From: an uncultured Acidiferrobacteraceae bacterium | GTDB taxonomy: Bacteria > Pseudomonadota > Gammaproteobacteria > Arenicellales > UBA868 | DNA length: 47,569 nt | Assembly: GCA_964512815.1 (NCBI GenBank) | Contig: CAZEKE010000068.1 | Coordinates: forward strand, 1 to 47,569 | Direction of reading: 5' to 3' | Part shown: positions 1-47,569 of the stretch, one piece after another | How positions within the stretch are numbered: position 1 is the first letter of the stretch | Layout: every line of letters begins with the position of its first letter | Translations under genes and position numbers: made by a program | The notes under the pieces: generated by a model | What the model was told of the DNA's origin: nothing | The model's input: only the letters and a program-made list of their open reading frames with translations | The model's database searches: none

Positions 1-957
1 TTCAGATCGTAGTACTTTGGCTCCATATACATGAAGACCTCGTACAATATCCCCAAAGCTATCAGGATCACGCAATACTTCGGAACTCGTAATCGTCTGA
101 GCCGTTGCAGTTGAACTAATATGTCCAGCAATACATTTACCTGCTGCGTTAGTCGTAGAGGCAATGTTATTGGACTTATACATACTAAATCCACGCAATT
201 TTCCAGAAGTTACTAGGCCGTTTCTGATTGAACCTTGACCAGCATTGTAATCGACTGACAAGAGTTTGGACGCTGTACCAGTAAGAACCTCATAGAATTG
301 AGGCGGGGCTACAAACCACCGTCCCTCTTCAGGGATATTTTGATCGTCCATAAGACGAGCCATATGCCCCAAGATATCTATAGGATCGTGTTCATCCGTA
401 CCAAAGCCAATGTCAAGATTACCTGTGCCATCAAAAGTACCAGCCGCAAGATCAGTTGCACTATCCGAGCCAAGAATATGATTAGGACTAGATGCAGAAA
501 CACCACTAAACATAGTAGCGAGTACACCTTCGTCAAAAGCATCACGCAAGGCATACGCTGCTGCAGACGAGGCCGTTTCACGCCAGTTCACATGAGACAT
601 ATTTGATTCAATGTCATCAACCTTGAACTTAAAGGCGTTAGCCGTATCTACAACCAACGTAATTTCTTGGTCGGTTAGTTTCGTTTGCGTTACATCTGCG
701 CCACGCTCATACTGATAAACAGTAATCGTCGGTTCTTTAATAATCTTTACAGAATCACCAAAGTTAGCAATATCACCAGCATAATCAGTGTTGGTAATAG
801 CTTCAATTACAGAGGCTTTCCTGAAGAAGTTTAGAACCTTCTTAGAATAGACAGCAGGTAAGAAAAACGAATTATTCTGACCACTTACGGAGTTACCAAA
901 GTTGGCATCGGTATCTGTGCTAGGCTCAAAGTATTGGTCACTTTGATTATATGCCAT
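1..957 (-). CDS. major capsid protein, N-terminal 319 codons only (ORF runs off the left edge, so it is absent from the ORF track)
   Basis: Own translation from ATG 957..955: MAYNQSDQYFEPSTDTDANFGNS...GHISSTATAQTITSSEVLRDPDSFGDIVRGLHVYGAKVLRSE. No stop down to position 1. Lies directly downstream of the scaffold-like gene in canonical head-module order. Confidence 0.7.
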   Translation of the reverse strand, partial: MAYNQSDQYFEPSTDTDANFGNSVSGQNNSFFLPAVYSKKVLNFFRKASVIEAITNTDYAGDIANFGDSVKIIKEPTITVYQYERGADVTQTKLTDQEITLVVDTANAFKFKVDDIESNMSHVNWRETASSAAAYALRDAFDEGVLATMFSGVSASSPNHILGSDSATDLAAGTFDGTGNLDIGFGTDEHDPIDILGHMARLMDDQNIPEEGRWFVAPPQFYEVLTGTASKLLSVDYNAGQGSIRNGLVTSGKLRGFSMYKSNNIASTTNAAGKCIAGHISSTATAQTITSSEVLRDPDSFGDIVRGLHVYGAKVLRSE

Positions 958-984
958 ATTTATTTACTCCAAATTAGACAAAAA

Positions 985-1848
985 TTATGATTTAACTACT
1001 CTGCCTTCACTTACAGCTTGATTAATCTCTTCTTCAAAAGCATCAAACTCATCTATAGACATAGCAGCAATCTCCCGTTCAGTCCAAATTTTATCTGGTT
1101 GAACAGCATCTACCGTCGTAGTTTTAGTAGAAACTAAATCTGCCGCTGAACCTTCTCTGGACTGTTGTGTTTGTTGTGATTGCCTTCGTCTAGGAGTAGA
1201 AGTTAGGCCATTTTCCATTTTATAAAGATCAATAGCTTTTGAAGCTAGTGCGATATTATCAGGATTTTTATAAATCCAGTCTTGTATCTCTTCAGGTTGT
1301 ACCTTGGCCCACTCATGAAAGTTCTCATCAGTCCTAATCTCTTCGAAATCAGGATGTTGATCACGAAGTCCAGTTTCAGCTTCTCGGCGCATAATATCTG
1401 CTTCACGTTGCTGTATAGCTGATAATTGTCCTTGAAGTTCTTCTACTTGACGTTCACTTTGCAAGTGTGCTACGGTTTCAACCGTATCATATAAATCAGG
1501 ATACTCTTGTTTAAACTTTTCAATTTCTTCAGCACTTTTAGGTACTTCGTATTGAGGATGAGAAGATCTAGCTTCCGCTAAAAGTTCTTGTTCTCGTTGT
1601 TTAAATTGAGAAACCCTATCATCATAATGCTTCTTTAAGTCATCATATCTTTTTTTGTAGTTGGCTCTTTTACGTTTTGGAGCAGCTTTCTGCTCTTCTT
1701 CATCAGGGGCCTCTTGTGAAGTAACCTGACCTTCGTAAAATAGCGAATCAGCACTTTGCGTCTGAGGACCATCTGGCTTATGCCAAGGCTTCTTTGCATT
1801 GTATGGATTCGCTTCTTGTTCTTCTAAATTCTCCTCTACTTCTGACAT
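985..1848 (-). CDS. scaffolding-like protein (acidic, coiled-coil)
   Basis: 287 aa, E/Q/K-rich helical sequence. Position immediately upstream of the capsid gene. Confidence 0.5.
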   Translation of the reverse strand: MSEVEENLEEQEANPYNAKKPWHKPDGPQTQSADSLFYEGQVTSQEAPDEEEQKAAPKRKRANYKKRYDDLKKHYDDRVSQFKQREQELLAEARSSHPQYEVPKSAEEIEKFKQEYPDLYDTVETVAHLQSERQVEELQGQLSAIQQREADIMRREAETGLRDQHPDFEEIRTDENFHEWAKVQPEEIQDWIYKNPDNIALASKAIDLYKMENGLTSTPRRRQSQQTQQSREGSAADLVSTKTTTVDAVQPDKIWTEREIAAMSIDEFDAFEEEINQAVSEGRVVKS

Positions 1849-1864
1849 ATCACTTCTCCTTCAC

Positions 1865-1985
1865 GGGGCTTGTCTCGTGCAAGGTAGCCAAACTAATTAG
1901 TTCTTTGGCCTAAAACTAAAGTTGGGGCTTGCCTACTCCAAGGTAGCCGTTATAATTTAATGATAGAGGGCCTTACGGGTAGCTC
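1865..1985. repeat. three copies (two full, one partial) of a 25-nt direct repeat GGGGCTTG-N7-CAAGGTAGCC in an intergenic gap
   Basis: 1865-1889 GGGGCTTGTCTCGTGCAAGGTAGCC, 1924-1948 GGGGCTTGCCTACTCCAAGGTAGCC (21/25 identical, 59-nt period), partial 1968-1985 GGGCCTTACGGGTAGCTC. Confidence 0.6.
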
Positions 1986-1992
1986 TATCTCC

Positions 1993-2613
1993 TTATACAA
2001 CACTTGGCATTCGATTAGCGCCGATCATTTGTTTTTTGATCTCTTCTTCCTCGTCTGCTAGAAGCGACGATTCTTCCGAATCAACCGCTCCTCCAAATGC
2101 GTATTTTTGTTTAAGACCACCAGCATAGGCCCGTTCTGCATTGTCCATAAGAGATTGCAGATAATCAGGGCCTAATTGTTTAGTAGCCTGTTCGGTGAAT
2201 ACAAATTCACCATCCGATAACCTTGCGGGTATCGAATCTGAAACACCAGTGCCGGGGCCTTCTACCTCCCCTTCACCAGTAAATTCTGAAGCTGTCAACA
2301 TTACTTTATCAAATATAGTATTCAGCCTAGGATCTGTTTCTAAAGCATTCAATAAATATTCTTCTTCATTTGTATCTAATGCTTTAGAAACAACAGAATC
2401 TACAAATTCATTCTCCATTTCTTCATCTGGTAATTGTGAAGCTTCAGCATTGGCTTGAACTTCAGGTGTAAAAGTATCCACTGGTACTTCAGGAGCTACT
2501 TCAGGCGTTTCTTCTAGAACACCGCCAGCTAAAAGACCCTCTCGTTTATTTGGAGAGAACATACTTTGCCCATCTCCATAACCACCACCAAAATAATCGT
2601 TTCTATATGCCAT
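1993..2613 (-). CDS. acidic head-module protein of unknown function
   Basis: 206 aa. AGGA SD-like sequence 8 nt upstream. Highly acidic, with the segment GPGTGVSDSIPARLSDGEFVF. Lies between portal and scaffold. Confidence 0.6.
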   Translation of the reverse strand: MAYRNDYFGGGYGDGQSMFSPNKREGLLAGGVLEETPEVAPEVPVDTFTPEVQANAEASQLPDEEMENEFVDSVVSKALDTNEEEYLLNALETDPRLNTIFDKVMLTASEFTGEGEVEGPGTGVSDSIPARLSDGEFVFTEQATKQLGPDYLQSLMDNAERAYAGGLKQKYAFGGAVDSEESSLLADEEEEIKKQMIGANRMPSVV

Positions 2614-2638
2614 TTATTCGTTCCTCTCTAAAGCTTCT

Positions 2639-4843
2639 TTAACTTCCTCCACCAACCCCTCTAAGCGTACCAGAGAACTCACCTTCCCCTGGTAACGGAA
2701 CATTTCCAGTTCCGATGTTGCCACCGCCAGTGCCTGTAGCTCCAAGTTCTTGAGGTTGCGGAGGTGCTCCACCAGCGGCTCCCATGTTTCCGGGTTGTTC
2801 ACCAACGGGGCCAGCCTCTTCGCCTGTGTTTTGTCCAGCATTTTGCATTCCTATAATCTGTGCCATAATAGCGGCTTCATCAGGATCATTGAGTAATTCA
2901 TCTGGATCAAGATCAAGACTGTATGCAAGTTCGCTAATAAGCTTACTAATTTTAACAAACGGAGCAACGGCTGGATTCTGTACAGTCTGTAAGAATGTCG
3001 TGAGCCTTTGACTTCGTACCTCTTTCTGCATCAGGCTATTTGTACCTGTTGCTCTTACTTCTAAATCACCTACTACACCTAGTTTATCTTCTAGAAATTG
3101 CATATTCCATTGGAAATAAGCTTCTCCAAGAGGTTTAAGTAGGAAATCATCTAAATTCTTTATCACAGTTTTTATATTCAAAGAGGCTGCACCAAGTAGC
3201 ATTGACATGCCTGAAGCAGTCCTTGTCATACTCTGTACGCCTGTTTGACCATGTGAATAGCTAGGAATACCTGTTTGTTCATCAGCAAGCTGTCTAAACT
3301 TATCAAACATCTGCATATTCTCTTGTGTTACATTCGGAAACTTAACACCATGAATTGCTTGTCCGGGCATACCTGCCTGTCGTCTAAAGACCTTACCTGG
3401 ATAAACTTCCATAGATTGTCCACCTACTAAAGCAGACTCATCTACATCAAACACTAGTGAACCGGATAGTGCGAGATTATCAATAGCCATTCGAGCATGA
3501 CCATTCATAATCTTCTGAGAATCATCCATGTTCTCAGCTACACCAATTCCAAAGAAGCTGTAAGGATTCTTTTCATAAGCGAAAGAATGATATGGTAAAC
3601 GATGTGGTGTAAACGGATTCACAACAGACCGTAAAAGATTTCCATTACATACCCACGCATTAATCTGTACCTCATCTAGATCATCAACAGTATCAGCTAA
3701 CTCCATACCTACTTCACGCGCATATTCAGCATCCATAATGCCCCAATATTCTAGTACTTCAAATTGTCCTGATCCATACTCCTGTCCTCTTTGATCATCT
3801 TTGAGTTCATGTTCGTAATCCTTTTGAACATAGTTTGGTCCCATTGACAAACATGTTCGTATGGCATCCTTATCAAAGTATGGCATTTTAGATAAGGCAC
3901 GTAATTGTGATCTATTAAGCTTATGTCTATGGAATACATATTCACACTCGGATATGTTAGTGGCGTTTGGATCTGGGAAGAAATCCCAAATACTGACAAA
4001 CTCAATACGAGGAACACGAACATCCACGGGACTATAAGATCTTTCTCCTGTTTCATCTTCATCCCAACGATTTAACGTCTTATTAAAATTAAAAGGCCCT
4101 TTTACAATACCTGTACCAAATAAAGCAGACTCGAAGAGAGCATTGCGAATCTCTGATGAGCCACTGGATTCTTCAATTTGATCATGTATTAGTTTTTCCA
4201 TCCTTCTTGCTGCTTTTTGTGCGGGGCTGATTTCCATCGCTTGTGGTGTTGGCAACAGCCCTGACCGCAACAACCCTTGATCTTCGGCTTCTTTATCGAG
4301 TGGCTTGCTGTCGAATTTTCCTGGTCCGAATGTTGCTCCGGGTTTGAGTACTCTACCATCTCCTTTATATCCGACATCGAATGGACTCTCCTCTGGTTCT
4401 TCCTCTGTACCAGAACCTGCTGTTGTTTCTAAGCCCGGTACAGGATTATTAATATCTAAATGTGCATGTTCTGATATGCCTTCTGGAACTTTTGTTTCAG
4501 AAATACCAATCGGAAATTTATTAGCTCCGAAAATAACATCAACGAGCTGTCCAAAGGCTGCAAGAACTTTTGTCTTTGTTACTTTAACAAATACACGAGA
4601 TTTTTCAGATTCTCTAAATCTTACATTCTTAGGATATAGCCCACGATAATTATGGTATCCTGTTATCCAACGCCCTTCATCAATAGAACGTGCGTCTTCT
4701 GCCGAAGAATATCTATCTTGAAGCAGAGCTACAAATTTATTACTAAGAGTCTCATCTAAAGATAAAGCTTTACCTTCCTCACCTTCCACATCTTCAAAAT
4801 AAATATTATCGGCGTTGTCTATAAAAGTATTATCTTCTGCCAT
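2639..4843 (-). CDS. portal protein with Gly/Pro-rich C-terminal tail
   Basis: 734 aa. Size and position directly after terL. The last ~65 aa are Gly-rich and use genome-typical A/T-ending codons. Confidence 0.7.
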   Translation of the reverse strand: MAEDNTFIDNADNIYFEDVEGEEGKALSLDETLSNKFVALLQDRYSSAEDARSIDEGRWITGYHNYRGLYPKNVRFRESEKSRVFVKVTKTKVLAAFGQLVDVIFGANKFPIGISETKVPEGISEHAHLDINNPVPGLETTAGSGTEEEPEESPFDVGYKGDGRVLKPGATFGPGKFDSKPLDKEAEDQGLLRSGLLPTPQAMEISPAQKAARRMEKLIHDQIEESSGSSEIRNALFESALFGTGIVKGPFNFNKTLNRWDEDETGERSYSPVDVRVPRIEFVSIWDFFPDPNATNISECEYVFHRHKLNRSQLRALSKMPYFDKDAIRTCLSMGPNYVQKDYEHELKDDQRGQEYGSGQFEVLEYWGIMDAEYAREVGMELADTVDDLDEVQINAWVCNGNLLRSVVNPFTPHRLPYHSFAYEKNPYSFFGIGVAENMDDSQKIMNGHARMAIDNLALSGSLVFDVDESALVGGQSMEVYPGKVFRRQAGMPGQAIHGVKFPNVTQENMQMFDKFRQLADEQTGIPSYSHGQTGVQSMTRTASGMSMLLGAASLNIKTVIKNLDDFLLKPLGEAYFQWNMQFLEDKLGVVGDLEVRATGTNSLMQKEVRSQRLTTFLQTVQNPAVAPFVKISKLISELAYSLDLDPDELLNDPDEAAIMAQIIGMQNAGQNTGEEAGPVGEQPGNMGAAGGAPPQPQELGATGTGGGNIGTGNVPLPGEGEFSGTLRGVGGGS

Positions 4844-4977
4844 TACCTTCCTTTTCCTCTTTGTCTAGCTTTAGACATATGAATGGCTCTTTCTTGTTTT
4901 ACGGCATCTTTCTTTTTAGAGTAAGTCTTTCCAGTTTTACCGTACTTATAACCACCCCTTACTTTTTTTACTGGCAT
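4843..4977 (-). CDS. 44-aa highly basic protein (not in ORF track)
   Basis: MPVKKVRGGYKYGKTGKTYSKKKDAVKQERAIHMSKARQRGKGR. Starts 1 nt after the terL stop. Its TAA overlaps the portal ATG (TAATG). Confidence 0.5.
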   Translation of the reverse strand: MPVKKVRGGYKYGKTGKTYSKKKDAVKQERAIHMSKARQRGKGR

Positions 4978-4978
4978 A

Positions 4979-6694
4979 TTAGTATCCAAATTCCATATCA
5001 GCGGGTTGATAGGCCCTCTCCATTTGTAAATATCGCATTTGACTTAGTGGATCATTAATCCTTGGTCGAGACATAATTAAATAGCGTAGAGCATCATACG
5101 CATGATCAGGCGCATGAGTATCTACGTCTTCAGGATTATTCTTATCCAAAGGAATACTTTGAAGTTCGCGTATCAGATTAGGACAAGTATTAAATATTTG
5201 AATTTGTGGCCTTCCGCTTTGCTTTAGCTTTAAGTATTCGTGAATTTGAATCTTCCCTTGTATTCTATTTTTATCGGCTCTCCTTAGTTTATGTCCTGCC
5301 TTTTGCAGAGATTCACCAACTGTAGGACCAGTTGTTCCTGTCCTCGCCCATGCTGCTGTATCTAAGACACCCGCAACCGAGAAAGGATCTAGAATTTCCA
5401 TTTGGGTGATCATCTCACCTAAATCAACTCCAGTTAAATTCTTTTTGTACAATTCTCTATAAACAATCAAAGTGCCGTCTGATGGATCAACTGTTGCCCA
5501 TATACAAGCACTTTCTGAAGCATATCCGTAGTCAATACCCTTTACTCTTTCCCAGCCTATCGGTATCTCGAAAGGTGGAATAACATGTATATCAGGATCA
5601 AACTCGGTAAAGGCTGCTCCCTCTGCAACATCCCAATTCCCTTCAAGGAGTTGTTTACGTTGTATAGGTGGCAAAGCCTTTAACATCTCTTCATAACGTC
5701 CATCATCTGCAAGATATGGATTATCTACCAATCGTGCAGGTATGAACTTACGAATCAATCCATCATTACCTTGAAAAGATTCTCCTGGTTCTGAAGGATC
5801 AACATACCTCTTCTTTACCCAGTGTGCTCCAACACCTCCTGGGTTTGCCGTACATCTTAGATACGGCATAATCTCAGAATCTGTTGTACGAAGTCTTGAA
5901 GCTAGATAGTTCCAACCAAATTCAGTTGGTAGGTGAGTAATCTCATCAAAACCAATCCACGAATAGGCTTGACCTTGATAACGATACACATCTGCATCTC
6001 TCTCTAAGAATCCGAACTCTACTTTAGCACCACTCGGAAAATTCCAAAGTTTCTCTACTTCTCGAAACTTACATCCTGGGAATGCCTTTGGATACAATTC
6101 CCTTGATTTATCTATTAATTCTCTTAATTCAGGCATTGAGCGCCGTAATATTAGTGCTCTATGCGCTCCACGGTGGCAGAACCGCAGAGGGTCTACCAAC
6201 ATAGCGTAGGATTTACCTCCCCCTGCTGCCCCGCCATAGAGAACATCCTTTTCAGGAGCCGCTAAAAACTCAGTCTGTGGTCCTTCATTAGCCTGGAAAA
6301 TTACATTCTCATTAAGAATATGTTCTTTTACAGACTCTGGAAGACTTTTTTGTATATCCTCTTTTGTAAGGATCTTACCAGCTTGAGTCTTTTTATCAGA
6401 AGACTCATCTAATTTAGTCTGAATTACTCGCTGCTGCTTAACCCTCTCTCTGGCACCCTTGACCTTATTCTCAAGTCTGTGAAGATTACGCTCTTTATCA
6501 CGAAGAGAACGTCTAGCAGCCATTTTTGTCTTCGTTTCAGAATGGAAATTATAACCTCTTGAAGGTTTTCCTTTCTGACGACCAGCTTTCTTTTTAGGTG
6601 TACCATCTTTCTTTAGAACAAACTCGTTATTTAAATCTCTCTGATACAATTCGGGATTTATGTCCCACTCGTTCTTGTGAATCTGATCTTCCAT
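4979..6694 (-). CDS. terL: terminase large subunit
   Basis: Walker A GGAAGGGKS, Walker B-like IGFDEITH, C-terminal nuclease-like region. Has a Lys/Arg-rich ~140-aa N-terminal extension. Confidence 0.85.
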   Translation of the reverse strand: MEDQIHKNEWDINPELYQRDLNNEFVLKKDGTPKKKAGRQKGKPSRGYNFHSETKTKMAARRSLRDKERNLHRLENKVKGARERVKQQRVIQTKLDESSDKKTQAGKILTKEDIQKSLPESVKEHILNENVIFQANEGPQTEFLAAPEKDVLYGGAAGGGKSYAMLVDPLRFCHRGAHRALILRRSMPELRELIDKSRELYPKAFPGCKFREVEKLWNFPSGAKVEFGFLERDADVYRYQGQAYSWIGFDEITHLPTEFGWNYLASRLRTTDSEIMPYLRCTANPGGVGAHWVKKRYVDPSEPGESFQGNDGLIRKFIPARLVDNPYLADDGRYEEMLKALPPIQRKQLLEGNWDVAEGAAFTEFDPDIHVIPPFEIPIGWERVKGIDYGYASESACIWATVDPSDGTLIVYRELYKKNLTGVDLGEMITQMEILDPFSVAGVLDTAAWARTGTTGPTVGESLQKAGHKLRRADKNRIQGKIQIHEYLKLKQSGRPQIQIFNTCPNLIRELQSIPLDKNNPEDVDTHAPDHAYDALRYLIMSRPRINDPLSQMRYLQMERAYQPADMEFGY

Positions 6695-6929
6695 ACTTCT
6701 TTATAATCTTCTTCTGTAATCCTTTATGAGAAATATCTCTACCTGTTTTATGCTTTAACCACATGGCTCCATCTCTTAAACTGATAGAACCCACAACAAT
6801 GGATTCTTCGACATTTTGTAATACATCTAACTGTTCTTCATTCGGTATCACATAAGAAGAATCTTCAGGATCTATATCGTACCCAAAAGGTACTGATCCC
6901 TTAGATCTCTTTTCACGCTGACTGTTCAA
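6627..6929 (-). CDS. small protein resembling the Recombinase-domain segment of large serine recombinases
   Basis: 100 aa. VPFGYDIDPEDSSYVIPNEEQLDVLQNVEESIVVGSISLRDGAMWLKHKTGRDISHKGL resembles the PxGY...eeeA..v..if......S.r.ia..Ln pattern. Overlaps the terS end and the terL start. Confidence 0.4.
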   Translation of the reverse strand: MNSQREKRSKGSVPFGYDIDPEDSSYVIPNEEQLDVLQNVEESIVVGSISLRDGAMWLKHKTGRDISHKGLQKKIIKKYGRSDSQERVGHKSRIVSERFK

Positions 6930-7380
6930 CTGTCACAACTTCAGCATCAAACACATTCACATTCTTTTCTGGAAGTATAAAAATACCTCCACTCATTTTG
7001 TGATCTATGTTTACTCTTTCAGTTTTTCCAAGACCTATTCGGTCTAGAATAGTCTGTGCAGCTTGTAAACGTACACTCGCTTGAGGTATAGGCTCTTCTG
7101 AGTCCATAACATCAACTAACTTGATTGCTGCTTTAGGTGCAGACTGAGCAAGGATGTGAGAGGCCAGTTCTATAATCTCTTCTTTTAATGCTTTTACGAC
7201 TTGGGTATAGCTGCCTTCGGCATATCCTGCAAGCTCTGCTGCTTTCTTTGGATCACCTCCCGTATGAATCAAGTTATCTAGAAAAGACTTTTGCCTTTCT
7301 GTCAATTCCCTTTCTTTAGGCGCACCTGTAGAAAGAGAAGACAGATAATTAGAATGATTCGTATTTGTTTCTTCAGTCAT
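6913..7380 (-). CDS. terS: terminase small subunit
   Basis: 155 aa. LTERQKSFLDNLIHTGGDPKKAAELAGYAEGS is a typical TerS HTH segment. First gene of the packaging cluster. No SD upstream. Confidence 0.7.
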   Translation of the reverse strand: MTEETNTNHSNYLSSLSTGAPKERELTERQKSFLDNLIHTGGDPKKAAELAGYAEGSYTQVVKALKEEIIELASHILAQSAPKAAIKLVDVMDSEEPIPQASVRLQAAQTILDRIGLGKTERVNIDHKMSGGIFILPEKNVNVFDAEVVTVEQSA

Positions 7381-7388
7381 GCTAATAC

Positions 7389-7417
7389 ATTATAGGGCTG
7401 GATCTGGGTTTTGTCAA
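7389..7417 (-). promoter_or_regulatory. perfect sigma70 promoter facing terS
   Basis: Minus strand TTGACA (7417-7412), 17-nt spacer, TATAAT (7394-7389). The -10 ends 8 nt before the terS ATG. Confidence 0.7.
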
Positions 7418-7448
7418 GTACTTTCTCATATTTATTTTACTAAACTAC

Positions 7449-7477
7449 TTGACAAATGTAAAATTCAACCCTATAAT
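7449..7477 (+). promoter_or_regulatory. perfect sigma70 promoter facing the early/replication arm
   Basis: TTGACA (7449-7454), 17-nt spacer, TATAAT (7472-7477). A 5-bp hairpin AGCCG-CCAA-CGGCT (7487-7500) lies at the predicted 5' end. Confidence 0.7.
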
Positions 7478-7580
7478 AGGAGACACAGCCGCCAACGGCT
7501 TACATACTTTAAAGGGTGCCAACATGTCCAGTTTATTTTTAATACTTATTTGGCAGTTTTTTAAGGTACACAGGCTTAAA

Positions 7581-8598
7581 CGTTGCAAAATGTATGAGAT
7601 TGTGTTTAGTGTAGTAGGGTAAGGGGCCTGGTCACCTGCCTACCCACTTTAAATCGTTACAATAATGAGAACGATTCGTATTTAGATTCAATAATTCAGA
7701 AACTCTGAAGTGTTGCAGCGCTGTAACACTTTGCAACGTTGCAGAATCATTGGGACACACCCTGGCAAACTCTTAAAAGTGTCAACATGTCAACAACCAA
7801 AACGTTATAACTTTGTCATTTTTCAGACACTTAAATTATATATGCCTGGTGCTTGTATTCTTCCGCTAGATATGCTGGGGATCGGAAATGCTTATTCTAT
7901 AAAGTGTTGGTATTCCTCAATTCTTATTCTTAAAAATTATAAAATTCTGTAGATATCTCTGATCTACATCTATAAGCTACGTAGTCACTTGGTGTCGTAT
8001 TGCTGTAAGGGCTACCAAGGTGATTGCGTAGTATGTAGTTGCAGTCGTTTTAGGTTCCTCAGTCTCTGCCTACTTTCATAGGTACTGACAGAGGTAACAG
8101 GCTAGACGTACCCTTCGGGGGTCGGAAAAACCGCATCTAAGGATGTGTATCTAGAGTGATTAACCTTTAGGGATTGCTAACTACCTAGGCTACTAGATCG
8201 CTGAACAGTGAAATAAGCAGAACCATTTGGTAAGTGTCGGGAAACTGGCTAACGTAATGTTCTAAAACTTTCGGTTACTAGGTCAGACTCACAGTCTGTC
8301 TGAAGCGTTGGCAACGGATAGTGCCAGCGTAAGCCCTTTACCTTGACAAGATTAGTCATGCGTATTGTGTAGGGGATTCACCATGCAAATGGAGGACTCT
8401 TCTAGGGTTTAGACGTTACGAACGCAATGGGGATTCGGGCAGTCTAAAATCTAATCCAGAACACCAATATTTCTTTATTGGGGTGCAACATCGTTGCGCT
8501 TGAATCATTGGCTTATGCTCATAGTTATATTTCTCCAAACTTTGATAATTTGGGAATTTGTGATGCGTTGGTTTTGATTTTCACGTTGCGATGTTGCG
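7581..8598. promoter_or_regulatory. cluster of GTTGC/GCAAC sites (iteron- or operator-like) flanking an AT-rich core
   Basis: CGTTGCA 7581; imperfect 20-bp palindrome GTGTTGCAGCGCTGTAACAC 7710-7729; perfect 12-bp palindrome TGCAACGTTGCA 7732-7743; CGTTGGCAACG 8307-8317; GCAAC-ATC-GTTGC 8486-8498; GTTGCG at 8585 and 8593. Also tandem TGTCAACA x2 at 7780-7795. The AT-rich stretch is ~7800-7960. Confidence 0.4.
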
Positions 8599-8627
8599 TC
8601 ATGTTTTTCTTAACTGTTAAGAGTAGG

Positions 8628-8675
8628 CACCTTGAAGCGTTTTCATTCGGGAACATTTCAAGGTGTCTATTTTGG
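8628..8675 (+). terminator. intrinsic terminator / attenuator hairpin
   Basis: CACCUUGAA (8628-8636) pairs with UUCAAGGUG (8657-8665). Inner stem GUUUUC/GGGAAC with AUUC loop. Followed by UCUAUUUUGG. Confidence 0.55.
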
Positions 8676-8709
8676 CACCATTAAAATTCATTATTTGGGG
8701 AATCCTAAA

Positions 8710-9204
8710 ATGACGTTCAATGGTAAATTTTCTCAGTTCAAAACTGCCGTTAAATCAATTGTTAGAAGCGCACTCACAATGCGCGACAACATTGATGCGG
8801 CGGCGCGTGTTGCGCTAGTTCAGTACGCTGAACACGGTGATACAACATGGTTGTCTTTTCTTCTAACTGAAACGGTAAACGTTAAATCGTTAGCCACTGG
8901 CACATTATCCAATTGGATATGCGCCCACGCTAATGTGAAACGTGCGAAATCAAAATCAGGTGATATCGTTTTCCGCAAAGTTTCGCGGAATGCTGACATT
9001 GTTGTGACGATGCCAGAACCAGACGATCACTGGTACGACTTTGATACTACCGGACAAGCGAAACCGGACGTAGATGCTTACGTTGCACTACGCGCGTTGA
9101 TTCGTAAGATCCAGTCTAGTTTGGAAGATGGACGCGCAAAAGATCAAGGCGCTTCCGAAATGCTACTCAAACGGTTAGACGGTTTAGCTACTCTAAATAG
9201 CTAG
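8710..9204 (+). CDS. orphan hypothetical protein (164 aa from ATG 8710)
   Basis: Longest clean ORF in the 7.4-9.65 kb region. The tracked TTG start at 8632 lies inside the terminator hairpin, so ATG 8710 is preferred. No motif recognised. Locally CpG/GC-rich. Confidence 0.55.
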   Translation: MTFNGKFSQFKTAVKSIVRSALTMRDNIDAAARVALVQYAEHGDTTWLSFLLTETVNVKSLATGTLSNWICAHANVKRAKSKSGDIVFRKVSRNADIVVTMPEPDDHWYDFDTTGQAKPDVDAYVALRALIRKIQSSLEDGRAKDQGASEMLLKRLDGLATLNS

Positions 9205-9654
9205 TTAGCAGTACAAAGCGCATCTTTTAATGGGTGCGCTTGATAGTGCTAACTGATACCTAATCAGCGTGATAGGGACATATAGACTCGAAGTCCCTGG
9301 AGCGAGCACTGTACTCATTGTAGGGTATAACCTTGAATAGCGGAAAGCTGCCTGTTCAGTTTGAATAGAGCGGGAGGATTACTATCCTCATAAGTGTCCA
9401 GGTTTGAAGGGGGGTAAAACCATACGTCAGGTAGTACGCGACTATGCTGAGTGAGTACAAACTTTAGTCCTGCAATTAGGAGACCCGACTTAATAAAGTT
9501 CGGGATAGGCTGCAAGCGGGATTAAAGTATTCAACGCAGCACCCGACTCCACAGTACCAAAATCACTTGGTTAATGTGCCAGGAAAAGTAGAGTCACGCG
9601 GGAAGCTGGTAAGCCGCACCATAATCTTAGCTAACGGGTAAAAGGAGTAAGTCT
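9205..9654 (+). ncRNA. second ORF-free structured segment
   Basis: Three-way junction 9245-9310: helix AGUGCU/AGCACU encloses CUGA-7nt-UCAG and GGGAC-13nt-GUCCC. Other hairpins: GAGGAU-UACU-AUCCUC (9374-9389), GGUUU/AAACC (9401-9421), GCUGC/GCAGC. CCCGACU repeated at ~9483 and ~9542. Confidence 0.3.
9216..9241 (+). terminator. hairpin after the orphan ORF (weak terminator candidate)
   Basis: AAGCGCA (9216-9222) pairs with TGCGCTT (9235-9241) across a 12-nt loop. No U-tract follows. Confidence 0.3.
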
Positions 9655-9756
9655 ATGATGGAGATAATTATATTTGTCTCAATGTTTATTGCTGTTACTG
9701 TTGGTACAATACATATCCTGAATTGCATGGATCTGTTTTACCGAGAGGATGACTAA
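9655..9756 (+). CDS. 33-aa hydrophobic micro-protein (not in ORF track)
   Basis: AAAGGAG SD 7 nt upstream. MMEIIIFVSMFIAVTVGTIHILNCMDLFYREDD, one predicted TM helix. Confidence 0.4.
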   Translation: MMEIIIFVSMFIAVTVGTIHILNCMDLFYREDD

Positions 9757-9758
9757 TA

Positions 9759-9992
9759 GTGACAACCAATAAGGAAGCATATGTCCTCATAAAGGGCAGA
9801 AATTTTCTGTCAGATCCTGAGCTTTATAGGGATAAAATCCTATGGTTAGTAGAGCAATTAGGTGGATGGAGATCTGTATCTAGAGTTATGGGTATAGGTC
9901 ATAGCACCTTATATCGTAGGATAAAACTTAGGCTCTACAAAAGGGAATGGGACTTAGCAGCGGATGAGTTAATCCGAAGATTGGAGCGATAG
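9759..9992 (+). CDS. small HTH DNA-binding protein
   Basis: 77 aa, GTG start. WRSVSRVMGIGHSTLYRRIK resembles a resolvase/Fis-type helix-turn-helix. Confidence 0.55.
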   Translation: MTTNKEAYVLIKGRNFLSDPELYRDKILWLVEQLGGWRSVSRVMGIGHSTLYRRIKLRLYKREWDLAADELIRRLER

Positions 9993-9995
9993 CAT

Positions 9996-10175
9996 ATGGA
10001 GTTAATAGATTGTCTTGACTGGAGACAGAAAAAAATAGGTCTAGATTCATCGCGTTGTTCTAAGTGTGGTGATATACTAGTGGATAAGCCAGAGAAAATT
10101 GATGGGCGCTACTATTGTATAGACTGCGCCATTGGTGTCCTCATAAGAAAAAGGAATAACTATGGAGAGATTTGA
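9996..10175 (+). CDS. 59-aa zinc-ribbon protein (not in ORF track)
   Basis: MELIDCLDWRQKKIGLDSSRCSKCGDILVDKPEKIDGRYYCIDCAIGV... with CxxC...CxxC. Confidence 0.5.
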   Translation: MELIDCLDWRQKKIGLDSSRCSKCGDILVDKPEKIDGRYYCIDCAIGVLIRKRNNYGEI

Positions 10176-10362
10176 GAAATCCGCAGAGGTAGCGGAGTTC
10201 TTGGAGAGCATGTTCGGTCGCACTACAGCCATCGAGAATGAAAAGTGTGTCAGTTGTAAGGAAGATATACGAGATTTTCGAGATGATTTAAGTAAGCGAG
10301 AGTATGCTATATCAGGACTCTGCCAGCAATGCCAAGATGGGGTATTCGGTGCAGGTTCTTGA
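10162..10362 (+). CDS. 66-aa zinc-ribbon protein
   Basis: CVSC...CQQC pairs. Overlaps its neighbours by a few nt. Confidence 0.55.
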   Translation: MERFEKSAEVAEFLESMFGRTTAIENEKCVSCKEDIRDFRDDLSKREYAISGLCQQCQDGVFGAGS

Positions 10363-11131
10363 CCTGTTCAGTGGTATAGGTGGGTTCAGTCTTGGCTTAA
10401 AGCGGGCAGGTATGGAGACTATCGGATTCTGTGAGATAGACCCATTCTGCCGCAAGGTATTAACCAAGCACTGGCCCGATGTTCCAATTCATACAGATAT
10501 AAGGGGATTAGATGGCAAAGACTACAAAGGACGGGCTGAAATTATATGCGGGGGTTTTCCGTGCCAGCCCTTCTCTCAAGCAGGGAAGCGAAGAGGCACA
10601 GAAGATGACCGTCACCTCTGGCCTGAGATGCTTAGAGTCATTTCGGAGGTCAGGCCCACTTGGGTTATTGGAGAGAACGTTATTGGGTTCGTCAAAATGG
10701 AACTCGACTCGGTGCTTTCTGATCTGGAAAGAGAAGGCTACCAAACAAGGGCGTTCATTATTCCAGCTTGCGGTGTCGATGCCCCGCACAAAAGAGATAG
10801 GGTCTGGATTATTGCACACGCCAACGGCGAAGGGGAATCAGATGGCCCCATCAATGAAGGACCGAGACCCAGGCAGTTGGAACTTATGGCCTACTCCCTC
10901 AGCAAACGAGGATGCAGCAGGGACACCAAACGGCAAGATGCAAAAAATGTTGGGCAACCATCCAGATGTGAGGGGGACAACTCCAGAAGAGTGGAAACGT
11001 GGAACCCTGAACCCGGCGTGGGTCGAGTGGCTAATGGGGTTTCCAATCGGGTGGACAGAGTTAAAGGATTAGGTAACGCAGTTGTACCTATGGTAGTAGA
11101 AGTAATCGGTAACGCAATAATGGAGATCTAA
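10337..11131 (+). CDS. DNA (cytosine-5)-methyltransferase
   Basis: Motif I LDLFSGIGGFSLG, motif IV GGFPCQPFSQAG, motif VI IGENV, motif VIII QTRAFIIPA..APHKRDRVWIIA, motif X GLGNAVVPMVV. ATG 10337 is preferred over 10304 because the latter overlaps the previous gene. Confidence 0.85.
   Translation: MGYSVQVLDLFSGIGGFSLGLKRAGMETIGFCEIDPFCRKVLTKHWPDVPIHTDIRGLDGKDYKGRAEIICGGFPCQPFSQAGKRRGTEDDRHLWPEMLRVISEVRPTWVIGENVIGFVKMELDSVLSDLEREGYQTRAFIIPACGVDAPHKRDRVWIIAHANGEGESDGPINEGPRPRQLELMAYSLSKRGCSRDTKRQDAKNVGQPSRCEGDNSRRVETWNPEPGVGRVANGVSNRVDRVKGLGNAVVPMVVEVIGNAIMEI
10512..11072 (+). other. 186-codon +1-frame ORF embedded in the methyltransferase gene, with its own TRD/motif IX-like sequence
   Basis: Translation contains SSKWNSTRCFLIWK, LFQLAVSMPRT, GLLHTPTA, LWPTPSANED and LNPAWVEWLMGFPIGWT. 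See findings. Confidence 0.35.
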
Positions 11132-11210
11132 TATGATCTATAGAACTGTTCTGAAAAGGAGTGCAGAGTATCGTGTATACCGCTGTGCTGATAGTGTCTG
11201 TGTGAATATG

Positions 11211-11236
11211 GGGCGTATACGACTACGCTTTTTCTT
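11211..11236 (+). terminator. intrinsic terminator after the methyltransferase gene
   Basis: GCGUA (11213-11217), 6-nt loop, UACGC (11224-11228), then UUUUUCUU. Two possible G-U pairs extend the stem. Confidence 0.5.
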
Positions 11237-11356
11237 ATGGTTTCTCAAGCCACAAAAGAAAATGAAGTCACATATCTTTAGCCGCAGGGGTAATACTGTT
11301 GTGACCTCAATTAATTTTTCTCGTCGTCCCATAGTCCAGACCAAGAGGATAGCTTA

Positions 11357-11632
11357 ATGAGAACACCCTTTGGAAAATCTAGAGAGATTGATGATCCTTA
11401 TGCTGTTTACAGACATGAGAACTCTGACTCTGAGTGGAGAGTCTTAAAAACTTATCAGCATCCAGACAGGGAAGCAGATAATGTGTACGCTCGATGGTTT
11501 GTTGCAGCTAAGTCACCCTATACTCATGGAAGTTGGGAGATGGGCGAGGTTTATGTGAATGACATAGTGATGCACGGAACCTTTCAAGAAGGCACGAGTG
11601 AGTGGAAAGAACTATATACAGGTAAACCATGA
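11357..11632 (+). CDS. conserved-looking phage protein of unknown function
   Basis: 91 aa. WRVLKTYQHPDREADNVYARWFVAAKSPYTHGSWEMGEVYV resembles a segment seen in many phage early regions. Confidence 0.6.
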   Translation: MRTPFGKSREIDDPYAVYRHENSDSEWRVLKTYQHPDREADNVYARWFVAAKSPYTHGSWEMGEVYVNDIVMHGTFQEGTSEWKELYTGKP

Positions 11633-11898
11633 TGGAAAAAGCACCATTGAAATCAAAGGCTAAGTATATGTTTAGTAGTATACCTAATACCTTTCTTGGT
11701 TGGGCTTTAGTAGGAATGATGAAGCACTACCTTAACCGAGGCAGGTACAGGATACGAGTAAGAGGTCAAGGGTTAGTTGCCGGTGAAAACTGGAGGCATC
11801 ATATGTATGGTCAGCCCTTGAGTAAATCAACACATCTTCGCATCTACATAGAGGAGAAAGCGAATGAAGCAACTGAACAAGAGGTACATACTGCATGA
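11629..11898 (+). CDS. hypothetical protein
   Basis: 89 aa. ATGA overlap with the upstream gene. Confidence 0.5.
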   Translation: MMEKAPLKSKAKYMFSSIPNTFLGWALVGMMKHYLNRGRYRIRVRGQGLVAGENWRHHMYGQPLSKSTHLRIYIEEKANEATEQEVHTA

Positions 11899-12157
11899 TG
11901 GTACTATACTTTCTATTCAGGCAAGTGAGATGCACTACTCCACCCCAAGGAATAACATTGGTCCCTATACTAAGGCGGAGGTTTGGATAGTACGAGGCCG
12001 TGACCCAGAGGGATGGGAAGCATTCCAAGATGGAATAGGCACCAATTGGGATTATGGTGGAGAGGATGAGGGTCACTACTATGGCTATGTTCCTATTTAT
12101 CTGATTGAAAAGCTCATTGCAGATCTAGGTGGGATAAACTTAGGAGCTATGTTATGA
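11864..12157 (+). CDS. hypothetical protein
   Basis: 97 aa ORF in the operon context. Confidence 0.5.
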   Translation: MKQLNKRYILHDGTILSIQASEMHYSTPRNNIGPYTKAEVWIVRGRDPEGWEAFQDGIGTNWDYGGEDEGHYYGYVPIYLIEKLIADLGGINLGAML

Positions 12158-12765
12158 GTTCATTTGATAAACATAATCCGCTTATCAATAAATATGCTCA
12201 GAAAAGCTGGAGAAACATGGTTGATATGATAATGATGGTATCGTTATCTATCCAGCAGCCCTGGCATTCTGTTGGTATGCAGATGTATGACTACAGAGAT
12301 AAGGGCATAGGCTCTCGATTTGTCTGGGGAAATAAAAGGAAGGCATTCCTTTGGATAGCTGCAAATGGTGAGCAACTATACTATGAAGCTCTTGAGTGTT
12401 TGCAATTCACAGGTAAAAAGAGATCCCTCGCCCTTATGAATGTGTTCCTGCAAGTACCAGGACTTGGGCTTGCTAAAGCTGGATTCTGTTGTCAACTTTT
12501 CGCAGGGTGTGTAGGTTGCATAGACGTACATAATCTGAGGCGATTAAACATCTCTGAAAAGGTGTTAGATTTCAACAAGTTAGCGATGGATAAAACCAAG
12601 CAAAAGAAAGTTGAGGCTTACGTGGACGCATGTGCGAGGCGTAGGTGTCGTTGGCTCTGGAATACATGGTGCAGTTTAATAGCTAAAAAGCAACCCGAAA
12701 GGTGGAGAGATGGGGACCATGTGTCCCTTGTTCACCTCGAATATTTGACACAGGAGAGAGCATGA
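12154..12765 (+). CDS. hypothetical protein with a possible helix-hairpin-helix segment
   Basis: 203 aa. VPGLGLAKAGFCCQLFAGCVGCIDVHN resembles an HhH GLG element. Function not assignable. Confidence 0.55.
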   Translation: MSSFDKHNPLINKYAQKSWRNMVDMIMMVSLSIQQPWHSVGMQMYDYRDKGIGSRFVWGNKRKAFLWIAANGEQLYYEALECLQFTGKKRSLALMNVFLQVPGLGLAKAGFCCQLFAGCVGCIDVHNLRRLNISEKVLDFNKLAMDKTKQKKVEAYVDACARRRCRWLWNTWCSLIAKKQPERWRDGDHVSLVHLEYLTQERA

Positions 12766-12914
12766 AAGAACCCCCTTGTCCTAATTGTGGGGAGGAATTA
12801 ACATATCAAGAACAAGAAGATATAGATGGCTTCCCATATATCTATGAGTTATATTTCTGTGATGCCTGTGACATAAGTATTGATCCAAGAGAAATGGGAG
12901 AGATGTATGGATAG
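12762..12914 (+). CDS. 50-aa zinc-ribbon protein
   Basis: ATGA overlap with the upstream stop. CPNCG...CDAC. Confidence 0.5.
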   Translation: MKEPPCPNCGEELTYQEQEDIDGFPYIYELYFCDACDISIDPREMGEMYG

Positions 12915-13125
12915 AGTTTACAAGAATATCGTGCGGACTAATTTTCATTCGCCTATTAGTTACAAAGAGTTGGCACAACTTATCAATACTTTAACTGATG
13001 AGCAGCAAAAGCAACACGTATCCATTGTCTGTTCTGACAACAATGAAATGTACCCTATATATAGAGCTGTTTTATTTTGTGAGGATGCTAGACTAGACGA
13101 TGGGAGCTTTGTTTTAGAGATATAG
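12907..13125 (+). CDS. hypothetical protein
   Basis: 72 aa from in-frame ATG 12907 (the tracked start is a TTG). Confidence 0.45.
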   Translation: MDRVYKNIVRTNFHSPISYKELAQLINTLTDEQQKQHVSIVCSDNNEMYPIYRAVLFCEDARLDDGSFVLEI

Positions 13126-13157
13126 ATGAAGTCTAACGAAGATATGGAGAGATGGGT

Positions 13158-13316
13158 ATGAGTAAGGTAATTTATGCCACTATCAGGATTGTACTGTCTG
13201 ATGATGCGGAGATCGAGGATGTAGTTTCTGAATCTAGCTATGAGTTCGATCATCCTGATATTGAGGGTACTGAGTGGGTTGATGTGAGTAATATATATGA
13301 AGAAGGGGATAGATAA
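13158..13316 (+). CDS. 52-aa acidic hypothetical protein (not in track)
   Basis: MSKVIYATIRIVLSDDAEIEDVVSESSYEFDHPDIEGTEWVDVSNIYEEGDR. Fills an otherwise empty gap. Confidence 0.35.
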   Translation: MSKVIYATIRIVLSDDAEIEDVVSESSYEFDHPDIEGTEWVDVSNIYEEGDR

Positions 13317-13484
13317 ATGGATAAAGAACAAAAGAAGAATACCAGTAGGACTAACTCGAACAACAGGATGACTAAGTTTAAGAAGGCACTGCGTAAGGAA
13401 GTAGGCAGCGATGAGTGGTTTGATAAACACGTTGTTGTGATGTCCTTGGGGGACGATGAGGAAGAAGTAAATGAAAGAACGTGA
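13317..13484 (+). CDS. 55-aa basic hypothetical protein (not in track)
   Basis: ATG follows directly after the previous TAA. MDKEQKKNTSRTNSNNRMTKFKKALRKEVGSDEWFDKHVVVMSLGDDEEEVNERT. Confidence 0.35.
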   Translation: MDKEQKKNTSRTNSNNRMTKFKKALRKEVGSDEWFDKHVVVMSLGDDEEEVNERT

Positions 13485-13677
13485 AACCCAGGAAGGATAC
13501 GACCTAGAGTCAGCCTACTGGACAGGTAATCTGTATGAAGTAGAAGACGAACTCGAAGAGCTTGAAACTTTAGAACGTAATAGTGTTCTACAGGAGCAAC
13601 TCTTTGGGATAGGCAGCATGACAGAGGAAACTGTTGCGGATTTCTTCGCGGCTCTTGACAATAGCTTTGATTTGTGA
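13471..13677 (+). CDS. acidic hypothetical protein
   Basis: 68 aa ORF. Confidence 0.45.
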   Translation: MKERETQEGYDLESAYWTGNLYEVEDELEELETLERNSVLQEQLFGIGSMTEETVADFFAALDNSFDL

Positions 13678-13712
13678 TACCCTTAACTACATAGTGTAAA
13701 ACGGAGAACGAA

Positions 13713-13949
13713 ATGTCCCTACCAGATATACATTCATTAAGAGAACAAGATGCTTATGAGACAGTAGAGGACGCATACACAAGAGCTTTTGTGTTAGGGA
13801 TGGGTGTCAGGTGTCCATCAAAACATAATTTAATCGAGAGGTTTATAGGTTTCTGTAAGGAATCTGGAAATGATCGTCTCTTACCAAAAGAAGACAATGA
13901 AATTTTTGACTTGATACCTGACTTCATTGAATATCTAGCAAGTATATGA
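13713..13949 (+). CDS. hypothetical protein
   Basis: 78 aa. ACGGAG SD upstream. Confidence 0.5.
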   Translation: MSLPDIHSLREQDAYETVEDAYTRAFVLGMGVRCPSKHNLIERFIGFCKESGNDRLLPKEDNEIFDLIPDFIEYLASI

Positions 13950-14170
13950 CAAATATTTATGGTTTTGATTTGGAACACTGGAAACTATTCAAAACTTCAA
14001 AGTATATGTCTCAAATGTACAAAGCTAAGATGACTATGGAGGTCTTAAAGACCACCAACAAGCAGGTCATTGTGGAAATTGGGGAGGGCATTGACCTAGA
14101 TTTTCTAACAGATGTATATGATCCATTCATGCAGGAGATTGCCTATGAATCTAAAGACAGCAGGGATTAG
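13946..14170 (+). CDS. hypothetical protein
   Basis: 74 aa. ATGA overlap with the upstream gene. Confidence 0.5.
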   Translation: MTNIYGFDLEHWKLFKTSKYMSQMYKAKMTMEVLKTTNKQVIVEIGEGIDLDFLTDVYDPFMQEIAYESKDSRD

Positions 14171-14963
14171 CGCTGCCGTATTTGTAACGGTTGGTGTTAT
14201 ATATGGTTTCTTAATATGGTCAGGCATACAATCTGACAAATTGAGGAGACAAGAACTAAATATTACTTCCTTACAGGATAATGTGGCTGAACTTTCAAAG
14301 GTTCAGAGGATAGTACAGGAAGGACTGAGCCAAGATGTACGGACCCTCGAAGATGATGTTGGTAGTGCAAGTGCTGACAATAAGGAACTCATTTTAGAAT
14401 TAAATAAACGGCTTAGTGGTATGCATGAAAGCCTAAGTTCACATCTCACTACTCAAGTGGAGAGACAGTTTGAAGAGGTACTAAAACTCCACGAAGAGAT
14501 CGAGGATTTGTCTGGCCTAGTTAATAAGTTGAGGACTGAGCTTGAGGATGTTAGAGAAGAGTTCAGAGAACCAACGCAACCAGTTGTAAACCCGGACCCT
14601 ACTCCACTAGAAGAGTATACGGGCGAGAGGATAGTATCCACAACCCCCACACCCCCGCCTCCACCAGACCCATTCGTAGCCTCAGTAGGAGAGGACACGC
14701 CTTGTCCAAAGAGTCCTGACAACGCTGACATGGCTCAAAGGATACTGACCAGGGCAATGGAGAGGACAGATAAACTTGGAACCTATGCATTTACAGCTAC
14801 CTTTGGCGTAGCTTCTGATGGCACGACCTACGATATAATTGTGGTAGGCGATGGCCCAAAAGATCTACACAGAGCAGTTGAACGTTACACTCGCGCCCTT
14901 AACTGGACACTCATTGATGAGGTCAATGGATGTGAGTTGAAATTAAAGCTGGCTGTTAAGTAG
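14145..14963 (+). CDS. membrane-anchored coiled-coil protein with Pro-rich linker (TonB-like architecture)
   Basis: AGGAG SD 7 nt before ATG 14145. N-terminal TM ISAAVFVTVGVIYGFLIW, ~120-aa coiled coil, TPTPPPPPDP linker, ~80-aa C-terminal beta-rich domain. Confidence 0.55.
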   Translation: MNLKTAGISAAVFVTVGVIYGFLIWSGIQSDKLRRQELNITSLQDNVAELSKVQRIVQEGLSQDVRTLEDDVGSASADNKELILELNKRLSGMHESLSSHLTTQVERQFEEVLKLHEEIEDLSGLVNKLRTELEDVREEFREPTQPVVNPDPTPLEEYTGERIVSTTPTPPPPPDPFVASVGEDTPCPKSPDNADMAQRILTRAMERTDKLGTYAFTATFGVASDGTTYDIIVVGDGPKDLHRAVERYTRALNWTLIDEVNGCELKLKLAVK

Positions 14964-14969
14964 CATATA

Positions 14970-14978
14970 TGATATAAT
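14970..14978 (+). promoter_or_regulatory. extended -10 promoter element upstream of the SSB gene
   Basis: TGATATAAT (TGn + TATAAT) in the 57-bp gap. The -35 is poor (TGGCTG). Confidence 0.4.
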
Positions 14979-15020
14979 GTTGTAGTGTTTTGATAGTTAA
15001 GATAACGGAGATAAGTAAAT

Positions 15021-15482
15021 ATGAGAGAAATTAATGGTATTCCTTCTGTTGTGGAAGGTACTGCTTATTGGGCGCACATCCTTGTACCCAATACTCGATT
15101 CGAACCACAGAAATTTGAACTGAATCTAGCTGTGTCAGATGAAGTCTTCCAACTCTTTAGCGATGCTGGCTACTTTGGCTGTCACGCAGCAGGTACGAAA
15201 GATTTCTCACCTGATCCAGTGGTAGTATTTCAAAAGTTTGCTCACTCTAAGGACGGTGCTCCCAATGATGCACCGAGACTAGTTAATACCGACAATCAAG
15301 ATATTGACGTTGCAGTGGGTAATGGTAGTAGAGTTAAAGTTCAGTGGTCACACAGAGAGTACCCCATGAGGGGGTCAGGGAACATGGTGTTACGTGCCGA
15401 ACCAGTAGCAGTGCAGGTACTTGACCTTGTGGAGTATGGCGAGACAGGTAACGGATCAACAGCAAACACATTGGAGTTTTAA
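15021..15482 (+). CDS. T7 gp2.5-like single-stranded DNA-binding protein
   Basis: 153 aa. N-terminal GTAYWAHILVPN, GNGSRVKV and a C-terminus ending in F resemble the gp2.5 family. Sits first in the replication cluster. Confidence 0.55.
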   Translation: MREINGIPSVVEGTAYWAHILVPNTRFEPQKFELNLAVSDEVFQLFSDAGYFGCHAAGTKDFSPDPVVVFQKFAHSKDGAPNDAPRLVNTDNQDIDVAVGNGSRVKVQWSHREYPMRGSGNMVLRAEPVAVQVLDLVEYGETGNGSTANTLEF

Positions 15483-15483
15483 T

Positions 15484-15753
15484 ATGGCAGATAAGGAAGA
15501 GGCAGTGGCCCAAGAGGAAGCGCCTTCCTGGGTCTATGGAACTGAAGAGGCGACCTATGATGTTCGAGCATTAGAGCAGGAGGCGCAGCAAGCATTCGCG
15601 CTTCTTGTAGAAGTCAATGCCGAGGTTCAGGGGTTAAATAAGAGACTCTCTGTTCTTCAGGCAGCAGGTGTACAATTCAATGCATTAGTACAGAATGCTC
15701 TGAAGGAAGAGGCCATCATAGAAACGAAAGAGGTAAAGGAGGAAGAAGATTAG
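15484..15753 (+). CDS. acidic coiled-coil hypothetical protein
   Basis: 89 aa from ATG 15484. Stop TAG at 15751-15753. Confidence 0.5.
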   Translation: MADKEEAVAQEEAPSWVYGTEEATYDVRALEQEAQQAFALLVEVNAEVQGLNKRLSVLQAAGVQFNALVQNALKEEAIIETKEVKEEED

Positions 15754-17464
15754 TGATAACAATCTGAAGTACACACATCTGTCCTGTCCCTATTGTGAAC
15801 ATAATGGATGTTTTTCAATAGACGAGGATTGGTCATCTTACTGTTTTAGTTGTAAGGCATACACTAAAGATATCCGAAAGGATTACCAAGGAGAGATTGA
15901 AGACTTGATAAAAACAGCAGAAAATGTTAGAACGGATAAGCAAAATAAAAATGTACCAATAGACAACTCCTCAACAGCAGGAATCTACGGACCCCTACTA
16001 GATAGGGGCATATCTGAAGCAACTGCCAAGAGGTATAGTGTCAAGATAGCCGTTGATTCCAAGGGCTACCCAACTCAACACTTCTACCCATACTTCACAG
16101 CGAATGAAGTGACAGCGGTTAAGGTTAGATATGTGAATGATAAGCATTTCACATGGAAGGGTTACGCCTCAGACAATGGTTTATTTGGTGAACAGATTGC
16201 CCCTAAGAAGGGCAAGTACATAACCCTCACAGAGGGAGAGTGCGATGCTATGGCTGCTTACGAACTGCTAGGCAGTAAGTGGCCTGTGGTATCCATTAAG
16301 TCTGGAGCGGCTGGCGCAACCAAAGATGTCAAAGAATCTCTGGAGTTTCTGGAGAGCTTTGATACTGTTGTGATTGCGTTTGATAATGATAAACCAGGTA
16401 GAGAAGCAGCTAGAAAAGTAGCAAGGCTCCTAAGACCTGGTTCCGCTAGGATTCTTACTCTCCCAGAGGGATTCAAAGACCCTAATGAAATGCTCCGTAA
16501 GAACCAGCGAGAGAAATTCACAAGAGCCTTTTGGGATGCTAAAGTGTATACACCTTCTGGTGTTATCAATGTGTCCGACAATAGGGAGATGTTCAAGAAG
16601 CGTGAGAAGAAGGACTCTATACCCTATCCTTGGGAGGGTCTGAACAGGAAACTGTACGGACTCAGACAAGGTGAACTCGTAACTCTCACTGGAGGTACGG
16701 GGCTTGGTAAATCCTCAGTAACACGAGAGCTTGAACACTGGATCATAAAAACAACAGGAGATAACGTTGGGATTATATCCTTGGAAGAGAGCAGGGAGAG
16801 AACCTTCGATGGTATCATGTCTATTGAAGCTAATGCGAAGCTTTATATAGATCAGATAAGAGAAACATTCTCAGATGAAGAGTGGAACAGATACTTCGAT
16901 ATTCTATACACCGAGGATAACAAGGATAGGGTATGGATTCATGCTCACTTTGGAACCAACGATATAGAAGAGATATTCTCGAAGCTAAGATTTATGATTG
17001 TTGGTTGTAACTGTAAGTGGGTGGTAGTAGACCACCTCCATATGATAGTCTCTTCACTCGCAGAAGGGGATGAGAGACGAGCCATAGATAATATCATGAC
17101 CCGCTTCCGATGCCTTGTAGAAGAGACAGGCGTGGGCCTGATACTGGTGTCACATCTTCGTAGGGTGGATGGTAATAAGGGCCATGAGAATGGTATAGAG
17201 ACAAGCCTGAGCCATCTCAGAGGATCGCAGAGCATAGCACAGCTATCAGATTGCGTCCTTTCCTTAGAAAGAAACCAACAATCTGACAATATGGATGAGG
17301 CTAACACAACTAAGGTCAGAGTTCTGAAGTCTAGATACACTGGAGATGTTGGCCTAGCTACCTCGTTACTCTATGATAGAGAGACAGGTAGACTAAGTGA
17401 GATTGAAACTGGAGACCTTTCACACTCCCTCTTAGAAGAGGACGTTCCACTGGAGTTTAATTAA
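15749..17464 (+). CDS. bifunctional primase-helicase (T7 gp4-like), proposed AUU start
   Basis: Zinc motif CPYC...CFSC at 15785-15853 is in frame but upstream of the tracked TTG 15905. TOPRIM EGECD and FDNDKPG, Walker A GGTGLGKS, Walker B VVVDHLH. The only in-frame start-like codon with an SD is ATT 15749 (GGAGG 6 nt upstream). Confidence 0.75.
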   Translation: MSDNNLKYTHLSCPYCEHNGCFSIDEDWSSYCFSCKAYTKDIRKDYQGEIEDLIKTAENVRTDKQNKNVPIDNSSTAGIYGPLLDRGISEATAKRYSVKIAVDSKGYPTQHFYPYFTANEVTAVKVRYVNDKHFTWKGYASDNGLFGEQIAPKKGKYITLTEGECDAMAAYELLGSKWPVVSIKSGAAGATKDVKESLEFLESFDTVVIAFDNDKPGREAARKVARLLRPGSARILTLPEGFKDPNEMLRKNQREKFTRAFWDAKVYTPSGVINVSDNREMFKKREKKDSIPYPWEGLNRKLYGLRQGELVTLTGGTGLGKSSVTRELEHWIIKTTGDNVGIISLEESRERTFDGIMSIEANAKLYIDQIRETFSDEEWNRYFDILYTEDNKDRVWIHAHFGTNDIEEIFSKLRFMIVGCNCKWVVVDHLHMIVSSLAEGDERRAIDNIMTRFRCLVEETGVGLILVSHLRRVDGNKGHENGIETSLSHLRGSQSIAQLSDCVLSLERNQQSDNMDEANTTKVRVLKSRYTGDVGLATSLLYDRETGRLSEIETGDLSHSLLEEDVPLEFN

Positions 17465-17465
17465 A

Positions 17466-19241
17466 ATGACTAGACTAGTCTTTGACATCGAGACAAATGA
17501 CCTCCCTCCAAATGTCAAAAAGATATGGTGTCTTGTCGCAAAGGATTTAGATACTAAGAATGTCTATACCTTTGGCCCAGAGTCAATAGAAGAAGGAGTC
17601 GCTTTCTTACAAAGGGCAGACTATCTTGTAGGACATAACATAATAGGCTTTGATATACCTGTTATTGAAGAGCTTATGAATGTCAAGCTTGGTAGAGAGG
17701 GGGTTAGTATTGTAGATACCCACACTCTGTCCAGGCTCTTTAACCCTACCCGTGATGGAGGACACTCCCTTGCTGCATGGGGTTCTAGGTTGGGCATGGC
17801 TAAGATAGACTTTGAAACGTTTGACCATTACTCAGGGGAGATGCTTGAGTATTGTATCAGGGATGTCGAGCTTAATGAGAAGGTTTATCATGAGCTTAGA
17901 GAAGAAGGAAAAGGATTCTCTAAGGAATCGGTAGCCCTAGAGAGTAAGGTATCAAGGATTCTTTATGAGCAGCGTGAGAACGGTTTCCTATTTGATAGTA
18001 TTAGTGCAGAGATACTGAAGGCAAAACTTGAAGAGAGAATGGAGAGTATTAAAAGAGAAGTTCAGACTATCTTCAAGCCGAGAGTCAGTGAAGTAAAACT
18101 GTATGCACAATTTACCAAGACGGGAGCACTTGCTAAGACAGCGAAGACCCTAGATGGTAAAGGTATAAGGTTGACTGATGAAGAATATCAGGAACTAGCT
18201 GCCTTCACACACAGACCCATTAGCAGGTACATGATTTCTGAGTTTAATCTTAGTTCAAGACCTCAGATAAGCGAGAGGTTACAAGAACTCGGCTGGAAAC
18301 CTGATAAGTTTACCCCTAACGGGAGACCAACCGTCGATGAGCAAGTCCTTCTAGGGATTAAAGGGATACCTGTGGCAGAACTTATTGCTGAGTATATCCT
18401 CTTGCAGAAGAGGGTTGCACAAGTAGGCGGTAAGAAAGGATGGTTAGAATATGTTCAGGACGATGGTAGGGTACATGGATCTGTTATATCTAATGGCGCT
18501 ATAACCGGACGCATGACGCACCAGCAGCCAAACATGGCACAAGTACCCAGTACGTCATCACCATATGGCAAGGAGTGTAGAGAATGTTGGATAGTACCAC
18601 CTGGTCATAAGTTGGTAGGTGTTGATGCGAGTCAACTTGAACTACGAATGCTTGCACATTACATGAAGGATGAAAATTATATAAATGAAATCGTTAATGG
18701 TGACATACACTCCACTAATCAAAAAATTGCGGGACTTCAATCAAGAAATCAGGCAAAGACATTCATATACGCGCTCCTCTACGCAGCAGGAGATAGAAAA
18801 CTTGGAACTTTGGTTGGTAGAAGCCCAAGCAGTGGGAAAGATCTTAGAAAACATTTCTTTGATAATCTCCCATCATTTAAATCTCTTAGAGAAAGAGTGT
18901 CAACGGCTTCGCAACGAGGATTTCTCAAGGGATTAGACGGCAGAAAGATATTTGTGAGGTCCGAACACTCGGCACTTAACACACTCTTGCAAAGTGCTGG
19001 TGCGCTAGTAATGAAACAAGCCCTTATCACCCTAGATGAGGCGATCAAGAGGCATAGTCTTAATGCCAGGTTCGTTGCGAATGTACATGATGAGTGGCAG
19101 ATCGAGGTACTTGAGAAGGATGCTGAGAGAGTAGGAGAACTTGCGGTAGAGGCAATAAAAGAAACTGCCTCCGTGTTTAACCTTATATGTCCTTTAGATG
19201 GCGAGTATACTATAGGAGACAATTGGAGTGAAACGCATTAG
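17466..19241 (+). CDS. family A DNA polymerase with 3'-5' exonuclease domain
   Basis: Exo I VFDIETN, Exo II HNIIGFD, Exo III YCIRDVEL. Pol motif A VGVDASQLELR, motif B RNQAKTFIYALLY, motif C NVHDEWQ. Confidence 0.9.
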   Translation: MTRLVFDIETNDLPPNVKKIWCLVAKDLDTKNVYTFGPESIEEGVAFLQRADYLVGHNIIGFDIPVIEELMNVKLGREGVSIVDTHTLSRLFNPTRDGGHSLAAWGSRLGMAKIDFETFDHYSGEMLEYCIRDVELNEKVYHELREEGKGFSKESVALESKVSRILYEQRENGFLFDSISAEILKAKLEERMESIKREVQTIFKPRVSEVKLYAQFTKTGALAKTAKTLDGKGIRLTDEEYQELAAFTHRPISRYMISEFNLSSRPQISERLQELGWKPDKFTPNGRPTVDEQVLLGIKGIPVAELIAEYILLQKRVAQVGGKKGWLEYVQDDGRVHGSVISNGAITGRMTHQQPNMAQVPSTSSPYGKECRECWIVPPGHKLVGVDASQLELRMLAHYMKDENYINEIVNGDIHSTNQKIAGLQSRNQAKTFIYALLYAAGDRKLGTLVGRSPSSGKDLRKHFFDNLPSFKSLRERVSTASQRGFLKGLDGRKIFVRSEHSALNTLLQSAGALVMKQALITLDEAIKRHSLNARFVANVHDEWQIEVLEKDAERVGELAVEAIKETASVFNLICPLDGEYTIGDNWSETH

Positions 19242-19557
19242 CAATGATAGTCCACCAGAAGACCTGTTCCCACCAACAAAGCCCACTGACCCCAACAAAA
19301 TTGGTGACATAGCAGAATATTATGCTATCACCTGGCTATGGGATAATGGGTATAACGTATTCAAAAACTGTGGTTGTACAGGACCAGTGGATCTGGTAGC
19401 AATGACACCAGAAGGAAACATACTCTTGATTGATGTTAAGTCATACAAGGATGGAAGACTATCAGCCAGATCAGATATACAAAAAGAATTAGGTGTGAGA
19501 TACTTACATTTTAACTCGGAGACACGTAAGATGAGATTTGTGGAGCATAAGAAATGA
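19228..19557 (+). CDS. small PD-(D/E)xK-type nuclease-like protein
   Basis: 109 aa. GDIAEYYAITWLWDNGYNV...GPVDLVAM...ILLIDVKS matches the E...D...(D/E)xK pattern of the Hjc/YraN-like fold. Confidence 0.5.
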   Translation: MKRISNDSPPEDLFPPTKPTDPNKIGDIAEYYAITWLWDNGYNVFKNCGCTGPVDLVAMTPEGNILLIDVKSYKDGRLSARSDIQKELGVRYLHFNSETRKMRFVEHKK

Positions 19558-20417
19558 AAAATTTGGAGAATGTAGTAGAAGACATTTACGAGACCCTCTC
19601 CTGTCTATGTGACCAGGAGGATCTTAATATACCTGAGAAGGATATCGAAGATTTCGGAGAGCGTATGAAGAATGTCATTCGGCATTGGTCTAAGCCACAT
19701 CAGGAGTCTAAGGGTTTGCGAATGTCAAATGTTGGTAGACCATTAAGACGACTCTGGTATGATCTAAAGAAGGACAAGCCACTCTATAATAGAGCTGACC
19801 CACACACGTTCATAAAGTTTCTTTACGGACATATGCTAGAAGAAGTGGTGCTCTTGCTTGTCAAACTCTCTGGTCATGAGGTAACGGATGAACAGAAAGA
19901 GGTGGAGGTTGATGGGGTCATAGGCCATATTGATTGTAAGATAGATGGAGAAGTTGTAGATATTAAGACAGCCTCGAACTTTGCATTCAAGAAGTTTCAG
20001 GATGGAACACTACATACTAGTGATCCATTTGGTTACATGGCACAGCTATCTGGATACGAAGAGCCAGAGGGAACCAGCGACGGAGGTTTCCTAGCTCTTA
20101 ATAAAGAGAGTGGTGAGCTGGCTTTATATCAACCCGGACCACTGGTAAAAGTTAATGTTCGAAATAAAATAAAGTCTGTCCGTGATGCAGCAGATATAGA
20201 CACGCCGCCAGAAAGATGTTATGCTACTGTGGCTGAAGGCGTGAAAGGTAATCAAAGATTGCCTAGAGAGTGTGGATATTGCCCACATAAGATAGAGTGT
20301 TATGCTGATTCCAATAATGGTAGGGGCTTGAGAATATTCAAGTATGCTTCTGGACTGAAGTATTTCACCCGTGTCATGTCTACGCCCAAGGTCCAAGAGT
20401 TAGCAGTTAATGAATAG
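19554..20417 (+). CDS. Cas4/RecB-like PD-(D/E)xK exonuclease with Cys cluster
   Basis: GHIDCKIDGEVVDIKT nuclease motif. C-terminal CGYCPHKIEC (Cx2Cx5C) plus N-terminal Cys residues, as in 4Fe-4S Cas4-type nucleases. Confidence 0.65.
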   Translation: MKNLENVVEDIYETLSCLCDQEDLNIPEKDIEDFGERMKNVIRHWSKPHQESKGLRMSNVGRPLRRLWYDLKKDKPLYNRADPHTFIKFLYGHMLEEVVLLLVKLSGHEVTDEQKEVEVDGVIGHIDCKIDGEVVDIKTASNFAFKKFQDGTLHTSDPFGYMAQLSGYEEPEGTSDGGFLALNKESGELALYQPGPLVKVNVRNKIKSVRDAADIDTPPERCYATVAEGVKGNQRLPRECGYCPHKIECYADSNNGRGLRIFKYASGLKYFTRVMSTPKVQELAVNE

Positions 20418-20721
20418 TCGAGTTTCAAAAAGGATAAGCAGACAGGTGAGTGTTATTCTAGTTGAGTGGCTGAAGTCCATAGTACCGGAAGGTGATGCAG
20501 ATAAGATTACCAAAGAAAATGTACACTCCCTAATGCCTAAAGATAAACATGTCTTTTTTCAAGGCACAGTTCGTTTGAGTACATATAGCCCGAAGTGGAT
20601 AAGACAGAAGATAAAAGAACTGATAAGAAAGAAACCAGAGACTTGTATTGAGTCTATAACAATGGAGGAACTCGAATGCCTAATAAAGATTGGCAGTCGG
20701 GAGGTGATCCAAGACCACTAG
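20410..20721 (+). CDS. hypothetical protein
   Basis: 103 aa ORF. Confidence 0.5.
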   Translation: MNSRVSKRISRQVSVILVEWLKSIVPEGDADKITKENVHSLMPKDKHVFFQGTVRLSTYSPKWIRQKIKELIRKKPETCIESITMEELECLIKIGSREVIQDH

Positions 20722-20855
20722 CCCAGCTTCTAGTGGGCCTCTCAGGTTACATAATGAGTGGCGGTCCAGTAGAAGAAATAGATTTTATAGTTCTAATGGA
20801 GCTACGAGATTCAATTGATGAAGAATTAACAAAAAGGCAGGGACCAATTCATTAA
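20676..20855 (+). CDS. 59-aa hypothetical protein (not in track)
   Basis: GGAGG SD 7 nt upstream of ATG 20676. The TAA stop at 20853-20855 overlaps ATT 20851. Confidence 0.4.
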   Translation: MPNKDWQSGGDPRPLAQLLVGLSGYIMSGGPVEEIDFIVLMELRDSIDEELTKRQGPIH

Positions 20856-21276
20856 AAAAAGACAACCAAGAAAGCGAAGACCCATTGAGAAGGATGTACC
20901 AAGTGGATACGATTCTAAGTGGGAGGCTCGACTGCATAGTGAACTACTTAAAGATTGGGACTACCATCCAGAGAAGGTTCATTATGTTATTGAGCACTCC
21001 TATCATCCTGACTTTGTGAAACGAGTTGGCTATTCTAAAATTCTATTAGAAGCGAAGGGCCGCTTTTGGGACTACGCTGAGTATAGTAAATACTTATGGA
21101 TAAAGAAAGTCCTAATGCCTAGTACTGAACTAGTCTTTGTCTTTGCTAACCCACAGGCTCCTATGCCTGGAGCAAAGAAAAGAAAGGATGGAACCAAACG
21201 GTCCCATGCAGAGTGGGCGGAGGCCAACGGTTTTAGGTGGTTCTCTGAGTATAATTTACCTGACGAGTGGATATAA
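20851..21276 (+). CDS. T7 endonuclease I-like Holliday junction resolvase, proposed AUU start
   Basis: SGYDSKWEARLHSELL...YHPDFVKR...LLEAKG...LPDEWI aligns with T7 gp3 SGLEDKVSKQLE...YTPDF...VETKG...IPAEWI. The tracked GTG 21016 lies after the PDF motif. Confidence 0.7.
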   Translation: MKKRQPRKRRPIEKDVPSGYDSKWEARLHSELLKDWDYHPEKVHYVIEHSYHPDFVKRVGYSKILLEAKGRFWDYAEYSKYLWIKKVLMPSTELVFVFANPQAPMPGAKKRKDGTKRSHAEWAEANGFRWFSEYNLPDEWI

Positions 21277-21277
21277 A

Positions 21278-21679
21278 ATGACAAGAACCGTAGATGATAT
21301 AACCCCCGACGAGTGGGATGCCCTAGCTCAAAAATTTGGTACTGGGGACAGTAAGACTGATGGTGCTAAGTATCGAGAAGCACGTAAGAGAAGGAATATA
21401 GTGGCGGATGTGAACTACAAGTCTGATGATTACAATAAACAATACAATAATGTACATAGTCCTGTACATTATAATCAGGGACATACTGAGTGCATAGATG
21501 CCATTGAAGCTATGTTATCAGAGGAAGAATATATAGGATATTTACGTGGCAACTCTATGAAGTACCGTTGGAGATTTAGGTATAAGAATGGCTTTGAAGA
21601 TTTAGATAAAGCTGAATGGTATGAGAAGCGCCTTACGAAGTTTATGGAGGATCACGATGTCTTGGGACAGGAAAAGTGA
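21278..21679 (+). CDS. DUF3310-like phage protein
   Basis: 133 aa from ATG 21278. SPVHYNQGHTECIDAIEAML...YLRGNSMKYRWRFRYKNGFEDLDKAEWY is the characteristic DUF3310 core. Confidence 0.65.
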   Translation: MTRTVDDITPDEWDALAQKFGTGDSKTDGAKYREARKRRNIVADVNYKSDDYNKQYNNVHSPVHYNQGHTECIDAIEAMLSEEEYIGYLRGNSMKYRWRFRYKNGFEDLDKAEWYEKRLTKFMEDHDVLGQEK

Positions 21680-21783
21680 TAGACGCTTACAATATATTAA
21701 GCGTAGAAAATCTAGAACTAATTCAAAAAGTAAAAGATTTAAAAAAATAAAAAAAGATGAATTAAGATACAAGGAAGATAAGG

Positions 21784-23691
21784 ATGATCTCGACAAATAT
21801 ACCTAGAGTTGGAGTGCAGGAATACCTGGGCATCCAAATAGATTATGAACATGATAACCTACTAGAAGATTTCGGCCTATCAACCGTACAAGATAGATAC
21901 TTATGGGGAGATGAAGAATCCCCGCAAGAGGCTTTCGCTAGAGCGTCTGTGTTTTCTGCAACTTACAAGGGTAATACAGATTATGAATTAGCGCAGCGTC
22001 TCTACAACTACGCCAGTAAATTCTGGTTTATGTTCAGCACACCCATACTATCTAATGGGGGTACTACACGAGGACTCCCAATCAGTTGCTTCTTAAATTA
22101 TGTACCAGACTCAAGGGAGGGTTTGTCTCAGCACTATGATGAGAACATCTGGTTAGCCTCTGCCGGTGGCGGTATTGGAGGTTATTGGGGTGACGTAAGA
22201 TCTAGTGGTGTATCAACAAGTAGCGGTAGCCGATCAACAGGATCTATACCCTTCATGCACGTTGTAGATTCCTGTATGCTTGCCTTTAACCAAGGCACTA
22301 CAAGGCGTGGCAGCTACGCAGCCTACATGGATATATCTCATCCTGAGATTGAAGAGTTCATAGCGATGCGTAAGCCTACGGGTGGTGACATTAATCGCAA
22401 GAGCCTTAACATTCATAATGGAGTCAATATAACTAATCAATTCTTGGATGCAGTACAAGCAGACGAGCCTTGGAGATTAATAGATCCTAAGTCAAAGGAA
22501 TGCTTAAAGACTGTGAGTGCCAGGAGCCTATGGTGGCAGCTTATACAGACCCGTTTTGAAACAGGAGAGCCATACATATTAAATATAGACAAATGTAATG
22601 AATTTCTGCCGAGTGAACAAAAGAGCTTAGGTTTAAAGATAAATCAAAGCAACCTTTGTTCTGAGATAACCCTCCCCACAGACGAGGAGAGGACTGCTGT
22701 TTGTTGTTTATCGAGTGTTAATCTAGCGACCTTTGATGAGTGGTCAGAGGATGATAATTTTATAGCAGATATGGTTACGATGCTGGATAATGTTTTAGAA
22801 TTATTTATTGAAAGTATAGTCGATACAAAAGTATTGGACAGTGATTATAATGCAAATTTCAGGAGATTTAAGAATTATGTTCAAGAAGGTAAAGAAGGTT
22901 TTGCAAAAGCCGCTTACTCAGCATATAGAGAACGTTCAGTTGGACTTGGAGCGATGGGGTTTCATAGTTACTTACAACATCGTAAGTTACCTTTCGAGGG
23001 AGTACTCGCCTCAAGCTTTAATCACCGAGCTTTCTCAACGATTAAGCACAAGGCTGAAGAAGCGACTATGGTACTGGGCAAGGATCGTGGGGAGGCACCT
23101 GATATGGCTGGGAGTTTTAAGCGTAATGCTAATCTATTGGCTGTTGCTCCTAATGCTTCTTCTTCCATTATATGCGGTGGAACGAGTCCTTCTATTGAGC
23201 CAACGAGGGCTAACGCATATACGCACAAGACTCTAAGTGGCAGCTTCCAGGTTAAAAACCCTTATCTCGATAGGCTCTTAGTAAAGAAGGGACTAAAGGT
23301 TAAGGAGCGTGAGGAAGTATGGAAGGACATTATAAGTCACAAAGGATCTGTTCAGCACCTAGATATACTAGATGATGATGAGAAAGAGGTCTTTAAAACG
23401 GCCCCTGAAATAAATCAAATATGGTTGATAGAACACGCTCACCAGAGGCAGCAGTATATATGTCAGAGTCAGAGCGTAAACTTATTCTTTACACCTCCAC
23501 CAACGACAGAGCCACAGGAAGTACACGATAAGTTCCTACAGTATGTCAATGATGTCCATTGGGCAGGAGCTAATACGTTGAAGTCTATGTACTACCTAAG
23601 ATCTGAATCGGTTAGAGATGCAGAGAATGTGAATATAAAAATACCAAGGATAAATCTGGAGGATGTGGAGTGTTTAAGTTGTGAAGGGTAA
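21784..23691 (+). CDS. nrdA: ribonucleotide reductase class I alpha subunit (no ATP-cone)
   Basis: NLCSEITLP active-site motif, GLGAMGFHSYL, C-terminal CLSCEG cysteine pair. Confidence 0.85.
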   Translation: MISTNIPRVGVQEYLGIQIDYEHDNLLEDFGLSTVQDRYLWGDEESPQEAFARASVFSATYKGNTDYELAQRLYNYASKFWFMFSTPILSNGGTTRGLPISCFLNYVPDSREGLSQHYDENIWLASAGGGIGGYWGDVRSSGVSTSSGSRSTGSIPFMHVVDSCMLAFNQGTTRRGSYAAYMDISHPEIEEFIAMRKPTGGDINRKSLNIHNGVNITNQFLDAVQADEPWRLIDPKSKECLKTVSARSLWWQLIQTRFETGEPYILNIDKCNEFLPSEQKSLGLKINQSNLCSEITLPTDEERTAVCCLSSVNLATFDEWSEDDNFIADMVTMLDNVLELFIESIVDTKVLDSDYNANFRRFKNYVQEGKEGFAKAAYSAYRERSVGLGAMGFHSYLQHRKLPFEGVLASSFNHRAFSTIKHKAEEATMVLGKDRGEAPDMAGSFKRNANLLAVAPNASSSIICGGTSPSIEPTRANAYTHKTLSGSFQVKNPYLDRLLVKKGLKVKEREEVWKDIISHKGSVQHLDILDDDEKEVFKTAPEINQIWLIEHAHQRQQYICQSQSVNLFFTPPPTTEPQEVHDKFLQYVNDVHWAGANTLKSMYYLRSESVRDAENVNIKIPRINLEDVECLSCEG

Positions 23692-23713
23692 ATTTACAAG
23701 ACTAAGAGAATTT

Positions 23714-23857
23714 ATGGAAGACTATGAGCTTCAACAGGAAGATAGGAGAATCGAGTTGAGAATGTACAAAGTTCGTTGGATATGGTATCATACCATACTA
23801 GGAGTGGAACTAGCCGCAGTATTTTTAGTACTTGTAGGTATATATCTAAAACTATGA
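23714..23857 (+). CDS. 47-aa protein with C-terminal TM helix (not in track)
   Basis: MEDYELQQEDRRIELRMYKVRWIWYHTILGVELAAVFLVLVGIYLKL. ATGA overlap with the next gene. Confidence 0.4.
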   Translation: MEDYELQQEDRRIELRMYKVRWIWYHTILGVELAAVFLVLVGIYLKL

Positions 23858-25392
23858 CCAGTCTAACTGTTGGGATGGCGACATATGAAGACTATGATGG
23901 GGTCTACTTCTCTGTTCAGGCGCTACGATTGTACCACCCTGAAGTTATGGACCAGGTTGAAATACTTGTAATTGATAATTGTCCAGATGGAAAGCATGGT
24001 AAAGAAGTAAAGAAGTTTATGGAGGATAATGTACCTAATGGTAGATATATCCCATTTACAGAATACGAAAGTTGTTTTGTTAAGGGTCAGGTATTTGAAC
24101 AAGCGAGAAGTGATTATGTTCTATGTATAGACTGTCATGTCATGCTGGCCCCAGGATCACTTAAACAGTTGATTAGTTACTATACAGCCTTTCCCAATAC
24201 TAAAGATCTAATACAGGGACCACTCATACATGAAGATCTTATAGGGTACTCAACTCATTTAAATATGGAATGGCAGAATCAAGCATATGGACACTGGGCA
24301 ACAGATGAAAATTTATTAAAATCTGGAGAAGCATTTGAGATACCTGCTATGGGATGTGGAATCTTCTCCTGTAAGAAAGAACATTGGCCTGGATTCCACC
24401 CGCTCCTTCGAGGATTTGGAGGAGAAGAATTTTACCTACATGAGAAGTTCAGACAAAGGGGTGGTCGTGCGTTGTGTCTTCCTTTTCTAAAGTGGCTCCA
24501 TAGATTTGGAAGACCTGAAGGAGTTAAGTATCTTATAGACATGCATTGCAAGGCTAGAAATTTTATGATAGGTTGGATGGAACTATACAAAGATAAGAAC
24601 CACCCCATGATACGTTCAATCATTGACCACTTTACAGAGTGGAACTATACGAGAGAGGAATTAGAGCGTCTTCTAGACAATGTTATAGAAGAAATGGACT
24701 CTAATGTATTACATGTTACGTCACTTGAAGAAAAATTTACTGACATTTATAAGTCTAAAAAGTGGGGTAACAAGGATACTCTATCTGGAAGCGGATCAAG
24801 ACTAGACCAAACTAAGAAGTGTATTGTAGAGTTACCAAAGCTCTTAAAAGATTACAAAATAAAATCACTATTGGATGCTCCATGCGGAGACTTCTTCTGG
24901 ATGGAGAAGGTAAAGTTAGGTAATACTAAGTACATTGGAGCAGACATTGTTCCTGATATTATCACAAACAACAAACAGTATGAAACTAAGAACAAGTCTT
25001 TTAGACAACTAGACATAACTAAAGATGATCTGCCGAAAGTAGATCTTATACTGGTACGAGATTGCCTTGTCCATCTAACACATGAAGATATCATGAATTT
25101 TATAGATAACCTTTCTAGATCAGATATAAAATATTTACTTACTACCACATTTCCAGATAGGGACCACAATCCCAAGATAAGTACTGGGAATTGGAGACCA
25201 CTAAACTTACAAATACCGCCATTCTCTCTCCCTGAACCGATAAAAATAATTAATGAGGGATGTACAGAATCTGGCGGAATATATAAAGACAAGTCCTTGG
25301 GACTTTGGAGAATAGAAGACCTTATTAAGGAGAAAGAATATGAAATACCAGGCACTCAAGGCCCGATACAAAGCAGAAGTAGCGATAGCTAA
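23854..25392 (+). CDS. fusion protein: family 2 glycosyltransferase-like domain plus class I SAM methyltransferase-like domain
   Basis: N-terminal VGMATYEDYDGVYFSVQAL, LVIDNCPDG, VLCIDCHV (GT-A/DxD-like). C-terminal SLLDAPCGDFFWM and LILVRDCLVHL (SAM-binding motifs I and post-I). Confidence 0.65.
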   Translation: MTSLTVGMATYEDYDGVYFSVQALRLYHPEVMDQVEILVIDNCPDGKHGKEVKKFMEDNVPNGRYIPFTEYESCFVKGQVFEQARSDYVLCIDCHVMLAPGSLKQLISYYTAFPNTKDLIQGPLIHEDLIGYSTHLNMEWQNQAYGHWATDENLLKSGEAFEIPAMGCGIFSCKKEHWPGFHPLLRGFGGEEFYLHEKFRQRGGRALCLPFLKWLHRFGRPEGVKYLIDMHCKARNFMIGWMELYKDKNHPMIRSIIDHFTEWNYTREELERLLDNVIEEMDSNVLHVTSLEEKFTDIYKSKKWGNKDTLSGSGSRLDQTKKCIVELPKLLKDYKIKSLLDAPCGDFFWMEKVKLGNTKYIGADIVPDIITNNKQYETKNKSFRQLDITKDDLPKVDLILVRDCLVHLTHEDIMNFIDNLSRSDIKYLLTTTFPDRDHNPKISTGNWRPLNLQIPPFSLPEPIKIINEGCTESGGIYKDKSLGLWRIEDLIKEKEYEIPGTQGPIQSRSSDS

Positions 25393-25549
25393 AGCAGAGC
25401 TTTCCAACTATTTTGAAAATCCTGTAGCTGTTGGGGATCACCCTCATCTAATAAATTCTATGGATGAACTGGTTGCACAGCTTGCACAGGCCGAAGAAAA
25501 GATAACAGCACTTGAATATTTTGTACGTTACCAAGATGACATCGAGTGA
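25340..25549 (+). CDS. hypothetical helical protein
   Basis: 69 aa. AAGGAG SD. Confidence 0.5.
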   Translation: MKYQALKARYKAEVAIAKAELSNYFENPVAVGDHPHLINSMDELVAQLAQAEEKITALEYFVRYQDDIE

Positions 25550-26244
25550 CTGAACTAACATATAAAATGCTGACTCTGCCTTCCGTGTTTTTAATGGAGG
25601 CACAGATTCCTAAAAAAATTATCGACTCTTTAAATAAGTATTTAGATAAGTTACTAAAAAATAAGGATCGTAAGACTGCCGCCGACACATTAGTTGGACA
25701 GATACACGGCGGTGAACAGCTTACTATGGATCATGAGTGTAAAGAATTGGAGGAAGTTAGAATAGATTTTTGCAGTATAGCTGCTAGGTATGTAGCAGAC
25801 TTTCTAGGCATGACAGGGCAAACGCTTATTGGCGATAGACAAATAGATATAGATAAACTATGGTCAGTTCATAGCTACGAAGGAGATTATAATCCACTCC
25901 ATGATCACGGAACCAAGACAGCTATGGGTGTTAGTTGTACTACCTGGACTAAAATTCCAGAACAGATTTCTAAATTAACTGACCCATCCGAAGAAGGGAA
26001 GCTTAATTATTACAATGCTTCAGGTTGTTCAGATGGTTTCTTAGAATTTTTCTATGGTAGAAACTCGACAAGAGATAAAGAAATATTAAAACCTACATAT
26101 GCTACTATGTGTAAACCTAAAGTAGGCACAATATATTTCTTTCCTTCTTGGTTGCAACACACAGTCTATCCTTTTAGGGGAGAAGGGGAACGTCGGACTG
26201 TGGCTGCAAACTTTAATTGCTTCCCTGTGGAGAACAATAAATGA
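25546..26244 (+). CDS. 2OG-Fe(II) oxygenase superfamily protein
   Basis: HxD in NPLHDHG, distal His in FPSWLQHTVYPF, Arg in RRTVAANF. Layout matches the short phage/marine 2OG-FeII oxygenase type. Confidence 0.65.
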   Translation: MTELTYKMLTLPSVFLMEAQIPKKIIDSLNKYLDKLLKNKDRKTAADTLVGQIHGGEQLTMDHECKELEEVRIDFCSIAARYVADFLGMTGQTLIGDRQIDIDKLWSVHSYEGDYNPLHDHGTKTAMGVSCTTWTKIPEQISKLTDPSEEGKLNYYNASGCSDGFLEFFYGRNSTRDKEILKPTYATMCKPKVGTIYFFPSWLQHTVYPFRGEGERRTVAANFNCFPVENNK

Positions 26245-27239
26245 GTCTTCTTAGTACTAGAAGTTATTACAAACCGTTCGATCATCCTTGGATGTTTGAT
26301 TACTATCTTGAGCAGAACAAAATGCATTGGTTGCCCGAAGAGGTTCCCCTGCACACCGACGTTAAAGATTGGTCAGAGGTTCTAACGGATGTCGAAAGAA
26401 ATTTATTGACACAGATATTCAGGCTGTTCACCCAATCAGATGTTGATGTTGGTGCAGGGTATGTAGATAAATACATGCGTATATTTAAAAAGCCTGAAGC
26501 ACGTATGATGATGGGTTCATTTGCAAATATGGAGAGCATTCATCAACATGCCTATAGCCTACTATTAGATACGGTAGGTATGCCAGAGCTAGAGTATAAA
26601 GCCTTTGATGAGTATGAGGAGATGGCTAAGAAGCATGAATATGTTAATAATTTTAAAGTTACTGCCTCTAATAAGGAGTCTATTGCCAAAGCTTTAGCAG
26701 TTTACTCAGCATTTACTGAGGGGCTTCAACTGTTCAGTAGTTTCATCATCTTATTAAACTTTTCACGGTTCGGTAAGATGAAAGGAATGGGTCAAATTGT
26801 TACATTTAGTATCAAAGATGAATCACTTCATGTCGAAGCAATGACTAAGTTATTCAGGGAGTTTGTACACGAGAACATTGACATTTGGCAAGACGATTTC
26901 AAGAAGGAAATATATCAAACCTGTAGAGAGATGGTGCATCTAGAAGATAAGTTTCTAGATCTTGTCTTCGAGATGGGTGATATCCAGGGCTTAACTAAGA
27001 AGGAAATGTACGAGTATAATAGATACATAGCTGACAGGCGACTTCTCCAGTTGGGCCTCAAACCAAACTTTGGGGTTAAGGACAATCCACTACCTTGGGT
27101 AGACGAAGTGCTTGGTGTTGAACACCAGAACTTCTTTGAGGGCAGGTCAACTTCATATCAGAAGGCAGGGCTTCGAGGAAACCAAGAGAGGATTATATTT
27201 ACGGATTTACAGAAGTATGAACAAATTGAAGAGCAATGA
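26241..27239 (+). CDS. nrdB: ribonucleotide reductase class I beta subunit
   Basis: Di-iron ligand motifs MESIHQHAY and KDESLHVEA. 332 aa. Confidence 0.85.
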   Translation: MSLLSTRSYYKPFDHPWMFDYYLEQNKMHWLPEEVPLHTDVKDWSEVLTDVERNLLTQIFRLFTQSDVDVGAGYVDKYMRIFKKPEARMMMGSFANMESIHQHAYSLLLDTVGMPELEYKAFDEYEEMAKKHEYVNNFKVTASNKESIAKALAVYSAFTEGLQLFSSFIILLNFSRFGKMKGMGQIVTFSIKDESLHVEAMTKLFREFVHENIDIWQDDFKKEIYQTCREMVHLEDKFLDLVFEMGDIQGLTKKEMYEYNRYIADRRLLQLGLKPNFGVKDNPLPWVDEVLGVEHQNFFEGRSTSYQKAGLRGNQERIIFTDLQKYEQIEEQ

Positions 27240-27441
27240 AGGAAATATTCTATCATTTAGAATACTGATAGATGCAAAAGGGAATCTCATTACTGAGCTT
27301 AGTGGTCTTCCAACCGAGGACGCTCACAAAGTATTTGAGGGCGATGAGTTATTGTTAGTTAGAAAGATATTAAAGGAGGGGCATATAAAGCTTGATAGGT
27401 TACATAATTACCTGGAAGCTGAATTAGATGCATTTAGATAA
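27217..27441 (+). CDS. hypothetical protein
   Basis: 74 aa from ATG 27217, overlapping the nrdB end. Confidence 0.45.
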   Translation: MNKLKSNEGNILSFRILIDAKGNLITELSGLPTEDAHKVFEGDELLLVRKILKEGHIKLDRLHNYLEAELDAFR

Positions 27442-27445
27442 AGAA

Positions 27446-27532
27446 ATGAAAAATTATAAAGATGTGTGTAAGTTAATGACTATCTCTATAGTAGTCGCCT
27501 TAGTACTGATATATTCTGTGGAGGTGTTCTAA
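27446..27532 (+). CDS. 28-aa hydrophobic micro-protein (not in track)
   Basis: MKNYKDVCKLMTISIVVALVLIYSVEVF. TAATG overlap with the next gene. Confidence 0.25.
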   Translation: MKNYKDVCKLMTISIVVALVLIYSVEVF

Positions 27533-27756
27533 TGACAGATTTCGATTTCCCATTTAGTATCATGAGCCAAGAGGAAGTCATTATGAAAACAAATAGTGAT
27601 ATTATATCCTCTTTAGCTGATGCACTGGCTAATGTAGAATCTGGAAAAGATTCTGAAATGCTTTTAAATCATATACAGAAACACGCAAGTTTAGTGCTTA
27701 CTTACTCAGAAAAATTTATACAAGCTAAGAGACTGGACATAAAAGCAGTCACGTAG
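27532..27756 (+). CDS. hypothetical protein, last gene of the plus arm
   Basis: 74 aa. GGAGG SD upstream. Confidence 0.5.
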   Translation: MTDFDFPFSIMSQEEVIMKTNSDIISSLADALANVESGKDSEMLLNHIQKHASLVLTYSEKFIQAKRLDIKAVT

Positions 27757-27918
27757 TCATTCGTTTTGCAGCCACTCTCTCTTATAAAATATTCCTGAGA
27801 GCCACCACATGTAAAGATCTTTGTACTCATCTAGGGTGAGCCTTGTTGACAATACATCGTTGTTCTCATCACAGTGATCAAGCCACATCCGAGTACAGAA
27901 GCTATCAAAATTACTCAT
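27757..27918 (-). CDS. 53-aa hypothetical protein, last gene of the minus arm (not in track)
   Basis: MSNFDSFCTRMWLDHCDENNDVLSTRLTLDEYKDLYMWWLSGIFYKREWLQNE. ATGA overlap with the holin-like gene. Confidence 0.45.
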   Translation of the reverse strand: MSNFDSFCTRMWLDHCDENNDVLSTRLTLDEYKDLYMWWLSGIFYKREWLQNE

Positions 27919-28295
27919 TTCTTCTTCTTATTCATAACGCCTATCACACTTCGCACCCCAAAGGATGCCGCTACAATAACAGACAAAGTATATTGATAAA
28001 AATCAGGCATACTCTCTAGCACTGCAAATCCCTCTCTAACATATGGAACCATTGAAGGTATGAAGCACATGATAAGAGGTATACTAAAGAGCAGCGTTAG
28101 CCACTCATCCTTCCAGCTTTGACCGCTATTACGTGCCATCGCAGCCTCCCAATCAGCAGCACTCTCGGCTTGCTTAATCATAACCGTAGCCTCTGCTTCA
28201 GCCTTAGCCTTAGTCTTCGCTACACGGCCTTCTAGCCACGTTCCTGCAAGTCTTGAAATAGCATCAATAATTGGGATCATTATCAAAACCTCCAA
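27915..28295 (-). CDS. holin-like membrane protein
   Basis: 126 aa. Amphipathic N-terminus, SWKDEW segment, then 2-3 hydrophobic helices. Resembles the 3-TM holin type associated with gene-transfer agents. Confidence 0.45.
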   Translation of the reverse strand: MEVLIMIPIIDAISRLAGTWLEGRVAKTKAKAEAEATVMIKQAESAADWEAAMARNSGQSWKDEWLTLLFSIPLIMCFIPSMVPYVREGFAVLESMPDFYQYTLSVIVAASFGVRSVIGVMNKKKK

Positions 28296-28449
28296 ACAGC
28301 TCTGTGAGATCCTCTAGCAGGGCCTCTTGTTGCTCCTCGAACATCTTTCTAAAGTTATCAATACTTATAAATGGAACACCGTTTATACCTTGATGTTTCG
28401 CATATATACGATAAGCTTTATCAAGTTGTCTTTCATCATATAAAATCAT
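28264..28449 (-). CDS. hypothetical protein
   Basis: 61 aa ORF. Confidence 0.4.
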   Translation of the reverse strand: MILYDERQLDKAYRIYAKHQGINGVPFISIDNFRKMFEEQQEALLEDLTELFGGFDNDPNY

Positions 28450-28460
28450 TAGTTATAATC

Positions 28461-29354
28461 CTACCAAATACTACCATCACCTAACCCACCATACGGTCCT
28501 ATGACATCTTCCTCTGAAAAGGTTTCTTCTTTTTGAGTAGGCTCTCCTAAGTCTTGACCAGACATTAAAAAGCTCTTAATTGCATTCTTTCTTTTCGCCT
28601 CTCGCCGCCTCTTACCAGCTTCAAAGGTATCGTTTTTGTCATACAAGAACTGTAGCTCTTGATGATCAAAGAACTCATACATCCTCTCAGGGTGTGTACT
28701 GAAGCCCATCCAAGTCATAACATCTATCCCGAAGCCTAACTGCATGGAAGTTATACGGCTCGTTAGCCCTAATAGATGGCCCTTGTCACCGTGGAATAAA
28801 CCTCCTCCAGAGTTTCCAAATACACTCGAAGCATTCGTCATAATATAGGACTTCTGCTCAATGAGTTCTCGGAGGTAGGTAAGTGTGCCAGGGTTTGCAA
28901 AGGGGTCATGTAGAAGACTACAGCCACTTGTCCACGTTGGATCAAATAAGCGTAGATCATCTATCTCATCTTTAGGTAGGATGGAGGCTGTGTAGTCCAT
29001 CTTATGATTGTTATTTAGCATGACTGCTGCTAGATCATGGTGCTCATCATAAGCAATGATCTGAGCTTGTGTAGAGTTTGAAGAAACTACAGTAGAGTCA
29101 TCATATTGAAATATCTCTACGGCAACCTCCTCCATAATATCCTTTTTAACTTCTCTCTTTAGTACAGTGTCCCAACGATCCTCAAGCTTTATAGCTTCAG
29201 CGATAACGTGCTGACAGGTAAGTACGATGTTGATGTACTTATTAGTCTTAGGATCTGGCTTACTATAAACAAGTACGCCGCTACCACCACCCTTGCCGCA
29301 ACGGACACGGGTAACAGGATATAAAATCTTTTCATGTAACTCTTTATTCTTCAT
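28461..29354 (-). CDS. trypsin-like (S1 family) serine peptidase
   Basis: His motif VLTCQHV. Ser motif GNSGGGLF (the GDSGG equivalent). 297 aa. Confidence 0.65.
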   Translation of the reverse strand: MKNKELHEKILYPVTRVRCGKGGGSGVLVYSKPDPKTNKYINIVLTCQHVIAEAIKLEDRWDTVLKREVKKDIMEEVAVEIFQYDDSTVVSSNSTQAQIIAYDEHHDLAAVMLNNNHKMDYTASILPKDEIDDLRLFDPTWTSGCSLLHDPFANPGTLTYLRELIEQKSYIMTNASSVFGNSGGGLFHGDKGHLLGLTSRITSMQLGFGIDVMTWMGFSTHPERMYEFFDHQELQFLYDKNDTFEAGKRRREAKRKNAIKSFLMSGQDLGEPTQKEETFSEEDVIGPYGGLGDGSIW

Positions 29355-29623
29355 GGTACTTTACTCCTTGCGTATTCACGACACCATTCTGAAGGTGACG
29401 GTCCATCAATACCCATCTCCATAAGTATACGATATGTACTATAATTTGTTAGTGGATAATCTGGTTGTATACCCAAAAACACTTCCTTTTCACAGTCTCT
29501 TTGAACTTCTCCACGTAGCTTATGTTTTATTTCTTCAAATGTTCTTGGTTCTTGAGATATAGAGGCGCATCCTAATAGTAAAATCAGCACCAAACTATTT
29601 TGTACGTATCCTCTCATTTTCAA
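29351..29623 (-). CDS. putative lipoprotein
   Basis: Signal peptide with lipobox LLLGC. 90 aa. Confidence 0.5.
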   Translation of the reverse strand: MKMRGYVQNSLVLILLLGCASISQEPRTFEEIKHKLRGEVQRDCEKEVFLGIQPDYPLTNYSTYRILMEMGIDGPSPSEWCREYARSKVP

Positions 29624-29786
29624 TTAAATCTATAATCATCCGAGTCATCAGTAATTCTTTCTCAACAATCTCGGCTTTAACTTTTAACTGCTCTAGTTCT
29701 CTATGATAAAATTCTAGCTCCTCTTCTTTACGTCGCTTCTGTTCGAGAAGCTCAGTAATTAATATTATTGTCCCATCATTGTCCAT
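29595..29786 (-). CDS. small coiled-coil protein
   Basis: 63 aa, charged helical sequence. Confidence 0.4.
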   Translation of the reverse strand: MDNDGTIILITELLEQKRRKEEELEFYHRELEQLKVKAEIVEKELLMTRMIIDLIENERIRTK

Positions 29787-29791
29787 ACGGA

Positions 29792-32700
29792 CTAGTTAAA
29801 GAGAAGCCCCAAGAAGAAGTCCTTAATACTTTCTAAACGTGTTTTAGATTCATCCTGACTTAGCATAGCATCTACAATATTTTGAGCTTGTTCTAGTTCG
29901 TCTATGCGATCATCAGACCAATCCACATAATCCTGCATCGTTTCATTAGAAAGTGCAGGTATTACTTGCTCATACGTGTATATTCTTTCTCTAGGGAGAG
30001 TATCCTTCCACTTATGTAAGTCACGATATAATTCTGTAAAACGTCCTATCGGTAGGTCTTCCTTATGAGCCAACTCCATCATGTACAATTCTAATGATTG
30101 AAACATATCCCAGACACCACCCCGATATCTTTCTTCTAGAATATTTATATAACGATGACCATTTTCTAAAATACCGTCTAGAACAGATATATTTCTGTCA
30201 ACCTCTTTCGGAGTGCTGCCTAAAACGCCACTGTACTGCTCATATAAGCGTTTTTCATTGACTGTCCAAAACTTTTCGGGCTTATGCACAATTTTCTTAT
30301 ACTGTTCAAGATACTCATTTGCTTGTCCTAAACTTCGATACATCCCACGATGCATCCTTTCATGCCATAAAGTATAAGCCGTGTTTTCAGGAGAACCCTT
30401 TAGCATACTTTGACCCTCCACAAATATATCTCCTGCACGAATAGTCTCTTCTTGTGATACACTATCAGGAAGGCTTTCTGTAACTTTTTCGTAAAACTCT
30501 GGAAAGTGTTGAGGAGACCCTAGGATAGATCCCTCATCCGCATATCTGCCTTCTTTGTCCAAGTTCCTAAAATACATTCCTGCGATGGGTGAATATTTGG
30601 ACACCTCTCCTTCTGGAGGCATACCGTACATTCTAACATTCTCTCCACCCCTAGACCCACGACCAGGAGCAAATTCACCAATCTCTGCAAAAAGACCGAA
30701 CCGACCCCCGTGCTGTAGTTCTGGTGTCTTTCTTAATTGCAGTTGCGACCAATGACTAAATTCTGTCTCTTCCATTTTATCTAGGGAACGTCTAAGGTTA
30801 GCCATCTCAGCATTATCTGCTGCTTCTCGATACATAACTGGTCGTGTATTTATAGATTCTTGACCGGGTACACCGCTTAACAAACTAAAATCTGGAGGCT
30901 GTCCATCCTCATCTTTAAACCATTGCGTCTTACCAGTTATAGAATTTACTCTACCCAACATATTATTATATTGATTTCTTATCCATTCTTGCTGTTGAGC
31001 TTGCGCTCCTTCTCTTGACCACTGCTCCAAATAGTTCTCTTTGTCTGTACTAAGAAAACCACCTTCAGCATATCCAAGCCTATCTAAGTCTTCAGTAGGT
31101 CCACGATCTTCCTCATCTACAAAGGCTCCACCAGCTTGTTCATTGTAGGGCCTTCCTGTCATCTTATCTATACGTTCATCAGGTTCTTCTGGAACACCTG
31201 GAACATCTTCTACAAGACCTCCTATAGCACGTCCTTTTCTAGGTCTGTCCCTTATTTCAAACAGATCGGATCTTTCACCATAACCTTTCAATTCTCTACC
31301 GCCTGGAGTAACATCCAATAGGTTAGAAATAACACCCTCTGTATCTTCATCTTCTATATTACGAAATATTTTAAATGTCGTATCCCAAGAGTCTTCTATC
31401 AAGCCAAGCGAGGGACTTACATTAGCAAGTAGGTCTGCATTTTGGGGTGTTTGGAACATACGCACAATTTTATTTATGTGCCAAGGCAACCAGTTACCAG
31501 AAAGTTCTGCCGCTTCTTTTAAACCCTGTGTAGATACTGGTGAGTACTTATCATGGGCATTTTCATCATAAGTAGGTTTAGCCCACTCACGCAACTGCTG
31601 AACTCCCGCATACATAGTTGTCAGTCCTAACATTCTCACAGCCATCTTCGCATCACCATTCTCTATCCTTGCTACAAGGGAATTTGTTTGTGATGTCTTA
31701 CCCTGCGCCCACGATAGAAACTGACCTAATGAACGTATATAAGGATTACGACTCTGTGTAAATAGTAACCTATTTCCTACAAGAGGAACAATAGCATCCC
31801 TATCTGCCGCATTTAATCCAATCCTATCCAAAATAACATTGCCTTCTCCCGCATCAAAAGCTTCTCTAACATTTTTAAATTGGCCTAACACAGTAAGGTC
31901 GTCGCCTGTTAGACCAAGGCTCCCCATTTCTTCACGAGTCCCCTTGGAAATTTTACCGCCCTTCCTAGTAACATTCCTCGCTATTTTATAAGCTTGATTA
32001 ACACCAGCATCATAAGCAAAATTACGTGCTGCTAATGTGATACGCTGCAACTGTACAACTTGGAAAAATTTCTGATTCCAGTCACCTAGCCTAGTCTGCC
32101 ACTTATTAAATGGGTCTCCACCATGAGCTTGTAAAGCACTGTATTCCCTTTCCCAAGCATTGTCAGATTTAAATTTTACTTGTTTGGAAAAAGAAACCAT
32201 ATTAGGATTGAATCGTGATAGTAATGCTTTAGTAGAAGAACCAATTCCTGAGTTTTGAAATGGTTGTACTAAGTCAGCCAAGCTGGTTATTGCAACACGA
32301 GGAAGATAGTTTGTATTTGCCAAGAACACCAATGTTGCCATTGAAGTAGCACCAGCAGAACTATATGCATTATCGCCCATCCCATATTTGCCCCAGAAAG
32401 CATCTACAGAGTCTCTCATCTGATTAACATATTTCTCTTCAAATCTCTGTAACTTTGGATCTCCAGCATCTCTGAAGGCCCTTCTAATGTCTCTAAAGGC
32501 ATGGTTAAAGAACTCTCCATTGGCACCAAAGACTCTTGCAAACTCCATCGTCTTAATAGATTTGTCTGCGTAGGTGGAAACTACATTCAAAGCGTCCATA
32601 TCAATCCACCCATTCTCTGCCATAAACTTTCTAGCGTCGGCATCTATTAACTTTCTTTCTTGTTCAAAGTGTTTTGCAAGTGGTCTAAATTTACCATCTC

Positions 32701-34702
32701 GTGTAAATGCAGAATTCTTTACATACTGTTGTTTACCAGTTTTTAATCTTTTTATACCTCGAATATTGTCTGTGAATGCTTGAACTTGGAACATCTTACC
32801 ACCATTAGCTCTTTGCTTCCCTCTGGCAACACGAAGATCATCAGTAAACTTTCCGACATTCTTACCAATAGCTATAGTATCCCACAATTGAGCCATTCCA
32901 TAGTGTTCTAGTTCTGTGAACTGAACACCTACTTCATCCATCCCACTCTTAATAGTGTTCTGAAGATCTCTAACTAGAGGTGTGATACGTCCAATCTCAT
33001 CAACCTGTGACTGTGTTAGAGAACTTAGATTATCTGCAATACCTGTATACCCAACTCTTATCGCTCCAATATCAGTGAACTCATTCATAACCTCACCAAC
33101 AGCCCGCCTGATAGTTAAATCTTCAGCAGAGTCCCCAAATATATCCAATAGTTGCAGATTAAAATCTCTCTTAACCCTATTAATAGTAGATTCTACCGAA
33201 TCAGTGGTGGCCCCTTGACGATTGAATAACATATTACCCATCACCTTAGCCCAACCGCCCATTGCATCGAGCCGTGCTACTGTGGTTCCAGCCGTTGCAA
33301 TTTTCATAGTTCTATTGAAGTTATTTATTATACCTTCCTCTAGAGCCATCTTAGCTGTATCCTTTTCAAAGTCTGTAAGCTTGCTTCTTTGTAAAATCTT
33401 TTGATATTGACCAGCCGCTAGACCAGCACCCACTAGACCCATAGTCCAGGCACTACTTTCTTCATCACCTATAAAGCCACTAACCACATAACCACCTACA
33501 CCACCTATCACAGGCCGTGTCAGTTCATGTACCATACGATGGATAATTCCTTCAGTCAGTTTACCACTTGCAGATAAGTCTTCTTGAATAGCAAGTGTTG
33601 AATCCGCTCTACCAACACTTCTATCTTTAACACCTGTCCACATTTTATTATCAGCATCTTCTAATCTTTTCTTTGCAATCTTCAATTCTTTCTTTAATAA
33701 AGATTTCCTAGATCCAGAACCTGTCGCACTTACTAAGGCTCCTAGTTCTACTATCTTATCTCTTAATTTATCTGTTCTACTTCTAATTTTTGTTAGTGCT
33801 GGTTTATTAAGCTCTACATCTTCAACAACACTTCTAGGAACTACGCGCTCGGCTGCTTCCTCTACAGCCTCAAACTCTTCATCACTAGCGCCCATCCAAA
33901 AACGACGCTGATAGTCTCTAACAACATCGCGTGTCGTATCAGATACATTAAGGGGGATAGCTTGTGCGCCAGTAGGAGCATCTAGAATCTCTTCTATCTT
34001 TTGAATACCTGCTGGAGGCACTTTGTTTCTAACAAGGGCGGCACCGAGAGCACCACCAGCGCCACCAAGGATAGTGGCTGCTCCCACAGTCAGTGGGTTT
34101 ACTTCTCCATAAACTAACTGTTCTCTAAGAGCTTCATCGCTTGCAGAGACTCCAGCACCCATTGCTATTGAAGCTATCTTACCAGCTTTAGCAACTTTGG
34201 CCCACGGAAGTACCCATGTTAGCGGGTCAGCAATGGCTACACCTATGCGACCTGTAAGGATTGCAGCATCTTCATCTTGTTGGCGTATGCCTCTAAACTC
34301 TCTAAACTTTTCAAATATATCTCTCTGACGCTCATCTTCTATATCTTGAAGAGCACCTGTAAAAGTTTGGTCGTCTTCTGACACAGTTCTTCCTAGAGCT
34401 TGAGCATACCGAATAATATTACCCGTTAGAGTTGTTTCTTGTTCAGCACCATATAGCATCTTACGTTCTGTAGAGATGTCCTCCATATCAAACTCATCAT
34501 CAGAAGGTTCTAAACCCTCCCAATAGGTAGGATTAGTATACTTATCTAATAGGTCTTCTTCTGGAGCTTCTTCACGGGCCTCAACAACAGGAACAGGAAT
34601 CTTAAATTCCTCTTCTTCCTCTTCTTCCTCTTCTTCATCCTCATATACTAATGAGTCCCAATAAGAAGGATCTGTATATTTGTCTAATGCTGATTCAGCC
34701 AT
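29792..34702 (-). CDS. 1636-aa virion-associated giant protein (internal/ejection protein candidate) with C-terminal HExxH motif
   Basis: Size and position among structural genes. Duplicated N-terminal LDKYT(D/N)P(S/T)YW motif, an E11 run, Gly/Ala-rich hydrophobic segments, and HERMH at 30350-30364. Confidence 0.55.
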   Translation of the reverse strand: MAESALDKYTDPSYWDSLVYEDEEEEEEEEEEFKIPVPVVEAREEAPEEDLLDKYTNPTYWEGLEPSDDEFDMEDISTERKMLYGAEQETTLTGNIIRYAQALGRTVSEDDQTFTGALQDIEDERQRDIFEKFREFRGIRQQDEDAAILTGRIGVAIADPLTWVLPWAKVAKAGKIASIAMGAGVSASDEALREQLVYGEVNPLTVGAATILGGAGGALGAALVRNKVPPAGIQKIEEILDAPTGAQAIPLNVSDTTRDVVRDYQRRFWMGASDEEFEAVEEAAERVVPRSVVEDVELNKPALTKIRSRTDKLRDKIVELGALVSATGSGSRKSLLKKELKIAKKRLEDADNKMWTGVKDRSVGRADSTLAIQEDLSASGKLTEGIIHRMVHELTRPVIGGVGGYVVSGFIGDEESSAWTMGLVGAGLAAGQYQKILQRSKLTDFEKDTAKMALEEGIINNFNRTMKIATAGTTVARLDAMGGWAKVMGNMLFNRQGATTDSVESTINRVKRDFNLQLLDIFGDSAEDLTIRRAVGEVMNEFTDIGAIRVGYTGIADNLSSLTQSQVDEIGRITPLVRDLQNTIKSGMDEVGVQFTELEHYGMAQLWDTIAIGKNVGKFTDDLRVARGKQRANGGKMFQVQAFTDNIRGIKRLKTGKQQYVKNSAFTRDGKFRPLAKHFEQERKLIDADARKFMAENGWIDMDALNVVSTYADKSIKTMEFARVFGANGEFFNHAFRDIRRAFRDAGDPKLQRFEEKYVNQMRDSVDAFWGKYGMGDNAYSSAGATSMATLVFLANTNYLPRVAITSLADLVQPFQNSGIGSSTKALLSRFNPNMVSFSKQVKFKSDNAWEREYSALQAHGGDPFNKWQTRLGDWNQKFFQVVQLQRITLAARNFAYDAGVNQAYKIARNVTRKGGKISKGTREEMGSLGLTGDDLTVLGQFKNVREAFDAGEGNVILDRIGLNAADRDAIVPLVGNRLLFTQSRNPYIRSLGQFLSWAQGKTSQTNSLVARIENGDAKMAVRMLGLTTMYAGVQQLREWAKPTYDENAHDKYSPVSTQGLKEAAELSGNWLPWHINKIVRMFQTPQNADLLANVSPSLGLIEDSWDTTFKIFRNIEDEDTEGVISNLLDVTPGGRELKGYGERSDLFEIRDRPRKGRAIGGLVEDVPGVPEEPDERIDKMTGRPYNEQAGGAFVDEEDRGPTEDLDRLGYAEGGFLSTDKENYLEQWSREGAQAQQQEWIRNQYNNMLGRVNSITGKTQWFKDEDGQPPDFSLLSGVPGQESINTRPVMYREAADNAEMANLRRSLDKMEETEFSHWSQLQLRKTPELQHGGRFGLFAEIGEFAPGRGSRGGENVRMYGMPPEGEVSKYSPIAGMYFRNLDKEGRYADEGSILGSPQHFPEFYEKVTESLPDSVSQEETIRAGDIFVEGQSMLKGSPENTAYTLWHERMHRGMYRSLGQANEYLEQYKKIVHKPEKFWTVNEKRLYEQYSGVLGSTPKEVDRNISVLDGILENGHRYINILEERYRGGVWDMFQSLELYMMELAHKEDLPIGRFTELYRDLHKWKDTLPRERIYTYEQVIPALSNETMQDYVDWSDDRIDELEQAQNIVDAMLSQDESKTRLESIKDFFLGLLFN
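34609..34635. repeat. tandem 9-mer CCTCTTCTT x3 encoding poly-Glu
   Basis: Read directly. Encodes part of the EEEEEEEEEEE run. Confidence 0.7.
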
Positions 34703-34710
34703 ATTAAAGC

Positions 34711-37545
34711 CTATTTAAAAAACCTATCGAGAAGTTTATTTGCCCTTTCCCGTGTTGCTTTGTCAGGGTTGGTATGATGTCCTAAGTAATAAATTTGTAA
34801 AGCTGCCTCTTTTCTATCTTCAACATCAGTAGAAGTTAATAATTTTTTCCACCATTTATCACCTAGGCCCGAAACTGGCGCACCGTCTGAGATAAATGTC
34901 TTCTCTAATAAATCGCCCATTAGTAGTGTGTGTTGCTGTTGAGGTGATAACTGTATAAATAATTCTTGAAATTCTTCTCTAGTAGTAACCTCTCCCATAT
35001 CTTTTCTTAAAGCAGTAGTCCACGCTGCCTCCCCTGCTCTTTTTTCCAGTCTATTTAAAGCAGGAATTACAGAATTTTTAATGAATTGGACTCCTCCAGC
35101 AGCCGAACTGATTTTATTCTTAGCTGAATAATCACTTGAACTCTCAACTTCTACTAGCCAAGATATAAAGTTATCTATAATACTATTTGCTCTGGAATGA
35201 TCTCCTATACCGAGCCTATCATAATGATAGCTTGTTACATTCTCAAACAAAGAAGGTACTTCACCATTTGGCTGTTCCACAGTAGAAGGCTTGAGAGTTT
35301 TTCCAGTTTGCTTCCTACTAGCAAAGTCTACTAAATTATAGTTAACCTCCTCCAACAATGCCAGGTTCTCAGTATTAGACATGAACCAATCTGTAAGCTC
35401 TTTAAAATCTGCGGAGCTACGGAACTTATGTGGGTTCACCAAGTTACGTATAATATGTATACCTTCCTTATTACCTTCCTCATCTTCCTTACCTTGATTG
35501 TTCCAAAATGTTTCTTGGGCTACATCTAGTATATTTTTACCTTGATCTAATAAAGCTTTCTCAAATTCATCTACTTCTTTAACTTTCCAACCTTCAAAAT
35601 GTGTACCCCACCACTTCTTAATAGCCGACTTTGCTTTTTCATTGCCTCGATTAACAAATAGTTCACGACCAACAGGAAGCCATTGTTTTGCTATACCTTC
35701 AGTTAGTTTCTTTCGTGCATTTGTTTGCAAAACATCATATTCTGTTTGAAACATATTAGGTATAGTGATATTCGGATCACCTGTAACAAATTTAGATAGA
35801 TTTAATTCTACGAGAGGTCTAATTTCTTCTTCTTCTAATCGAGTACGAAGTTCTCTAACGTTAGATGGCAAACGAAGGCCAGCTTCATTAAGTACTGGCT
35901 CTACATCATTTATAAAAGAAACGATTGCTTCTGGAGATTCAGTCTCTAACATTTCAAAAACATCTCTTGAAAGATTGTCTAACCTTTCCGTAGACCTAGC
36001 TTGTGCGGATGGTACTCCCTCAGTTATAACTCTAGCCGCCTCACCTAAATTAGAAGAATTAAAAGTAGTTGACATAAGTTCTTCTAAATCTATACCACCA
36101 GTAAGTTGAGGGTTGGTTTCTTTCCACAACCACCAGCCAGTTTCAACATCTCTAGTATCTAAATTATGTCTTAAAATCCCCCGCATATTTGAAAGAACAG
36201 CGGCTTGACCCCTCATTGAGTTAGGATCAAAGATACCCAATCTCTCTAAGTCTTGTGTCCTACCAAGATCCATTAGTCCAGTTATTTGTTCAACTGATTT
36301 CATTTGAGCAGCACCATATATACTTCTTAGTGAATCATCAACAAAAGAGTCCACCCTCGTCATACGTGTTGTATCTTCACCATCTCTTAAATCTTCATAG
36401 GTCATATCATACTCATATTGAGCAATGTGCTCTCTTAGCTGTTCAATTTCTGTCTGAACCGAACTATCATTTTGAATAATAGCCGCAAACAGATCTTGAT
36501 TAGCTTTACTGAGTGAAGGAATATTTATTTTTTCTGTCATTGCATCACTAAAGGCAATTGGATTCGCATCTTTATTGGCTAATACAAAACGTTTAGCAGC
36601 ACTACCATGAGTACCAGCAAGTGCCGACTTTCTCCATGACGCATTTTCTAAATTACGAGTTAGATTATTCCTAGCCTCTACTCTTGTAAGATTTATCTGT
36701 TCACCTAACTTTGGATTATCTGCAATAAGCCTATCAATCTCAGTGGGAATATCATATGCATCACCAACTCTAGATGCTCTATCAATTATAGTTCTAGCCT
36801 CATCTAGCGCCTCTTGCGTGAACTCAATACCAAGCGTATCTTCTAGATTGCGTATGCCCCTTTCCATGACTGTATCACGACTTTCACCTCGTATAAGTCT
36901 TTTAAATAATCTGTATGTGCCTTGACCCCAGTTTCCAGGGACTAATTGCAGACGGGCGATTTCAGCATCCGTTGCTTTCTGTGTAGGAAAGTTACTTGCG
37001 AGTGCCTTTCCTCTAACATACTCATCATAGTCACGCTGAGCTATTTTTTTAGCAACATCTCGTCTATTACCTTGATCTAATAACGCAAGAACATCCGCAT
37101 CAGGCTCACCTACAACATCTCTTAACCCATCATCAAGTTTTGTTAAAGCTCCGTCTTGAAAATAATCATAGACACTGAAACCGGATCGCTTTGCCGCCTC
37201 CTCTACGCCCTTTATCGTTGTCGAAAGATCCTGATAACCTTTAGCAATTAGTTTAACATCTCTACCACCTCTGTTATAACCAACTATCTTACCAGAAGCA
37301 TCACGAATATTTCTACCTTCTGTCGCAAGAAACCTATTCACAGGTTCTTGAAACGGTGCCTTTATAAGCCCTGTAACACCTTCAGCAACAGCAGGACCGA
37401 AAAGAGTTAGAAGAAGCTGTTCGCGTCTAGCCTTCCTTCTCTCCTTTTCCTCTTCTGCACTGGCTTGGCGATACCCTTCACCCATGCTACTTCCCAACAA
37501 TGAAAATGTTTGGAAAAGTTCTCTTGCTTCGTCATTATTTGCCAT
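34711..37545 (-). CDS. 944-aa virion protein with lytic-transglycosylase-like segment
   Basis: WLVEVESSSDYSAKNKISSAAGGVQFIKNS (about 35085-35165) resembles the SLT core ES...S.AGA.GLMQ. Confidence 0.5.
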   Translation of the reverse strand: MANNDEARELFQTFSLLGSSMGEGYRQASAEEEKERRKARREQLLLTLFGPAVAEGVTGLIKAPFQEPVNRFLATEGRNIRDASGKIVGYNRGGRDVKLIAKGYQDLSTTIKGVEEAAKRSGFSVYDYFQDGALTKLDDGLRDVVGEPDADVLALLDQGNRRDVAKKIAQRDYDEYVRGKALASNFPTQKATDAEIARLQLVPGNWGQGTYRLFKRLIRGESRDTVMERGIRNLEDTLGIEFTQEALDEARTIIDRASRVGDAYDIPTEIDRLIADNPKLGEQINLTRVEARNNLTRNLENASWRKSALAGTHGSAAKRFVLANKDANPIAFSDAMTEKINIPSLSKANQDLFAAIIQNDSSVQTEIEQLREHIAQYEYDMTYEDLRDGEDTTRMTRVDSFVDDSLRSIYGAAQMKSVEQITGLMDLGRTQDLERLGIFDPNSMRGQAAVLSNMRGILRHNLDTRDVETGWWLWKETNPQLTGGIDLEELMSTTFNSSNLGEAARVITEGVPSAQARSTERLDNLSRDVFEMLETESPEAIVSFINDVEPVLNEAGLRLPSNVRELRTRLEEEEIRPLVELNLSKFVTGDPNITIPNMFQTEYDVLQTNARKKLTEGIAKQWLPVGRELFVNRGNEKAKSAIKKWWGTHFEGWKVKEVDEFEKALLDQGKNILDVAQETFWNNQGKEDEEGNKEGIHIIRNLVNPHKFRSSADFKELTDWFMSNTENLALLEEVNYNLVDFASRKQTGKTLKPSTVEQPNGEVPSLFENVTSYHYDRLGIGDHSRANSIIDNFISWLVEVESSSDYSAKNKISSAAGGVQFIKNSVIPALNRLEKRAGEAAWTTALRKDMGEVTTREEFQELFIQLSPQQQHTLLMGDLLEKTFISDGAPVSGLGDKWWKKLLTSTDVEDRKEAALQIYYLGHHTNPDKATRERANKLLDRFFK

Positions 37546-37566
37546 CTAGTTTATTCTCCAGATAAA

Positions 37567-38196
37567 TTAAGGTCTTGCCATGAGACTTTGAGGAACCTCT
37601 ATCTCTTGTATTTTGTCAGCTATTTCTGTTGGGAGTGTGTTGGCAGACATTGTACTCGCTATCTTCTCATCTAGTACACGAGTCTTTCTACTTGCCCCTA
37701 ACTTGTATCTTTCCTCATCTTGAAGAGGCTTACCGTATATTTCTTCTTCATCTGCTTCATCATCATCATCTTCAGGAGATATTATTTTAAAATCAATATC
37801 CGCACGTTCTGCTAATGCTATAAGCATATAAGCAGTAGGCTCTATCAAAATAAGCATCAGATCATAATTCCACATACCATCCTGAAAGCCTGAAACTAGA
37901 AGAAGTTTTGTTAGATCCATTACAGGCAAACCCTGTTTTAGAGCAGACATTAAAGCTACATATTTTTGCTCTTCTACAAAACTAGCAAACAGATATTCTA
38001 AGGCATCAGTTTTATCCACAAACTTAGGAGGTTGTTCAAATGGAAGAGGATTCGCAGGATCATTTGTTAAAGATTGTCCAGGCATAGGACGTTCCATCTT
38101 ACCAACGTTCTGCATAAACGCCCCTCTGAGAGGATTCTCATCTGGTGCCGGTACTGCTGCTGCTTCTTCTTCTTCTGTAAATTCTACTTCTGCCAT
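37567..38196 (-). CDS. acidic structural-module protein
   Basis: 209 aa ORF. AGAG SD-like sequence. Confidence 0.5.
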   Translation of the reverse strand: MAEVEFTEEEEAAAVPAPDENPLRGAFMQNVGKMERPMPGQSLTNDPANPLPFEQPPKFVDKTDALEYLFASFVEEQKYVALMSALKQGLPVMDLTKLLLVSGFQDGMWNYDLMLILIEPTAYMLIALAERADIDFKIISPEDDDDEADEEEIYGKPLQDEERYKLGASRKTRVLDEKIASTMSANTLPTEIADKIQEIEVPQSLMARP

Positions 38197-38215
38197 AATA
38201 TATATTCTCTTTTAT

Positions 38216-39361
38216 TTATGCGTATTGTGATTGTTGAGGTCCAAATCTATTCATGTAGGTTTTATAATTACTGCGTCCTCCCCAAAGTCCAGATGTATCT
38301 GCTGGACTAAAATCATATGAGAGGGACATAAAAGATCTAAAATCTAGATCTCCTGCAAGTGGTGCAGGTTCTCCTTGGAATGTTCCTCTCCTTCTAGAAC
38401 CTTCATCAATATCAGGATCATCAAAATATGCTAATGTTCCTACTTTTTGACCAGACAGTAGGCTAAGACCTGCATCTCTTTTAAGAGTTTCTGTAGTTGC
38501 ATCATAAACATCCCTTGGAAGCGCCATTACTGTTTCTTTAGCTTTCTGTGGTAAAGTTTTAGGAGCTTTAGGATCTGGGGCTTTGTACACTCCATCCTTA
38601 GTATGTTTTAGAATTTCCCTTACTCTATCCTCATCTATAGTTTCAATAGATGGATCAACCCTCGGACCTCCAGGGAATTTATGGGATGGATGAGGTGGTG
38701 CAGGTGCTTGGGTTACTATACGATAATTCTCTCTTAATGTTTCCTTACCAAATCTTCCTTCCTGAGAAGGTGTCATAGGAACGGCATCTGAAACAAGTGT
38801 CTCAGTATCAGATAATTTTATAGATGCTGGTATATCAGGTAACGCACTCTCAATACTTTTTGAAAATAAATTACCTGTCGCCTCACCAAGAGCATGAAAA
38901 TTATCTGTTACACCCTTCTGCCACCAATCAGTGGCAGCTTGCTCGAAGCTATAATTTTGTGGAATATTCCAACTTTTTGGCATTGGAATATTTAGAGCTT
39001 GAAGCTTACTACCAGCATAATTTCCAACAGTTTTGAAGAACTCGGTAACAGGCTTAGTAATTGTATTAAATGTTTTCCCAACAAATTGAGAAAATTGTTT
39101 AGCTTTACCAAGTGTCCATGCAGCACCCTCGGCAATCTTTCCAATAGCACCACCTGCCTCTATTCCCCACGAAGCTAGACTACCAATATTAGAGAATAAA
39201 GCACTACCAACAGCAGGTAATATAAAAAACATTGCAACTTGTCCAGCTATACCAAGCTTACCCATAAACTTACCAAACTTATTATAAGCTTTTTTAATAC
39301 CGCTCCCAATCTTTTTTACAGTTCCTTTTAAACCCTTCCAAATTTTACTAAGTAACCCCAT
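38216..39361 (-). CDS. structural-module protein with N-terminal basic and hydrophobic segment
   Basis: 381 aa. N-terminal KIWKGLKGTVKKIGSGIKK followed by a TM-like IAGQVAMFFILPAVGSALF. Confidence 0.5.
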   Translation of the reverse strand: MGLLSKIWKGLKGTVKKIGSGIKKAYNKFGKFMGKLGIAGQVAMFFILPAVGSALFSNIGSLASWGIEAGGAIGKIAEGAAWTLGKAKQFSQFVGKTFNTITKPVTEFFKTVGNYAGSKLQALNIPMPKSWNIPQNYSFEQAATDWWQKGVTDNFHALGEATGNLFSKSIESALPDIPASIKLSDTETLVSDAVPMTPSQEGRFGKETLRENYRIVTQAPAPPHPSHKFPGGPRVDPSIETIDEDRVREILKHTKDGVYKAPDPKAPKTLPQKAKETVMALPRDVYDATTETLKRDAGLSLLSGQKVGTLAYFDDPDIDEGSRRRGTFQGEPAPLAGDLDFRSFMSLSYDFSPADTSGLWGGRSNYKTYMNRFGPQQSQYA

Positions 39362-39418
39362 TACTCTACTTCTCCTATATATCTACGTAAATGATATTTA
39401 TATGTATCGCTCCTTCAG

Positions 39419-42400
39419 CTAGATCCACGTCCCAGTTCTTGGATCATACGTTCTACTGTCTATACCTCCTCCTGTTGTTTCAGGATCGCCCTCTTCTGCG
39501 AAGATACCCTTTAAAGTATCCCAAAATGTATTGTCTCCTGATCCATAAGCCGAATCTGGTAATTCTTTAAGGAAAAACTCACTACCTAAAGCTGTTTCAA
39601 ACATCCTTGAAATCCTGTCCAGACGATTTTGTGAAGTCTGAAATCCAAAAGCTGCATCGTCTCTAAGAGATTGTGCATCAGCAGCCATTTCTGCCATAGT
39701 AGCCTGGAAATTCTGCTGCACTGTCTGTTGATTCGCTGCATTCTGCGCTGCTGTATCAATTGTATTAGCTCTACGTCGCCACTCTACATTAGCTTGTTCT
39801 ACTGCTTGAGCATTGGCAGCGTTCCATTGATCGCGTTGGTACTCCTGTTGTGAGTTAAACTGACTAATCTGAGTAGCTAATTGGTTATTAAATTTCTGCA
39901 CGTCTATTGCATTACCTGCTTCAATAGCAGCCATTCTATTTTCTTCAGTTACATTAAACTGCTCCATTGCATTAAACTGAGCCGTATTAAATTGTTCTAT
40001 CTGAGAAGCAAGACTAGCATTAAACTGATTAATCTGATTCTGTGAACTAGCATTGAACTGATTACCAGCATTAATAGCAGCCTGATCAGAAAGCATTCTT
40101 TGTTGCTCTAACTGAGCATCTAAGACATGTGCTTGTTGCTCATTACTGAGATTAGCCATATCCATAGATAAGAAGTTATTAGCATTAGTTATGGCTAACT
40201 TTGTACGTTGATCTACTGTTGCCATATCAAGCGATGCCATTGCAGTTGCATTTTGCATAGCTTCCTGTTGACGAGCATTGAAATCAGTCATAGTCATACT
40301 TTGCATAAATTGACTATTTGCCATAACTCTTTGTTGCTCAAAGGTAAACAAAGACATATCCATATTAGCATCAATTTGAGCATTAAACATTGCTGCTTGT
40401 TGATCATTGCTAAGTTCCGCAAGTCCCATCTGCTGTGCTAGATTAGCATTTAATTGACCCGCTTGTATCTTAGCTTCAAAGGCTACAAGATCTGCTGTAT
40501 TCTGAGCTGTCATATTTTCAGAATCAGCAGTATTCTTTTGCGTTAAGTTAGCAAGACGTACCTTCTCTTCCATACTAAGGTTGGCAAGATCAGCCTGTTG
40601 TAATAACTCTTGGTTCTGTGACAGAACAGATACAGTTGTATTAAGCTCTTGTAAACGGAAGCGATTGGCCTCTGTAAAGTTTGCTGCATCTGTAGCAGAT
40701 CTATCTGCAAGTTCTGCCATCTCCATCTGTTGTGCATTCGCTAAATTAGCTAGATCCATTTGCTGTGCTAACTCAGCATCTCCCTTCTTAAATTCTACAA
40801 GAGTCTGAAGATTAGCAAGCCTCATTTGCTGCTCATTTGTCATATTAGCTCTTGACATTGTATTTCTTTCGGAGAGTTCTGCAAGTTCCACTCTCAAACC
40901 AGCATCAAGATTAGCCTTAGACATATCCTGATTTAACTCAGCCTGACGCATCTTTCTATTTACTTGAGCATTATACTCTGCAAGTTTACCCTGCTGTTCT
41001 GCTGACATTGATTCAGCATCTGCTCTATTCATCTGCTCTAAATTAGCCAACTCCATTTGTTGACGTAATGTCATATCCTGAGTAATAATCTGCTGGCGCA
41101 TCTGAGCATTTAATGTACCAACTTGTAATTTAGCCTCAAGATTAGATAATTCAGTTTGCTGTGTTGCTGTAAGATTATCAGTTGATGCTTGATTTGATGC
41201 TGCTAAGTTAGCAAGATTAATCTTTTCTTCTGAACTGAAATTAGCCATCTCTGTTTGTTGTCTAATTTGAGCATTCTCAGACATAAATCGAGTATATGTT
41301 TCTAAACGTTGCAGTTCAAATCTATTCTCTTCTGTAAAGTTTGCAGCATCTGTAACTGACCTATCAGACAGTTCAGCCATTCTCATTTGCTGCTCATTGG
41401 ATAAGTTTGCCATATCCATAGCTTGAGCCATTGCAGCATCAGTCTTTCTAAAATCTACCAAGACATTTAAATTTGCCAAACGCATTCTATTTTCTTCAGT
41501 CATACTTGCTCGATCAGTAGCGTTTTGCTCTGTCAAGTTTTTAAGATCAGTCTGAACTTCAGAACTTAGATCTGCGAGATCCATATCTGTAGCTAACTCT
41601 GCTTGACGTATAACTTTGGCAATCTCAGCTTGGTATTCTGCCAAACGACCTTGTTCATTCGTTGACATAGTTTCTCGACCAAGAGAAAACTTATATTGCA
41701 ATTCAGCTAGGTCTTTTTGAGTTGCACCATCAAATGTCGCAATCGCAGCTTGCTGTGCTTGCTGTGCAATTTGAGCCTGTCTAGCTTGCTCACCACCAAA
41801 TTCTTGAATATATCTTTCTTGTTGTTGTTGTGCTTTTATGATCCTAGATTCTTGTTGAACCTCATTACGATGCATCTTAACTTGTTGAGCCATCTGCGCT
41901 GATTGAGATTCAGAAGTTTGCTGATTAGCTAGATTTTGCATACGAATCTGCTGTGTACTCTCAGCCGCCGATAACTGTGCTCTTTGATCGCCTGTCAAAC
42001 GTGCCATTGCATCCTGCTTTACAGTATCTGCATTAGCATGTGCCATTGGTAAAGCACTTTGAATAATAGCATCAAAGAGAGCATCTCTTCCTACAGTGGA
42101 GGCACTAAGACCTCTTGCAGCCATCATCTGATCTACAGCATTAACAGCAGGTCTAGCCCATATAGGTATCGCTCCATTATCCATACCCGCTACAAGACTT
42201 TGCATTTGTACTGATACTAAAGCTTCTTGAGGCATAGCTGCTAGATTTAAAGTTACAGTAGGATCAGGATCTTGATCCAATTGAGCCGTAACAGCAGTAG
42301 CATCTTCTGCTAAATCATGAGCAATATTCTCAGGAATATCAGCCGTTACTTGTGCCATACTTGCAGCACTAGCTATTCTATCTGTTACAATAACATCATC

Positions 42401-43819
42401 TATCTGTTTCTGTTCCCAAGTAGGAATACCACCAATCTGTGTTCTATCCCCAACAGCCGCATCACCTGTTATACCAACACGCTGATCAGCAGTTTCGCTA
42501 GGAGCAGGTCCAAGGGTCTGTGCTGCACCTGTAGCAGCAACACCTGTCTGTGCTACTCGTGTAGCTACTGGTGCAAATGTAGGCATTGCAGTCACATCTA
42601 CTACTTGTGCTGTAGCATCTGGTCCTGCTGTACCTATAACTGCTTCTCTTGTCGCTCCTTCAGCTACCTCCGTACCCATCTGTGCTGGACCCGCTGTTAC
42701 AGCCGCTGTACCTGTCTGAGCTGTACGCATAGCCGCTTCAAAGGGACTCTCTGTTTCAATAGCACCTGCTTCACCAGTAATTCTCGCTCCTGTGGCTGCT
42801 ACGCCTGTAGCCGCTACACCAGTAACTTCTGGTCCTATTGTACCTGCAACACCTGTGGCTGCTGCACCTGTCTGTGCTCCACGGGTAGCTACCATTGCGT
42901 ATTCAGGTAGGTCTGTTAAAGCAACACCTCTACCTTGTGCAATCTGTCTTAACTTAGTAATCTCGTCTTGAGTTATTTGTCCTGCTTGTCTTGTCGTAAC
43001 TCCAACAGTACCTGTGGGAGCAACTGTCTCTGCTGCAAGCCTTGGCAACGTTGTAATATATGCCTCTTCTGGAGGTCTTGTCATTCCGGGGCCTAATGTA
43101 GCACCTGCTTCAGCCGCTGCATCTCGTGTAGCTGCCTGAGCTTCTGCTGTAAGAGTTCTTATTTCTTCCGCAATCCCTGTCTGTGCAACACCTGTAGCTA
43201 CACCTACTGGAGCTACTGTGCCAGCGGTAGCAATTGCTTGCGTTGCAGCCGCAACTGTTGGTTGAGCAGCCGCTGTAGCTGCCGCACCCGTCACCGCTGA
43301 TAAAGTTCCAGTAGCAACAGCAGCAGGAGTTGGTACTGGTGTACGAGCTGGTATAGTTTGAACATCGCTGCCAGTAGTATCAGTATCTGCCCTTGAGACG
43401 GTCTGTACTGGATAAGTAGTAAAAAGTGGTGCCTCTGGTGTTGGAGGCGCTGGCGGAGTAGTCGTACCCCCTACAGCAGTAGTTGCAGCCGCAGTTGTAG
43501 CCACTGAAGGACCAGTCGTATAAACTGGGTCTGTCAACTCTCCAGTATCAGGATTGTAGTAAGTTCCCCCACCTGTCAAAGGTTCATGTGGAATACCAGG
43601 AGGAGGAAAAGCATTAGGATTAAAAGGGTCTGCATACAAATAATATTCTTCTTCTCCAGGTGCCATCTTCGGAACCCATGCGGGAACTCCCGGTATTCCG
43701 CCAGTTTGGTGTCGCGCACGATTATCAACTCCGAGCAGACTACCCTTATTACGACGTTCTCTTCGCGCCCTTAGAGCTTGACGTACACTTTTAGTATTGC
43801 GATTTTTCTTACTTGCCAA
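39419..43819 (-). CDS. 1466-aa repeat-rich virion protein (ejection or tape-measure-like candidate)
   Basis: Basic N-terminus, ~370-aa Thr/Ala/Gly/Val-rich region, then ~800 aa of Gln/Asn-rich coiled-coil repeats. Confidence 0.55.
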   Translation of the reverse strand: MASKKNRNTKSVRQALRARRERRNKGSLLGVDNRARHQTGGIPGVPAWVPKMAPGEEEYYLYADPFNPNAFPPPGIPHEPLTGGGTYYNPDTGELTDPVYTTGPSVATTAAATTAVGGTTTPPAPPTPEAPLFTTYPVQTVSRADTDTTGSDVQTIPARTPVPTPAAVATGTLSAVTGAAATAAAQPTVAAATQAIATAGTVAPVGVATGVAQTGIAEEIRTLTAEAQAATRDAAAEAGATLGPGMTRPPEEAYITTLPRLAAETVAPTGTVGVTTRQAGQITQDEITKLRQIAQGRGVALTDLPEYAMVATRGAQTGAAATGVAGTIGPEVTGVAATGVAATGARITGEAGAIETESPFEAAMRTAQTGTAAVTAGPAQMGTEVAEGATREAVIGTAGPDATAQVVDVTAMPTFAPVATRVAQTGVAATGAAQTLGPAPSETADQRVGITGDAAVGDRTQIGGIPTWEQKQIDDVIVTDRIASAASMAQVTADIPENIAHDLAEDATAVTAQLDQDPDPTVTLNLAAMPQEALVSVQMQSLVAGMDNGAIPIWARPAVNAVDQMMAARGLSASTVGRDALFDAIIQSALPMAHANADTVKQDAMARLTGDQRAQLSAAESTQQIRMQNLANQQTSESQSAQMAQQVKMHRNEVQQESRIIKAQQQQERYIQEFGGEQARQAQIAQQAQQAAIATFDGATQKDLAELQYKFSLGRETMSTNEQGRLAEYQAEIAKVIRQAELATDMDLADLSSEVQTDLKNLTEQNATDRASMTEENRMRLANLNVLVDFRKTDAAMAQAMDMANLSNEQQMRMAELSDRSVTDAANFTEENRFELQRLETYTRFMSENAQIRQQTEMANFSSEEKINLANLAASNQASTDNLTATQQTELSNLEAKLQVGTLNAQMRQQIITQDMTLRQQMELANLEQMNRADAESMSAEQQGKLAEYNAQVNRKMRQAELNQDMSKANLDAGLRVELAELSERNTMSRANMTNEQQMRLANLQTLVEFKKGDAELAQQMDLANLANAQQMEMAELADRSATDAANFTEANRFRLQELNTTVSVLSQNQELLQQADLANLSMEEKVRLANLTQKNTADSENMTAQNTADLVAFEAKIQAGQLNANLAQQMGLAELSNDQQAAMFNAQIDANMDMSLFTFEQQRVMANSQFMQSMTMTDFNARQQEAMQNATAMASLDMATVDQRTKLAITNANNFLSMDMANLSNEQQAHVLDAQLEQQRMLSDQAAINAGNQFNASSQNQINQFNASLASQIEQFNTAQFNAMEQFNVTEENRMAAIEAGNAIDVQKFNNQLATQISQFNSQQEYQRDQWNAANAQAVEQANVEWRRRANTIDTAAQNAANQQTVQQNFQATMAEMAADAQSLRDDAAFGFQTSQNRLDRISRMFETALGSEFFLKELPDSAYGSGDNTFWDTLKGIFAEEGDPETTGGGIDSRTYDPRTGTWI
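39620..42020 (-). repeat. in-frame long tandem repeats (~200-220 codons) within the 1466-aa gene
   Basis: MDMANLSNEQQMRMAELSDRSVTDAANFTEENRF (codon 801, nt 41419), MDLANLANAQQMEMAELADRSATDAANFTEANRF (codon 1021, nt 40759), MDMANLSNEQQ (codon 1219, nt 40165). Confidence 0.65.
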
Positions 43820-43838
43820 TTTAATGACCCCTTTTTAT

Positions 43839-44072
43839 CTATAAAGCTTTATTATCTGGCATATAAATATCATTTACTCCACCAGGAACCCTTTGGTTCT
43901 GTTTCAAATATATATCTGTATTAGCTACTTTTGGTACTTCCGGTAAATAAATATCATTTACTCCACCTGGAATACTTGCTGGACCTCCATTGGGAGGATT
44001 TAGTTTATCACTATTGTTAGGCTGTACCCCACTCTTTGGATACGGAAAGCCCTCATCATACATTTTTGGCAT
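43839..44072 (-). CDS. 77-aa Pro/Gly-rich protein with internal repeat
   Basis: PGGVNDIYLP and PGGVNDIYMP repeats. Confidence 0.45.
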   Translation of the reverse strand: MPKMYDEGFPYPKSGVQPNNSDKLNPPNGGPASIPGGVNDIYLPEVPKVANTDIYLKQNQRVPGGVNDIYMPDNKAL

Positions 44073-44085
44073 TATATATACCCTC

Positions 44086-44274
44086 CTATTTATCTTCTGG
44101 ACTATATTTTTCTATAAACTTCTGTACTGTTTCTGTTTCGTAAATCCTAATAGCTGTCCATACTAATGTGAGGATAGCTACTATCGGTGGAAGCCAACCA
44201 AACAAGGCAGATGCCGTTGTTGTTACTGCCACTGCATCCACTAAAGGTTTTATTGATTCGGTTTCCACTGACAT
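44086..44274 (-). CDS. small membrane protein
   Basis: 62 aa. Hydrophobic stretch AVAVTTTASALFGWLPPIVAILTLVWTAI. Confidence 0.45.
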   Translation of the reverse strand: MSVETESIKPLVDAVAVTTTASALFGWLPPIVAILTLVWTAIRIYETETVQKFIEKYSPEDK

Positions 44275-44298
44275 ACTTACTACTCCAATATGTTATTA

Positions 44299-44676
44299 TT
44301 ATGCGGCTGCTTCTTCTTCTTCAACTTCCTCAACTACTGCCCAAGGAATACCTGAGCCAGATGTAGGATTAGATTGCTCTTCAATTTGAGCAGCTATCTT
44401 AGCCTCTACAACGTCTTGAAAGCCTGCTTCCTCAGAATCCATTAGCCAACCAAGGGCTACTTCCTCTGTAACGTCTGCGTAGGCTACAAAGTCTTCTAAG
44501 GCTGAAGTATCTAAAGGTTGTGAGCCAGAGACTCTACCAGGAATAATTCTGTCCTCACCGTCAACTTGTATAGTTATTGAGTCTTCACAATTCCAATGAA
44601 TCTTAGTCACTACGTTTGATTCTTCATTAAGCTCGAAAGTTCTTTCAAGTGATTCAATTGTCCATGTTGCCGCCAT
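44299..44676 (-). CDS. acidic hypothetical protein
   Basis: 125 aa ORF. Confidence 0.5.
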   Translation of the reverse strand: MAATWTIESLERTFELNEESNVVTKIHWNCEDSITIQVDGEDRIIPGRVSGSQPLDTSALEDFVAYADVTEEVALGWLMDSEEAGFQDVVEAKIAAQIEEQSNPTSGSGIPWAVVEEVEEEEAAA

Positions 44677-44696
44677 TAGTCTTTTCTCCTGTTAGT

Positions 44697-44957
44697 TTAT
44701 GGTGAATATGCTTCAGCAACAGCAATAGCTTCAGTAATTGGTGTCATGTCTTCATCACCCCAATCATCGAGAGCTACGGCATGAGCCATATATCCTGCGC
44801 TACGCATAATACGTTCTTTCTTTTCGGCAGGTGTAAGGTCACTACCAAACTCATTATCTTCATCTAATACGTTTGTAATCACGCTAACGCTACCAAGGAT
44901 TGCTGCGTACATCTGAGCCTTTTCTTCGGCTGTTCTTTCTACTATTTCATCTGGCAT
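44697..44957 (-). CDS. hypothetical protein
   Basis: 86 aa ORF. Confidence 0.5.
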   Translation of the reverse strand: MPDEIVERTAEEKAQMYAAILGSVSVITNVLDEDNEFGSDLTPAEKKERIMRSAGYMAHAVALDDWGDEDMTPITEAIAVAEAYSP

Positions 44958-44959
44958 CT

Positions 44960-47539
44960 TTATTCTCCTTTTAAGAGTTCTATTTCTGCTTGAAGAGTCT
45001 CTACAGTTGCAGAGAGTTCTTGGACTGCTTTAACTAGGATTGGTACAAACTTGCTGTACTGAAGACCGTACTGCTTGCCGTCACCTGACAAAGATACAGT
45101 AAGATTTGTTTTATCATCAGAGCTATATCCAGCAGCCTCTTCAAGTGCTAAAACTGATTGAGCTTTAAATCCTATATCCAGCCAATCTTCTTTGTGGGTT
45201 CCATCATGCGACACGGCGTCTAAATCAACACTAGGATCATCTTTGTCAATGTACTTAGAACGCTTGTCCCACTTATAAGTGACAGGGGCTAAAGCATTAA
45301 CAAAGTCTAAGCCTATATCAAGAGCCGTAAAGTCAGTCTTATCCCGTTCATCAGAAGCCACAGTCCAGTCTACTTGAATATTAGACTCTACAATGTTTTC
45401 ATCTCCTAGGGTGATACGATTATCATGGGTTGTGAAATTACCGCCGGGACTTCCTGTGCGTCCTGCGTCTGCACCAAGCAGTAAATTATTGTCAGCGGAG
45501 GTCATTGCATATCCTGCATTTTTACCTACACATGTGCTTGATGACCCTGTAGTCTCAATCGCTGCACCTGCTCCAAGTACTGTATTACTATCCCCACAGT
45601 TTCCGCTAAGTGCCTGATAACCCATAGCAACATTACTACCGCCATCATCAGTCCCATCACCTGCAAGCCCCCCCACGAATGTGTTGTATTGGCCTGTGCT
45701 TACGAGATAACCGGCTTGTTCACCTACGGCGGTGTTGTATCCATCATCATTGGACCCTATGTTCATAGTGAAGAGGGAATAAGCGCCTACTGCCACATTC
45801 CGATCAGAAAGGATATTTGTAGTCAGAGCCGCATAACCAACAGCCGTATTTCGATCTGCCTCGGTCACAGCATCTAAAGCAGTGCTCCCAACAGCAGTAT
45901 TATAACCTCCTGTATCAGCAGCGCCTAGTGCATTATAACCAATACCAGTATTACTAATTGCGGAGGTATTGGTACCTAATGCCGCATAACCAACTGCAGT
46001 ATTATAATTTGCAGTTACAGTAGCATCTAAAGCAAAAGCACCCACAGCAGTGTTATAAAGACCAGTAGTAAGCCCATACATTGTATTATACCCAAGTGCC
46101 ACGTTATACATGGCAGTAGCGGTAGCTGGCTCCTGAGTTCGTAACGCCTGATTTCCTACAGCAGTTGAGCCAGAGCCATCCACGTTGGTCATTAAAGCAG
46201 CATATCCTATGCCTATATTTCCATCACCAACATCCGTAGCGGAACCGGCAATATACCCAATAAAAATGTTGTTATCACCAGTAGTTATAGCATCACCTGA
46301 AAGACTGCCTACGAGGGTATTGTATTGGCCTGTGGTTACTGCTGCACCTGCTTGAAAACCAACAGCAGTATTATGACTATCTGTAGCCGTTGTAAAGTTT
46401 TGAGTTGCTAAAGCAGATACACCAACAGCAACAGACTTTGAACCTTTAGTATCGGTAGTTAAAGAACCGCTTCCTACTGCAACATTATTACCACCAACAT
46501 CAAGTATGTCCCCTGCATTACCACCTATAAGCGTATTTTCAGCACCTGTGCTTATATTTCCTCCTGCGTTATAGCCAACCGCAGTATTATAAGTATTGTT
46601 AGCCGTAGTAAAGTTTTGCGCTGCTAGAGCAGAATAACCTAATGCTGTACTTCTGCTTCCATAAGTATCTGAGCTTAAAGCGTTATAGCCATAAGCCACA
46701 TTATAATCAGCATCTATTAGAGCATCACCCGATAAAGAACCAACAAGGGTGTTATTAATGCCTGTAGTTATTGCCTGTCCTACGTTATGACCTACTGCTG
46801 TATTATAATTAGTACCATCATTATTTTGTGTCTGCAATGCAGCATATCCTACAGCAGTACTTCTTGTTCCAGCATCTTCTGATGCGAGTGCGGCATAACC
46901 TATTGCAACATTATCATCACCAGTAGTAAGCGCAGTACCTGCTTCATCACCTACAACAACATTATAATTACCGCCACTTGCAATGGAGTTACCTGCGTTG
47001 ACACCTGCTCTGAAGTTGCTTGTTCCTGCTGTGGTTGTATAAAAAGGTACACCAAAATAAGCTGTGTCTGCACCACCATCAATAAAAAGCGCATGAGTAT
47101 TGCCGCTGGACTCAACTCTGAAATCTATATCCTGTGCATCCTGATTGAACCCTATTTCGCCTGGGTATAAATCCATATAGGTACGGCTGGTACCACCTAG
47201 CATCATGTCAATTTTAAATTGTGCGTCTTCTGTGTCATTAGAAACATCAATAGCTCTAACGAACATATTGGCATAAATAACATCTTCAGAAGTATCATTT
47301 CTCCCTGTAAATTTAACCTTACCAAGATAATCATGGTCAGCAGGACTAGCTGAATTCCTATAAAGATCAATAGTGGGGCCACTAGCAGCACCAGCATCTG
47401 CTGATTCAAATTTCGCTAAGTCCCCTGTGCTATCATTTAAGACATAAAGAGGAATAGCTCCTGTTGAAGACACATGGTCATTTCTTAATTGTAATAAGTT
47501 AAATGCACCCGTTTGGTCTGAATTTGAATAGATACGCAT
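44960..47539 (-). CDS. tail fibre / spike with YadA-head-like repeats and C-terminal S74-type intramolecular chaperone domain (may extend beyond the right edge)
   Basis: Dozens of NTAVGY.AL / GNNVAVG repeats. C-terminal SDERDKTDF...LAPVTYKWD...GFKAQSV...YSKFVPILVKAVQEL, coiled-coil end. The frame stays open for the 10 codons upstream of ATG 47539 to position 47569. Confidence 0.7.
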   Translation of the reverse strand: MRIYSNSDQTGAFNLLQLRNDHVSSTGAIPLYVLNDSTGDLAKFESADAGAASGPTIDLYRNSASPADHDYLGKVKFTGRNDTSEDVIYANMFVRAIDVSNDTEDAQFKIDMMLGGTSRTYMDLYPGEIGFNQDAQDIDFRVESSGNTHALFIDGGADTAYFGVPFYTTTAGTSNFRAGVNAGNSIASGGNYNVVVGDEAGTALTTGDDNVAIGYAALASEDAGTRSTAVGYAALQTQNNDGTNYNTAVGHNVGQAITTGINNTLVGSLSGDALIDADYNVAYGYNALSSDTYGSRSTALGYSALAAQNFTTANNTYNTAVGYNAGGNISTGAENTLIGGNAGDILDVGGNNVAVGSGSLTTDTKGSKSVAVGVSALATQNFTTATDSHNTAVGFQAGAAVTTGQYNTLVGSLSGDAITTGDNNIFIGYIAGSATDVGDGNIGIGYAALMTNVDGSGSTAVGNQALRTQEPATATAMYNVALGYNTMYGLTTGLYNTAVGAFALDATVTANYNTAVGYAALGTNTSAISNTGIGYNALGAADTGGYNTAVGSTALDAVTEADRNTAVGYAALTTNILSDRNVAVGAYSLFTMNIGSNDDGYNTAVGEQAGYLVSTGQYNTFVGGLAGDGTDDGGSNVAMGYQALSGNCGDSNTVLGAGAAIETTGSSSTCVGKNAGYAMTSADNNLLLGADAGRTGSPGGNFTTHDNRITLGDENIVESNIQVDWTVASDERDKTDFTALDIGLDFVNALAPVTYKWDKRSKYIDKDDPSVDLDAVSHDGTHKEDWLDIGFKAQSVLALEEAAGYSSDDKTNLTVSLSGDGKQYGLQYSKFVPILVKAVQELSATVETLQAEIELLKGE

Positions 47540-47569
47540 AGCAGAACCAGTTGTCAGAGTATCGGCCTG

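What the first reader, a model, noticed from the sequence alone, without database searches (positions are those of the whole stretch)
10512..11072. Methyltransferase gene carries a second 186-codon reading frame that itself looks like a C5-MTase target-recognition/motif IX module
Frame A (10337-11131) is an uninterrupted C5-MTase with motifs I, IV, VI, VIII and X, ending ...WNPEPGVGRVANGVSNRVDRVKGLGNAVVP. The +1 frame (10512-11072) is also stop-free for 186 codons. It reads ...SGLRCLESFRRSGPLGLLERTLLGSSKWNSTRCFLIWKEKATKQGRSLFQLAVSMPRTKEIGSGLLHTPTAKG...NLWPTPSANED...LNPAWVEWLMGFPIGWTELKD. From memory, the repeated (L/W)PTPxAxD elements and L-x-P-x-(F/W)-V-E-W-(L/M)-M-G-x-P-x-G-W-T are the variable-region and motif IX signatures of many phage C5-MTases. 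They are the counterpart of LTxRExARLQGFPD and normally sit between motif VIII and motif X. Here the same nucleotides (11007-11057) encode both this motif IX-like string and frame A's VGRVANGVSNRVDR. GLLHTP likewise overlaps RVWIIAHA. The frame B stop (TAG 11070-11072) lies immediately before frame A's GLGNAVVP. Three readings are possible: an overprinted second gene, frameshift isoforms with a different specificity module, or a frozen relic of a frameshift that created the short MTase type.
Basis: partly seen in the sequence, partly recalled or inferred. Interest (0 to 1): 0.75.

Follow-up and report, generated by a model that had tools for sequence, protein, structure and literature searches.

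The report
Nested second subunit inside phage methyltransferase gene
This phage cytosine-methyltransferase gene holds a second, conserved gene in its +1 reading frame that supplies the missing motif IX and DNA-recognition part, an arrangement proven once (E. coli M.EcoHK31I) but here found in tens of thousands of phage genes where it is rarely annotated.

Summary
Frame A (10337-11131, "alpha") is a C5-methyltransferase with motifs I-VIII and X but no motif IX. Its VIII-X segment is an 80-residue stretch predicted to be disordered. Frame B (10512-11072, +1, "beta", 186 aa) has its own Shine-Dalgarno and ATG. It belongs to a very large protein family: at least 39,404 clusters at 50% identity, and PHROG 1008.

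Beta carries PTPxAxD recognition modules and the motif IX string LNPxWVEWLMGFPxGWT. In about 97% of relatives chosen only by alpha's N-terminus, the +1 frame is open and carries motif IX. These include Mycobacterium, Paenibacillus, Lacticaseibacillus and P22-like Salmonella phages.

Synonymous variation in alpha is suppressed only where beta overlaps. Among pairs with the same amino acid, the identical-codon fraction is 0.58-0.75 in the overlap and 0.35 outside it. Between motifs VIII and X only the beta frame is conserved as protein.

The best explanation is a two-polypeptide enzyme. Alpha is the catalytic core plus motif X. The nested beta provides the recognition domain and motif IX. This is the architecture shown biochemically for M.EcoHK31I. 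Frameshift isoforms, a frozen relic and sequencing error are not supported.

Verdict: new member of a known kind. What is new is how widespread the arrangement is, and that the recognition domain sits in beta.

The parts
10337..11131 (+). alpha gene (frame A): C5-cytosine methyltransferase large subunit, 264 aa. An upstream ATG at 10304 would give 275 aa.
   Evidence: ORF. Pfam PF00145 at 1.4e-46, but only profile positions 2-169 of 324. PHROG 363 at 1.5e-85, full length. Aligns to M.HhaI residues 13-174. In the AF2 model, residues 1-165 and 247-264 are confident. Foldseek matches M.HhaI, M.HaeIII and DNMT1 over about 163 columns.
10358..10387 (+). alpha motif I (LDLFSGIGGF), the AdoMet-binding motif. 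It lies outside the overlap.
   Evidence: Translation. These columns are invariant in A3. Synonymous codons vary freely here.
10550..10576 (+). alpha motif IV (GGFPCQPFS, catalytic Cys). The same bases encode beta residues about 14-22.
10670..10681 (+). alpha motif VI (GENV), dual-coded with beta.
10787..10816 (+). alpha motif VIII (HKRDRVWIIA), dual-coded with beta ...KEIGSGLLHT.
10832..11074 (+). alpha linker between motifs VIII and X (residues 166-246). It is kept stop-free but is not conserved as protein and is predicted to be disordered.
   Evidence: AF2 pLDDT 27-52 with no secondary structure. Across homologues the alpha-frame similarity score is 41, about the same as the non-coding +2 frame (38), against 70 for the beta frame. 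Alpha has 0 stops per 100 codons here; the +2 frame has 5.2.
11066..11089 (+). alpha motif X (GLGNAVVP), followed by the C-terminal helix to 11128.
   Evidence: AF2 pLDDT 91-92. Synonymous variation returns to background after the beta stop.
10512..11072 (+). beta gene (frame B, +1): nested small subunit, 186 aa, lying entirely inside alpha.
   Evidence: ORF. 1,797 homologues. PHROG 1008. 39,404 cluster representatives at E<=1e-3. The nested position is conserved.
10501..10506 (+). Shine-Dalgarno-like AAGGGG, 5 nt upstream of the beta ATG at 10512.
   Evidence: Sequence. An ATG preceded by an SD-like motif (AGGAG, GGAGG, GAGG and the like) sits at the equivalent position, 26-37 codons before the conserved KMT Met, in most homologous loci.
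10605..10607 (+). Nearly invariant internal Met of beta (M32, in KMTxTSG), a possible alternative start. GAAGAGG at 10590-10596 lies 8 nt upstream.
   Evidence: M32 is invariant in A1 and at least 90% conserved in A2. Upstream GAGG is seen in most loci. M.EcoHK31I beta also uses internal Met starts (PMC2836561).
10605..10805 (+). beta N-terminal half (residues about 32-98), overprinted on alpha motifs IV-VIII. Inferred to be the alpha-binding part.
   Evidence: Synonymous-codon identity in alpha rises from 0.345 to 0.582 here, for example Leu CTC 47/48 and Ala GCT 49/49. In the set chosen without reference to beta it is 0.457 against 0.364. The role is inferred from N-terminal deletions of M.EcoHK31I beta.
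10806..11006 (+). beta variable / target-recognition region (GLLHTPTAKG ... NLWPTPSANEDAAGTPNGKMQKMLGNHPDVRGTTPEEWKRGT).
   Evidence: PTPxAxD modules vary in number across the family. This is the only frame conserved as protein in this stretch. The cassette is swapped in the closest relative, L009.
11007..11057 (+). beta motif IX (LNPAWVEWLMGFPIGWT), dual-coded with alpha EPGVGRVANGVSNRVD.
   Evidence: Most of these columns are invariant or nearly invariant. In relative L139 the same string is in frame with motif X and maps to Pfam PF00145 profile positions 277-322. Synonymous-codon identity is 0.71-0.75. This is the only stretch with 90% nucleotide identity to E. coli prophage genes.

Best explanation
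The locus encodes a two-polypeptide DNA (cytosine-5) methyltransferase from one stretch of DNA read in two frames.

- **Alpha** (10337-11131) is translated in frame A. It forms the AdoMet-binding and catalytic large domain (motifs I-VIII). A long unstructured tether then leads back to the motif X helix.
- **Beta** (10512-11072) is translated independently from its own SD and ATG in the +1 frame. It supplies what alpha lacks:
  - an N-terminal half that probably docks onto alpha;
  - a variable recognition region built of PTPxAxD modules;
  - motif IX (LNPxWVEWLMGFPxGWT), which in single-chain enzymes sits just before motif X.

The two chains are proposed to assemble into an active, sequence-specific enzyme. 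No restriction enzyme is evident beside the gene, so it would be an orphan methyltransferase that protects phage DNA from host restriction.

Shown here:
- both frames are open;
- both frames are under purifying selection;
- the nested arrangement is conserved across a very large family;
- alpha lacks motif IX and a folded small domain;
- beta carries motif IX.

Inferred from the M.EcoHK31I precedent:
- beta is translated separately;
- the two chains form a heterodimer;
- both are needed for activity;
- the beta N-terminal half binds alpha.
For: 1. Not chance. 0 of 20,000 synonymous shuffles reach even 150 open +1 codons, and about 7.8 stops are expected.

2. Beta is a real protein family. There are 1,797 hits with best E 1e-87, PHROG 1008, and 39,404 / 22,478 / 2,958 cluster representatives at E<=1e-3 / 1e-10 / 1e-30.

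3. The nesting is conserved.
   - Among the loci retrieved with beta in which a motif IX match was found, 80 of 84 keep alpha open across the whole beta ORF. The +2 frame is typically open for only 2-17 codons.
   - Of 72 complete alpha genes retrieved only by alpha's N-terminal 60 aa, about 70 carry motif IX in the +1 frame just upstream of motif X. This is 66 by regex plus 4 variants read by eye. The count is 3 in the alpha frame and 1 in the +2 frame.
   - The same arrangement occurs in cultured phages: C72C1, Paenibacillus Lilo and Bloom, Mycobacterium Rhynn and Zerg, Lacticaseibacillus R23.9 and Salmonella S9-5.

4. Selection acts on the beta frame. Among pairs with the same amino acid, the identical-codon fraction in alpha is:
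   - 0.345 in motifs I-III (no overlap);
   - 0.582 in motifs IV-VIII (overlap);
   - 0.747 just before motif X (overlap);
   - 0.349 after the beta stop.
   In the set chosen without reference to beta the values are 0.364 / 0.457 / 0.711 / 0.366.

5. Between motifs VIII and X, the beta frame scores 70, alpha 41 and the non-coding +2 frame 38. Alpha nevertheless has no stops there.

6. Most beta ORFs have an ATG with an SD-like motif at the same position. In the window this is AAGGGG-N5-ATG.

7. Alpha aligns to M.HhaI only over residues 13-174. In the AF2 model residues 166-246 are disordered and the motif X helix is confident. Foldseek matches only about half of M.HhaI.

8. In L139 the same LNPDWVEWLMGYPISWTD string is in frame with motif X and maps to Pfam profile positions 277-322.

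9. There is a biochemical precedent. M.EcoHK31I beta is encoded entirely within alpha in another frame and carries motif IX. [quoted passage not shown]
Against: - There is no direct evidence here that beta is translated or binds alpha.
- Beta alone gives no Pfam, NCBIfam or PDB sequence hit.
- The AF2 model of beta alone is poor (pLDDT 56.5).
- A Pfam scan of an artificial A-B-A chimera did not extend the PF00145 match past motif VIII. For the window's own sequence, the motif IX assignment therefore rests on the motif pattern and on transfer from L139.
- Sequence homology to M.EcoHK31I itself could not be tested.
- Published descriptions place the M.EcoHK31I recognition domain in alpha. Here it appears to be in beta.
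- A few relatives (L028, L046, L061) have a stop in alpha's linker while beta is intact. The model does not explain this.
Confidence: 0.85

Rival explanations
1. Beta is a genuine, separately translated, conserved protein, but its job is not to complete the methyltransferase. It might, for example, be a regulator or an anti-restriction factor that merely shares DNA with the gene.
For: Beta has no significant match to any curated methyltransferase model. The AF2 model of beta alone is of low confidence.
Against: Beta's most conserved element is a typical motif IX placed exactly where motif IX belongs, just upstream of motif X. Alpha lacks that element and lacks a folded small domain. The nested pair co-occurs in about 97% of relatives. 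The M.EcoHK31I precedent also argues against it.
Confidence: 0.07
2. Programmed ribosomal frameshifting makes fusion isoforms: alpha I-VIII joined to frame B, or an A-B-A double shift. Frame B would then be used only as an internal segment.
For: An A-B-A splice would read like a canonical single-chain enzyme. GUUAAAG at 11060-11066 is close to a -1 slippery heptamer.
Against: Beta ORFs start 26-37 codons upstream of the conserved KMT Met, before motif IV, with their own SD and ATG. Beta's N-terminal half, which overlaps motifs IV-VIII, is itself under selection. That would be pointless if ribosomes entered frame B only after motif VIII. No conserved +1 shift site was seen. Two programmed shifts in one gene would be needed. 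M.EcoHK31I makes separate polypeptides. No systematic search for slippery sites was done.
Confidence: 0.05
3. Frame B is a non-functional relic or a by-product of composition: an old frameshift, or GC-rich sequence that happens to stay open.
For: The gene is GC-richer than the phage (50% against 41%). An antisense ORF is also open.
Against: Synonymous shuffles never reproduce the open frame. The +2 frame is closed. The frame has stayed open, with protein-level conservation, across relatives that share only 35-50% identity and infect hosts in different phyla. Synonymous variation is suppressed. The antisense ORF follows from depletion of TTA, CTA and TCA codons in the overlap, and it is open in only 13 of 27 loci.
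Confidence: 0.02
4. Assembly or sequencing indels have broken a single-chain A-B-A gene.
For: A few metagenomic relatives do show single indels (L086, L160, L018).
Against: Frame A is uninterrupted here. The identical two-frame layout recurs in more than 100 independent assemblies and in isolate phage genomes.
Confidence: 0.01

Closest known systems
M.EcoHK31I (E. coli HK31, YGGCCR), an alpha/beta C5-methyltransferase (Lee, Kam & Shaw 1995; Fung et al. 2006; described in PMC2836561 and PMC3404938)
   Same: Alpha carries motifs I-VIII and X. Beta (176 aa there, 186 aa here) is encoded entirely inside the alpha gene in another reading frame and carries motif IX. Internal Met codons of beta can serve as starts. 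The N-terminal part of beta is needed for association with alpha.
   Different: M.EcoHK31I belongs to a restriction-modification system; this gene is an apparent orphan in a phage. The literature places the recognition domain of M.EcoHK31I in alpha. Here the conserved recognition-like modules are in beta, and alpha's VIII-X segment is an unconserved, disordered tether.
M.AquI (Agmenellum quadruplicatum, CYCGRG), an alpha/beta C5-methyltransferase (Karreman & de Waard 1990, via PMC3404938)
   Same: A natural two-polypeptide C5-methyltransferase. The recognition region and motif IX are supplied by the small subunit.
   Different: In M.AquI the split is linear. Alpha holds motifs I-VIII and half of the variable region; beta holds the rest plus motifs IX and X. 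Here motif X stays on alpha and beta is fully nested in the +1 frame.
Monomeric C5-methyltransferases (M.HhaI, M.HaeIII; Pfam PF00145)
   Same: Alpha has the same large-domain fold and motifs I-VIII and X. Beta's LNPxWVEWLMGFPxGWT fits the motif IX pattern and sits just upstream of motif X on the DNA.
   Different: The monomeric enzymes are one chain in one frame, with the recognition domain and motif IX between motifs VIII and X. Here that segment of the enzyme is read from the +1 frame as a separate protein.
Engineered split C5-methyltransferases (fragment complementation of M.HhaI, M.SssI, M.BspRI; PMC3404938, PMC2836561)
   Same: They show that a catalytic fragment and a separate fragment carrying the recognition domain and motif IX can assemble into an active enzyme.
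   Different: Those are artificial constructs. The genes are not overlapping.

Membership tests
C5-cytosine DNA methyltransferase (PF00145), alpha chain | Motifs I (FxGxGG), IV (PCQ), VI (ENV) and VIII (RxR) in one chain with the AdoMet-methyltransferase fold | tested here: met
   Pfam 1.4e-46 covering profile positions 2-169. TIGR00675 at 1.2e-35. Aligns to M.HhaI residues 13-174. AF2 and Foldseek agree.
C5-cytosine DNA methyltransferase (PF00145), alpha chain | Motif X (GNAV) at the C-terminus | tested here: met
   GLGNAVVP at residues 244-251. L245, G246 and N247 are invariant in A3 and A248, V249 and V250 are at least 90% conserved. The helix is confidently modelled. PHROG 363 matches over the full length. 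Pfam itself does not reach this region.
C5-cytosine DNA methyltransferase (PF00145), alpha chain | Recognition domain and motif IX between motifs VIII and X in the same chain | tested here: not met
   The alpha frame has no motif IX string. Residues 166-246 are disordered and are no more conserved than a non-coding frame. Among relatives, motif IX is in the alpha frame in 3 of 72 and in the +1 frame in about 70 of 72.
M.EcoHK31I-type nested alpha/beta C5-methyltransferase | The small-subunit ORF lies entirely within the large-subunit gene, on the same strand, in another frame | tested here: met
   10512-11072 lies inside 10337-11131 in the +1 frame. The arrangement is conserved in relatives.
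M.EcoHK31I-type nested alpha/beta C5-methyltransferase | The small subunit carries motif IX | tested here: met
   LNPAWVEWLMGFPIGWT: most of these columns are invariant or at least 90% conserved in A1 and A2. The same string in L139 maps to PF00145 profile positions 277-322 in frame with motif X. Caveat: the window's beta alone gives no Pfam or PDB hit.
M.EcoHK31I-type nested alpha/beta C5-methyltransferase | Recognition domain located on alpha, as the literature describes for M.EcoHK31I | tested here: not met
   Only the beta frame is conserved between motifs VIII and X. Cassette swaps are readable as PTPxAxD modules in beta. The alpha linker is disordered.
M.EcoHK31I-type nested alpha/beta C5-methyltransferase | Both polypeptides are made and both are required for methylation | not testable with these tools
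   This needs expression and biochemistry. Indirect support: beta has its own SD and ATG, and both frames are under purifying selection.
M.EcoHK31I-type nested alpha/beta C5-methyltransferase | Sequence homology to M.EcoHK31I alpha and beta | not tested
   Lee et al. 1995 (PMC306636) is not held. No M.EcoHK31I sequence is available in the collections. The E. coli search found only prophage homologues.
M.AquI-type linear split C5-methyltransferase | The small subunit carries both motifs IX and X, and the ORFs overlap only at their ends | tested here: not met
   Motif X is in alpha, after the beta stop. Beta is fully nested.
Programmed ribosomal frameshift gene | A conserved slippery site, and a downstream frame that lacks its own initiation signals | tested here: not met
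   Beta has a conserved SD and ATG upstream of motif IV. Its N-terminal half is under selection. No systematic scan for slippery sites was done.

The most novel reading that the evidence does not exclude
The 'short' C5-methyltransferases that are routinely annotated as single genes in phages and prophages are, as a class, obligate two-subunit enzymes. This covers PHROG 363 paired with PHROG 1008 and tens of thousands of sequence clusters, including mycobacteriophages, P22-like phages, and Lactobacillus and Paenibacillus phages.

On this reading, the whole specificity module (recognition domain plus motif IX) is encoded by an overprinted +1 gene, and alpha is a catalytic chassis without specificity of its own. 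Recognition cassettes would be exchanged between phages while both frames stay open.

That would make this one of the largest and oldest conserved same-strand overlapping gene pairs known. It would also mean that the small subunit carries the recognition domain, not only motif IX as described for M.EcoHK31I. The probability given is for this being both true and not yet described at family scale.
Probability: 0.45. Interest if true: 0.65.

Novelty: new member of a known kind. Interest (0 to 1): 0.5.

Why it matters
**Annotation.** Gene callers and curators report only alpha. This is true of the window's source contig and of the Mycobacterium, Salmonella and Lacticaseibacillus phage records. Occasionally both ORFs are labelled 'DNA cytosine methyltransferase' without comment, as in Paenibacillus phage Bloom. 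In the E. coli prophage homologue examined, the locus carries an internal stop and is marked as a pseudogene.

**Experiments.** Cloning alpha's protein sequence from a codon-optimised synthetic gene would destroy beta. On this model the result would be an inactive or non-specific enzyme. This matters for phage methylome studies and for engineering.

**Specificity prediction.** Predictions for these enzymes should read the +1 frame.

**Evolution.** The family is a very large natural data set of long (150-300 codon) same-strand dual coding that includes catalytic motifs. It is useful for studying how two proteins co-evolve on one DNA sequence.

Tried and rejected
- **Near-DNA searches against phage records.** No match for the gene or for 24 kb of the window.
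- **Pfam and NCBIfam on beta.** Nothing.
- **Beta family profile against PDB sequences.** Only noise.
- **Artificial chimeras.** An 83-aa 'beta C-terminus plus alpha motif X' chimera found nothing in PDB. Pfam on an A-B-A chimera did not extend beyond motif VIII. HMM-level proof of motif IX for the window's own sequence therefore failed. I relied instead on L139, where motifs IX and X are in frame.
- **AF2 of beta alone.** pLDDT 56.5. This is too poor for a fold search, so none was run.
- **Lee et al. 1995.** The paper is not held, and the supplement of PMC2836561 is not held either. Homology to M.EcoHK31I remains untested.
- **E. coli genome search.** It found only a 60-nt match (window 11007-11066) in prophage dcm-like genes. 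The one examined carries an internal stop and is annotated as a pseudogene.
- **Cluster look-up.** It gave no informative names for beta proteins.
- **PDB entry 3g7u (prophage CP-933R methyltransferase).** Considered as a possible solved relative, but it is only distantly similar.
- **Literature searches.** Searches for a family-wide description of nested methyltransferase subunits in phages found none in the held library.
- **Antisense ORF 10508-10819.** Rejected as a feature in its own right.
Full report
**1. The observation**

- Frame A runs 10337-11131. An upstream ATG at 10304 is also possible. It encodes a 264-aa protein with motif I (LDLFSGIGGF), motif IV (GGFPCQPFS), motif VI (GENV), motif VIII (HKRDRVWIIA) and motif X (GLGNAVVP).
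- Frame B is the +1 frame. It is open from ATG 10512 to TAG 11070-11072, 186 codons. It reads ...GLLHTPTAKG...NLWPTPSANEDAAGTPNGKMQKMLGNHPDVRGTTPEEWKRGTLNPAWVEWLMGFPIGWTELKD.
- Nucleotides 11007-11057 encode LNPAWVEWLMGFPIGWT in frame B and EPGVGRVANGVSNRVD in frame A.
- One correction: the TAG overlaps the Leu-Gly codons of GLGN and does not precede them.

**2. The open frame is not chance**

- I shuffled synonymous codons within frame A 20,000 times. This keeps the protein, the codon usage and the composition unchanged. The longest +1 open run averaged 67 codons and never exceeded 149.
- About 7.8 stops are expected across the 186 codons, and none of 5,000 shuffles had zero.
- The +2 frame of the same gene is open for at most 37 codons.
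- The gene is GC-richer than the window (50.4% against 41.1%). That composition alone gives P of about 1e-4.

**3. Frame B is a real and very large protein family**

- The frame B translation finds 1,797 proteins at E<=1e-3 (best 1e-87). Most are 180-310 aa and have no Pfam domain.
- It matches PHROG 1008, labelled 'DNA methyltransferase', at 3.5e-27. Frame A matches PHROG 363 at 1.5e-85.
- A profile of 100 members finds cluster representatives among 1.84 billion proteins as follows: 39,404 at E<=1e-3, 22,478 at E<=1e-10 and 2,958 at E<=1e-30.
- The family consensus has these parts:
  - an N-terminus MTQxDLF...PGSxEAxKMTxTSG;
  - a conserved W.ST.C.LTWK...RLLFQL.PSMPRT block;
  - a variable number of (M/L)WPTPxAxD modules;
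  - a nearly invariant G.LNP.WVEWLMG(F/Y)P.GWT(D/E)L.

**4. The nested arrangement is the rule in this clade**

- In every locus I opened, both frames are open and alpha carries motifs IV, VI and X. These were phage C72C1, Paenibacillus phages Lilo and Bloom, an NCBI metagenome contig, a Mu-like JGI contig and Tara contigs.
- Phage Bloom already has both ORFs deposited as 'DNA cytosine methyltransferase' (BLOOM_56 and BLOOM_57).
- Among the loci retrieved with beta in which a motif IX match was found (76 IMG/VR loci plus the eight opened earlier), 80 of 84 keep alpha open over the whole beta ORF. The third frame is typically open for only 2-17 codons.
- To avoid circularity I retrieved 80 more loci using only alpha's N-terminal 60 residues, which lie outside the overlap.
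  - Of 72 complete alpha genes with motif X, about 70 have a motif IX string in the +1 frame within 50 codons upstream of X. This is 66 by regex plus 4 RMG(Y/F)P variants read by eye. The count is 3 in the alpha frame and 1 in the +2 frame.
  - The median +1 open length is 231 codons, against 57 for the +2 frame.
- Cultured phages in which only alpha is annotated show the same nested ORF: Mycobacterium phages Rhynn gp83 and Zerg gp69, Lacticaseibacillus phage R23.9 and the P22-like Salmonella phage S9-5.
- The exceptions are informative.
  - L086, L160 and L018 carry single indels or stops.
  - L028, L046 and L061 have one stop in alpha's linker.
  - In L139 motif IX has moved into the alpha frame.

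**5. Both frames are under selection**

I built a codon alignment of 50 non-redundant alpha genes. For pairs of sequences with the same amino acid, I counted how often the codon was also identical. I repeated the count on the 71 genes chosen without reference to beta.

| Region of alpha | Overlaps beta? | 50 genes | 71 genes |
|---|---|---|---|
| Motifs I-III | no | 0.345 | 0.364 |
| Motifs IV-VIII | yes | 0.582 | 0.457 |
| 22 codons before motif X | yes | 0.747 | 0.711 |
| Motif X, after the beta stop | no | 0.349 | 0.366 |

- Single columns are striking: Leu CTC 47/48, Leu CTC 46/46, Ala GCT 49/49, Asp GAC 46/46. In motifs I and X all synonymous codons are used.
- Between motifs VIII and X the mean pairwise BLOSUM62 score is 70 in the beta frame, 41 in the alpha frame and 38 in the non-coding +2 frame. 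Alpha nevertheless has 0 stops per 100 codons there, against 5.2 in the +2 frame.
- In the variable region, therefore, the protein under selection is beta. Alpha is merely kept open so that it can reach motif X.

**6. Beta has its own start**

- In most loci an ATG lies 26-37 codons (mode 31-32) upstream of the conserved KMT methionine. It sits in alpha's variable loop between motifs III and IV. An SD-like motif (AGGAG, GGAGG, GAGG and the like) lies 3-18 nt upstream.
- In the window this is AAGGGG (10501-10506), five bases, then ATG 10512.
- The near-invariant internal Met (10605) has GAAGAGG 8 nt upstream and could be a second start. Internal starts were observed for M.EcoHK31I beta.

**7. 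What each chain contributes**

- Alpha matches PF00145 only over profile positions 2-169 of 324. It matches M.HhaI only over residues 13-174.
- The AF2 model of alpha was built with 63 homologues.
  - Residues 1-165 are confident (pLDDT mostly 84-97), apart from the catalytic loop.
  - Residues 166-246 have no structure (pLDDT 27-52).
  - The motif X helix at 247-264 is confident (pLDDT 91-92).
- Foldseek aligns the alpha model to M.HhaI, M.HaeIII and DNMT1 over about 163 columns. That is only the large domain.
- The stretch W222-R241 of alpha is highly conserved yet predicted to be disordered. This is what is expected if its conservation is imposed by beta's motif IX.
- In relative L139, LNPDWVEWLMGYPISWTD is followed in the same frame by ...RLMALGNSVVP. 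Pfam then covers profile positions 2-322, and the C-terminal fragment alone maps to positions 277-322. This identifies the string as motif IX.
- The closest relative (L009, IMG/VR) is nearly identical in alpha and beta. The exception is the cassette PSANEDAAG...EEWKR, which is replaced by a different PTPxAxD-containing cassette, with both frames still open. This fits recognition-module exchange.
- AF2 of beta alone is of low confidence. That is uninformative, though compatible with a subunit that folds on its partner.

**8. Comparison with what is known**

- The literature held here states that nearly all characterised C5-methyltransferases are monomers, with two exceptions.
  - In M.AquI, alpha holds motifs I-VIII and beta holds motifs IX-X.
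  - In M.EcoHK31I, alpha holds motifs I-VIII, motif X and the predicted recognition domain. Beta holds motif IX only.
[quoted passage not shown] Both chains are needed, internal Met codons of beta can initiate, and N-terminal deletions of beta weaken association with alpha (PMC2836561).
- The window's gene has the same architecture.
- It differs in three ways:
  - it is an apparent orphan in a phage;
  - the recognition-like modules are in beta;
  - direct homology to M.EcoHK31I could not be tested.
- I found no paper in the held library that describes this arrangement as a family-wide property of phage methyltransferases. That library is incomplete.

**9. Rival explanations**

- *Frameshift isoforms.* These are disfavoured because beta begins upstream of motif IV with its own SD and ATG. 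Its N-terminal half is also under selection.
- *Relic or composition effect.* This is contradicted.
- *Sequencing error.* This is contradicted by recurrence in more than 100 independent assemblies and in isolate genomes.
- *Beta is real but does not act as a methyltransferase subunit.* This cannot be excluded without biochemistry. It is unlikely given motif IX and the fact that alpha lacks it.

**10. Context**

- The window is a phage genome fragment from an ENA metagenome assembly (ERZ27257972). It encodes a terminase, portal, primase/helicase, DNA polymerase and ribonucleotide reductase.
- The methyltransferase sits among small ORFs on the + strand, and no restriction enzyme is evident nearby.
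- The source annotation calls only alpha. The exact beta sequence is absent from the 15-billion-protein collection.
- The antisense ORF 10508-10819 is in the exact reverse-complement phase of alpha's codons. It follows from depletion of TTA, CTA and TCA codons in the dual-coded stretch (0.98 against 3.28 per 100 codons). It is open in only 13 of 27 loci.

**11. Verdict**

- The locus is a new member of a known kind: a nested-subunit C5-methyltransferase of the M.EcoHK31I type.
- What goes beyond the precedent is the scale, with tens of thousands of clusters across phages of several bacterial phyla, almost never annotated as a two-gene enzyme. The evidence that the small subunit carries the recognition region also goes beyond it.
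- Interest is moderate (0.5).

Noticed in passing
window 23776-25392 (+): A 538-aa ORF whose C-terminal part (residues 321-512) matches PHROG 3382 'methyltransferase'. The phage may therefore carry a second DNA-modification gene.
   Followed up: no
window 10508-10819 (-): This 103-codon antisense ORF is in the exact reverse-complement phase of alpha's codons. It stays open because TTA, CTA and TCA codons are depleted in the dual-coded stretch (0.98 against 3.28 per 100 codons). It is open in only 13 of 27 homologous loci, so it is a by-product.
   Followed up: yes
window 10337-11131: The gene's GC content is 50.4% (52.4% in the beta part), against 41.1% for the window and 41-43% in the flanks. 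The cause could be horizontal acquisition or the demands of dual coding.
   Followed up: partly
L009 1281-2213 (IMGVR_UViG_3300025277_001730) compared with window 10337-11131: In the closest relative, alpha and beta are almost identical to the window's except for one swapped cassette in the variable region. Both frames remain open in the new cassette. This suggests recombinational exchange of dual-coded recognition modules.
   Followed up: partly
L028, L046, L061 (IMG/VR loci): Alpha has a single stop inside the VIII-X linker while beta is intact and motif X is still readable downstream. These could be pseudogenes, assembly errors or a three-piece enzyme. This is unexplained.
   Followed up: no
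L139 1798-2850: A relative in which motif IX (LNPDWVEWLMGYPISWTD) is in the alpha frame, contiguous with motif X. The +1 frame still carries the PTPxAxD modules but then stops. It could be an intermediate layout or an indel.
   Followed up: partly
L170 350-1063, L171 350-1063, L172 344-1195, L173 523-1257: Mycobacterium phages Rhynn gp83 and Zerg gp69, Lacticaseibacillus phage R23.9 and Salmonella phage S9-5 all contain the nested +1 ORF ending in a motif IX string. Only the alpha CDS is annotated in these records.
   Followed up: yes
L169 3367-4128 (E. coli PCP07014 prophage): A dcm-like prophage gene annotated by PGAP as a pseudogene with an internal stop. The stop hits both frames at the same place. 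The only stretch detectable by blastn from the window is the 60-nt motif IX segment, at 90% identity.
   Followed up: partly
L006 2938-3866 and many beta homologues: The common beta C-terminal tail ...KPSE(M/T)PSSRKSxKSS is simply the +1 reading of alpha's motif X (ALGNAVVPQV). It appears when the Leu codon of LGN is not TTA or CTA. In the window the TTA creates beta's TAG stop.
   Followed up: partly
window 9996-10175 and 10162-10362 (+): Two small Cys-rich ORFs (CxxC...CxxC) lie immediately upstream. The second matches PHROG 19722 (unknown function) and overlaps the start of alpha.
   Followed up: no
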